Shown in pieces: positions 1 to 64,000 of a stretch of DNA of 64,000 bases. The position numbers and the translations under genes are program-made. This stretch comes from Macrostomum lignano (taxonomy: Eukaryota). Each line of letters begins with the position of its first letter. The first letter of the stretch is position 1. Below the pieces are notes generated by a model. It was not told the DNA's origin. It searched no databases and saw nothing but the letters and a program-made list of their open reading frames with translations. The DNA lies in NCBI GenBank assembly GCA_002269645.1, contig NIVC01000001.1, positions 2,232,001 to 2,296,000 of the forward strand. Direction: 5' to 3'.

Positions 1-65
1 TGCCAAAATCAATATAATTCCTCGAGTGCCAAAATCAATGTAATTCCTCGAGTGCCAAAATCAAT
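1..65. repeat. 26-bp tandem repeat (about 2.5 copies, truncated by window edge)
   Basis: TGCCAAAATCAATRTAATTCCTCGAG repeated. Confidence 0.8.
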
Positions 66-827
66 ATCAACGATGCGCCCTAATAATAAAATCAGTTTTA
101 TAACAATGACGAAATCCTCCAGAAAGAGCGTCTTCTTCTAGAAATAACGGAATCGGAGTCGTGTGCTTCTATCAGTTACTCTAGGGTAACAAAATCAATC
201 AAATCAATAATCCTCTAAGAGTATCAGAATCGGTCCGCAGATCCTATCCAATCCCTTAGGAAAATGGGAGGCCTCAAATTCAATGAACTCAGTTAAATCA
301 ACTGATCTGTAACGGCCGGCAATAAAATCGCTTTCAGTAATCCAAACAACAAAGGCTCGAACAAAGGCCCACCAATTGGTTTACTTCTCCCTCAGAGATG
401 TAGCCTCGAGTAGCTTCTGCAGTAAGCTCAAGATGTTTTGAGGCTGCTCCGAGTCTGAGATTTCAGCTCGGATTTTTCGTTTGTATTTATACACAATTTG
501 TCGGCCTTGAGTCGACCTTGAGCTCAAAACCGGTTTTTTGATGAGTTTACGAAAGAAATCTTTTATTTGACAGGTGGGGTTTTTGAATAGAAAAGGGTGA
601 GATTTGGGTGAAAAGGGTGAAAGGGTGACATTTACCATATTTGGAAGTTCTAAAAATAGATGTCGAGAACCGGTTTTTCGGACAATAGCATAGACACTCG
701 CTGTTTGCGTGATATTACTGGTATTACTAAAAATATAGTATGACGCACAGCTATTTTTAAATTTGTATTCATAGTTTTATCTTACTACTTTTAGTAGGCT
801 ACCATGTTTGGAGATCTCTACAAGAGT

Positions 828-1411
828 GGGAAAGGGCGGGAGAGGGCGGGAGAGAGCGGGAGAGAGCGGGAGAGAGCGGGAGAGAGCGGGAGAGAGCGGG
901 AGAGAGCGGGAGAGAGCGGGAGAGAGCGGGAGAGAGCGGGAGAGAGCGGGAGAGGGCGGGAGAGAGAGGGATAGAGCGGGAGAGAGCGGGAGAGAGCGGG
1001 AGAGAGCGGGAGAGAGAGAGGGAGAGAGCGGGAGAGAGAGAGGGAGAGAGCGGGAGAGAGCGGGAGAGGGCGGGAGAGAGCGGGAGAGAGCGGGAGAGAG
1101 AGAGGGAGAGAGCGGGAGAGAGAGAGGGAGAGAGCGAGAGAGAGCGGGAGAGGGCGGGAGAGAGCGGGAGAGAGCGGGAGAGAGAGAGGGAGAGAGCGGG
1201 AGAGAGAGAGGGAGAGAGCGGAAGAGGGCGGGAGAGAGTGAAGAGTTTGATCGGGTGGTGATCAGTCGCCCGGAAGAGAGGCCGGGAGAGGGCGGGAGAG
1301 GACGGGAGAGAGCGGGAGAGGGCGGGAGAGGCCGGGAGAGGCCGGGAGAGGGCGGGAGAGGACGGGAGAGGCCGGGAGAGGGCGGGAGAGGCCGGGAGAG
1401 GCCGGGAGAGG
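828..1411. repeat. GA-rich 10-bp satellite (GGGAGAGAGC)n
   Basis: Direct reading; source of ORFs 777-1575. Confidence 0.95.
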
Positions 1412-2007
1412 TCAGGCCTAAATCCATGAAGCCAGAATCGGAACCAAGAACGGGGGGTCACAGAAACGGCGCAGTTTGGCAGTCCAAACTTGCAGGCAGG
1501 AAGGGTGGAACTGTTTGCAGTGGATTGAAAATAGAACATACAACGTTGAACCTCTGCATTCTCTGTGCCTCCTAAATTTCTTTTCTCGCCAACGCGTCTA
1601 TCGGCAGATTTTTCAGGCCTGTTGCCTCATTTAAACAAAGAAGATCTGAGGACAGGAAGAGGTAAACCGAAGCTTGTGAGGGGTGGGGGGTGTCCTCGCG
1701 CAGCGGGATTATAGTCGAGTGAGGGGATTTCTAAGCGAGACTGGCAGAGAAACAGCTACGGAGAGGAGTAAGGCAGCGACACCAGCGGGCGTAGCTCTTG
1801 GGGATTGCGAATTTCGTACTTTCGGATCCGGAGAGGAAAATGCAAGCTCGCGCGGGTCATTCGGATCTGGAGGGGGAGAGGGGATCCTCATTGGCTGTCC
1901 GCGTCAGTTTGTTCCCGGCAAGGCGCAGGATAAAACTTCTGGTTCCTGGAAACTAGTCAGGAAGTGATTTCGGGCGACATCCTGCACAACCGACTGTCTG
2001 CCATTCG

Positions 2008-6204
<4,197 letters not shown>

Positions 6205-6327
6205 ATTTTTCGGATGAAAATGCTGATTTGTTATTGCTGTTACTGGCAGCAGCTATTGAACAATTTGCTTTCTTGTTCGTCTGAGGTTCAACAATAAATA
6301 AATTGACACAAAATACACTGCGCTTAT

Positions 6328-6445
6328 GGGGGCGGAGCAGCTCAGCGGTGAACGCGTCCGACTCTCGCGCCGCGACCCCTGAGTTCGATTCCGCGCGCTT
6401 CCGCATTTCTTTGGGGCTCATAGTAATAGTCATAGTAATAATAAA
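6328..6445 (+). mobile_element. tRNA-derived SINE-like element or tRNA(Glu-CTC)-like pseudogene
   Basis: A-box-like AGCTCAGCGG, CTCTC anticodon-like loop, B-box GAGTTCGATTCC (6381-6392), imperfect acceptor stem, (TAG/TAA)-rich tail; T-arm pairs poorly. Confidence 0.5.
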
Positions 6446-6585
6446 AGTTGTATAATACAGTTATAATTTACATGTACACGAGCCTGGAAAAAATGTTCTA
6501 ATTCACACACGCAATGCAGACTACTTAGTTTATCAAGCGTAAGTAGAGTAGTGTACATATTTTGTTCTATTGTTCTATTGTTCTA

Positions 6586-7763
6586 GTGTGCTAGTGACTA
6601 GTGTTCTAGTGTCTCAGTGTCCCAGTGTCCCAGTGTCCCAGTGTCCTAGTGTCCCAGTGCCCTAGTGTCCCAGTGTCCCAGTGTCCTAGTGTCCTAGTGT
6701 CCCAGTGTCCCAGTGTCCCAGTGTCCCAGTGTCCTAGTGTCCCAGTGTCCCAGTGTCCTAGTGTCCCAGTGTCCCAGTGTCCTAGTGTCCCAGTGTCCCA
6801 GTGTCCTAGTGTCCCAGTGTCCCAGTGTCCTAGTGTCCCAGTGTCCCAGTGTCCCAGTGTCCTAGTGTCCCAGTGTCCTAGTGTCCCAGTGTCCTAGTGT
6901 CCCAGTGTCCTAGTGTCCCAGTGTTCTAGTGTCCCAGTGTCCTAGTGTCCTAGTGTCCCAGTGTCCTAGTGCCCTAGTGTCCCAGTGTCCCAGTGTCCTA
7001 GTGTCCCAGTGTCCTAGTGTCCCAGTGTCCTAGTGTCCTAGTGTCCCAGTGTCCCAGTGTCCCAGTGTCCTAGTGTCCCAGTGTCCTAGTGTCCCAGTGT
7101 CCTAGTGTCCCAGTGTCCCAGTGCCCTAGTGTCCCAGTGTCCTAGTGTCCCAGTGTCCTAGTGCCCTAGTGTCCCAGTGCCCTAGCGTCCCAGTGTCCTA
7201 GTGTCCTAGTGTCCTAGTGTCCTAGTGTCCTAGTGTCCCTGTGTCCTAGTGTCCCAGTGTCCCAGTGTCCCAGTGTCCTAGTGTCCCAGTGTCCCAGTGC
7301 CCTAGTGTCCCAGTGTCCTAGTGTCCCAGTGTCCCAGTGCCCTAGTGTCCCAGTGCCCTAGCGTCCCAGTGTCCTAGTGTCCTAGTGTCCTAGTGTCCTA
7401 GTGTCCCTGTGTCCTAGTGTCCCAGTGCCTATAGTGTCCTAGTGTCCCAGTGTCCTAGTGACCTAGTGTCCCAGTGCCCTAGTGTCCTAGTGTTCTAGTG
7501 TCCTATTGTCCTAGTGTCCCAGTGTCCTAGTGTCCTAGTGTCCCAGTGTCCTATTGTCCTAGTGTTCTAGTGTCCCAGTGTCCTAGTGTCCTAGTGTCCC
7601 AGTGTCCTATTGTCCTAGTGTCCCAGTGTCCTAGTGTCCTAGTGTCCCAGTGTCCTATTGTCCTAGTGTCCTAGTGTCCTAGTGTCCTAGTGTCCTAGTG
7701 TCCCAGTGTCCTAGTGTCCCAGTGTCCTATTGTCCTAGTGTCCTAGTGTCCCAGTGTTCTAGT
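6586..7763. repeat. 8-bp satellite (YAGTGTCC)n; degenerate copy at about 10497-10675
   Basis: Direct reading. Confidence 0.95.
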
Positions 7764-8069
7764 CCGTGAACATTTCCTAAAAAGGCTGGCACTGCAGGCA
7801 AGACTGAGCAGCAGAGAGCTGAAAATGCCTGTCAGTGACAGAGAATACCAATACACTGAGTCGAATTTACGAATTTACAATAGCATTGTTCTGTGAATAA
7901 ACAGTCCCCACCCCTACCAGCGATTTCTGCATTGCCTATGGCAGTGAAGCCATGCGTTAGGTGAAAAATACTGACTACCCAGACCTGCCTGCTCAGGCCT
8001 TGCAGTGACTGAGAAAGGCTTTAAAATCTATTTGATTGAATGCCTGCAATTGCCATCTGCTTCAAATCC

Positions 8070-9300
8070 CTAATCAACAATAATCAACAATAATCAACAA
8101 TAATCAACAATTATCAACAATAATCAAACAATAAGCAACAATAAGCAACAATAATCAACAATAATCAAACAATAAGCAACAATAATCAACAATAATCAAC
8201 AATAATCAACAATAATCAACAATAATCAACAATAATCAAACAATAAGCAACAATAATCAACAATAATCAAACAATAATCAACAATAATCAAACAATAAGC
8301 AACAATAATCAACAATAATCAACAATAATCAAACAATAAGCAACAATAATCAACAATAATCAACAATAATCAACAATAATCAACAATAATCAAACAATAA
8401 GCAACAATAATCAACAATAATCAAACAATAATCAACAATAATCAAACAATAAGCAACAATAATCAACAATAATCAACAATAATCAACAATAATCAAACAA
8501 TAAGCAACAATAATCAACAATAATCAACAATTATCAACAATTATCAACCATAATCAACAATAATCAAACAATAATCAACAATTATCAACAATAACCAACA
8601 ATTATCAACCATAATCAACAATAATCAAACAATAATCAACAATTATCAACAATTATCAACAATAATCAAACAATAAGCAACAATAATCAACAATAATCAA
8701 ACAATAATCAACAATAATCAACAATAATCAACAATTATCAACAATAATCAAACAATAAGCAACAATAATCAACAATAATCAACAATAATCAACAATTATC
8801 AACAATAATCAAACAATAATCAACAATAATCAAACAATAATCAAACAATAATCAACAATAATCAACAATAATCAAACAATAAGCAACAATAATCAACAAT
8901 AATCAACAATAATCAACAATAATCAAACAATAAGCAACAATAATCAACAATAATCAACAATAATCAAACAATAAGCAACAATAATCAACAATAATCAACA
9001 ATAATCAACAATTATCAACCATAATCAACAATAATCAAACAATAATCAACAATAATCAACAATTATCAACAATAATCAACAATTATCAACCATAATCAAC
9101 AATAATCAAACAATAATCAACAATAATCAACAATTATCAACAATAATCAAACAATAAGCAACAATAATCAACAATAATCAAACAATAATCAACAATAATC
9201 AACAATTATCAACAATAATCAAACAATAAGCAACAATAATCAACAATAATCAAACAATAATCAATCAACAATAATCAAACAATAATAAACAATAATCAAC
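8070..9300. repeat. 10/11-bp satellite (CAACAATAAT)n
   Basis: Direct reading; followed by a short 12-bp (TACAGTAATCCC)n array at about 9385-9490. Confidence 0.95.
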
Positions 9301-9944
9301 TCCATTTACAGCTTTTATATCAGCATCCCTGGCGAAAAAAATAACTATCTGTAGTTTTTTCAGAAAATGCTACAGTATCTTTTCTTCAGTAATCCCTACA
9401 GTAATCCCTACAGTAATCACTACAGTAATCCCTACAGTAATCCCTACAGTAATCCCTACAGTAGTCCCCACAGAATCCCCTACAGCATCCCTTCAGCCTT
9501 CAGCATTAACCTTACAGCAGAAGGCTAAAAAAACTCGGACATGGAGTGCTCACCCTAAACACAGTAGTCAGCTGTCGTCCAAAGGTCAGTCATAAGTTCG
9601 GTCAGGAGAACGAAAAACCTTTTACATCAGTCGAATACTCGTAGAATATTTGGCGCCTGACTCTGACAAGAAGTCAGACTCTGATTGTCAGATGAAAATA
9701 GACGTTATGCTCATTAATGAGACGGTGTCTCAAAGATAAAAATCTGTCAGACATGACTGGGTCAAGTGCGTGGGTGAGGCTTAGCTAGAACTTCATCAAT
9801 TATGGTTAGAGATGCTGCTGCACAGATAAGGAGAATGGATAACTAAGCCTGATTATGTTACTGATAAATTAGGTGCGAAATGTGTCTCTAAGTTGTCTCT
9901 GATCTAATTACTAAATTCTGAACTCAAGTACAGAAGACCATGTA

Positions 9945-10435
9945 GTCTAACAGGTAACTATCCTATCTAACAGGTAATTATCCTATCTAACAGGTAACTA
10001 TCCTGCCTAACAGGTAACTGTTCTGTCTAACAGGTAACTATCCTTTCTAACAGGTAGCTGTCCTATCAAACCGCTAACTATCCTATCTAACAGGTAACTG
10101 TCCTGTCTAACAGGTTACTGTTCTATCTAACAGGTAACTGTCCTGTCTAACAGGTGAATGTCCTATCTAACAGTGACTGTCCTGTCTAACAGGTAACTCT
10201 CCTGTCTAACAGGTGAATGTCCTATCTAACAGTGACTGTCCTTTCTAACAGGTAACTCTCCTGTCTAACAGGTGACTCTCCTACCGGTATCTAACAGGTG
10301 ACTGCCCTGTCTAACAGTGACTGTCCTATTGAACAGGTGACTGTCCATCTAACAGTGACTGTCCTATATAACAGGTGCTTTGCCTGTCTAACGAAAGACC
10401 CAGTAGATTAACAGGTGACTCCCACGTCTAACAGG
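9945..10435. repeat. 20-bp minisatellite (CTAACAGGTAACTRTCCTRT)n sharing the CCTGTCTAACAG core with the 2252-4150 array
   Basis: Direct reading. Confidence 0.9.
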
Positions 10436-10968
10436 ATACATCATACAATAAATACATCCTGACATCAATAAGCCTAACAAGATGGTCAGATGAAGACTGT
10501 TCTAGTGTCCTAGTGTCCTTGTGTCTTATTTTACTTGTGTCCTAGTTTACTAATGTCCTATAGTGTCCTATTGCTTTAGTATCCTATTGTCCTAGCGTTC
10601 TAGTGTCCCAGTGTCTAAGTGCCTTAGTTTACTAGTGTCTTACTGTCCTACGAGTTTAGTAGCTCATAGTGTCCTGGTGTCCAAAGAATCAGGGGCTCTT
10701 CGGTGAGCAGTTGATGAGTCAGTTGAACTCCGCATTTGTCGTTTGCACAGAGAATGAGTCAAGTAATCAACCAGTTCCGATGAAAAGCTCCGTCAATCCT
10801 CCATCACTGCCCAGACGTGATTGGCTGGCGCAATCTTCTCAGCCAGTATATCTCAAGCCAGTCCCCCAGATCCCGCCAAACTCTCAATCCTCAGTCCCAG
10901 AACTACCCAGACCAGCTTGCCCGTGAAGCTCGCAACAGCTACTGCAGACAGACCGGATCAAACAGATC

Positions 10969-12823
10969 ATGTCCTGCGAGTCTAGCTTGACAGAGACAGC
11001 TATTAGCGACAACAGCAGCAGCGCTGAAGGTGTCCTCGACGGCGGGGGCTGCGCTAACAACCAGACGGAGCTCCTGATCAGCCAGCCGTGGCTGTTCGTC
11101 CCCAAGCAGCTGGACCCGCTGGTCTGCCTTGGCGACCCGCAGTTCTGCACCGCTGCCAGCGCTCGAAACTGCCGAGTTGCAAAAACTCTGCTGCCATTCT
11201 CTGCCACCTTCGGCGCTCTCAACGCGCTCAGCGTCCTCCTCAACTCGCTGTCCTTCGCCGTGTTCCGGCGCCAACAGGAGCGACGCAACAGCGCCGGCGG
11301 AGGCCGCCTTCAGAAGACGGTTGTGCACCTGTTGAAGGTGCTCTCACTGCTGGAGATTGTTTTCCACGCCTTTTTCTTGCTTTACCACGCGATGGAGTAC
11401 TCGGCGTTCACCGGCCGGCTGTCCTCGGCCAGCCTGCTCGGCGGCATCGCCCTGTGCTCGCTGGTGAACGTCCTCATCGTGCTGCAGACGGCCGCCCACA
11501 TCGGACGCAACTGGATGGTGGTGACGATCTCCGCCCTGCGCTACGAGGCCGTCTGCCGGGCAATGCAGCCGCCGGAGCGCAGGCTGTTCAGCAGAGCCGG
11601 GCGGGTGCGCGCCTTGCTGTCGGTTGTCATGACAACGGCTTTGATTGTTTCGCTGCCGAGATTGTTCTACTTCAGCTGCGTGCTGTGCCAGCGAGACGAG
11701 GGTGGCTTCAGTCTGGACTCGTTGAACAGTCGGCTGGGCCGGGACGCCTCCGTGCACTTCAACAACGCCTACAACATTGCTGGACTGCTGCTGTTCCAGA
11801 CCGGAGGCCCCATTGCCGCTGTCTGCTGCTTCAGCGTCTGCATCCTGACCGGGCTTCATCGGCGCCGGCGAGAGAAGCAGCGACTGCTCACTGGCAAGCG
11901 GATGAAAGCGGCAGCGGCGAGTGAGCAGATGTGAGTCCTGGGGTGGGCATTTCCAGCGGGGTGGACAAGATACTTCCGATAGGGTGGACAAGATACTTCC
12001 GGTGGGGTGGAAATCATACCTACGGTGTCGTGGACATGATACTTCCGGTGGCGTGGACATGATACTTCCGGTGGGGTGGACAAGATACTTCCGGTGGGGT
12101 GGACAAGAGACTTCCGGTAGGGTGGAAATGATACTTCCGGTGGGGTGGAAATCATACCTACGGTGTCGTGGACATGATACTTCCGGTGGCGTGGACATGA
12201 TACTTCCGGTGGGGTGGACAAGATACTTCCGGTGGGGTGGACAAGAGACTTCCGGTAGGGTGGAAATGATACTTCCAGTGAGGTGGACAAGGTACTTCCA
12301 GTGAGATAAATATGAGAATTTTGGTGGGGTGGACATGATACTTTTGGTGGGTCGGCAATGATACTACCGACGAGGTGGACAAGAAACTTCCGTTGGGTGG
12401 AATTTGATTTTGGACTGTTTTTCCTATAAAAATGCACTATTTGCTTTTCAATCCTTCCTAAACAGCGTTGACGGTATGCAGCCGCTTCAGCAGAAACAGC
12501 AGCAACCGCCGCCGAAATCCGGATCCCGGTCGTCCCGAACCAACTTGCTCGTGATTGTGCTCTGCGCCGCCTTCCTCGTACTGGAGAGTCCGCTTCTATT
12601 GAGCAAGGTGCTCGACGGTCGCGTCCTGAACGGTCAGCTGGACGCGCTGATCGTCGGCCTGTCCAAGTTTGGCACTCTGCTGGACAGCTGCTTGAACATC
12701 CTCATCTACTGTTTGGGCAACCGGCAGTTCCGGTGGGACCTCTGCCGCCTGTTGCGCCTGCGGAGGGAAACGCCCAGCACAATGCAGGGTCAACAGCGCG
12801 CTGACAACCAAACTGAGAATTAG
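10969..12823 (+). CDS. Class A (rhodopsin-like) GPCR, peptide/FMRFamide-receptor-like orphan, about 439 aa; exons 10969-11930, 12466-12823
   Basis: Seven hydrophobic segments across two ORFs; TM3 RNWMVVTISALRYEAVC, TM6 FLVLESP, TM7 LDSCLNILIY. GTGAGT donor 11931 and AACAG acceptor 12464-12465 are both phase 2. Confidence 0.85.
11950..12405. repeat. 23-bp minisatellite with a 138-bp higher-order period, in the GPCR intron
   Basis: GATACTTCCGGTGGGGTGGACAA variants. Confidence 0.9.
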
Positions 12824-12919
12824 TTTTGAACGGCGAATTCTTAGAGTTAAAGACAAAAGTTTTGACTAGCACATATGCGATACAAGATTTGGTTAGTAGT
12901 TGTTACGTCGCACAAATCC

Positions 12920-13672
12920 CATAGTGACGCCCACCACCCCATTTTCATACCCGCACATTAGCTAGTGACGCCCACCACCCCATTTTCACACCCGCACATT
13001 AGCTAGTGACGCCCACCACCCCATTTTCACACCCGCACATTAGCTAGTGACGCCCACCGACCCATTTTCACACCCGCACATTAGCTAGTGACGCCCACCG
13101 ACCCATTTTCACACCCGCACATTGGCTAGTGACGCCCACCACCCCATTTTCACACCCGCACATTAGCTAGTGACGCCCACCGACCCATTTTCACACCCGC
13201 ACATTGGCTAGTGACGCCCACCGACCCATTTTCACACCCGCACATTGGCTAGTGACGCACACAACCCCATATCCACTGCCGCACATTAGCTAGTGACGCC
13301 CACAACCCCAATCCACTGCCGCACATTAGCTAGTGACGCCCACAACCCCATATCCACTGCCGCACATTAGCTAGTGACGCCCACAACCCCATATCCACAG
13401 CCGCACATTAGCTAGTGACGCCGACAACCCCATATCCACAGCCGCACATTAGCTAGTGACGCCGACAACCCCATATCCACAGCCGCACATTAGCTAGTGA
13501 CGCCGACAACCCCATATCCACAGCCGCACATTAGCTAGCGACGCCGACAACCCCATATCCACTGCCGCACATTGGCTAGTGACGCCCACAACCACATATC
13601 CAATGCCGCACATTGGCTAGTGACGCCCACAACCACATATCCAATGCCGCACATTAGCTAGTGACGCCCACC
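12920..13672. repeat. 41-bp minisatellite (about 18 copies) with blockwise variants
   Basis: TTAGCTAGTGACGCCCACCACCCCATTTTCACACCCGCACA and derivatives. Confidence 0.95.
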
Positions 13673-14489
13673 ACTTCATTTAACGGCAGGTACTTTGCAG
13701 CTGCAAACTAGTTAGCATCCTTCACCAAACAGCGCTATTCAACCCCATTTCTCAGCTAGTTGAAATTTGCAACGCATGCTTATTCGACTCCGAAATTTAT
13801 GACTTGATTGACAGCAACAGCACAAATCCTACATCCGACATCCTACTATATGAGCTGCCTGAGTGCTACACTACATTTATAAGATAAAAACTGATTAAAG
13901 ACTAATCTTCGACTCCATCACGGTCGCGCAAATACTGTAATACGCCCTTATCTTTTCGTCATTAAAACTGAAACTTCAGCGCGAACTAAACAGGCATTAT
14001 GAGTATAAATCCATTTTAAGAGGGCGCAGTGGGAGCGAAAAGCATGACCAAATTTGCATCAAGTCCGGCCCAGATTTTCCCTAACTAAGCCAGCGCTTTG
14101 GTACGCGGATTCCAAATCAATGCGCAAGTTTGGCTGCAGAGTGAACTTAACGAAAAATAAAAATAGACGATAATTCATCCTGCATTAGCAGCAGCAGACC
14201 TACTCTTGCTTATTAAGCTTCTTATTGAGATCAGGAATGAGACGCATTGGCTAAATGCAATGCCAAAGGAATCCTTCAAAGTGCACGGCGGATCAACTTC
14301 GGCTTGCGAGCCGGAGCCTGGCATTTATGAAGAAGCAGCGAGGTGCAACTCGCGGTAGAAGCAGTGAGCTCGAGCGATTCCATCAATCACCAGACCGGAT
14401 CAGAGTAGCCCTGATGGAGCAGGTCATAAATTACTGTTGAGATGAGTAGCTAATGGGCCACTTAGCTGCTTTCGATCAAGGATACATAG

Positions 14490-14985
<496 letters not shown>

Positions 14986-15829
14986 CAATGCAGAGAGCTA
15001 ACACGTCAGAGGGTTGGCGCAGTTTTAGCTTTTGAAAAGGGCAGACAATATTTCAACACACCTAAAGCTGATCAGAGTGTCAGGGGCAATAAACAAGGCC
15101 CTATTCATGGCAATAAAAATGCCAATGGTAGTTATTAGCCTTTTTTGTCGCACCTAGCAAAGCCAGTTTAGAGCCGCTTTTATTATAAATTGAGTACCCC
15201 GACGGAGCAGCTAATTGATGCACGATAAGCCCAAGGTACTGGTTTGTGTATTATTTTTCATATTTTTAGCTTTTGGAGTGTAAATTGAAAGCTGTGCTCC
15301 TGTAGCTGGGACTGCGTTAGCTGGAAGCTGTGCACCTGTAGCTGGGACTGTGTTAGCTGGAAGCTGTGCACCTGTAGCTGGAGGCCTCTTAGAGCTGTCT
15401 CCAGCAGAGTACAGTCGTTTGGATCGCAGTGAAACAGAAAAAAACGCACACACAAGCAAAGCATTTGCTGTTTTTCATAATAAAAAAACATGTTTTTGAA
15501 CTCATAATTTGAACAAGAAAATTAAATCACTAAATTGATGAAACATATTTGATTAAAGACGGCAGCTAGCTGCTTTAAAAAATTTATTTCTGGAAAATGT
15601 TTACACGGTTTTAAAGCGAAACGGATGTTGTTCCCGAATAACAGTTGAATCCCAAATGCGATTATTGCCTTTCAACTTGATGAGTTCAGGTGTTCATGGT
15701 TTTAATATCGAACATAGATATTGTAGGGGGGGGGGAAGGGCTAGGGAGATTACGGGGGAGTGAGTACCGTGCTGCAACGAGTAACGAGTAACATGAGTAA
15801 CGAGCGTGCAAACTAAGAGCAGAATAGGA

Positions 15830-16195
15830 TGAGTATACACGGGGTAGAGTGGAGTCTGTGTTCATTGGGGGTAGGACTAGGCGCGAGTGTACACTTAGGG
15901 TAGAGTGAGTCTGTGTACATTGGGGTTAGGACGGGGGTGAGTGTACACTGGGGTAGAGTGAGTCTGTGTACATTGGAGGTAGGACGAGGCGCGAGTGTAC
16001 ACTAGGGTAGAGTGAGTCTGTGTACATTGGAGGTAGGACGAGGCGCAAGTGTACACTAGGGTAGAGTGAAGTCTGTGTAATTGGGGGGTAGGACGGGGAG
16101 TGCGTGTAAACTGGGGAAGAGTGGGGTTTATGTGCATGAGGAGGGGGACGGGCGCGAGTGTACACTGGGGAAGAGTGGGGTCAGTGTACATTGGG
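15830..16195. repeat. 54-bp minisatellite (about 7 copies)
   Basis: GTGTACAC recurs at 15887, 15941, 15995, 16049. Confidence 0.85.
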
Positions 16196-16567
16196 AATAG
16201 TGGCCAGTTTGAGGCCTGTTCTGTAGCGTAACTTTAAGTGTTATTCACAAACAAAGAAGAGTTAAAAATAGACAACTGAAGATAAACGTCACAAATTGAA
16301 TAGATGTCAGATGTCAGACATGTCAGATCAGCATAAATGAAATCATTGATGAAAAAGAAAAAATATAAGCAGAAAAGGGACAGCCTAATAATATAGCTCT
16401 CATTTAACCAAGTAAAATAACTACGCTCGTAGCATTTTTTGAGTGCTATTGTGCTGCTTTTATTCATGTTTCAACAGCTAATTTCAGTTCGGAATTTCAA
16501 ACAAAACCTTAATTATATTATATGACATCATTTAAAAGATGATAGCAGGATGCCCTTGGAAAATGTC

Positions 16568-17178
16568 CCTCCAGCGACACCCCTGATAACCCTCCAGCGA
16601 CACCCCTGATAACCATCCAGCGACACCCCTGATAACCATCCAGCGACACCCCTGATAACCATCCAGCGACACCCCTGATAACACTCCAGCAACACCCCTG
16701 ATAACCCTCCAGCGACACCCCTGATAACCCTCCAGCGACACCCTTGATAATCCTCCAGCGACATCCCTGATAACCCTCCAGCGACACCCCTGATAACCCT
16801 CCAGCAACACCCCTGATAACCCTCCAGCGACACCCCTGATAACCCTCCAGCGACACCCCTGATAACCCTCCAGCGACACCTCTGATAACCCTCCAGCGAC
16901 ACCCCTGATAACCCTCCAGCGACACCCCTGATAACCCTCCAGCGACACCCCTGATAACCCTCCAGCGACACCCCTGATAACCCTCCAGCGACACCCCTGA
17001 TAACCCTCCAGCGACACCCCTGATAACCATCCAGCGACACCCCTGATAACCATCCAGCGACACCCCTGATAACCCTCCAGCGACACCCCTGATAACCCTC
17101 CAGCGACACCCCTGATAACCCTCCAGCGACACCCCTGATAACCCTCCAGCGACACCCCTGACAACCCTCCAGCGACCT
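16568..17178. repeat. 23-bp minisatellite (ATAACCCTCCAGCGACACCCCTG)n just 3' of PPCS
   Basis: Direct reading; source of ORFs 16518-17241. Confidence 0.95.
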
Positions 17179-17216
17179 CCTGCAAAAGCCCAAATAGACG
17201 CAGTGAAACAGAAAAA

Positions 17217-19183
17217 TCAATTTTTGAAAAAGTGCTTGCAATGATAATCGGCTAAAAAGTCAACAATGTCTCCTTCAATCTCGTCTGCCCCGTTGCGGCG
17301 CACAGTCCTGCAGTCGCCACCGCGGCAGTAGAGCCACACAATCTCCCGCCGACTCTGCAATAAATTCGCTACAACCACGTGATGCCCGTAATTAGCCAGG
17401 GCGCCTTCCGCTTTGCCTTTGAGCAAGCGCTCGTCTGTTTCCAGTTTAAACGTCACCTGCACGGAAGGTTTTTCGGCCAGTTTAAAATCAATTAGGTCAA
17501 GCTGTGCTTTTCTAGGAAATCTAACTTCTTTAATCCTTCGAGACGGAGTTTCTAAGAAAAACATCGCAAATATTCAGAGTTTCTGATATCAGGGAAAAAT
17601 TAATTAAATATATAAAGCAAAGTTTTATCCCCCAATGGCGATTCCTAAGAAATTTTCTTGGGAGAGCTTCAAATGGAAATGAAAGATTTACAGTGAAGTC
17701 ACGATTTCTTAGAAACACAATTCCAATTTCGGTTTTTACGTACATTTTAGGGGAATTAATAAAAGCGAGTATATGTAAAAAACAACTCTATAAGACTAAT
17801 AATTTTTAAGAAACGCGCCTCCACTGTCTGTTTAAAGAAAAAAATAGAAAATACTCGCTTTTGGGATATTCCCAGGCATCATTATCTTTAAGATTTTTTA
17901 ACAAAACAAAAATTTAAAATTTTCCAACGTGTTGTTTTCAATTTTCCAAGAAACTAAAGTTCAAAAAACATAAATACTTCAGACAAGTTTGATATCCGCT
18001 TCTAAAAGGAACCATCTGAGTCCAATTTAAAAGACATTTCCAAGAAACAGCTTACCACGAGACTCCCCGGCACAGTCTCCCTAACCAGGTTGCCCAGCAG
18101 TTTCGGCACCAGATGCAGCCGGATGCTGGGCTCACCAGCCGAGGATTGGATCTTGTGCTCCGGCAGGCTGCCAGACGGCACGTAGAAGTCCGATACGGCA
18201 GCGGCCAGGTAGAGCAGGACCCGGCCGGACAGGGGTGCCAGCAGTTCGGCCAGCCGGTGCAGCAGGCTGAGGTACTCCTGCACAGTGACATACGGCACCA
18301 GCAGCAGGCGATTCGGTCCAGCTAATTGACGGTACTCTTTCAATAGACTGGCGATCTCCGGCCGGTAATCGGGTTGGAATGCCACGCCGACCTGTGCGGG
18401 AGATCGGTGGGTGACCAGACAAACGTAGCATAACGACCCAAAGCCAGCAACAACGGCTCAAAGCCATAGACAACCCCATCACAAAGTCATAGACAACCCC
18501 ATCACAAAGCCATAGACAACCCTATCACAAACTCCATCACAAAAGCAATAAAGCCATAGACAACCGAAACAAAGCCATAAACAACCAAAACAAAGCCATA
18601 GACAACTGAAACAAAGCCATAGACAACTGAAACAAAGCCATAAACAACCGAAACAAAGCCATAGACAACAGAAACAAGCCATAGACAACAGACACAAAGC
18701 CATAGACAGCAGAAACAAAGCCATAGACAACAGAAACAAGCCATAGACAACAGACACAAAGCCATAGACAGCAGAAACAAAGCCATGGACAACAGAAACA
18801 AAGCCATAGACAACCGAAACAAAGCCATAGACAAGCCCGCCAACCTGACTATCGGGGACCAGCAATCGACCCAGCAGTTGCTCCGCCGGAGGCAGCCGGT
18901 GCGCAAACGGCAGCATGGAGCCCTGCCGGTGCAGAAAAATGGTCGCATAGCCGCGCCTCAGAAACGCTTCACCAGACAGGGCGCCCCGACTGCCAACGCT
19001 GAAATTGTCGATAAAACGCACCGTCTGAGCTTCCAATGGCACTTTGGTGCCGCCCGACGTCACCAGGGCGACCCGAGCATCGGCGGGAAGTTGGGAGATA
19101 AAAGCGGCCGCGTCTGCTAAGCGGGAATCGTCGGCGGGAACCGCCGATAGAAACTCAGACAGCTGATCTGTAGGAGGCGGCAT
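17217..19183 (-). CDS. PPCS: Phosphopantothenate--cysteine ligase (CoA biosynthesis), 304 aa; exons 19183-18845, 18391-18056, 17456-17217
   Basis: Motifs [53 protein letters not shown] and [12 protein letters not shown] match eukaryotic PPCS. Both introns are GT-AG, phase 0. Confidence 0.93.
18440..18835. repeat. 20/21-bp minisatellite (AAGCCATAGACAACAGAAACA)n in PPCS intron 1
   Basis: Direct reading. Confidence 0.9.
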
Positions 19184-20321
19184 GAAATCAATGATGATTG
19201 ATGCTAATTCTGAGGAGAAACCGTAAGAATTAAATTGAGCAAAAACTAAGAATGCAAAATGTGAGCAAATAAACCAAGAACTCATACTAGGGTCAGTATG
19301 ATTAATACCTCAGTCATAGACTTAACTTTTGGGGATTTTGCACACTCTGCGCAACACCCGGTCGATCCTGCCTACCCGAAAAAATGCGGAGTACTAATTA
19401 TATGACGAGGCATTATAGTTACTCCTGCTGTTTACCTACAATTTTGTAATATTTGTTGTTATAGGTAAGTTCGCAGTTTTGGTCAAAAAATTAAGCCGCA
19501 CGGCCGGTGTTTGTGCAGAGATGAGTCTCTTTGTCGTGAGCTTTTGCTCAGTCTACTTAGCTCTGAGATCTCATCTCCTTACGAAATTCTGATTAGTTCT
19601 CAGAAATCTCTTAGACATGTCAACAAACTATCCCACCTTACAGAAGTTCTGTTTTGTTTTTAATTTTGTATTCTCATTTCTCATTTCTCGTACATCTCTA
19701 ACTTGGCTCCTTAGTTTCTACGATTAATTGAAAATAATTGTTGGTCTGAAAGTTTGTTTCACTAAAAACAAATTAGGATAATTATTAAAAGATAAAAGCT
19801 TAGCCTTAATCTTTGGCATTGACAGTCACTTCAATTTAAAATTAATTTTACAGCCAACAATAATCAGAGCAAAAAAATTTATTTCCATTCGCCATTTCGA
19901 TTCAGGAGTGAGCCTACAGTTAAGTGCAAAATAACACAACCTGACTGATTAAGCACGAAAGCCCATGCTGGCTGGAAAACCGCTAAATTCAAGCTGAGAT
20001 TGAACATGATTTCTCTATTTGAAAAGGTACTTTCTCCAGAAAGAAAATTGTCTCCGAGAATTTGTCAACAATCCTCAGACGAAATTCAGTATTTGTTGCA
20101 TAAGAAATTATAGGAATTTAAGCCAATGCAGATTCAAAACTGTAACTAAAATTGATTTGGATGGATTTTTTGATGAAGTAGAATAACTAATGGTAGAGTT
20201 CGCACACAAAAATGCGTTTGTCTACTCTTCGTAAGTAGTAAAGTTAGCAATTTTTGCCTTTACAGTAGTAAATCTAAAATACATCAATTTTTACAAGATA
20301 CAAGATGCTAGATTGCCCCTA

Positions 20322-20490
20322 GGCTGAGTTTCATCTGTCTGACTTTGACCTTACTGCTCTCTCATTGGCTGAGCCAGATTGGGCCTGCCCCCTAGGCTGA
20401 GTTTCGTCCATCTTTGACCTCTCTCCTTACTGCTCTCATTGGCTAAGCTAGATTGGGTCTGCCCCCAAGGTTGAGTTTCATCTATCTTGT
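20322..20490. repeat. About 70-bp tandem duplication (2-3 diverged copies)
   Basis: GCCCCTAGGCTGAGTTTC...CATTGGCT...GATTGGG recurs. Confidence 0.7.
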
Positions 20491-21376
20491 ATTCACATGT
20501 ATAGCTCATCCTAAATAGGATAGGAAAGTCATTATTTAGAACAACAAATTATTCATTGTAGTAACATACCCATGCAGGATTAATCTTTTTAATTTTGCAA
20601 TTGTCAACAAAAAATGTGATAGAAACATGCTTCTATTATTTAAAAAACTTATCTACAGGATTGAATTAGTGCTAAATGCCTAAAAACATATCTAGAACAC
20701 TAAATTAAATGCTAAATTTTTGTTTGCAATGTTAAATTAATGCTAATATATTATATATAGTACTAACTTACTGTCTATTCATTATTGTGACTAGGAAATA
20801 TGACTTTTATCCCAGTGGTATATGTGGGGGGAGTAGGGGCCATCCACTTACCCCTCTTCCTTAATTGCCTGGGGGGTGATAGAGGTTTGTAGTGCAGCAG
20901 CTACCAGGCTAAGTATCACTTTCTATTCTATCTTTTATTAGCCTGCCTAAGTACCTTTGACCAACTGTCAATCCAATGAAATAACAACAAATAACTGATA
21001 GCTATATCAAACTATAAAAGCAATAGGAGTTAGTCTTTCAATTCTCATCTCATTTTATCTCATATTCTAATATTACTATTGACGAACTCAATTTTACTGG
21101 CCTCATTGATTGTATTGTACTAATATTATACTTATACTAACCTCCCAATAGAAAATCCTAGGTATGTCATTATCTTACCTTGCTAACAAAAATAGTTTAT
21201 AATGCCAGATTATTATAATTAAAATTGACTAAGAATGTTATGGCCTCTATGAGTAGATAAGAATTGTGGCAATGCCACTGATTGATAATTATTTAACACT
21301 TACTGTTTTATTTAAAATATGCTAAAAATTATAATTTATTCATGAACTCTTAGTTTACTTTTATGCAAACATCTTC

Positions 21377-21571
21377 CAGGGGCGTAGCCAGGAATTTCCT
21401 ACAGGGGGTGGATATACCAAGGTGAATTTTCTATGGGGGGATACACTTAGGTAAAAGTGCTATGACACAATCACATGGTAGCATATATAGCAACAAAGGG
21501 CAATAAAAAAGTTTTGGTCAGGCTCTTTGGGGGGGATACACCCCCCTATCCTCCCTCTCCCTATGCCCCTG
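21377..21571. mobile_element. hAT-like MITE (195 bp)
   Basis: TIRs CAGGGGCGTAG / CTATGCCCCTG (10/11) flanked by a perfect 8-bp TSD ACATCTTC (21369-21376 and 21572-21579). Confidence 0.8.
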
Positions 21572-24500
21572 ACATCTTCAAGATCTATTATTTTGTCTAT
21601 TATATTAAAATTTAATAGTCTATTAAATATTGTATATTACTACTAGTAATACTAGGTAATTTAAATAAATATATATTTTTAGATATTATCATGTTTTGGC
21701 TACTTAAGGTAACCATAGTTGATAGCATTACAAAAACTCAGTAGTATAGTAAATAATGTCTAACATAATAAGTGCATTTTTATTAAAAAAACTAGAAAAC
21801 AATAATAAGTAAAAGCATCCTGCCAGAATCATACTCATAGCTATATGATGTCCACTAGGCTGGCGTTAAAACAAAGGCTAGAACAAAATATGTTTTAGAA
21901 TTTATTACTAAAAGCTTAGAGTTTTATATTATTGTTGGCACTGCTAAGTGTGCACTGTGTACAAAATTCCTTAGCTGTCAGCTCTGCCGCGTTTGCCACA
22001 GTCAGGACGATGCATCGTCTGCGCGGGAAGATAAACTCTTTCGCTTTCTGCGCTAAGAGATGGCTCACTTTATCTAAAATCTGTATCTTCTGTGCCGAAA
22101 AAACGGCTCACCTAACCTAAAATAACTTAAATAATTGTAAAATAGATATCCTGCTCTGTGCCATAAAATTTGTCTCTACTCTCTAGCTTATAGCTCTAAG
22201 TACCTCAGAGTAATTTAGGACAAGCTTAGCGCGCTATGTGCGAGTGTAATCGCCAATATGGCATAGCATCTGATTCGGGTTCGTGCTTGCTTTTACTAGC
22301 TTTACATCTCAGGACAATAAAATAGCATTCGCGTTTCTAAGTAAGTTAGTATTTTAAAAACGAGCTATACATTAGTACAGTATAGCAAAAACTTGTGAAT
22401 AAAAATAGCTTTTAAATGCTTATATCAACTGCAATGTACAAAAAGTAGCAAGTATTTTGTACATTCTTTAAAATTTAAAGTATGTTGTTACTAGCTTTAC
22501 TTAAAGCTACGATAATTTCTGGGCAGTGTCACCGGCTTGGCTTTGGTGTTTTAAGAAATGTCAGCTGGCCCAACGGGAACGCATCTTTCCCTCGGCCCTC
22601 TCTAGCCTATGTCTAGAGTCTAGTATACAGTGACTTAGCATTAAAATCTTACCAATGCCAATGCAATAGGCCTAGTTTGTCCATTATATGTATTTTTTAT
22701 TATTAAATGTTTTTCTATTCTAGTTTAGCCTAGGGGCCTAGTTTAATATATTGGCAATTTTCATTATTTATTCATCAAGATTAAGTTATTTGTAAATAAA
22801 TAGGCCTAAACAAAAAAGTAACAAACAAAGCATTCTCCCTATGTTCCTTCGTTTTTATTTTAGAATAGGCCTAGACTAATGAGTTTCATAGAATAAGCCT
22901 TAGGCTCCTAGTGCTTTTATTATAGCAATATAGGCCTAATACTAGCGCCCAGGCTGGCCTTATTTCAGTTCTTTTGACCTTGGGTTTCATTGTATATCAA
23001 TATCAATTATGTTTTGTTCCTTAAATATAAGTCTAGGGCTCTAGCTAGGCCTTATGATAACATTGAATAATTATAATAGGCTCTATTGTATAGCCTAGCC
23101 ATTTATAGCTAAATCATTTTAAAATTATTCATTTAAAATAGGCCTAAGCTCTATGCCTACATTGCCTACTCTTATAAGCCTATAGGCCCCTAGTAATAAT
23201 ATATTTGCTATCTAGTGTCCAATATAAAATTTGAATAGAAAGTTTTTTTTGCTTATATTTAACTTGAAATAAAATAAATTCAATAGCAAATTTGTTTATT
23301 TTAATATAGGTCCCTATAACAATGATATCTACAAGGGGTAGGAGTGGAGTTTTTTTGGGGAGATGATAGAGGTAAGTCAGTTATGAATTTGTTAGAATAA
23401 GATTATATTATTTTTTATTATATTGGCTATCCAAAATAAGGTTTTTATTATTGCAATGAAATGCAAAAAAGTCTTTTATTGTCATAATTCCACAAAGTAG
23501 GAAGTAGGTTGGCATTGGCATATATTTATAAATTTGGTTTGTGACATTTTAGAGTGCACTTAGCATGATCTGCACTATGCCCCCTCCTATAAATATCTTA
23601 ACATATGTCTTGGGTATGCTATTCCCTTATTATAGGTTTACCTAGGCCCCATTCTGTCATTTAGTTTTATATTATCCCTATATGAATATAGACTAGACTT
23701 ATACTATATGTGCTAGTTAATATATTTTATACTTTCAAATTTAAAAGACATATATTGTCTAATTCTTTTTATATTAGTAGTAAAACTAGAGAATGAAACT
23801 AAAACCTAGTGAACTAAGACTAAGTACTAAATAGCCTAGTTAAATTATTTCTTTGGCTTAATGTGTTTTTTAAATAGTATTAATATACAGATATATGAAA
23901 TAGAATTTAGATATAGATAGACTAGGCCCTATTTAGTACTTTATTTAGTAAGTAGGCCTAGTAGAAAATCTTCATTTATTTATTCTAAGGGCTCTTCTAA
24001 TATTTTAATAAGTTTTAAAACAAATAAAAATGGCAAATCTTTTTTACTTTTTCTAGATTTATCAGCCTAAAGATGTCTATTACAAGCTTTTCCTTGTAAG
24101 TAAATAAAAAATTCAGTAATTTATCATTGCCAATAAAGTTTGCTTTTAATGGTTTCCTTAAAAATATTAATTTTTTGCCTTTTAGTTTGCCAAGAGGCCT
24201 TCATAAAATTGGCAATGGCTCTGTATTAAGTCGAATGTTTTCTGGTTTGATGGTAAGTGGTAGTGTAAATGCTATTTTATTTTTTAACAAACCTACTTTC
24301 TAATAAGCTCTACAAATATCAAAGTTGATGTAGTTTTGTATTATCTATATTATAGTTATCTTGTGTGAGCTAGATTACTAGAGTCTTTAACTTGAACTTT
24401 TTTATTTATAGATTAGTCATTAACTTTTTTTAGGTTGGATAGTCTTAACTAACTTCTAAGGTTTACATATAAACTTGTTCAATCCCCATTGCCCACCCTG

Positions 24501-24685
24501 CACGCCCACTTCTCTTTACATTTATTTGTTATTTTTTATCATCGAGAGACTACTCACACTACTAACATTAATCAAGTCAGTCCTAATTAACATTCCACAG
24601 AGACCAAAAAAATGTTCGCATTAGTGCCACGATTGGTGAAGCTCCTAGATCAGCATTGTCCCTTCAGTCGCACAGCTCCGTAACA

Positions 24686-25108
24686 ATGCTGCCAGCTCGC
24701 CAACTGCAGCCTCTTCTACCAGCAACTTTTACTAATCAGATTCGCTGTCTAACTGGCGGCAGCGACAGTGGAAACATAGTTGCTATCCAAGACTTGGAAG
24801 ATTTCGATAAGCGAGTTCGCAACGCGGCAGATTCCGTGGCGCTGGTGCAATTTCATGCCACCTGGTGCGCGCCGTGCAAACTGTTGAAGCCCAGATTAGA
24901 GAAAGCTGTTAGATCGAGGCCCAAGCTACTGCTGGCCACTGTTGATGTTGATGATGTACCAGATCTTGCCGAGGAGTTCCGGGTGGCCTCCGTGCCCATG
25001 GTTCTGGCTATGCGCTCCGGCCGGGTTGTTGACAGCTTCGTTGGACTGAAAGAGCCAGAGGCTTTGCAAGACTTTGTGGACGGATTTGCTGAGAAGCAGG
25101 GACTTTGA
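24686..25108 (+). CDS. TXN2: Mitochondrial thioredoxin (thioredoxin-2-like), 140 aa, intronless CDS
   Basis: VQFHATWCAPCKLLKPRLEK, VDVDDVPDLAEEFRVASVPMVLAM and VDSFVGLK align with TXN2. The N-terminus resembles a presequence. First ATG in the ORF is 24686. Confidence 0.88.
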   Translation: MLPARQLQPLLPATFTNQIRCLTGGSDSGNIVAIQDLEDFDKRVRNAADSVALVQFHATWCAPCKLLKPRLEKAVRSRPKLLLATVDVDDVPDLAEEFRVASVPMVLAMRSGRVVDSFVGLKEPEALQDFVDGFAEKQGL

Positions 25109-28100
25109 ATTCGGTGTTTGATGATGATCTTAAGACCCACCCATTTAATGAACAGTTCACCAGTTAACAATTATATTTCAGTAGCTTGTCAATATCTTTT
25201 AGTAAACTTGTTTGGTGTTGACAATACCAAATAAATAGATAACTGGCTATATGCCACTTTTGCCAGTGAGTTTCGGCATTGGCTAGTTTCTGTGTAGAAA
25301 CAATCAAGCAACTTGTCGAAGGGTACTCTGTGTCTTTGTTACGATTTCACAGAATCTTAATAATAATTGTAATGGCAGGAGGGCTGTGGGCACCACAACC
25401 AGCGCTGAGGCGATTCAGGAGTCACACAGGGTGTACTTTGATTTCTAATCCTCAGGCATGTACATTCTCTGTGCTTTTGGTATGGTTGGCCCTCATGGGT
25501 GTAAAATATACGAAATCCTTGACAGCTGTTTCGTACACAAGCCTCATGTGGCGAAACAGGTAAATCGAGCCACTATGTCGCGGCAACTGAGATTTTACAC
25601 TGTAGTCCAGTCAGCTAGCAGTATTTTCGTAACTTTTGTTCAGAAAATCGCTTTCACTACCGCGGCCAGCATATGATCTGCAGTAGAGATACTGTCTGTG
25701 CCAGCAATCAGATATGCTTTAGCTATCTGTTTTATGAATCTATTGTTGACGCAGAAATCAGCCTATAGAATGTTTTCAATGCTTACGCCTAGAGAGGCAT
25801 AACCTTATGTCTGTTTTTTGAAGAGATTTCGAAAGAGCCGCATGCAACAGAGCTTCAAGACAATGCCTGTCTGAAGTGCGTGATATGTGGGATTGGAATT
25901 TTTTAGCTCCGGGACGAGACTAGGAATTTAGTATAGGGGCTGTGTGGAAAATTCATTTCCCTCAAATCGAATGAGAAATGCAAGCACTGCATGTTGAAAC
26001 GCCTCTCCCTGCGACCCGACTCTGCTTTAAGCGCGAGTTGCTTCATACTTTCCTACCCCTACGACCTTGCGTGTGTTATGCGATAATACTTTCCAGGGGC
26101 CGAGGACAAGGGCGGGGCCTGATTTCTCCACTGGCGTGTACTTGAGCACAGTACATGAATATGCTCGTCCATGGAGTTTTATTGTCTATATGCCTGGCGA
26201 AAAAATGTTGAAATAGTATAAAGTAGGATTCATTTTAAATAAAGTTTATAACAATGACTACTCAAGAAGGATGGTAAACTACATTTCTTAGAAATTTTTA
26301 GGAGGTAAGTTCCATCAAAGAGTACATTACGGGGAATGGAGGCTTCCTAAAAAGATCCATAAAACGAACGAATCAAGTTGTGACATTTAACGATTTTTTA
26401 GCACAGGACATGCATGCGCGTACGTAGAATGATAAAATTAACAGAATCTTCATTTTCTAAACAAAAAGCTCTCAAGGACTACTTAAGTAAAAAGAAAGTA
26501 TGATTCTTAAGAAAATGTTTATGAGGCTGGTTCTCGCCGAAAGTTTTCATTGTTTCAGCTCAAAAATTGTTACGAGTCGATAGGAGGCGGAACCACTGCT
26601 CATCTTTTTATGTTTTGCCTTTCTTGTATAAGAGCTATATAGCTCTATCTATATTTACAGTATTAAGCTTTTCGTTTAGAAAATTAGGATTCTATATTAA
26701 TTTTTTATTCTACGTACAATTGCATCTTTCCTGTGCTTATAATACGGGCTAAAACCAATTAGCCGAGCCTTGCCATTTTAAATGGTTTTTAATGGTTTAT
26801 CCTAAAATTCCAAGAAACATACTACGTAGTTTCCCGTCCTTACTCCTTACACTTAAGTATAGTGTAGTTCTTGGTTTATATACTGCAGATACCCGCTTCC
26901 ACAACACGGTCTAAATGGGCAGGAGGCTCCTGCGGGCATCCGGATACAACATGGAGGCGCCGACGCCCATTCCACTAATCACTGCAGGCGACCACGGACA
27001 GCTTTCTAGCGCTGAGGGTGTTCCAGTGGTGCCGGTGTCCGCAGCGCGCGGTCACCGGTGCATGGATGGTCGCTGGCCGGGTAGCCCTTATAGGAGCGGA
27101 CAATCTTACAGATTCTCGATCCTGAAAAGTCGCAGATGATGAAGTGCTCCGCATTCTCAGCAACCCCTTTACTGCGGATTTTCCACTTGGACGCATAGCA
27201 AAGCAGCCATGAACTGAGAGGCCCAAACTGACTTACTGCGTTCCTGCGGTTGAGTCCAAGCAGGGCAGGAGAGGGACTGGAACTGCAGCAATAATTAACC
27301 CACCTCTCTGTGTGCTCGGATGCCACGTATACCTCACAATGTGGTTAATCCGAGTGGTGACAAAATAGAACTCGCGCCTGAAGTGTTTTATGATTATGAG
27401 CCCAGCTGTCCTTTCCCAGACATCGCAGTTTTCACACTCGATGAATCCGGTGGTTTTGCTAGAGCTTACCCTATGAAGCACCGATCTAATGCAATGCAGC
27501 AGATCACACGGCAGCAACCTCTTGCCCCCTGGTGCACGGAGTAGCTACGCGAATGGCTAAATTCCCCACGACCTGTTACCCCGCAATAATTCCTTCCTCT
27601 ACTATCCGCAATCTCTCTCCCGCAGCCATTCCAATCCCTGTGCTGCAATTCCTACAGTTTTTTGTTCACTTTTTCAATCCTCGAATCCCCTAGCCTCAGC
27701 TCTGGCAGTTGTCAATCAAGCTTTGTATATATATATCAAGCTTGGATTTGCTGAGTGCACACCGGGGGACTGGCATTCTCCGGCAGCCAAGTTCAGAAAT
27801 CTGTCACGCGCGATCAGAGAGCAAGCGAGACTGGAAATGGTTGAAAGCTCCATGGCCGTTTTAGAATAAGTTCGAATTGTATAAAATTAATTTCTTAGCT
27901 CGTAAGACTGTAAACAGCGACTCCGTGAATTGGTTGTCAATTACTCCGGTTATTATCTAAGAAACTTGACAGTACATGTGAGTACGAGCTGATATCTTCT
28001 CGTGTCTTACTTTGTATCTTTGCTCCTTGCTAATACTTATAAATCATTAATTTCTCTTCTAAAATGAATGATTTAGCATTGGGCGCATTCTGAAAGTTGA

Positions 28101-28184
28101 CTTGCTGTGTTTGAGTGGCCTGTCAATGACCTTGAGGGTCTACTAGAAAAAACTTATTTAATATTATGACAAAATGATTAATGA

Positions 28185-30420
28185 TATGTCACTCCATACC
28201 TATCAAGATCATTATCAGGTCACTCCACCAAGCAGAACATTATCAGGTCACTCCACCAAGCAGAACATTATCAGGTCACTCCTCCAAGCAGAACATTATC
28301 AGGTCACTCCTCCAAGCAGAACATTATCAGGTCACTCCACCAAGCAGAACATTATCAGGTCACTCTACCAAGCAGAACATTATCAGGTCACTCCACCAAG
28401 CAGAACATTATATTATCAGGCCACTCCAAACCTATCGAGATCATTATCAGGCCACTCCAAACCTATCAAGATCATTATCAGGCCACTCCACCAAGCAGAA
28501 TATCAGCATTCAAAACGCTGATATGCTATTACAAACTTATCATAGATATTTAATGTTAGACCCACCCATTTGCCTGCACTAAAACAGCCACGCAAACCAT
28601 GCGTGCCCTCTCTGTGTTAATTCATCTAACTAGCGGACTATGCTAAAAAGCGAATAAGATGGATGGGGGGGGGGAAACGCCACCACCCTAACACAGCCCC
28701 CGAGCACAATGCCGAGTGTTATAATACAATGCAATTGGAAGAGCCGAGGCTCTCCACTGCCGAGTTGAGTAAAGTTTGAGCTCTAACATAAGAAGGACTT
28801 GTCTCAGTTCTTCGAAGCTTCTGTCTGTCGTGGCAGAGGGGTAGCAGGCGTGTAAGGTAGCTGGTGTGAGAGGCCTTCAGAGACTACCGATAAACGATCT
28901 GTTACACAGAACATTATCAGGTCACTCCACCAAGCAGGATCATTATCAGGTCACTCCACCAAGCAGGATCATTATCAGGTCACGCCACCAAGCAGGATCA
29001 TTATCAGGCCACTCCACCAAGCAGGATCATTGTCAGGCCACTCCAAACGTATCAAGATCATTATCAGGCCACTCCAAACCTATCAAGATCATTATCAGGT
29101 CACTCCACCAAGCAGGATCATTATCAGGCCACACCACCAAGCAGGATCATTATCAGGTCACTCCACCAAGCAGGATCATTATGAGGCCACTCCACCAAGC
29201 AGGATCATTATCAGGTCACTCCAAACCTATCAAGATCATTATCAGGTCACTCCACCAAGCAGGATCATTATCAGGTCATTCCACCAAGCAGAACATTATC
29301 AGGTCACTCCACCAAGCAGGATCATTATGAGGCCACTCCACCAAGTAGGATCATCATCAGGCCACTCCAAACCTATCAAGATCATTATCAGGCCACTCCA
29401 CCAAGTGGGATCATTATCAGGCCACTCAAAACCTATCAAGATCATTATCAGGTCACTCCACCAAGCAGGATCATTATGAAGCCACTCCACCAAGTAGGAT
29501 CATCATCAGGCCACTCCAAACCTATCAAGATCATTATCAGGCCACTCCACCAAGTGGGATCATTATCAGGCCACTCCAAACCTATCAAGATCATTATCAG
29601 GTCACTCCACCAAGTGGGATCATTATCAGGCCACTCAAAACCTATCAAGATCATTATCAGGTCACTCCACCAAGTAGGATCATTATCAGGCCACTCCACC
29701 AAGCAGAATATCAGCATTCAAAACGCTGATATACTATTACAAACTTATCATAGATATTTAATGTTAGACCCACCCATTTGCCTGCACTAAAACAGCTACG
29801 AGAGCCTCGGAGGGAACCATATGGTCAGAGGGAACCATGCGTGCCCTCTCTGTGTTAATTCATCTAACTAGCGGACTATGCAAAAAAGCGAATAAGATGG
29901 CCGTGGGGCGGAAAACGCCACCACCCTAACACAGCCCCCGAGCACAATGCCGAGTGTTATAATACAATGCAATTGGAAGAGCCGAGGCTCTCCACTGCCG
30001 AGTTGAGTAAAGTTTGAGCTCTAACATAAGAAGGACTTGTCTCAGTTCTTCGAAGCTTCTGTCTGTCGTGGTAGAGGGGTAGCAGGCGTGTAAGGTAGCT
30101 GGCGTGAGAGGCCTTCAGAGACTACCGATAAACGATCTGTTACACAGAACATTATCAGGTCACTCTACCAAGCAGGATCATTATCTGGCCACTCCACCAA
30201 GCAGGATCATTATCAGGTCACGCCACCAAGCAGGATCATTATCAGGCCACTCCACCAAGCAGGATCATTGTCAGGCCACTCCAAACGTATCAAGATCATT
30301 ATCAGGCCACTCCAAACCTATCAAGATCATTATCAGGTCACTCCACCAAGCAGGATCATTATCAGGTCACTCCACCAAGCAGGATCATTATCAGGTCACT
30401 CCAAACCAATCAAGATCGCA
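28185..30420. repeat. Composite repeat: 29/31-bp minisatellite arrays alternating with a duplicated spacer of about 420 bp (period about 1238 bp)
   Basis: Arrays of CATTATCAGGTCACTCCACCAAGCAGGAT; spacers about 28494-28905 and 29702-30143 are near-identical. Confidence 0.92.
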
Positions 30421-30463
30421 ATTATCTGAATAGGAACCCCTTCAGAAGCAGCCAGTCTCAGCC

Positions 30464-33400
30464 ATGGAATACGAAAAAATCCTCATGGACATCGGCGGCC
30501 TGTCGCGCGCCCAGATTCTGCTGTTCGTGCTGCTGTCTTTCACCAACCTGAAGTCCTGCCTGGAGTTCCAATTGCTGGCGTTGTTTATGCACCAGCCCAA
30601 GTTCCTGTGCGGTCAGGCTGCCGGCAACGACACCGGCTGGAGTGTCAGCGAAGATCAGTGCACCGTGACTGCAGCTGGCGGTAGTGAGTCCTTTAGAGCA
30701 CCTGATCTTATTTATTATTGACGCCTCATTTGTTTCATTCTTGGCGCCTCATTTGTTTCATTCTTGACGCTTCATTTGTTTCATTCTTGACGCTTCATTT
30801 GTTTCATTCTTGACGCTTCATTTGTTTCATTCTTGGCGCTTCATTTGTTTCATTCTTGGCGCCTCATTTGTTTCATTCTTGACGCTTCATTTGTTTCATT
30901 CTTGACGCTTCATTTGTTTCATTCTTGACGCTTCATTTGTTTCATTCTTGACGCTTTATTTGTTTCATTCTTGACGCTTCATTTGTTTCATTCTTGACGC
31001 TTCATTTGTTTCATTCTTGACGCTTCATTTGCTTTATTCTTGGCGCCTCATTTATTTCATTCTTGGCACCTCATTTGTTTCATTCTTGGCGCCTCATTTG
31101 TTTCATTCTTGACGCTTCATTTGTTTCATTCTTGACGCTTTATTTGTTTCATTCTTGACGCTTCATTTGTTTCATTCTTGACGCTTCATTTGTTTCATTC
31201 TTGACGCTTCATTTGCTTTATTCTTGGCGCCTCATTTATTTCATTCTTGGCACCTCATTTGTTTCATTCTTGGCGCCTCATTTGTTTCATTCTTGGCGCC
31301 TCATTTGTTTCATTCTTGGCGCCTCATTTGTTTCATTCTTGGCGCCTAATTTGTTTCATTCTTGACGCTTCATTTGTTTCATTCTTGGCGCCTCATTTGT
31401 TTCATACTTGGCGCCTCATTTGTTTCATTCTTGGCGCCTCATTTGTTTTATTTCTGGCGCCTCATTTGTTTCATTTTTGGCGCCTCATTTGTTTCATTCT
31501 TGACGCCTCATTTTTTTCATTTCTGGCGCCTCATCATTTGTTTCATTCTTGGCGCCTCATTTGTTTCATTTCTGGCGCCTCATTTTTTTCATTCTTGGCG
31601 CTTCATTTGTTTCATTCTTGACGCTTGATTTGTTTCATTCTTGGCGGTTCATTTGTTTCATTCTTGACGCCCCATTTGTGTCAATCTTAGCGCCTCATTT
31701 GTTTCATTCTTGGCGCCTCGTTTATTTCATTCTTGGTGCTTCATTTTTTCATTCTTGACGCCTCATCTGTTTCACTCTTGGCGCCTCATTTGGTTCATTC
31801 TTGGCGCCTCATTTGTTTCATTTTTGGCGCCCCATTTGGTTCATTCTTGGCGCCTCATTTGTTTCATTCTTGGCGCCTAATTTTTTTCATTTCTGGCGCC
31901 TCATCATTTGTTTCATTCTTGGCGCCTCATTTGTTTCATTCTTGACGCTTCATTTGTTTCATTCTTGGCGCCTCACGGTTGCCCCCCTCCAATCTGCTCA
32001 GACGGCACCCGCGCCTGCTCGTCCTTCGTCTACCCAGTGGAGCCGGGTGCGCCCCTGTCCGGCAGCAACCTGGTCAGCCGCTACGATCTGGTCTGCGACA
32101 GAGCCTACCTGCGCGACCTGCTGCCGCCTGTGTACTTCACTGGCACCGCGGTGGGCATGGTGTTCGGCACGCTGGGCGACCGTCTGGGCCGCAAGACCAT
32201 CATCCTCTGCTTCCTGCTGCTTGACGCCGTCTCCAGCCCGCTGCCCGCGCTGGCGCCCAACATGGCGCTGCAGCTGGCGTCCCGGTTTGTCAAAGGCATC
32301 TCGTCGGCCGTTTATTACCAGGTGCCTGATGATTTTTCTTAGAAATAACCCTATCCTATAGGGGGATTTCTAATCCCTAATCTGTGCTTAAATCTCAAGA
32401 CTGTATTCAATATCCCAATCTGTACTCAAATCCCCAGACTATTCAATATCTTAATCTGTGCTCAAATCCCGAAACTATCGAATATCCCAACCTGTGCTCA
32501 AATCCCGAAACTATCGAATATCCCAACCTGTGCTCAAATCCCGAAACTATCCAATATCCCAACCTGTGCTCAAATCCCGAAACTATCCAATATCCCAACC
32601 TGTGCTCAAATCCCGAAACTATCCAACATCCCAACCTGTGCTCAAACCCCGAAACTATCCAACATCCCAACCTGTGCTCAAACCCCGAAACTATCCAACA
32701 TCCCAACCTGTGCTTAAATCCCCAAGCTAATAAATATCCCAATCAGAGAACTACTCACTAGCTACGAGCTAAGGAGTCCCTCAATCAAAACCAACCACCC
32801 GTCAGAGTTTGCTCCTAGTAGAAGAGCTGACGGCCGAGCGCTACCGCTCCCTGCTGGGCAACCTGTTCTGGCTGTTCTGGTGCGCAGGCTACATGACCTC
32901 CGGGGCCCTGGTGGCCGTCATCGGCGACTGGCGCTCGGTGCAGTTCGCCACGCTGGCGCCCTGCCTGGTGTACATCGCCATCGCCTGGGCGGTGCCGGAG
33001 TCGCCCCGCTGGCTGGTGCTGCGCGGCCGTCAGGCCGAGGCCGTCGCGGTGTTCCGACGCCTGGCCAGCTGGAACGGAATTCGGCTAGCGCCAGACTACT
33101 TCGCACCTGGTGGCGGCGGCGGCGGCGGAGGAGGCGGCGCCGAAGCCGACGAACCAGGCGAGCTGGAGCTGGTGGTGGTTGAGAAGGAGCCGACTGGGAG
33201 GCTGGCTGAACTCTTCATCTATCCGGAGATGAGGCGAGCATTGGGCTTTAAATAGGGATTTGATATGATTTTTGGGGATCACATGATTCTGAAGATTTCA
33301 CAATTTTGAGGATGTTTGATTTTAAGGATGCAATTTTTTGAGAACAGAAGATTTTGAGGAAACATGATTGTGGAAGTACATGTTTTAAAGATACATGATT

Positions 33401-35081
33401 TTAATGATAAATGATTTTGAGGGCACATGATTTGAGGGATACATGATTTTGTGAATATATGATTTCGCGGATACATGTACATGTTTTGACAATAGATATT
33501 TTAAGGAAACATGATTTTGAAGCTGCATTATTCTAAGGGCACACTTGATTTTGAGGATACATTATTCTAAACATACATAATTATAAGGATACATAAGCAG
33601 GTGTCCGTGTCTGACATCAAACTGAGGGATCAAATTCGCAATAAAGTTGGAATAATTTTCATCCCTCAACGCCCACAGGAAGAAGACCCTAGTCGTGTTC
33701 TTCATGCTCACCGCTTTCTCATTTACCTACCACGGCCTGAGCGCCGATGTTGAGTTCACGACTTCCAACATCGTGCTGAACCAGGTGTACACCGGCTTGG
33801 TCGAGATCCCGTCCTCCTTCATAGGCTGGCTGCTCAGCGACTACCTGGGCCGCAGGTGGCCGACGCTGGCCATGACGCTGGTGAGCGGCGTCGGCGTCGT
33901 GCTGGTGCCGCACGTGCCGAAGGCCACCCTGGCCGGCCTGCGCACCGGCATCGCCCTGTTCGCCAAGTGCATCCTGACCGCCGCCTACTGCATCATGGAC
34001 CTGTACGCCACCGAGCTGCTGCCCACCTCGGTTCGGTGAGCTGCGGGTTCGGGATTTGAAGCTGCTGGGATTTTGGGATTTGAAACTTTAGGATTTGAAA
34101 TTTTAGGATTTGAAATTTTGGGATTTGAAACTTTGGGATTTGAAACTTCGGGATTTTATACTTTGGGATTTTATACTTTGGGATTTTACACTTTGGGATT
34201 TTACACTTTGGGATTTTACACTTTGGAATTTTATACTTTGGGATTTTACACTTTGGGATTTTACACTTTGGGATTTTATACCTTTGGGATTTTATACTTT
34301 GGGATTTTACACTTTGGGATTTTACACTTTGGGATTTTACACTTTGGGATTTGGGACACTCCAAAGCTTAGAATTTTAAGATTTGAAACTAAGAGATTTG
34401 GGATACAAAAATAAGAATTTTAGATTCCTATTTTAATTTTTAGTATATGGAAATTTAAAATCTTGGCTGTGAAAATTTTTTATTTAGGATTTGAAACTTG
34501 AGATATTTTCGTATTCGAATCTTCAAAATTGGTTCGACTCTTTGGGATTCGGAGGCTGGCAATTCAATGTTTTTGGGATTTGGGAATGGGGATTCAAAAC
34601 TTACCGTATTTAAAGATATTATGTGACTCGAAACTCGAATTATGGATTTGGATTTGCGGATGAGCTAGTAACTACATGAAGATTCGAAAATTTAGGAAAT
34701 TCACTTCCCAATCCCTCATCAATTCCCATCCTGCCCAGCAACAACGGCCTGTTTCTGGCCACCTTCCTGGCCACGGTGGGCAACATTGTGGCGCCCTACA
34801 CCAACAGCCTGGCCCGGCACGGCCACTACCTGCCCGGCCTGGTCTTCGGCGGCCTGACGGTGGCCAGCAGCCTCAGCCTGCTGCTGCTGCCGGAGACCCG
34901 CGGCCTCCCCCTGCCCGAGACGGTCGCCAGCGCCGAGGGCATCCGACGCGGCACCGAGGCGGCCTGGCTCGCCGAACAGCGTCGGCTTCGACGCGACGAG
35001 GTGGCGGCGAATGGCGACAAAGCGGCGGTATCTGATGGCGAAGGCGAGGCGGCGATTAGACTGACGGCTAAATCAGTGTAG
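30464..35081 (+). CDS. SLC22-family organic cation/anion transporter (MFS), 555 aa; exons 30464-30683, 32002-32321, 32806-33233, 33679-34035, 34739-35081
   Basis: MEYEKILMDIGG start, YDLVCDR, GTLGDRLGRK, VPESPRWL, LYATELLPTSVR and LLLPETRGLPLPET are SLC22/MFS hallmarks. All junction phases are consistent (1, 0, 2, 2); intron 3 has a GC donor. Confidence 0.92.
30715..31975. repeat. 23-bp minisatellite (CGCCTCATTTGTTTCATTCTTGR)n in SLC22 intron 1
   Basis: Direct reading. Confidence 0.95.
32385..32740. repeat. 36-bp minisatellite in SLC22 intron 2
   Basis: CAACCTGTGCTCAAATCCCGAAACTATCCAATATCC units. Confidence 0.9.
34066..34355. repeat. 15-bp minisatellite (TTTTACACTTTGGGA)n in SLC22 intron 4
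   Basis: Direct reading. Confidence 0.9.
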
Positions 35082-35104
35082 GTTGATCTGCGTGTAATTG
35101 TAGA

Positions 35105-35460
35105 GTTTCTATTTTTTAGAAACAGTGGGGTTTCTCCTAAAATCAAGCTTTGATTTCTGTAAAGACGGATTCCCCTCATACTTAATTGTTTTTTTATTTT
35201 TAGAAATAGTGGGTTTCCCTACAAACAAGCTTAGATTTCGGTAAAAACGGATTCCCCTAGTTCTTCATTATTTTCTATTTTTAGAAACTGTGTTTTTCCT
35301 ATAAAATAAAACTTTGATTTCAGTAAAGATGGATTCCCCTAGTTTTTCATTGTTTTCTATTTTTAGAAATAGTGGGTTTCCTTTACAAGCAAGCACTGAC
35401 TTCAGTGAAGACGGCTTCTTTTTTTGATTGTTTTCTATTGTTAGAAATAGTAGTTTTTTA
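35105..35460. repeat. About 81-bp diverged tandem repeat 3' of SLC22
   Basis: TTCTATTTTTAGAAA...ACGGATTCCCCT recurs about 4 times. Confidence 0.75.
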
Positions 35461-36966
35461 TCAGAAACAATTACTCGTACCTTGTGCATACACTGTAGGT
35501 TTCCAGCCGCTCATAATCTTCATCTATTTTCAGCTGTTTCGAATTTAAAAAAATCCTGGAATTTTTAATCTTCAGTTGTAGTTTTAGTGAATTGTATATT
35601 CTATTAGAAACACGCAATCCTGTCTATTCTGTTTAAATTACCAATAGTTGCTTTTAGAAAGTAGTTAATAACTTGATAATTAGAATTAATCTTTTAATAG
35701 TTCACAAGTCATATTTTTGCTTGTTTTTGTGTACAAAAACAATTCGTGTACGTCTTTATTCGTGTACAAGATTGATTTTATTGAAAGTTTGATGTTGATG
35801 AAGTTTTTGTTTTAGACAAAACTTAGGTATTCGATGTGCATGTACTTTAATAGATTCGTCTAGAAGTACTCGTAAATACTTGTAGTTGCGCTTTGATAGT
35901 AATTGAAACTTCATGCATGGATTAAGAGATAGGATTATCTTTAGAGTTTTCACTGCCGAAAAACAGATTTTTTCGCAAAGATTTTAACCGCAGATCTCTT
36001 CGACAGCTGAAGCAGTATGACGTTAAACTTGATTTGCTTTGAAATAGAGGCTGTATAGTACCGAATTTGTCTATGGCAAAACCTCATTCCAGAGCATCTG
36101 AATGCACCAGCGATAGGAGAAATAAACAATAATCGCCTGACACGAGGAGATTCTGTCTATGGCTCATCTCCTAGTAGCAGGCGATTCTTTGTATGTAATG
36201 CACGGCATGTGCGTCCCGAATATAACGCCTTATCTCCGCCGGAGATAATGAGTTATTTTCACTGGCCATGTTGCTTTGCTTTGCGTTGCTTTGTCTATGG
36301 TAGCGGAGTTACGCTACTGATTATCACCGCTTATTTAACACTAGGGGAATAGACGAGGCGCACAGGCAAAGTGGATTACATATTTGGTACTTAACGTATA
36401 TCAGCTCATTCCTTAGAAAATCGAATTCAGCGTCCTTCTTCCTTTAAGTCCATGACGGCTCTAGTTTCCGCGTAATTTTGTTTGTAATTTTTACCACAAT
36501 CGCACTTTTTTCAGCTGAAGTTTTTAATGCTTAATTTTTACTGTTTCTTTTCTTTGGTAGTTGGACTAGTTCCTTAATTTTACTGCTTGAAACTAAATTT
36601 GAAAAATTTGAAAAGATTGGAACAAAGGCATCTACCATGTGTAACATTTTTATAAGCATGCTTTTTACCGGGTTCAGGTGATTTACATGATGCAGCTTAA
36701 ATAAATTCATGTCACCTTTACAGTTTTCATTTCTGAGCTTTAGCATGCTTTAAATTGTTAATGTCAGTTGCGTGCGATTATTCAATAGTTAAAACTGAAC
36801 AATCTTTACACCCGTAATATTTATCGTGTGTACTTTAACAGAGTTGGGCTTCAGGAATAGTACGATTGTATTTTAATAATAAGTGCACGTGTATTTTACA
36901 ATAGTACATTGGTACCTTAATCGTGAGTACACGCGTACTTATAAAAACGTGCAGCAGAAGAAATTG

Positions 36967-37581
36967 TCAGAAATTTCCCGAGTTGGTGAACGGCAGTCCC
37001 TTGACGTACTCCAAGAACTTTGCAATGCCCGGCCGGGCCGCCATGCGGTCGCGGTGCGCCCGGACCCGAGGCGTCTGCTCCAGCAGCTGCGGCTTGAAGT
37101 GCAGCATCACCTCGGCAATGTCGAACAGGTGATAATCTGCCAGGCTCAGCTTCCCATTAGCCAGGTATTCGCTGCAGGACAGGGCCTTCTCGAACGGAGC
37201 CATCCAGCTGGTCCACTTGTCGTTGAACAGCTGCTCCACCGATGCCGGACTCTCATAGAACGGAATGATGACAAACATGAACACATCGTCAGTCTGGTAA
37301 TACCACATGTCCACATTGGCGGCCTCATCAATGGTGTCACCCAGCAGGCTGGGGTTGGTCAGCTTGGCCAGGTAGCGAGCGATGGCGTGAGAGTGCGCCA
37401 GCTCCCTGCGGTCGCCGTCCAGCCGCATCACTGGCAGCTGGCCGAAAACGAACTCGGACTTGCGGCCCGGCCAGCTGGGGTCCCGGGGAATCCGAGTCTC
37501 CCTAAACTGCAGGCCGGCTTCGAAAAGCAGCGCCCGGGGCAGGTCGCCGCGACACCTGGACGGAAAGTAGACCAGCTCCAT
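36967..37581 (-). CDS. Cytosolic glutathione S-transferase (Tyr-type, pi/sigma/mu-like), copy A, 204 aa
   Basis: N-terminal Tyr (LVYFP), FGQLPV cis-Pro loop, SHAIARYL, and C-domain LSLADYHLFD N-cap motif; intronless ORF. Confidence 0.92.
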   Translation of the reverse strand: MELVYFPSRCRGDLPRALLFEAGLQFRETRIPRDPSWPGRKSEFVFGQLPVMRLDGDRRELAHSHAIARYLAKLTNPSLLGDTIDEAANVDMWYYQTDDVFMFVIIPFYESPASVEQLFNDKWTSWMAPFEKALSCSEYLANGKLSLADYHLFDIAEVMLHFKPQLLEQTPRVRAHRDRMAARPGIAKFLEYVKGLPFTNSGNF

Positions 37582-38054
37582 GCCGCCTGAGCAGGCTGTC
37601 TGTCACGCGATTATGTGAGCGATTCTCTGTGTGAACTGGACTGTTCCTTCTCTCTTACTCGCACACGAGGCTAGATTTAATTCGAGCATATCAAACAACG
37701 ATTAGACAAGAGATAAGAGAAGACTGGGGGGGGGGCTTTAGTACTGCACAAGTATTCATATTACACTCTCAGCAACAGGTTAAAGCTTCCACCCCAAAAC
37801 CAGTGATCAACTCTCCTCTCCCTCCTCTCCAGCCTAAGCTGGGGCGCACCTGGTTTCAAGGTGGAAACTTTAACATGTTTCCGAGTGTACTCTCTTAGTT
37901 AAAGTTCTCTTGATAACCTTTGAAAACCCGCAAAGGCTTTAAAAAGTAGCTTATAAACACAAATCCCGGCATTCAAAGTGACACTACATGCCCCAGAGTG
38001 GTGAAGAGCTGCTGCAGAGCTGAAGTTTGTATCCTATTCCACACATCACTAGGG

Positions 38055-38600
38055 AGGGGAGTGAGGTGGGTGAGGGAGTGAGGGAGGAGGTGGGTGAGGG
38101 AATGACGTGGGTGAGTGAGTGAGGTGGATGAGGGAGGAGGTGGGTGAGGGAGTGAGGTGGGTGAGTGAGTGAGGTGGGTGAGGGAGTGAGGTGGGTGAGA
38201 GAGTGAGGTGGGTGAGGGATTGAGGTAAGTGAGGGAGTGAGGTGGGTGAGGGAATGAGGTGGGTGAGGGAATGAGGTGGGTGAGGGAGTGAGGTGGGTGA
38301 GAGAGTGAGGTGGGTGAGGGAGTGAGGTGGGTGAGAGAGTGAGGTGGGTGAGGGATTGAGGTAAGTGAGGGAGTGAGGTGGGTGAGGGAATGAGGTGGGT
38401 GAGGGAATGAGGTGGGTGAGGGAGTGAGGTGGGTGAGAGAGTGAGGTGGGTGAGGGATTGAGGTGAGGGAGTGAGGTGGGTGAGAGAGTGAGGTGGGTGA
38501 GAGAGTGAGGTGGGTGAGGGAATGAGGTGGGTGAGGGAATGAGGTGGGTGAGGGAGTGAGGTGGGTGAGGAAGCGAAGTGGGGGTGGGAGATGGGAGTGA
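38055..38600. repeat. 17-bp purine-rich minisatellite (GAGGGAGTGAGGTGGGT)n between the GSTs
   Basis: Direct reading. Confidence 0.92.
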
Positions 38601-39153
38601 GGGAAAACAGACAGATTATCTTCGTCAAGCCGACCCACCAGCAACAAAAATGAGCTCATGCAAATAGCATGTCTCAGTCTGCTTGCCCCGGTGCCTTCGG
38701 AGAGGCCCAAAAAGAAGGTCTCAAGCCATATTAGACTTAGCATCCAGACGTAGACTAGTGTAACAAATAATAAAAAATGCGAACTCTAATGCGATCTCTG
38801 CAAATTTGAATCCCGAATCAATAACCAGCCAAAACCACGGCCGGTTGCACTAAAAAGCAATTATTGTATTGGCAAATTTAATAATTAAAAATGGTGTTGC
38901 GAAAAAATCAGTTGCTATGCTTGTAGCAAAACATAGTTTCATCAGCAAGCTACTAGTGCAAGGTGTATAAGTCTCAAGTTCGAGCCTCCCACTAACGACT
39001 AAACGGCATGTACTTTGATTTTAAAGTCTTTGACACCGGATGAGTTACACGTTAAATAACTATATTGAGCTACTAAAACTACCACCAAATCAAGTGTAGG
39101 TGTCAGAGAAATTTAGTTATGTTTTTATGTGCTTCGGCAACGGCACCAGACGC

Positions 39154-39780
39154 CTACAGGTGGCCCGAGTTGGTGAACGGCAGTCCCTTGACGTACTCCA
39201 AGAACTTTGCAATGCCCGGCCGGGCCGCCATGCGGTCGCGGTGCGCCCGGACCCGAGGCGTCTGCTCCAGCAGCTGCGGCTTGAAGTGCAGCATCACCTC
39301 GGCAATGTCGAACAGGTGATAATCTGCCAGGCTCAGCTTCCCATTAGCCAGGTATTCGCTGCAGGACAGGGCCTTCTCGAACGGAGCCATCCAGCTGGTC
39401 CACTTGTCGTTGAACAGCTGCTCGATGGTGTCAAAAGCCCGATAGAAGGGCCCAATGACAGACATGTACACATCGTCAGTCTGGTAATACCACATGTCCA
39501 CATTGGCGGCCTCGTCGATGGTGTCACCCAGCAGGCTGGGGTTGGTCAGCTTGGCCAGGTAGCGAGCGATGGCGTGCGACTGGGCAATGTCCCTGCTGCC
39601 GTCCAGCCGCAGCACTGGCATCTGGCCGAACACGAACTCCGGCTTGCGGGCCAGCCACTGCTCGCCCTTGGGGATTCGGGCCTCAGTAAACTCCAGGCCG
39701 CCGTCAATCATCAGCGAGCGGGGCAGGTCGCCGCGGCCGCGAATGGGAAAGTAGAATAGCTCGAGACTGCTGGGTGCCAT
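39154..39780 (-). CDS. Cytosolic glutathione S-transferase, copy B, 208 aa
   Basis: LFYFPIRGRG, FGQMPV, QSHAIARYL, LSLADYHLFD; tandem paralog of copy A at an offset of 2187 bp. Confidence 0.92.
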   Translation of the reverse strand: MAPSSLELFYFPIRGRGDLPRSLMIDGGLEFTEARIPKGEQWLARKPEFVFGQMPVLRLDGSRDIAQSHAIARYLAKLTNPSLLGDTIDEAANVDMWYYQTDDVYMSVIGPFYRAFDTIEQLFNDKWTSWMAPFEKALSCSEYLANGKLSLADYHLFDIAEVMLHFKPQLLEQTPRVRAHRDRMAARPGIAKFLEYVKGLPFTNSGHL

Positions 39781-39844
39781 GGCGATTTCTGCGGAATCAG
39801 GATGTGAAGAGAATTTGCGAGCTCAAATTTTTCAAGATTTTTTT

Positions 39845-40255
39845 GGTTTATTGTGTGGATTTTGTGGTTTATTGTGTAGATTTTGTGGTTTATTGTGTGG
39901 ATTTTGTGGTTTATTGTGTGGATTTTGTGGTTTATTGTGTAGATTTTGTGGTTTATTGTGTGGATTTTGTGGTTAATTGTGTAGATTTTGTGGTTTATTG
40001 TGTGGATTTTGTGGTTTATTGTGTGGATTTTGTGGTTTATTGTGTGGATTTTGTGGTTTATTGTGTAGATTTTGTGGTTTATTGTGTGGATTTTGTGGTT
40101 TATTGTGTGGATTTTGTGGTTTATTGTGTAGATTTTGTGGTTTATTGTGTGAATTCTGTCGTTTATGTGTGAATTGTGTGGTTTATCTGTGAAGTGTGTG
40201 GTTAAGTATGTGAATTCTGTGGCTTATTGTGTGAATTCTGTGGTTTATTGTGAAA
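39845..40255. repeat. 21-bp minisatellite (TTTATTGTGTGGATTTTGTGG)n upstream of GST copy B
   Basis: Direct reading. Confidence 0.92.
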
Positions 40256-40743
40256 ACCATATGGTTGAATCTCTTTAAGTTGAAACTTTCAGAGTCTGTC
40301 AACTAACTCAAATATTTACACAAAGTCATAATTTACTTACTCATTATTATGAATAATTTAGTATATTTCGCAGGCTAGGACAGTAAATGAATGGCTACAG
40401 ATGTCCTGATATAAATTACATAAGAGTATATCAATATAAAGGACTTTTTTACAAATCAAACACTTGGGCATACACTAATTTTATGAATTATACGTATTTA
40501 TGTACACACAATGTACATTTGCTACCTGCATGCATACATTGATAATAATTTAGTATAGACTATATAATAGTTAATATAAATAACAAGAGTTTAATGTATT
40601 AATAATAACTAACACAGCCGCAAAAAAACGAAAACGAGATTAATTTAAATTATGTAAACTTAAACTTATTAACATTGGCTATTAAATTAGGCCTAAAAAA
40701 TAAAGAAAGTCTATGCTTTGGAAACAAAAGCACTTGGTGCAAA

Positions 40744-41332
40744 GAATTCCAGTTGTGCTGATATCTGACAGCAGGGAATTCCAGTTGTGCTGATATCTGA
40801 CAGCAGGGAATTCCAGGTGTGCTGATATCTGACAGCAGGGAATTCCAGGTGTGCTGATATCTGACAGCAGGGAATTCCAGGTGTGCTGATATCTGACAGC
40901 AGGGAATTCCAGGTGTGCTGATATCTGACAGCAGGGAATTCCAGGTGTGCTGATATCTGACAGCAGGGAATTCCAGGTGTGCTGATATCTGACAGCAGGG
41001 AATTCCAGGTGTGCTGATATCTGACAGCAGGGAATTCCAGGTGTGCTGATATCTGACAGCAGGGAATTCCAGGTGTGCTGATATCTGACAGCAGGGAATT
41101 CCAGGTGTGCTGATATCTGACAGCAGGGAATTCCAGGTGTGCTGATATCTGACAGCAGGGAATTCCAGGTGTGCTGATATCTGACAGCAGGGAATTCCAG
41201 GTGTGCTGATATCTGACAGCAGGGAATTCCAGGTGTGCTGATATCTGACAGCAGGGAATTCCAGGTGTGCTGATATCTGACAGCAGGGAATTCCAGGTGT
41301 GCTGATATCTGACAGCAGGGAATTCCAGGTGC
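40744..41332. repeat. 32-bp near-perfect minisatellite (GAATTCCAGGTGTGCTGATATCTGACAGCAGG)n, about 18 copies
   Basis: Direct reading. Confidence 0.95.
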
Positions 41333-41814
41333 TTATCTGCCGCAAATGACACACTAAAGTACTTACCTGCCCAAGGTGAGGTTATTAATATAGGCATTTG
41401 ATTCTACAGCTAAATACGGATAATAATTAACGGCAAAAACTAATAGTCCATTAACAATTGAGAAGAATAAACGTGACAAAGGCTAGCATGGGGCAAACAG
41501 AAAGCTAACAAAACTCCTACAAACTCAAAAAGTCCATATTAGTGCAAAAGAAACAAATTTGCGCAAAGGTGTCGAAATAATCAGCGCTGCAGTTATCGCC
41601 TCAAACAATTAATATTAACGCAGGTCAACATCGTGGGGGAGATGGTAAAGAAGGAGAATAAAAAGACAGACGCACAATACTCACAAACAGACTCTCTTAA
41701 AATGATTTACAAGATTTATAAGCAGCACTGCGTCTACAGCTCGCTTGGCTCTTATCACTGAGTGGCGAATAGTGATAGTGAACAGAAAGACAGGCAGTAG
41801 TAGGCAGGAGCCGA

Positions 41815-41899
41815 CAGACAGAGACAGACAGACAGACAGACAGGCAGGAGCCGACAGACAGAGACAGACAGACAGACAGACAGGCAGGAGCCGACAGAC

Positions 41900-41938
<39 letters not shown>

Positions 41939-42109
41939 GGCAGACAGACACACAGACAGACAGACAGGCAGGCAGGCAGACAGACAGGCAGACAGACAGA
42001 CAGACAGGCAGACAGGCAGACAGACAGTCAGACAGACAGGCAGGCAGGCAGACAGACAGACAGACAGACAGACAGGCAGACAGGCAGGCAGGCAGACAGG
42101 CAGGCAGGC

Positions 42110-42146
<37 letters not shown>

Positions 42147-42149
42147 GGC

Positions 42150-42182
<33 letters not shown>

Positions 42183-42183
42183 C

Positions 42184-42214
<31 letters not shown>

Positions 42215-42233
42215 GGCAGACAGACAGGCAGGC

Positions 42234-42266
<33 letters not shown>

Positions 42267-42303
42267 GGCAGGCAGACAGACAGGCAGGCAGACAGACAAT
42301 CAA

Positions 42304-42400
<97 letters not shown>
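41815..42400. repeat. (GACA/GGCA)n compound microsatellite
   Basis: Direct reading. Confidence 0.95.
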
Positions 42401-42401
<1 letters not shown>

Positions 42402-43331
42402 TCAGACATTTCCATGGCAGCTGCTGTCACTCTCGCAGCAGGGCGTCTCTCCTGCTGCCGGCTGCACTTCCATCTGTGACTGCATCGCCGGCGGAAGCAG
42501 CAGCGACGGCGGCGGCGGCGGCGGCAGAGGCGGGGGTGAAGGCCTCTGCAATACGGACGCGGCGAAGGCCACAGAGAAGGTTCGACGCCGAACAGGCGTC
42601 ACGAGGCCGCTGAGGCTCCGTCGCGATCGGGAGCAGCGCAGCGGTGACCAGCCGCCGCCGCCGCCAGAGCCGCAGCCGGACACGGGGGAGCTGCCAGCAG
42701 ACCGATCGGAGCCGGACTGCTGCTGCTGCTGCTGCTGCTGCTGGTGGCAGGGACGCTTAGCCGCTGGCGGAGTCAGCGGGCTTTGCAGAGAGGGGCTGAA
42801 GCACTGCTTATCGGCTGCGCCAGTTGTCCCCGAGGTGGCAACTGCGGCAGAGGCGGCGGCGGCGGCGGCGGCATTAAAATCGCAGGCAACAAACAGCGGA
42901 GAGGACAGCTTCCGCTTCCTGCTAGACGGAGACGCCGGCTGCGGATCCGAGGACTCCGATGATGACGAGAGCGACAGGTTGTCCCAGGCGCAGGCGACGC
43001 TGAGGTTGGCGCTGAACAGCTGCTCGTGGGCCAGCTCCCTGGCCGAGGCGGTCGACGGCGCCTCCTGGGCTCGCAGCTGCTGCACCCGGCTGCTGGGGTT
43101 TCTGGAACCGGCGCTGGACAGTCGGGGCCGAGCCGGCGAGCCCGACTGCTCATTCTGATGATGATGCGGGGGCGGCTGAGAGTTCTCCGGTTGCTGGGGA
43201 CCCGGAGACGAAGAGTGCCGGTGTTGGTGGTGCCGGTGATGCCGGTGGTGGCGATGAACCGGCTGGGGGTCGCTGAAGCCGCCGCCTTCGGCTTCATCGA
43301 CGTCGCTCACACTGGCGCCGCTGCACTGCAT
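42402..43331 (-). CDS. FAM122/PABIR-like protein (PP2A-B55 interacting regulator family), about 309 aa
   Basis: [11 protein letters not shown]...[25 protein letters not shown] and [10 protein letters not shown] resemble FAM122A SSRLHQIKQEE...RETVHEREVQTAMQISHSWEESFSLS and [10 protein letters not shown] (recalled). First Met after acceptor 43343-43344 is 43331. The 3' end abuts a (CTGT)n array and is uncertain. Confidence 0.72.
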
Positions 43332-43399
43332 GCAAAACTGGGCTGAAACATTTATTAGAAAATTATCGTATGAAATTTCTGTTTTACAAAACAGTGAGT

Positions 43400-44797
43400 C
43401 AGAATTTCCCTCCATCACCTGGGAGGTGAGCCACAATTCCCCTCAATTACCTGGGAGGTGAGCCAGAATTTCCCTTAATCACCTGTGAGATGAGTCAGAA
43501 TTCCCCACAATCACCTGTGAGATGAGCCAGAATTCCCCTCAATCACCTGTGAGATGAGCCACAATTCCCCTCAATTACCTGGGAGGTGAGCCAGAATTCC
43601 CCTTAATCACCTGTGAGATGAGTCAGAATTCCCCACAATCACCTGTGAGATGAGCCAGAATTCCCCTCAATCACCTGTGAGATGAGTCAGAATTCCCCAC
43701 AATCACCTGTGAGATGAGCCACAATTCCCCTCAATCACCTGTGAGATGAGCCAGAATTCCCCTCAATCACCTGTGAGATGAGCCAGAATTCCCCTCAATC
43801 ACCTGTGAGATGAGCCAGAATCCCCCTCAATCACCTGTGAGATGAGCCAGAATTCCCCTCAATCACCTGTGAGATGAGCCAGAATTCTCCTCAATTACCT
43901 GTGAAATGAGCCAGAATTCCCCTCAATCACCTGTGAGATGAGCCAGAATTCCCCTCAATCACCTGTGAGATGAGCCAGAATTCCCCTCAATCACCTGTGA
44001 GATGAGCCAGAATTCCCCTCAATCACCTGTGAGATGAGCCAGAATCCCCCTCAATCACCTGTGAGATGAGCCAGAATTCCCCTCAATCACCTGTGAGATG
44101 AGCCAGAATTCCCCTCAATCACCCGTGAGATGAGCCAGAATTCCCCTCAATCACCTGTGAGATGAGCCAGAATTCCCCTCAATCACCTGTGAGATGAGCC
44201 AGAATTCCCCTCAATCACCTGTGAGATGAGCCAGAATTCCCCTCAATCACCTGTGAGATGAGCCAGAATCCCCCTCAATCACCTGTGAGATGAGCCACAA
44301 TTCCCCTCAATCACCTGTGAGATGAGCCAGAATTCCCCTCAATCACCTGTGAGATGAGCCAGAATTCTCCTCAATTACCTGTGAGATGAGCCAGAATTCC
44401 CCTCAATCACCTGTGAGATGAGCCAGAATTCCCCTCAATCACCTGTGAGATGAGCCAGAATTCCCCTCAATCACCTGTGAGATGAGCCAGAATTCCCCTC
44501 AATCACCTGTGAGATGAGCCAGAATCCCCCTCAATCACCTGTGAGATGAGCCAGAATTCCCCTCAATCACCTGTGAGATGAGCCAGAATTCCCCTCAATC
44601 ACCTGTGAGATGAGCTAGAATTCTCCTCAATTACCTGTGAAATGAGCCAGAATTCCCCTCAATCACCTGTGAGATGAGCCAGAATTCCCCTTAATCACCT
44701 GTGAGATGAGCCAGAATTCCCCTCAATCACCCGTGAGATGAGCCAGAATTCCCCTCAATCACCTGTGAGATGAGCCAGAATTCCCCTCAATCACCCG
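43400..44797. repeat. 32-bp minisatellite (GAATTCCCCTCAATCACCTGTGAGATGAGCCA)n, about 43 copies
   Basis: Direct reading. Confidence 0.95.
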
Positions 44798-45539
44798 CTA
44801 TAAATCATAACACCCTTACAAGTGGCAATTATCAAACACAAACAACCAATTTCAAAACAAAGGTGCAATATATTTTGCAAAAAAAGCGCAAAAATATGTG
44901 AAGCCTGATCCAGAGATGCAAAACTACAAATTTACCCGACAGAACAAGACTTCAACACAAGAAAAGCATAATTTCGAGTTCAAAACAAGCGCTTAGCAAC
45001 TTCCAATGATAATAAATTCAGGAGTCAAGCCCATATAATAAAAGTACAATACAAAATTAACAGAATAGGTATTAGCCAAACAACATCGGTGCAGAAAATT
45101 TGTTTTATCGTTGTTGTTAATCAAAATCGAATCACTATAGGTTACAATTTACAACAATCAACGAGACTATATAATATAATATACTTTTTTTGCGAGCTAG
45201 AAAGCGCTACGCACAACAAAATGGAGTCTAAGTCCAATGCCTGTTTTTTAGTCAGGAAAAATAGGTGCTGTGTTAAAAAACAGCTACATAATCGAATGAT
45301 CCATAGGCTTTAGTACGTATCTGTTCGATGTGAACAAAAATGAATCAACAAATTATGGAGATCAGGAGATGGAAAAATATTGGAAATGCTTTTACAAATT
45401 ATTTCGATTCTTGCTTGAAGACAATTTTAGCTAGCTATAGGATAGATTAGAAAGTGAAATATTGACCGATTAATACCGTTAAAATAACATTTTAATAACA
45501 GAATGTTCACAGGCCAGAGCTCTCTCAGCCTTAGTGCAT

Positions 45540-48500
45540 TTAAGTAGGCTTATTAGCAAATTTCTTCTTGCCTTCATCGCTGATCTGACAGATGTGCTGC
45601 AAATCAACAGAAATGTTTATCTATGTTAGTTAGTTGAAAACGGCCCTTTTAAGGACACTAATATCGCGACATTCGCAATGCAACTTGAATTCATTTCCAA
45701 TGCATCCAACTGAAACTCATTTCCAATGCATCCATCTTAAACTCATTTCCAATGCATCTAACTGAAACTCATTTCCAATGCATCCAACTGAAACTCATTT
45801 CCAATGCATCCATCTTAAACTCATTTCCAATGCATCCAACTGAAACTCATTTCCAATGCATCCAACTGAAACTCATTTCCAATGCATCCAACTGAAACTC
45901 ATTTCCAATGCATCAAACTGAAACTCATTTCCAATGCATCCAACTAAAACTCATTTCCAATGCATCTAACTGAAACTCATTTCCAATGCATCCAACTGAA
46001 ACTCATTTCCAATGCATCCATCTTAAACTCATTTCCAATGCATCAAACTGAAACTCATTTCCAATGCATCCAACTGAAACTCATTTCCAATGAATCAAAC
46101 TGAAACTCATTTCCAATGCATCCAACTGAAACTCATTTCCAATGCATCCAACTGAAACTCATTTCCAAAGCATCCATCTTAAACTCATTTCCAATGCATC
46201 CAACTGAAACTCATTTCCAATGCATCTTAAACTCATTTCCAAAGCATCCAACTGAAACTCATTTCCAATGCATCTTAAACTCATTTCCAAAGCATCCAAC
46301 TGAAACTCATTTCCAATGCATCCAACTGAAACTCATTTCCAATGCATCCATCTTAAACTCATTTCCAATGCATCCAACTGAAACTCATTTCCAATGCATC
46401 CAACTGAAACTCATTTCCAATGCATCCAACTGAAACTCATTTCCAATGCATCAAACTGAAACTCATTTCCAATGCATCCAACTAAAACTCATTTCCAATG
46501 CATCTAACTGAAACTCATTTCCAATGCATCCAACTGAAACTCATTTCCAATGCATCCATCTTAAACTCATTTCCAATGCATCAAACTGAAACTCATTTCC
46601 AATGCATCCAACTGAAACTCATTTCCAATGAATCAAGCTGAAACTCATTTCCAATGCATCCAACTGAAACTCATTTCCAATGCATCCAACTGAAACTCAT
46701 TTCCAAAGCATCCATCTTAAACTCATTTCCAATGCATCCAACTGAAACTCATTTCCAATGCATCTTAAACTCATTTCCAAAGCATCCAACTGAAACTCAT
46801 TTCCAATGCATCTTAAACTCATTTCCAAAGCATCCAACTGAAACTCATTTCCAATGCATCCAACTGAAACTCATTTCCAATGCATCCATCTTAAACTCAT
46901 TTCCAAAGCATCTAACTGAAACTCATTTCCAAAGCATCCAACTAAAACTCATTTCCAATGCATCAAACTGAAACTCATTTCCAATGCATCCATCTTAAAC
47001 TCATTTCCAAAGCATCCATCTTAAACTCATTTCCAATGCATCCAACTGAAACTCATTTCCAATGCATCTTAAACTCATTTCCAAAGCATCCAACTGAAAC
47101 TCATTTCCAATGCATCCAACTGAAACTCATTTCCAATGCATCCATCTTAAACTCATTTCCAATGCATCCAACTGAAACTCATTTCCAATGCATCCAACTG
47201 AAACTCATTTCCAATGAATCAAACTGAAACTCATTTCCAATGCATCCAACTGAAACTCATTTCCAATGCATCCAACTGAAACTCATTTCCAAAGCATCCA
47301 TCTTAAACTCATTTCCAATGCATCCAACTGAAACTCATTTCCAATGCATCTTAAACTCATTTCCAAAGCATCCAACTGAAACTCATTTCCAATGCATCCA
47401 ACTGAAACTCATTTCCAATGCATCCAACTGAAACTCATTTCCAATGCATCCATCTTAAACTCATTTCCAAAGCATCTAACTGAAACTCATTTCCAAAGCA
47501 TCCAACTAAAACTCATTTCCAATGCATCAAACTGAAACTCATTTCCAATGCATCCATCTTAAACTCATTTCCAAAGCATCCATCTTAAACTCATTTCCAA
47601 TGCATCCAACTGAAACTCATTTCCAATGCATCTTAAACTCATTTCCAAAGCATCCAACTGAAACTCATTTCCAATGCATCCATCTTAAACTCATTTCCAA
47701 AGCATCAAACTGAAACTCATTTCCAATGCATCTTAAACTCATTTCCAAAGCATCCAACTAAAACTCATTTCCAATGCATCAAACTGAAACTCATTTCCAA
47801 TGCATCCATCTTAAACTCATTTCCAATGCATCAAACTGAAACTCATTTCCAATGCATCCATCTTAAACTCATTTCCAATGCATCCATCTTAAACTCATTT
47901 CCAATGCATCCATCTTAAACTCATTTCCAAAGCATCAAACTGAAACTCATTTCCAATGCATCTTAAACTCATTTCCAAAGCATCCAACTGAAACTCATTT
48001 TCATTCCCAACCCACGAAAGAAACTCAAACCCAACCTGTGGACAAAGGAATATGCTGGTTTTTTAAGTGTAGGAAAGATTCTTAACTAGTGGAAAAATTT
48101 ACTAACCAAATCATCAATAAGAGGCCTGCATAGTGACAAAATTTTCAAATAAGATCTTTACAAAGTTCTGGTGATATGCAACCCTGTCTGTTACCTTGAG
48201 ATCGCGAAAGTTCTCATTGTAGTCAAGAGCGTAGCCAACAATGAACATGTTGGGCACAGAGAAGCCGACATCTGGAATAAAATTACAATATCAATAGCAC
48301 TGCAGTTGCTAACTGGGACAGCGGCAGTACAAAAAAGAATATATTTATTTAATCTTTTTAGGTCGAGTGCTGGACACAGAAAGGGGGCAAAGTGCCAAGC
48401 TGAAACCAATGTCTATTGACTGCCACTACTGCAATGCCAAAAGCCAGTAAGTTGACTGCCGACTCTAACATAAACCTAAATTCTAACCATATAAACCTAA

Positions 48501-51500
48501 TCTTAACCCTAAACACTAACCTAAGGCCGAAACACTATCCTTTTCCTAAAGCCTAAAAATTAACTGAAATTCTAAACATGAACATAAACCCTGAACCACA
48601 GAACCCTAAGCACTAACCTAAACCCTTAACACTAACCTAAACCCTAAACACTCACTTAAACACTAAACACTCACTTCAACACTAAACACTAACCTGAAGC
48701 CTAAACACTAACCTGAAGCCTAAACACTAACCTGAAGCCTAAACACTAGCCTAAACCCTAAACACTAACCTAAAGCCTAAACACTAACCTAAACCCTAAA
48801 CACTAGCCTAAACCCTAAACACTAGCCTAAACCCTAAACACTAGAATAAACCCTAAAAACTAGCCTAAACCCTAAACACTAACCTAAACCATAAACACTA
48901 GCCTAAACCCTAAACACTAACCTAAACCATAAACACTAGCCTAAACCCTAAACACTAGAATAAACCCTAAAAACTAGCCTAAACCCTAAACACTAGCCTA
49001 AACCCTAAACACTAGCCTAAACCATAAACACTAGCCTAAACCCTAAACACTAACCTAAACCATAAACACTAGCCTAAACCCTAAACATTAACCAAACCAT
49101 AAACACTAGCCTAAACCCTAAACACTAACCTAAACCATAAACACTAGCCTAAACCCTAAAAACTAACCTGAAGCTTAAAAACTAACCTGAAGCCTAAACA
49201 CTAGCCTAAACCATGAACCACAGAACCCTAAACACTAATCTAAACCCTAAACACTAACCTGAAGCCTAAACACTAACCCAAACCCTAAACACTAACCTGC
49301 GAGTAAACCCTAAACAACTCGACTAAACCCTAATAATTCCCTCGAGATTTACTCTGAGAGATGGAATTCTGCGGCCAAACTAATATACCTCTAAGTGATT
49401 ATCTTTCAGTAAGTGTAAGTAACCAAGTTAAATTAAGCTACACCAAGAGGTCGCTTACAGTCAGGAAACAGGCCATTATGCAGTGGAGTCCGCTTCAACA
49501 ACAAGCTGGCAACCTTAATAGTCTTGGGCTTGTACTGGTGCAGGTGCTCAATCAGCTTGCTGAGCGTGTGGCCGGTGTCAACAATGTCCTCAACTACTAG
49601 CACGGTCTGCAATTAAAAATGGTAATTTATACAAGTCAGCAAAGACAGGATCACAGCTACTAGAATTAACTAAACTAACCTTATTAGCCAGAACTTCCAA
49701 ATCGTAGAGCTTCATAATGCTCACACTGCCCGTTGACTGGTCATTCTGAAAATTAGCCGGTTTGATTTGAGTTAGAAAAAATGAGAGTCGTTGCAGGTAA
49801 CACAGGTAAAATAGGATCCAGCAGTGACTCCAGACGACTCTACAAGGACAAGATGTCACCGTACAAGTCGTGAAAGAGTCGCCTAAGAGTTAATTGGAGG
49901 CGTTTTGATTGTCTGCGACTTCTGAAACGAAGCACTTTTATAATGACTCTGGGGCCGCAGAGTCGTGTCTGAGGCGTGCTGGAGTCGCTGCAGAATCTGC
50001 ATAATCACTGAGTTGCGTCTAAAGTGCATTTGCGCTCAGATAGTAAAATAATGAGATGGGCCACTCAGCACATTTGCGTGTAAGCTACTTTTAGTTCAGT
50101 AGTAGGTTAAACAGAAGCATTTTATGCTATTTTTACTTTTCACTTTTCCACACTACCCCAGACCGCCCCACCCCAATTTTTATTGCCTTTTACGAATTCC
50201 AGCCTAGATCTGCCATGTACATTTCAGTGGACTGACTAATGTACATTATTGCTGAACCAATTAGCAAGCTGTTTACGTCTGCAAGCTTGGGCTTCTAAAC
50301 TTATCAAACTTATTTCAGCTGCCTTTATCTTTAATAATAAACAATATAAAAACTGCTCGCTGAACTGAAGCAATGCAGAGTAAAGCGTCTTGATCAAGGA
50401 CACAGATTGTTCTAGCGGTATCTGGAATCGAATCCCCGACCTTCCAAGTAGAAAGTTGTTTTACTAAGTAAGCATATATGCCTGAGTGGCTCATCTAGTT
50501 CTAGGAAAGCACTAACAGTCCATTCTGAGGACTGCATGAAACCATTTCTGCCGATAGAAATCTCCCCGTGAGCAAACCTGGTAGCTTTTAGCGCGAATGA
50601 AATGACTAGAAATCTCCCCGTGAGCAAACCTGGTAGCTTCTAGCGCGAATGAAATGACTAGAAATCTCCCCGTGAGCAAACCTGGTAGCTTTTAGCGCGA
50701 ATGAAATGACTAGAAATCTCCCCCCTGTGAGCAAACCTGGTAGCTTTTAGCGCGAATGAAATGACTAGAAATCTCCCCCCTGTGAGCAAACCTGGTAGCT
50801 TTTAGCGCGAATGAAATGACTAGAAATCTCCCCCCTGTGAGCAAACCTGGTAGCTTTTAGCGCGAATGAAATGACTAGAAATCTCCCCCCTGTGAGCAAA
50901 CCTGGTAGCTTTTAGCGCGAATGAAATGACTAGAAATCTCCCCCCTGTGAGCAAACCTGGTAGCTTTTAGCGCGAATGAAATGACTAGAAATCTCCCCCC
51001 TGTGAGCAAACCTGGTAGCTTTTAGCGCGAATGAAATGACTAGAAATCTCCCCCCTGTGAGCAAACCTGGTAGCTTTTAGCGCGAATGAAATGACTAGAA
51101 ATCTCCCCCCTGTGAGCAAACCTGGTAGCTTTTAGCGCGAATGAAATGACTAGAAATCTCCCCCTGTTTAGGAGTTGGCTTACATGTACGAGTGTACTTT
51201 TCATTCACCTACGCGTAACTTTCATAGCAGAGATTTTGATACGTACGTTTCAGCCCCAGCCCCCATTTATAATGTTCAGCAGCACCCACCCCATTTATTT
51301 AAAATTATTGCAATATATAGTTATCAGCCTCTCCAGAGAGAGTGCGCACGCTGGTTGTTTTGTTCGGTTGGCTAGTAGCCGAAAAATAGTCGCTTACTGC
51401 GAAGACTCAATTTATTGAATGAACCATCAAAACATCTGGTAGCAGAGCGTGGTTCTACTTGTGGTTCTACTTGTGGTTCTACTTCATTGGTAAAAGATGT

Positions 51501-54500
51501 CTGATGAAGAAGCAGAGATGCAAGAACAAGTGCCGGAGGGAGACAGCCGTCTCATTTCGCTGAAGGCCAGAAAAGCGGTCGACAAGTGCGCGTTCACGAA
51601 GCAGCGGAATCGTCTACTGAAGGTATTGGGCTCGGACGGAGCTACTTTAGCGGACGTGGAACCGCTGGCCGGCACTCTGGATGACCACTACGAGCGAGTT
51701 AGTGCGGTGCTACAAGCGATTCTGCCCGAGGTCGTCGGGAATCTACCAGTGCAAGTCCAGACAGTAAAGGAGTTGGAAAAGCTGGAGACTGAGTACGGTG
51801 AGATTGTAAATTTGCTGAGAGAATTGCGCAAGAGGGAACGAGAGGTGCGACTAGAGTCGAGGGAGATCGAGCAGAAAGAGATGCGACAGAAGGAGTTGGA
51901 GGCAGTCAGGCGGCAGCGGATAGAGATGGAGGAGGAGGAGCGCAGAATGCAGCAGGAGTTTGCAGAGAGGCAGCGCGAGTTAGATGTCAGATTGGATGCG
52001 CTAAGACTGGCAGAGACGTCAGCGAGTGCAAATGATCAATTGTACTCCTCTCAACTACGGGTAGAAGCGGCCGTCCAATCGCAAGCTGCGTACTCAGTAC
52101 CAGTCGCCAACCCCATGGTTCAAGCCGACCCTTCAGTCAACCCCTTAATTGGGGGAGGGTCAGATCAACTAAGGAGCGCTGAGCAAGGGGGTGAGAGAGT
52201 AAAGGCCGGAGAAAAATCAATACCACCCACCCCAACTGGCGGCAAGTGTGACCACGCTGATTCTAACCAACCCCGCGGACAGCTAGGTATCCAAGCTATG
52301 TACGGTGGAGCTAATTCGCCAATTGGGGCTTCACCGGCCGCCGCAGCAGAATGTACAGCGAAAGCTTGGGCTGAGGAAAGAATCGGTCAGGATATGTGGA
52401 GGCAGTTGCAGAGAGTTGCGATACCGGTGTTTAGTGGAGACAAACGGGAGTTTGAAGGATGGCGGGCGGCTTTCTATGCCTGCGTGCATGCCTCGCCATC
52501 TTCAGAAGCCTATAAGTTGTTGCAATTGCGCCAGTCGCTGCGAGGAGAGGCATTAAAACTTGTTGCGAATCTTGGCTACTCGGAGTTCGCCTACAAAGCG
52601 GCTCTGGAAAGGCTTGAGCGGGAGTATGGTGGAGAGAGACGAAGACTGATGCTGGCACTGGAGGACTTGGATAGTTTCCAACCTATTCAGATAGAGAATG
52701 CAAGTCAATTAAAAAAGCTGGCCGACTTGCTGGATGTTACGGTAGTTAATCTACAGGCTGCAGGGCGAGAGAGTGAGCTAAGCAACAATGGACTTATGTA
52801 CTTGAGAGTGCAAAAGAAGCTGCCAACCGAAACCCTAGCTCGTTTTCATCGGTGGATCGGAGAAGCTAGGAAAGAAGATTCGCTCAGAACGTTGCATCGA
52901 TGGCTTCTGACGGAGGCAGATTACATGACAGTAGCGTGTGAGGCGGTAAGAGGCGTGGCTTCTTCCGGTGAGACCGGACGGCACGACAGTGTAAAAGCCA
53001 AGAAAACTGTTTCCCGAGGGGTAGCCGCAGCACGCTCGTTTTTTGTGAAGACGAATGATTCGAATAGCCAAAACAAAGAACAGGCGGAAGGGCGAAAAGG
53101 TTGTGGTCTCTGCGGAGAACAGCACGGAGTTTGGAGCTGCCCAAGGTTTCAACGAATGGAACCTGGAGCCAGATGGGCGATGGTTCGTGACAAGCGCCTG
53201 TGCTTCTGCTGCTTGGGAGCAAACCATCTAGCCGGTGCGTGCAAGCGAGCGAGAGTGTGCGGTGTTGATGGCTGCAAAGCAAACCATAATCGGCTGCTGC
53301 ATCAACGAGGGCCGGCGGCGACAACGGCGAATCCGCATGAAGGGGGGTCGCCCAAAACGATCGAAAGACCAAAGTCCTTCCAGGAGAAGAAGAGCACAGT
53401 TCAAGAGCCGCAAGAGGCATGCACTTTACTGGCCAGAACATCGCCGTCAATAGCGCTGAGGACTGTGCCCGTGATTTTATCCAACGGCGGTCGGGAAGTC
53501 CGAGTGAATGTCTTGCTGGACGACGCTAGCACCCGGTCGTACCTGAACTCTGACGTTGCAGCGGAACTCGGCTTGGAAGGCAACCTCGAACCGATGACGG
53601 TAAAGGTTCTGAACGGCCAGGTGAGCACCTTTCAGACGGTTCCGGTTGAGGTCGACATCCGCAGTCTGGACGGCGCCTTTCGTGCCACAGTTACGGCCCA
53701 CACAACTGAGAAAGTGACCGGTGGGATGGAAGCCGTAGATTGGAGCCAGCTTGCAAAGCGTTGGGCTCATCTGAGGGGCGTGCCGTTCGACAAAATTAAA
53801 GGGAAGCAGACTGTGGATATGCTCATTGGTGTGGACAATGCAGACTTGCACTTTGCCTGTCGCGAAGTAGGTGGGCAACCTGGAGAGCCGATTGCCAGAC
53901 TGACGCCAATTGGGTGGACCTGCGTTGGACCAGTGAATCAAGTAGGAACTGCAGAAGAGCAGCAGCAGCAGACATTCTTTACGGTGACGGCGGAGAACGA
54001 GGCATCTGATCTTCTGCGGAAGATGTGGGAGATCGATGAAGTGCCAGATGGAGGACAGCAGGCCAGAATGTCCGCTGAAGATCAAAAGATCGTAGAAGCG
54101 ACACGAGCATCCTTGAAGATGGAGAACGGCAGGTTTCAAGTGGCGATTCCTTGGAAAAAGAATCCGGAAGAACTACCTATGAACAACGAAGCTGCCCTAC
54201 AGCGTCTCGTCAGCACAGAAAAGCGCTTGCTGAAGAACCCGGAGCTAGCGAAGGCGTACCAGGCTGTGATAGACAAGCATCTGGCAAAAGGCTATGTGCG
54301 GGAGGTCGGCATCAGCGAGCCAAGTCAGGCTGGCCAGTGGTTCTTGCCGCATTTCGCGATAGTGCGGGCCGATAAGGAGACGACCAAAGTTCGAATTGTG
54401 TTTGATGCAGCGGCTCGGAGCAATGGGGTCTGCCTAAATGACACCATTCATACGGGACCGAAGTTGCAGCAGGATTTGCTAAAGGTGCTCCTACGGTTCC

Positions 54501-57500
54501 GGAAGCATCCCGTGGCGCTAGCAGCCGACATCGAGGAGATGTATCTGAGAGTTCGAATTGCGCCGGAGGACAGAAGATTTTTCCGATTTCTGTGGCGAGA
54601 CTTAGACTTGAAGCAAACGCCGAAGAGCTATGAGTTCTGCAGTGTGGTATTTGGCGTAAACTGCTCTCCGTTTCTGGCTCAGTTTGTGGCACAGGAGAAT
54701 GCGCGACACTATCAGCAACAGCTGCCGCTGGCGGCCAACACCGTGCTGCATTCCACTTATATGGACGACAGTCTAGACTCCGTAGAAACCGTTGGCCAAG
54801 CGGTGAAACTCTTCCAACAACTCGTAGAATTATGGAGCAAGGCAGGGATGCGAGCTTGCAAATGGATGTCGAATTCGTTAGAAGTGCTGCAACACGTTCC
54901 AGTCGAGGACCGCGCAGAACGCGCCGAGTTGCTATTGAAAGGTGAGGCCCGAACCGCTAAGGCGCTTGGAGTGAATTGGAATGCGAAAGAGGACGTCCTA
55001 GGAATTTCCATCAGCGAGTCGAATGCTAGCGGCAAGGTGATGACGAAGAGACTGCTTTTGCGCGGTGTGGCCGAGGTGTTTGACCCCTGTGGCTTCCTAG
55101 CTCCGGTAGTTATCACAGGAAAGATAATGCTGCAGTTGGCATGGCAACAAGGTGTTGGGTGGGATGAAGCGTTGGATCCTGAGTTGGCTGATCAAGCGTT
55201 TCAGTGGACCAGTGAGCTCTCCAAAGCTACGAGACTAGCCGTGCCTCGGTGTCTGCGTCCAGACAACGGATCCATCGAACTTCACTCGTTTGTAGACGCA
55301 TCGCAAGAGGCCTACGGAGCCGTCGTATATCTGCGGAGCGAAACGATGAGTAAGACGACGGTCCGTTTCGTTGCTGCAAAGGCTAAGGTAGCACCATTGA
55401 TGGCGGTGAGCATCCCTCGACTGGAGTTGATGGCGGCAGTCCTAGGACTTCGGCTCGCAAGGGCAGTGGCCGAGGCGTTGGAGATCGCGATTGAGTCTGT
55501 GGTGTTTTGGAGTGACAGTCACAATGTGCTTTGGTGGATTCGCAGGCAGAGTAGAGCGTTCAAGCCTTTCGTTGCGAACCGAGTCGCCTTCATCCAGCAG
55601 CAGGTGCAGCCAAATCAATGGCGGTACGTTCCAACAGGTCTGAATCCAGCGGATGTGGCATCCCGTGGCTGCAGTGTGCAAGAGCTGATGGACAACGAGC
55701 TGTGGTGGAACGGCCCTGGATTCTTGGCGAGGTGCTCAAACGATTGGCCAGAAATGCCGATTCCAGTTGCGCCAGAAACTACTGAGGCGAATACCCGTCG
55801 AAGAGAGCTAGCAAGCATCCAGAAGCGTTGTGCAGAGCCCGTATGTCTGGTCACCACCGATGAAGAAGACAAGACAGGCTGGCGACTCAAACCAGAGCGA
55901 TTCTCTAGTTTCCATCGACTGCAGCGCGTCTTCGCTTGGGTGTTGCGGTTCATTCGGAACTGTCAGACGGAGAAGTATCAGCGGAGCGGCGGTGAGCTGT
56001 TGGTGGATGAGCTCGAGGAGGTCGAGGAGCGTTTGGTAAGGTTAGCTCAGGAGGAAGCGTTCAAGACGGATACAGTGAACGAGAAGAAGCTGCGGTGCTT
56101 GCAGCCGGTACGTGATGCAGCAGGAGTCCTACGAGTGGATGGCCGGTTGAAATTCAGGCCACAGGCGCCATTTGCAGCAAGACATCCATCTATTTTGCCG
56201 CGGAAGCATTGGATCACCAAGCTGATCATCAAACAATATCACGAGCAGCAGAGCCATGGTGGGACTAACCAAACTCTGGCGGCGCTGTCAGCCAAGTATT
56301 GGGTTATCTGTGCTCGGGAAGCTATTCGCGAGTGGGAGGTTGAATGCGCTGTGTGCAAGAGAGAGAAAGCTCGTCCCATCGTAAAACAGATGGCGCCACT
56401 GCCTGATGCCCGTGTCGCAGGATCCTTAAAAGCCTTCACGAACGTAGCCGTCGACATGGGAGGGCCGTTCGTCACTATTCAAGGCCGATTTAAGAAGAGG
56501 CAGAAACGCTATTTGGCGCTGTTCACATGCCTCGAGACGCGAGCGGTACACCTCGAGATGACCTACAGCCTTGACGCGGACTCTTTCTTGAACGCCTTCT
56601 ACCGAATGGTGAACAGGCGTGGCTTACCCAAGGCTATGTATTCTGACAACGGTGGCAACTTTGTAAAAGGTGCAGATGAACTGCGACTTCTGGAGGAGCT
56701 GGACAGGACAAGGATCAGTCGCGAGACATCCAAGCAGCGAGTCAAGTGGAACTTCCAGCCGCCAGCCGCCCCGCACTTTGGTGGAGCCCACGAGGTGATG
56801 ATTCGGGCTGCGAAGCGAGCGCTACACGCGATTCTGGGCAGCGCAGATGTCACCGACGAGGAGCTTCAGTCAGCGATCACTGGAGCGGAGGCGCTTATCA
56901 ACTCGCGCCCCATCACCTATCAATCGGCGAATCCGAGAGACGAAGAGCCACTAACGCCAAACCATTTCCTGCACGGTCAAGCTGGTGGACAATTCGCGCC
57001 GGATGTGCCCGACGACGTCGCGGCTGACCCGAGGCGGCGGTGGCGGCGCGTCCAAGAACTCGTGAGGCACGTCTGGCGACGCTGGATGCGCGAATGGCTG
57101 CCAGGGTTGCAGCCGAGAGCCAAGTGGGCGGGACCGCAGCGTGATTTACAGCCAGGTGATGTCGTTCTCGTCATCAAAGCAGACTCACCGCGGGGACACT
57201 GGCCGGTGGGACGAGTAGTCGAAGTCTACCCAGGTTCAGACAATCGAGTCCGGGTGGCCAAGGTCCAGGTCGGTGGGACGGTATTTGTGCGGCCTGTGAG
57301 CAAACTGTGCTATCTCGAGTGAGAGGAGTTGATCATTTGCTTAAGAACTGTTTGTTTTCTTTTCCGGACTTTTCCGAGTTTACGCTGAGTTTTCAAATTG
57401 TTTGTACTGTATCGTGTGCGTTCAGTAGGCTTTCTGCCAGTTTTGGGCTTTTCAAGCCGTTGCCTTTTTGATTATTGGTTGTGTCTGTTTTTGTTCATGG

Positions 57501-59049
57501 TTTTTTTTGGGATCAGATTTTTTTGGAGCGCAGTTGGCGCATTTGTTTTTCCTTTGAGTTTGAGCTGTTTGAAGTTTCTGTTAAGTTACGGTGATGGGTT
57601 TTTTCTGTCAACCATTTTCGACTTTATTAAAATTGCGAGTTTAAGCTGAGTTGCAAATTTTTATATTTTTTGATGTTTAGTGGTAACTTATTTCAGTTTG
57701 CGGTCTTGCGCATTTTCATTGTTTTCATTTGCGAGTCTTGGTGGCGGGTGCCGAAACATCTTTTCAGTTTGGCTTTTGAGCTCTTTTGAGCCCTCACGCT
57801 TCTCGTGCTGTTCCCAGGCGTTGTATGTTTTTTTTTGCTATGGTCATAGTTTGTCCGTTCGGTTACTAGGTACTCAAGTTCAGTGTTTCCGGTCTTTGTT
57901 GCTGACATTGCTCTGTCAGGAAGGGGGGAATGTTTAGGAGTTGGCTTACATGTACGAGTGTACTTTTCATTCACCTACGCGTAACTTTCATAGCAGAGAT
58001 TTTGATACGTACGTTTCAGCCCCAGCCCCCATTTATAATGTTCAGCAGCACCCACCCCATTTATTTAAAATTATTGCAATATATAGTTATCAGCCTCTCC
58101 AGAGAGAGTGCGCACGCTGGTTGTTTTGTTCGGTTGGCTAGTAGCCGAAAAATAGTCGCTTACTGCGAAGACTCAATTTATTGAATGAACCATCAAAACA
58201 CCCCCCTGTGAGCAAACCTGGTAGCTTTTAGCGCGAATGAAATGACTAGAAATCTCCCCCCTGTGAGCAAACCTGGTAGCTTTTAGCGCGAATGAAATGA
58301 CTAGAAATCTCCCCCCTGTGAGCAAACCTGGTAGCTTTTAGCGCGAATGAAATGACTAGAAATCTCCCCCCCGTGAGCAAACCTGGTAGCTTTTAGCGCG
58401 AATGAAATGACTAGAAATCTCCCCCCTGTGAGCAAACCTGGTAGCTTTTAGCGCGAATGAAATGACTAGAAATCTCCCCCCCTGTGAGCAAACCTGGTAG
58501 CTTTTAGCGCGAATGAAATGACTAGAAATCTCCCCCCTGTGAGCAAACCTGGTAGCTTTTAGCGCGAATGAAATGACTAGAAATCTCCCCCCTGTGAGCA
58601 AACCTGGTAGCTTTTAGCGCGAATGAAATGACTAGAAATCTCCCCCCTGTGAGCAAACCTGGTAGCTTTTAGCGCGAATGAAATGACTAGAAATCTCCCC
58701 CCCGTGAGCAAACCTGGTAGCTTTTAGCGCGAATGAAATGACTAGAAATCTTCAAAGACTTGTGACAGCAGTTCTTGCTCTGCATCCGATCTGTGAGATC
58801 GGTAAAGAACTTGAATCCTCCTTTGAGAACGCAGATTGCGTGCAGACCCTCCTCAGGATCGCAGCTGGCCTGCAGGTCCTGGCTGATCTCCTCTGCCATG
58901 CGTTCAATGCGATCCAGAACGAGGCCGTAGGGGATCACCACGTTGGAGATGTAGGGCGCGTAGTGGGCTGGGTAGCTGAGCGACTCCAGCGGCAGCACTG
59001 GCGGCTCATCTGGTATCTGGGGCGAGTGCACAGGGTATCTGGATTGTGA
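45540..59049 (-). CDS. HPRT1: Hypoxanthine-guanine phosphoribosyltransferase; exons 59049-58714, 49745-49680, 49606-49459, 48271-48195, 45596-45540 (227 aa plus an initiator not in these exons)
   Basis: ICVLKGGFKFF, FIRAKSYQ|NDQSTG, VLVVEDIVDTG (PRPP loop), KVASLLLKRTP, VGYALDYNENFRDL, HICQISDEGKKKF*. All introns GT-AG with matching phases (0, 0, 1, 0). Confidence 0.94.
45680..48002. repeat. 26-bp minisatellite (TGCATCCAACTGAAACTCATTTCCAA)n in HPRT intron 4
   Basis: Direct reading; internal higher-order duplications. Confidence 0.95.
48470..49335. repeat. 19-bp telomere-like minisatellite (TAAACCCTAAACACTAACC)n in HPRT intron 3
   Basis: Units contain CCCTAA. Confidence 0.9.
50409..50500 (-). 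mobile_element. Degenerate tRNA-like/SINE fragment in HPRT intron 1
   Basis: Minus-strand B-box GGATTCGATTCC (50424-50435); rest degenerate. Confidence 0.25.
51165..51434 (+). repeat. 5' LTR (270 bp)
   Basis: TGTTTAGG...CAAAACA; same sequence at 57931-58200. Confidence 0.97.
51378..51421 (+). other. Spliced-leader-like segment in the 5' LTR (second copy 58144-58187)
   Basis: GCCGAAAAATAGTCGCTTACTGCGAAGACTCAATTTATTGAATG versus recalled Macrostomum SL GCCGTAAAGACGGTCTCTTACTGCGAAGACTCAATTTATTGCATG; 28/29 identity over the 3' core. Confidence 0.8.
51437..51454 (+). promoter_or_regulatory. Primer binding site complementary to the 3' end of initiator tRNA-Met
   Basis: TGGTAGCAGAGCGTGGTT, 2 nt after the LTR. 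Its complement AACCACGCTCTGCTACCA resembles the metazoan tRNAi-Met 3' end (...CTCTGCTACCA). Confidence 0.8.
51497..57322 (+). CDS. BEL/Pao Gag-Pol polyprotein, 1941 aa
   Basis: Gag (IPVFSGDKREFEGWRAAF), three Cys/His knuckles (CGLCGEQHGVWSC, CFCCLGANHLAGAC, CGVDGCKANHNRLLH), protease LLDDAS, RT YMDD, RNase H FVDASQEAYG, integrase HHCC plus DDE (VDMGGP, SDNGGNF, HFGGAHE) and WRRVQ...WRRW C-terminal domain, in PR-RT-RH-IN order. Confidence 0.97.
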   Translation: MSDEEAEMQEQVPEGDSRLISLKARKAVDKCAFTKQRNRLLKVLGSDGATLADVEPLAGTLDDHYERVSAVLQAILPEVVGNLPVQVQTVKELEKLETEYGEIVNLLRELRKREREVRLESREIEQKEMRQKELEAVRRQRIEMEEEERRMQQEFAERQRELDVRLDALRLAETSASANDQLYSSQLRVEAAVQSQAAYSVPVANPMVQADPSVNPLIGGGSDQLRSAEQGGERVKAGEKSIPPTPTGGKCDHADSNQPRGQLGIQAMYGGANSPIGASPAAAAECTAKAWAEERIGQDMWRQLQRVAIPVFSGDKREFEGWRAAFYACVHASPSSEAYKLLQLRQSLRGEALKLVANLGYSEFAYKAALERLEREYGGERRRLMLALEDLDSFQPIQIENASQLKKLADLLDVTVVNLQAAGRESELSNNGLMYLRVQKKLPTETLARFHRWIGEARKEDSLRTLHRWLLTEADYMTVACEAVRGVASSGETGRHDSVKAKKTVSRGVAAARSFFVKTNDSNSQNKEQAEGRKGCGLCGEQHGVWSCPRFQRMEPGARWAMVRDKRLCFCCLGANHLAGACKRARVCGVDGCKANHNRLLHQRGPAATTANPHEGGSPKTIERPKSFQEKKSTVQEPQEACTLLARTSPSIALRTVPVILSNGGREVRVNVLLDDASTRSYLNSDVAAELGLEGNLEPMTVKVLNGQVSTFQTVPVEVDIRSLDGAFRATVTAHTTEKVTGGMEAVDWSQLAKRWAHLRGVPFDKIKGKQTVDMLIGVDNADLHFACREVGGQPGEPIARLTPIGWTCVGPVNQVGTAEEQQQQTFFTVTAENEASDLLRKMWEIDEVPDGGQQARMSAEDQKIVEATRASLKMENGRFQVAIPWKKNPEELPMNNEAALQRLVSTEKRLLKNPELAKAYQAVIDKHLAKGYVREVGISEPSQAGQWFLPHFAIVRADKETTKVRIVFDAAARSNGVCLNDTIHTGPKLQQDLLKVLLRFRKHPVALAADIEEMYLRVRIAPEDRRFFRFLWRDLDLKQTPKSYEFCSVVFGVNCSPFLAQFVAQENARHYQQQLPLAANTVLHSTYMDDSLDSVETVGQAVKLFQQLVELWSKAGMRACKWMSNSLEVLQHVPVEDRAERAELLLKGEARTAKALGVNWNAKEDVLGISISESNASGKVMTKRLLLRGVAEVFDPCGFLAPVVITGKIMLQLAWQQGVGWDEALDPELADQAFQWTSELSKATRLAVPRCLRPDNGSIELHSFVDASQEAYGAVVYLRSETMSKTTVRFVAAKAKVAPLMAVSIPRLELMAAVLGLRLARAVAEALEIAIESVVFWSDSHNVLWWIRRQSRAFKPFVANRVAFIQQQVQPNQWRYVPTGLNPADVASRGCSVQELMDNELWWNGPGFLARCSNDWPEMPIPVAPETTEANTRRRELASIQKRCAEPVCLVTTDEEDKTGWRLKPERFSSFHRLQRVFAWVLRFIRNCQTEKYQRSGGELLVDELEEVEERLVRLAQEEAFKTDTVNEKKLRCLQPVRDAAGVLRVDGRLKFRPQAPFAARHPSILPRKHWITKLIIKQYHEQQSHGGTNQTLAALSAKYWVICAREAIREWEVECAVCKREKARPIVKQMAPLPDARVAGSLKAFTNVAVDMGGPFVTIQGRFKKRQKRYLALFTCLETRAVHLEMTYSLDADSFLNAFYRMVNRRGLPKAMYSDNGGNFVKGADELRLLEELDRTRISRETSKQRVKWNFQPPAAPHFGGAHEVMIRAAKRALHAILGSADVTDEELQSAITGAEALINSRPITYQSANPRDEEPLTPNHFLHGQAGGQFAPDVPDDVAADPRRRWRRVQELVRHVWRRWMREWLPGLQPRAKWAGPQRDLQPGDVVLVIKADSPRGHWPVGRVVEVYPGSDNRVRVAKVQVGGTVFVRPVSKLCYLE
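57931..58200 (+). repeat. 3' LTR (270 bp)
   Basis: Directly follows PPT AGGAAGGGGGGAA; matches the 5' LTR by eye. Confidence 0.97.
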
Positions 59050-59927
59050 CTGCAGGCTGTTATGTGTGAATATGTGAATCTTAAAACAAGCAATGACAAT
59101 ACAACTGTGTACAGGAATTTTTTATTTTAAAAAAAAGTTTAATGCAATTCCATTTGTGTATTAAAATAACAAATTTATAAGAACAAAAATATCCTAACTA
59201 TACTAGGTCTATTTTCTAATATTGGGTTGCAGTGCTTGGTATAGCTTGCCCCCACCTTCAAAAATTTTCTGGATCTGTGCCTGGATATGGCAACTGTCTA
59301 TGACTCTATAATGCAAAAACTTATAGAAATGGCAGCCATGTCTCTAATAGTGCTTAGGTCTATACTTATAGACATGGCCACAATTTCTATAATTTTAGAG
59401 CCTATAGACACATTGGCAGTGTCCCATAGTCCAGATCATGGCAGGTGTACGCCGGAATGAAATTTCCTATTTTTTCAACTTTAAGCCAATGTAAAATTAA
59501 AATTTTTTATGCCAAGTCTACAGTTGTTTGTATGCCAATATTTTTAAAGAAAAAATAATTTTAGAACTACAGGAGTTTTACTGAACTTTAAAATGACTGT
59601 TCTTTGCTAAATTTCAGTTATTGCTCATTTTTTGTTTTAATTTTGTTCTTTTTCTTAGAAATTGTAATAATCCAATATACTAAAAATCAAAACTATGTAC
59701 CTACCTATCTATAGGAACCTTTGTTTAACTTGACTTGGTGTGAGTGTTGAATTATAAGTGCTACAAATTCATTTATAAATTCAATGAGAGCTAGCCTAAA
59801 TGTAAACACACTGGACTACTAATGCAGCAACCGGCATTTGAATCTTAGTAGTGTAAATAAAAGTAGCATAATTTTTTTATTGAAGGCTTTTATTAAAGGA
59901 CTAATTAAAAAGACCTGGATTATGGCT

Positions 59928-60585
59928 GTTGATAAACCAAGGATTATTGCACTTGATAAACCAAGGATTATTGCACTTGATAAACCAAGGATTGTTGCAC
60001 TTGGTAAACCAAGGATTACCATGCTTGATAAACCAAGGATTTGTAGTGACTGTGAAATGAAAAAGGTAGAGCTAGGCGGTGGTTTGCCCTTGCTTGCTTC
60101 TTTGTTTGGCACTTGAGTTGCTCGAATATCAAAGATGCTAGGAGCAGATGCTAGTTTAGCTACTGTATATTTATACTATAATTTGTCCTTCCAGAAATTT
60201 CTAGAATCATTTTAGTGCGGTAAAACAAACTGTATAGTAAGTATCGTACGTACGGTATTCATATTTTGTATGATGATGAATTACAGTATAGTAAATAAAT
60301 ATTTATTGAGTAGAAATATTTACTACGAGATTAGAAATAGCTAGATAAAGAATTTTCTAGAATTTAACTCGTACTATATTGCAGAAATTTCTGGAAGTAA
60401 ACATCATACGGTATAGAACTTTTGCGAAGGTCACTACAGATTATTGCACTTGATAAGCCAATGATTATTGTACTTGATAAGCCAAGGATTACTGCACTTT
60501 ATAAACCAAGGATTATTGCACTTGAAAAGCCAATGATTATTGCACTTGATAAGTCAAGGATTATTGTACTTTGATAATAAGGAAT
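59928..60585. repeat. 24-bp repeat (GATAAACCAAGGATTATTGCACTT)n in two clusters (about 59928-60040 and 60440-60585)
   Basis: Direct reading. Confidence 0.85.
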
Positions 60586-63500
60586 ATTGCACTAGATATT
60601 CATTCATTAGATATTCACTAGATATTCATTCATTCGCGCTATAGTGCAAGGAATATTGCACTATATAAGAAAACAATTATTTCACTAGCTAAGAAGCTGA
60701 TTATTGTGCTATCTAAAAAAGAGATTATTGTCCTAGCTAAGACATGGATTGTTGCACAACTTGAGAAATCAATTATTGCATTAGCTAAGGTAACATTTGC
60801 ACTAGATACTTGTTGTCTAGTAGATCATACATGCCTAACACCTGTGTAACCTGTCCTAACCGGATGGGTGAAATGGCTGCCAGCCAAGGTAAGTCACAAA
60901 ATTGAAAATAGGAAAAACAAAAAAGTGGGTGAAGAAAGAAAGGAGAAGAGGAAAAAAGTAAAAAAGGAGAGAAAAGAGAGAGAGGGGAAAGAGGAGAGAG
61001 AAAGAGAAAGAGAAGAAAAGAGAAAAAGGCAAGAAAAGTCATATACAAAGTAAAAATTAAGTTGCAATCAGGGGAACTAAGTTGCAATTGAGAGGAACAA
61101 ATTCACAAATCAGGACAAAACTAAGTCACACCAGATGGGTCAAATTTTGAGGTTGGGCATGTATGTAATGGATGCTTGCTCTTAAGGGATAACTTACTAT
61201 TTGGAAGAGGGGGATACAGGCTACATGTATTGGATTCTTTCTATGCAGGGATGCTTGCTATTTAGAGATTCCTGCTATCTACAGGATGCTTGCTATCTGC
61301 AGGATTCTTGCTATTTAGGTGGATGCTTCTATTTAGGGGATGCTTGCTATCTTGGGAATATTTTCTATTTAGGAGGGTGTCTATTATCTTTGTGAAAGCT
61401 ATATTTTGTTGTCTGTTTGTTAATTTTAGAAAAAGAGATTCATAGCAAATATCATTGTCTGTGACAATTTTACATGAATAAGGTAATTTTTAAAAGTGAA
61501 GAAAAAATTGTTTTTTTAAGAAAATGTGCTTTTTTAATTGTTTTCCATGAACTATTTTTGCTCCTTGCTTATTGGCCACCCCAAAAGGGGGCCACACTAG
61601 ATGGCTAGGTTTTTTTAGTTTTGTTTCCAATTATTTTTGAAAGAGCTTTTGTTAGTGAATATTTATCTACATCATATAGGCCCTATATTAGGCCTGAACT
61701 TGGCCATTTTTGTATGCCAATTGTGTAGACTTAATATTGAGCCTAAAACTTCTATATGCCAAATGTACACCAAGATTGTCAGCAAGAACAAAAATATGCC
61801 AGAATTTTCTGGCATAAAGGCCACTTTCTAGACAATGGGCAGTGTCTATAATGTAGAATGTATCTTTGGGTCACTGGGTAAATAGGGTGTTTTTGTACAA
61901 AAGAAGGTAAATTTCAAAATGACCTAATATACAACAATGTACAACAGAGAAAGAGCCAAAGCAAAAATGACAAAAAATGATGCAAAGCAAAAGATTTTTT
62001 AAACAATATAATAACAATAATGTTATTATTATGCAACACTTAAAATAGCTAAATATGTTTGATAGACTTAGCAAATTTCAAATTATTTTACAGTTAGGCC
62101 TAGGCCTAGGCCTACTATAAAAAATAGAACATTTGCTAAAAACAATTAACAAGACTTTCTTAATAGTGCCTTTTTGAAATTATTTAATATGTTGGCTTGG
62201 CATTGGCATTGCTTTAGAAGTTTAAGCCTAGTTGTTACTTTTAGGGAGTTTTAGCTAAGCATTTTAGTCACATTATATGATGATCATTGTTGCTAACACA
62301 AGTATATAAGGTGCATTTCTCAGTTTGCAACTATGTCTAAGTTGCAAACCTTTTTATTAGCTACCTCAATTTTTTGGTCATGGTGGAATCGTTTACATTT
62401 GAAGCCTGATGAAGTTTTCAATTTCAGCAAGGAAAAAAACTGCTAGATATGTTTAGCCTACTTTTGAGGGAGCTAACTGGAGCTTCAGCAAGTGTTCTGT
62501 GCACAAACTGAGTGCAGTTTGAAAATCATACAATCGCAACTGCTGGCTGACCTGGCCAATCTGGCCACCGTAAATTGTGGTGGACCAGGGCAGGGAAAGT
62601 TGCAAAAATGCCCACCCCAAAAAATATAGATGTAGGCCTAGTATATAGTACTAGGCCCTAATTAGATGACTAATAAATATATATTTTTATAATAAATAAT
62701 AATAACTGAGACTATAGATGCCTATGTTTTATGTACTTTATCTTTCGATATAGGCCTAGCAAACGTCATAACGTGAATGTAAAACTTGAATTTGACTGCG
62801 TCTAGACGCTAACTTTGTTGCCTGACTTACAATGATGGCCGACTTCTGGGGTCCTTGTTGTGCCATAGTTGTTTGTTTCAAGACTGAATTGAATGCTTAA
62901 GCAATAGAAACAGAAAATAGCGGAAATCTAAATAAAATAAAGTGGAATATTGACGTAAGTACGATACTAAATGGGACAAAAAGGGCGCGGGCAAATTAAA
63001 AAATTATATTAAAAATGAATATTGAAATTGTGCTTTTCCAAGAAATAATAATGTTTTAAATGAATGCCTATCTATTTGTGAAGCAATTCTGAAATAAAAT
63101 TAAATTGAGGGTTCTTTTTATTATCATCGCATGTAACTAAAATCAAGCTAGAAGTTAATGTTGCTATTCTATATTTTAACACTTATCTGCGATTGATAGG
63201 ATTACTATTATTTTAGTAACGAGGAAATGTCTCAAAGATAGATCAGAGCCAAGGACCACTGTATATAACTGTTATATACACTGGTGCTTGATCAGAGCTA
63301 CAGCTGATATCTCCCTAACTGTGTTGTAATTGTACCGAAGATATTGAAACGCTTTGCTGATGATCTATGAGTTGGAGCTGGTGCAGGCTCAGCCCATATT
63401 TTCAGTCAGCCCATCTTATTTATACAAAATATTTTGTATCCAGTCTTAAATTGTAAGAACAACTAATTGCTTATGTTTTTTGGATGCGTGCATCAAGGGT

Positions 63501-64000
63501 CGATGACGACACATTTATGAAGATTAGTCGGAGTCAGCTAGCAAACAACCCACATACATGTATGAGCCCACAAAAGCAAACTCTAGCTATGATCGATGTA
63601 CTCGTACATGTAGGTTTACTGCAATTAAGCTCTTTTCCAACACACCTCCGGCCACTCAAAAAAACGAAAAGCGAGCTAGCTTCTTGTTCATGTACGTACT
63701 GCAAGTAGCTGTAAGCGCGCATGGTTAGCAAAAATTTTGAAAGATTTAAGTTTTTTGATCAGCTACTCTATCCCAAGGACGACTATTGAAGATTAAATTA
63801 TACATGTATATGTGCATGTAAAGTTAGTCCTTGCATTCTTTTTCTATACACAAATAGTGTGCTAAATACATGTGTAAATGTGTAAATAATTTTGGCGGTC
63901 GTAAATATGTAAATTACATATAAGAATCAAATTGAAGGATATGTTAATCCGTCTGAACAGCTTGCATAAACCAAGATCCGCTTATAAATCAGTATGATTA

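What the first reader, a model, noticed from the sequence alone, without database searches (positions are those of the whole stretch)
51378..51434. BEL/Pao retrotransposon whose LTRs contain a copy of the host spliced-leader exon
Seen: both LTRs carry GCCGAAAAATAGTCGCTTACTGCGAAGACTCAATTTATTGAATG (51378-51421; 58144-58187), ending 13 nt before the LTR end and 15 nt before the PBS. Knowledge (recalled, not looked up): the Macrostomum lignano SL exon is GCCGTAAAGACGGTCTCTTACTGCGAAGACTCAATTTATTGCATG. The 3' 29 nt match 28/29, the GCCG start and terminal ATG are kept, and the 5' hairpin part has drifted. No GT donor or Sm site follows, so this looks like a processed SL from an mRNA 5' end, not an SL RNA gene. 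Inference: the element captured an SL during reverse transcription and fixed it as its R/U5 region. Its RNA may then begin with an SL mimic (translation, export or evasion of silencing), or be trans-spliced at the TAG at 51376-51378 or 51387-51389 with the LTR copy supplying strand-transfer homology. I know of SL-array-targeting non-LTR elements in trypanosomes and relic SLs in dinoflagellates, but not of an LTR family with a built-in SL.
Basis: partly seen in the sequence, partly recalled or inferred. Interest (0 to 1): 0.92.

Follow-up and report, generated by a model that had tools for sequence, protein, structure and literature searches.

The report
Host spliced-leader copy inside retrotransposon LTRs
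A young, intact BEL/Pao retrotransposon of a Macrostomum-type flatworm carries in both long terminal repeats a processed copy of the host's trans-spliced leader exon, most likely left when a trans-spliced copy of its own RNA was reverse-transcribed; I found no earlier report of this, and whether the copy now does anything is untested.

Summary
Both 270-nt LTRs (51165-51434 and 57931-58200, 100% identical) carry a 44-nt sequence at 51378-51421 and 58144-58187. It matches the published 45-nt Macrostomum spliced leader (SL) at 39 positions with one 1-nt gap, and 28 of 29 in the 3' part.

The element is a complete BEL/Pao retrotransposon: a likely 5-bp target duplication in a 55-bp satellite, an initiator-tRNA-type primer binding site, a polypurine tract, and one open 1941-aa gag-pol frame.

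I recovered two genuine SL RNA genes from public data. The LTR shares only the exon with them. It lacks their promoter, GTAAG donor, Sm site and three-hairpin fold, so it is a processed exon, joined to the last 13 nt of U5.

The best reading is that an SL-trans-spliced element RNA was reverse-transcribed and an irregular first strand transfer fixed the SL in the LTR. This is inferred, not shown.

A TATA-like box 64 nt upstream suggests the RNA starts about 30 nt before the copy, so the copy is probably not a cap-adjacent SL mimic.

A relative with 61% Pol identity and the same primer binding site has no SL. No other family copy was reachable, so conservation and function are untested.

Interest is moderate to high: a new variant of known kinds.

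The parts
51160..51164 (+). Left copy of the likely 5-bp target-site duplication (CCCCC)
   Evidence: The satellite unit has 6 C here. The flanks carry 5 and 6, so 11 = 6 + 5. The homopolymer leaves 4-6 bp possible.
51165..51434 (+). 5' LTR, 270 nt, TGTT...AACA
   Evidence: 100% identical to 57931-58200.
51314..51320 (+). TATA-like box (TATATAG), 64 nt upstream of the SL copy. It overlaps AATATA, one of only two poly(A)-signal-like hexamers on the plus strand.
   Evidence: Motif scan. Its role is inferred.
51353..51378 (+). T-rich tract ending CTAG/TAG, immediately upstream of the SL copy. Candidate ancestral trans-splice acceptor.
   Evidence: Sequence. The M. lignano acceptor motif is [T/C]TNCAG (PMC8629364), and this site is TAG, not CAG. 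Inference only.
51378..51421 (+). Processed SL exon copy in the 5' LTR (44 nt; 28/29 in the 3' part; 5' 16 nt diverged)
51418..51423 (+). AATGAA hexamer, created by the single C-to-A change in the SL 3' part plus the first two U5 bases. Possible variant poly(A) signal.
   Evidence: Speculative.
51419..51442 (+). Upstream mini-ORF from the SL's terminal ATG (MNHQNIW*), in the gag frame but closed by a TAG inside the PBS
51422..51434 (+). Last 13 nt of the LTR (AACCATCAAAACA), read as the native U5 end
   Evidence: GAACCAT also sits next to the PBS of relative L001, and GAAC..AAAA in L004. The match is short and only suggestive.
51437..51454 (+). Primer binding site TGGTAGCAGAGCGTGGTT (initiator tRNA-Met type)
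   Evidence: Identical over 18 nt in L004. TGGTAGCAGAG is shared with L001 and L002. The tRNA assignment rests on my knowledge of the metazoan tRNAiMet 3' end; no tRNA gene was available to test it.
51450..51485 (+). Three tandem 12-nt units (TGGTTCTACTTG) in the leader, starting inside the PBS
51497..57322 (+). Single open gag-pol frame, 1941 aa. Motif order: CCHC knuckles, protease LLDDAS (aa 673), RT YMDD (1088), RNase H VDAS (1266), integrase D/D (1653, 1716).
   Evidence: Homologs carry PF03564, PF05380, PF00078, PF17921, PF00665 and PF18701.
57918..57930 (+). Polypurine tract AGGAAGGGGGGAA, abutting the 3' LTR
   Evidence: The same tract precedes the L004 and L003 LTRs.
57931..58200 (+). 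3' LTR
58144..58187 (+). Processed SL exon copy in the 3' LTR
58201..58205 (+). Right copy of the target-site duplication
50555..51164 (.). Left part of the 55-bp satellite array that received the insertion. It continues at 58201-58751.

Best explanation
The 44-nt segment is a DNA copy of the mature, already spliced host SL exon. It is built into the R/U5 leader of a recently inserted, apparently competent BEL/Pao LTR retrotransposon.

Most likely origin (inferred):
1. An ancestral element RNA was SL-trans-spliced at an acceptor 13 nt upstream of the U5 end. That left SL + 13 nt + PBS + gag-pol.
2. This RNA was packaged. Minus-strand strong-stop DNA ran to the SL's capped first base.
3. An irregular first strand transfer, with little or no homology, placed that DNA next to the acceptor region of the 3' LTR copy.
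4. After one cycle both LTRs read U3 - (R) - T-rich tract/AG - SL - 13 nt.

The lineage then kept transposing while the SL copy picked up 6 changes.

Today the copy is probably transcribed as an internal part of the 5' leader, starting about 30 nt upstream, without an SL-type cap. I treat it as a tolerated relic whose 3' 29 nt may be under some constraint.

Shown: SL identity, exact exon limits, absence of SL-gene features, element integrity and youth.
Inferred: trans-splicing of the element's own RNA, the transfer mechanism, the transcription start, and the present role.
For: - SL identity is far beyond chance and agrees with the published SL.
- The copy starts at the SL's first base and stops at the exon's last base (ATG). 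In the true genes L009 and L011, GTAAGA, an Sm-like ATTTTTAG and two hairpins follow. In the LTR, AACCATC... follows.
- LTR versus true genes: upstream and downstream similarity is at chance level, while the two true genes' introns align at score 80 against a null maximum of 23.
- True genes fold with z = -3.0 and -4.1. The LTR equivalent gives z = -0.1.
- The SL sits 15 nt from a PBS shared with relatives. That is where a trans-spliced RNA still able to prime reverse transcription would carry it.
- A T-rich tract ending in AG directly precedes the copy.
- TE transcripts are known to be SL-trans-spliced: about 30% of Hydra TE Iso-Seq reads (PMC12220107) and Cer1 in C. elegans (PMC3315495).
- Identical LTRs, a target duplication and an open 1941-aa frame show the SL-bearing LTR is compatible with recent transposition.
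- Relative L004 has the same PBS and polypurine tract but no significant SL, so the SL is a lineage-specific acquisition.
Against: - Only one element copy is available, so there is no family-wide or transcript evidence.
- The presumed acceptor is TAG, not the preferred [T/C]TNCAG.
- The strand-transfer step needs a non-homologous or 1-nt-homology jump.
- No canonical AATAAA lies on the plus strand of the LTR, so the R/U5 limits are unknown.
- The skew of differences (5 of 6 in the first 16 nt, p about 0.02) fits a neutral relic less well than some constraint on the 3' part.
- The host species is not independently established, so some of the 'drift' could reflect a variant host SL.
Confidence: 0.6

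Rival explanations
1. Co-opted leader element. The 3' 29 nt of the SL copy is kept by selection because it helps the element's RNA. Possible benefits: translation or stability through factors that recognise the SL on host mRNAs; shielding from small-RNA silencing, since the host cannot target its own SL; or supplying the 3'-end signal through the AATGAA created by the one substitution.
For: 5 of 6 differences from the SL lie in the first 16 nt and only 1 in the last 29 (binomial p = 0.024, Fisher p = 0.017). The diverged part is the one that pairs with the intron in the true SL RNA and so has no partner here. The single 3' change creates one of only two poly(A)-signal-like hexamers in the LTR. 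The lineage stayed active after capture.
Against: One copy only and no expression data. The copy is probably internal, without a trimethylguanosine cap. Its ATG creates an upstream mini-ORF that should hinder gag translation rather than help it. The skew could also come from reverse-transcription errors near the cap or from a variant source SL.
Confidence: 0.22
2. SL mimic at the 5' end. Transcription starts at the copy's first G (51378), possibly because the SL acts as an intragenic promoter element as in nematode SL RNA genes. The element RNA then begins with an SL look-alike, and the SL is the R region.
For: The copy is full length from base 1. From my own knowledge, the Ascaris SL sequence is an internal promoter element of its SL RNA gene.
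Against: The TATA-like box is 64 nt upstream, not about 30. There is no detectable similarity to the upstream regions of two true SL RNA genes. The 5' part of the copy, next to the supposed start, is the least conserved part.
Confidence: 0.08
3. Capture from a foreign RNA. During strong-stop synthesis, reverse transcriptase switched from the element RNA onto a co-packaged host SL-mRNA. On this reading the element's own RNA was never trans-spliced.
For: Template switching onto co-packaged cellular RNAs is a known route of host-sequence capture by retroelements (general knowledge). About 30% of host genes carry the SL (PMC8629364).
Against: The junction falls exactly at the exon's last base, with no host mRNA body sequence after it. 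The 13 nt that follow resemble the U5 ends of relatives. A switch at exactly that base would be a coincidence.
Confidence: 0.12
4. It is an SL RNA gene or pseudogene, or the element is an SL-array-targeting retroelement that picked up flanking SL gene sequence.
For: Only the presence of the exon sequence.
Against: There is no donor, Sm site, hairpins or promoter similarity. The copy is inside the LTR near U5, not upstream of U3. The insertion site is a 55-bp satellite unrelated to the SL. No other SL sequence is in the window.
Confidence: 0.02

Closest known systems
Relic DinoSL sequences at the 5' ends of dinoflagellate retrogenes (Slamovits and Keeling 2008, from my knowledge; PMC6050394 and PMC5585692 listed)
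   Same: A DNA-encoded copy of a processed SL, left when a trans-spliced RNA was reverse-transcribed and re-integrated.
   Different: Those are host genes copied in trans, often with tandem 5'-truncated relics. Here the SL is full length and single. It sits inside both LTRs of an autonomous LTR retrotransposon of an animal and is propagated with the element.
SL trans-splicing of transposon transcripts (Hydra TEs, PMC12220107; C. elegans Cer1 subgenomic RNA, PMC3315495)
   Same: Retroelement RNAs are substrates of the host SL machinery. This is the first step of the proposed origin.
   Different: In those cases the SL is added to RNA only and is not encoded in the element's DNA.
SL-gene-targeting non-LTR retrotransposons (SLACS, CZAR, CRE in trypanosomatids; NeSL-1 in C. 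elegans; from my knowledge)
   Same: A physical association between a retroelement and SL sequence.
   Different: Those insert into SL RNA genes, and the SL belongs to the target rather than the element. Here the target is an unrelated satellite and the SL is internal to the LTR.
Acquisition of host-type cis elements by M. lignano LTRs (heat-shock elements, PMC12801592)
   Same: LTRs of the same host genus gaining host-derived or host-like functional sequence.
   Different: Those are transcription-factor sites in U3 that arose independently several times. This is a 44-nt RNA-derived block in R/U5.
Genuine Macrostomum SL RNA gene (109 bp, PMC8629364; examples L009 615-722 and L011 1589-1696)
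   Same: The exon sequence (39 of 45 positions).
   Different: No donor, intron, Sm site, fold or promoter similarity.

Membership tests
BEL/Pao LTR retrotransposon | Two LTRs ending TG...CA, flanked by a 4-6 bp target duplication | tested here: met
   270-nt LTRs, 100% identical, TGTT...AACA. The CCCCC duplication is inferred from the satellite unit.
BEL/Pao LTR retrotransposon | PBS next to the 5' LTR and a polypurine tract next to the 3' LTR | tested here: met
   PBS at 51437-54 and polypurine tract at 57918-30, both shared with relative L004.
BEL/Pao LTR retrotransposon | gag-pol with the order protease - RT - RNase H - integrase | tested here: met
   Motif positions aa 673, 1088, 1266, 1653/1716 in one open frame.
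BEL/Pao LTR retrotransposon | Pao-type peptidase A17 (PF05380), with DUF1759 gag and DUF5641 | tested here: met
   Met indirectly. All full-length homologs at 45-66% identity carry PF05380, PF03564 and PF18701. The window protein itself was not scanned against Pfam.
BEL/Pao LTR retrotransposon | RT groups with BEL/Pao in a phylogeny | not tested
   No tree was built. PMC12801592 reports five Bel/Pao families in M. lignano.
SL RNA gene | SL exon followed by a GT donor | tested here: not met
   ATG|AACCAT in the LTR against ATG|GTAAGA in L009 and L011.
SL RNA gene | Sm-binding site and a three-hairpin fold | tested here: not met
   Fold z = -0.12 for the LTR against -3.0 and -4.1 for the true genes. 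No downstream similarity.
SL RNA gene | Shared upstream promoter region | tested here: not met
   LTR against L009 and L011 upstream regions at chance level. The two true genes are themselves only weakly alike upstream, so this test has little power.
SL RNA gene | Match to a curated RNA family | not testable with these tools
   Rfam 15 recognises neither the true genes nor the LTR copy.
Relic (retroposed) spliced leader | Copy bounded exactly by the exon's first and last bases, joined to transcript body sequence | tested here: met
   The five SL-mRNA contigs show the same ...GCATG|body junction.
Relic (retroposed) spliced leader | Derived from trans-splicing of the carrier's own RNA | not testable with these tools
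   Needs RNA data. It is inferred from the position 15 nt from the PBS and the acceptor-like tract upstream.
Relic (retroposed) spliced leader | Tandem truncated older relics upstream (the dinoflagellate pattern) | tested here: not met
   Best upstream match scores 18 against a null mean of 17.6.
SL-array-targeting retroelement (SLACS/CZAR/NeSL type) | Inserted within an SL RNA gene or array | tested here: not met
   Inserted in a 55-bp satellite, with no other SL sequence in 64 kb.

The most novel reading that the evidence does not exclude
The SL block is a working part of the element. As R/leader it makes the element RNA share 28/29 nt with the 5' end of roughly 30% of host mRNAs. That could help its expression or hide it from small-RNA silencing. 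It could also give reverse transcriptase a homology bridge between host SL-mRNAs and the LTR. cDNAs of host genes could then switch onto the element's 3' LTR and be integrated as retrogenes carrying a U3 promoter, which would make this a dedicated route of gene retroposition in a trans-splicing animal.
Probability: 0.12. Interest if true: 0.88.

Novelty: new variant of a known kind. Interest (0 to 1): 0.62.

Why it matters
It is direct DNA evidence that an SL-trans-spliced retrotransposon RNA can serve as a replication template in an animal, and that the product can stay transpositionally fit.

It gives a dated internal marker, since the SL exon is invariant across the genus. That marker can be used to measure how fast an LTR drifts.

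It also raises testable questions: whether SL sequence inside a 5' leader affects translation, 3'-end formation or silencing, and whether SL homology promotes recombination between host mRNAs and the element.

M. lignano has transgenesis, SL-read maps and 3'-end maps, so these tests are practical. In the full-text searches I ran I found no paper describing an LTR with a built-in SL.

Tried and rejected
- Exact look-up of the 1941-aa product: not on record.
- Three protein searches: no member of the same family. The best were 66% and 61% identity, from one JGI sample.
- Relatives L001, L002 and L004: their LTRs carry no significant SL. An eye-catching GACGATCTCGT..TGCGCAGTCT in L004 U5 scored at chance.
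- Viral-contig scans for the SL and for Pol relatives: nothing.
- Extra degenerate SL relics upstream in the LTR (CCCCATTTAT.. motifs): not significant.
- Similarity of the LTR to SL gene promoter or intron: chance level.
- Colinear similarity of the LTR tail, with or without the SL removed, to L001, L002 and L004: none. The idea that the 13-nt tail is native U5 therefore rests only on a 7-nt motif.
- Leader RNA folding: no more stable than shuffles.
- Rfam: no family for this SL RNA.
- PDB sequence search of the polyprotein: no hit.
- tRNA scan for a host initiator tRNA to test the PBS: none in the window or the loci.
- Supplements of the M. lignano LTR papers: no sequences held.
- Wasik et al. 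2015: could not be fetched under the PMC id I tried.
Full report
**What is there.** Window 51165-58200 is a 7,036-bp LTR retrotransposon. Its two 270-nt LTRs (51165-51434 and 57931-58200) are 100% identical and end TGTT...AACA.

It sits inside a 55-bp satellite array (50555-51164, resuming at 58201). The satellite unit has six C at the insertion point, and the flanks carry five and six. That gives a target duplication of most likely 5 bp.

Two bases after the 5' LTR comes TGGTAGCAGAGCGTGGTT. From my knowledge of the metazoan initiator tRNA-Met 3' end, I read this as an initiator-tRNA primer binding site. A polypurine tract, AGGAAGGGGGGAA, abuts the 3' LTR.

One uninterrupted 1941-aa frame (51497-57322) carries, in order, CCHC knuckles, a protease motif, YMDD, an RNase H DAS motif and integrase D/D motifs. 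Full-length homologs at 45-66% identity all carry the Pao peptidase A17, DUF1759, DUF5641, RVT_1 and integrase domains. The BEL/Pao call is therefore sound. Identical LTRs and an open frame say the insertion is very recent.

The recalled SL is correct. The published M. lignano SL and the 45-nt M. cliftonense and M. hystrix SLs are identical to it (PMC8629364, PMC5173321, PMC10468722 suppl. Table S3).

A scan of public metagenome contigs for a 22-nt SL core gave independent sequence evidence:
- five transcript contigs that begin with the SL and continue, after ...TTGCATG, into different mRNAs;
- one genomic contig, L009, with a genuine SL RNA gene.

A scan of prokaryotic genome bins found a second genuine gene, next to a U1 snRNA gene, on a contaminant contig L011.

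SL against LTR aligns with 39 identities, one 1-nt gap and five substitutions, scoring 58 against a shuffle maximum of 23. The last 29 nt match 28 of 29.

**Exon only.** In both true genes the exon is followed by GTAAGACACCG..., a hairpin, an Sm-like ATTTTTAG and a second hairpin. The two introns align at score 80 against a null maximum of 23, and both RNAs fold far better than shuffles (z = -3.0 and -4.1).

In the LTR, similarity begins at the SL's first base and ends at its last (ATG). What follows is AACCATCAAAACA and the PBS. Upstream and downstream similarity to the true genes is at chance level, and the equivalent 108 nt has no special fold (z = -0.1).

So this is a copy of the mature, spliced exon. 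It is not an SL RNA gene, a pseudogene or a piece of an SL array. No other SL-like sequence is in the 64 kb.

**How it probably got there (inferred).**
- The position argues for the element's own RNA. The SL is joined 13 nt before the U5 end and 15 nt before the PBS. An RNA trans-spliced there still carries the PBS and all coding sequence, so it can be translated and can prime reverse transcription, but it has lost R.
- Strong-stop DNA made on such an RNA ends with the complement of the SL's first base.
- An irregular first strand transfer onto the 3' LTR copy would yield exactly U3-...-SL-13 nt in both LTRs.
- The sequence just upstream of the copy is a T-rich tract ending CTAGTAG. It looks like an acceptor, though it does not match the preferred [T/C]TNCAG of M. 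lignano. The layout acceptor-SL-exon is what a transfer anchored by the 13-nt homology would leave.
- TE RNAs are known SL substrates in Hydra and C. elegans.
- A switch onto a foreign SL-mRNA is the main rival for the origin. It would need the switch to fall exactly at the exon's last base.

**What it probably does now.**
- The only TATA-like box (51314-51320) is 64 nt upstream of the copy. The RNA therefore most likely starts near 51343-51348 and carries the SL copy internally. It would not be a cap-adjacent mimic.
- The SL's ATG opens a 7-codon mini-ORF, in the gag frame but closed inside the PBS. This is not an obvious benefit.
- No AATAAA is present on the plus strand. The two signal-like hexamers are AATATA, which overlaps the TATA box, and AATGAA, which is created by the single substitution in the 3' part of the SL. 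This is a lead only.
- Five of the six differences from the SL lie in the first 16 nt (p about 0.02). That stretch pairs with the intron in the real SL RNA and has no partner here. The skew fits mild constraint on the 3' part, but it could also come from reverse-transcription errors near the cap or from a variant source SL.
- With one copy I cannot separate these. I rank 'tolerated relic' first and 'co-opted leader' second.

**Relatives.**
- The closest element found is L004 (Pol 61% identical, from a JGI sample). It is a pol-LTR-gag contig with the same polypurine tract and an identical 18-nt PBS, but its 353-nt LTR has no significant SL.
- More distant relatives L001 and L002 also lack it.
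- The SL is therefore a lineage-specific gain, not a clade feature.
- No copy of the window's own family could be reached.

**Comparison and novelty.** The nearest known things are:
- relic DinoSLs on dinoflagellate retrogenes: same mechanism class, different carrier;
- SL-trans-spliced TE RNAs, where the SL is not DNA-encoded;
- SL-gene-targeting non-LTR elements, where the SL belongs to the target.

Full-text searches, including the most detailed M. lignano LTR survey (PMC12801592), turned up no LTR with a built-in SL. I file this as a new variant of known kinds.

**Caveats.** The host species is assumed from the SL and from the repeat-rich composition, which fits M. lignano. Only one copy was seen. 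All functional statements are inferences.

Noticed in passing
L011 1121-1283 and 1589-1696 (JAGQZA010000190.1): A contig filed under a Flavobacteriaceae metagenome-assembled genome is animal DNA. It carries a U1 snRNA gene (Rfam 151.7 bits) and a genuine Macrostomum-type SL RNA gene, so the bin is contaminated.
   Followed up: partly
L009 601-722 (Ga0302322_100095745): A genuine SL RNA gene in a metagenome contig. It is preceded by a partial duplicate of its own first bases (GCCGTAAACTCTTT). A Na/K-ATPase beta-like ORF lies downstream.
   Followed up: partly
window 51450-51485: Three tandem 12-nt units (TGGTTCTACTTG) start inside the 3' end of the PBS. They might extend pairing with the primer tRNA or be slippage products.
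   Followed up: no
window 51437-51454; L004 4255-4272; L001 about 2456; L002 about 2112: All four BEL relatives use a PBS beginning TGGTAGCAGAG (initiator tRNA-Met type). The window and L004 share all 18 nt, which hints that their hosts are related.
   Followed up: partly
window 51411-51416 and 58177-58182, minus strand: The complement of the SL's TTTATT is a canonical AATAAA. Every SL copy therefore places a poly(A) signal on the antisense strand of the LTR.
   Followed up: no
window 50555-51164 and 58201-58751: The 55-bp satellite that received the insertion contains CTGGTAGC, the same 8-mer as the junction with the PBS. This is probably chance.
   Followed up: no
window 1-50500 and 58800-64000: The window is dominated by dozens of unrelated tandem-repeat arrays (periods 4-149 bp). 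No tRNA and no Rfam match at gathering threshold was found, which fits a repeat-rich flatworm genome.
   Followed up: partly
window 51363-51383: A small inverted repeat, TTCGGTTG / TAGCCGAA, pairs the first bases of the SL copy with the upstream T-rich tract. The T-to-A change at SL position 5 extends it. The leader as a whole is not more stable than shuffles.
   Followed up: partly
L004 3790-4300: This relative is assembled as pol - single LTR - PBS - gag. That arrangement points to a one-LTR circle, a tandem pair or a wrap-around assembly. Its LTR has TATATATT near the 5' end and AATAAA about 95 nt before the end, so its R region is long, unlike the window LTR.
   Followed up: no
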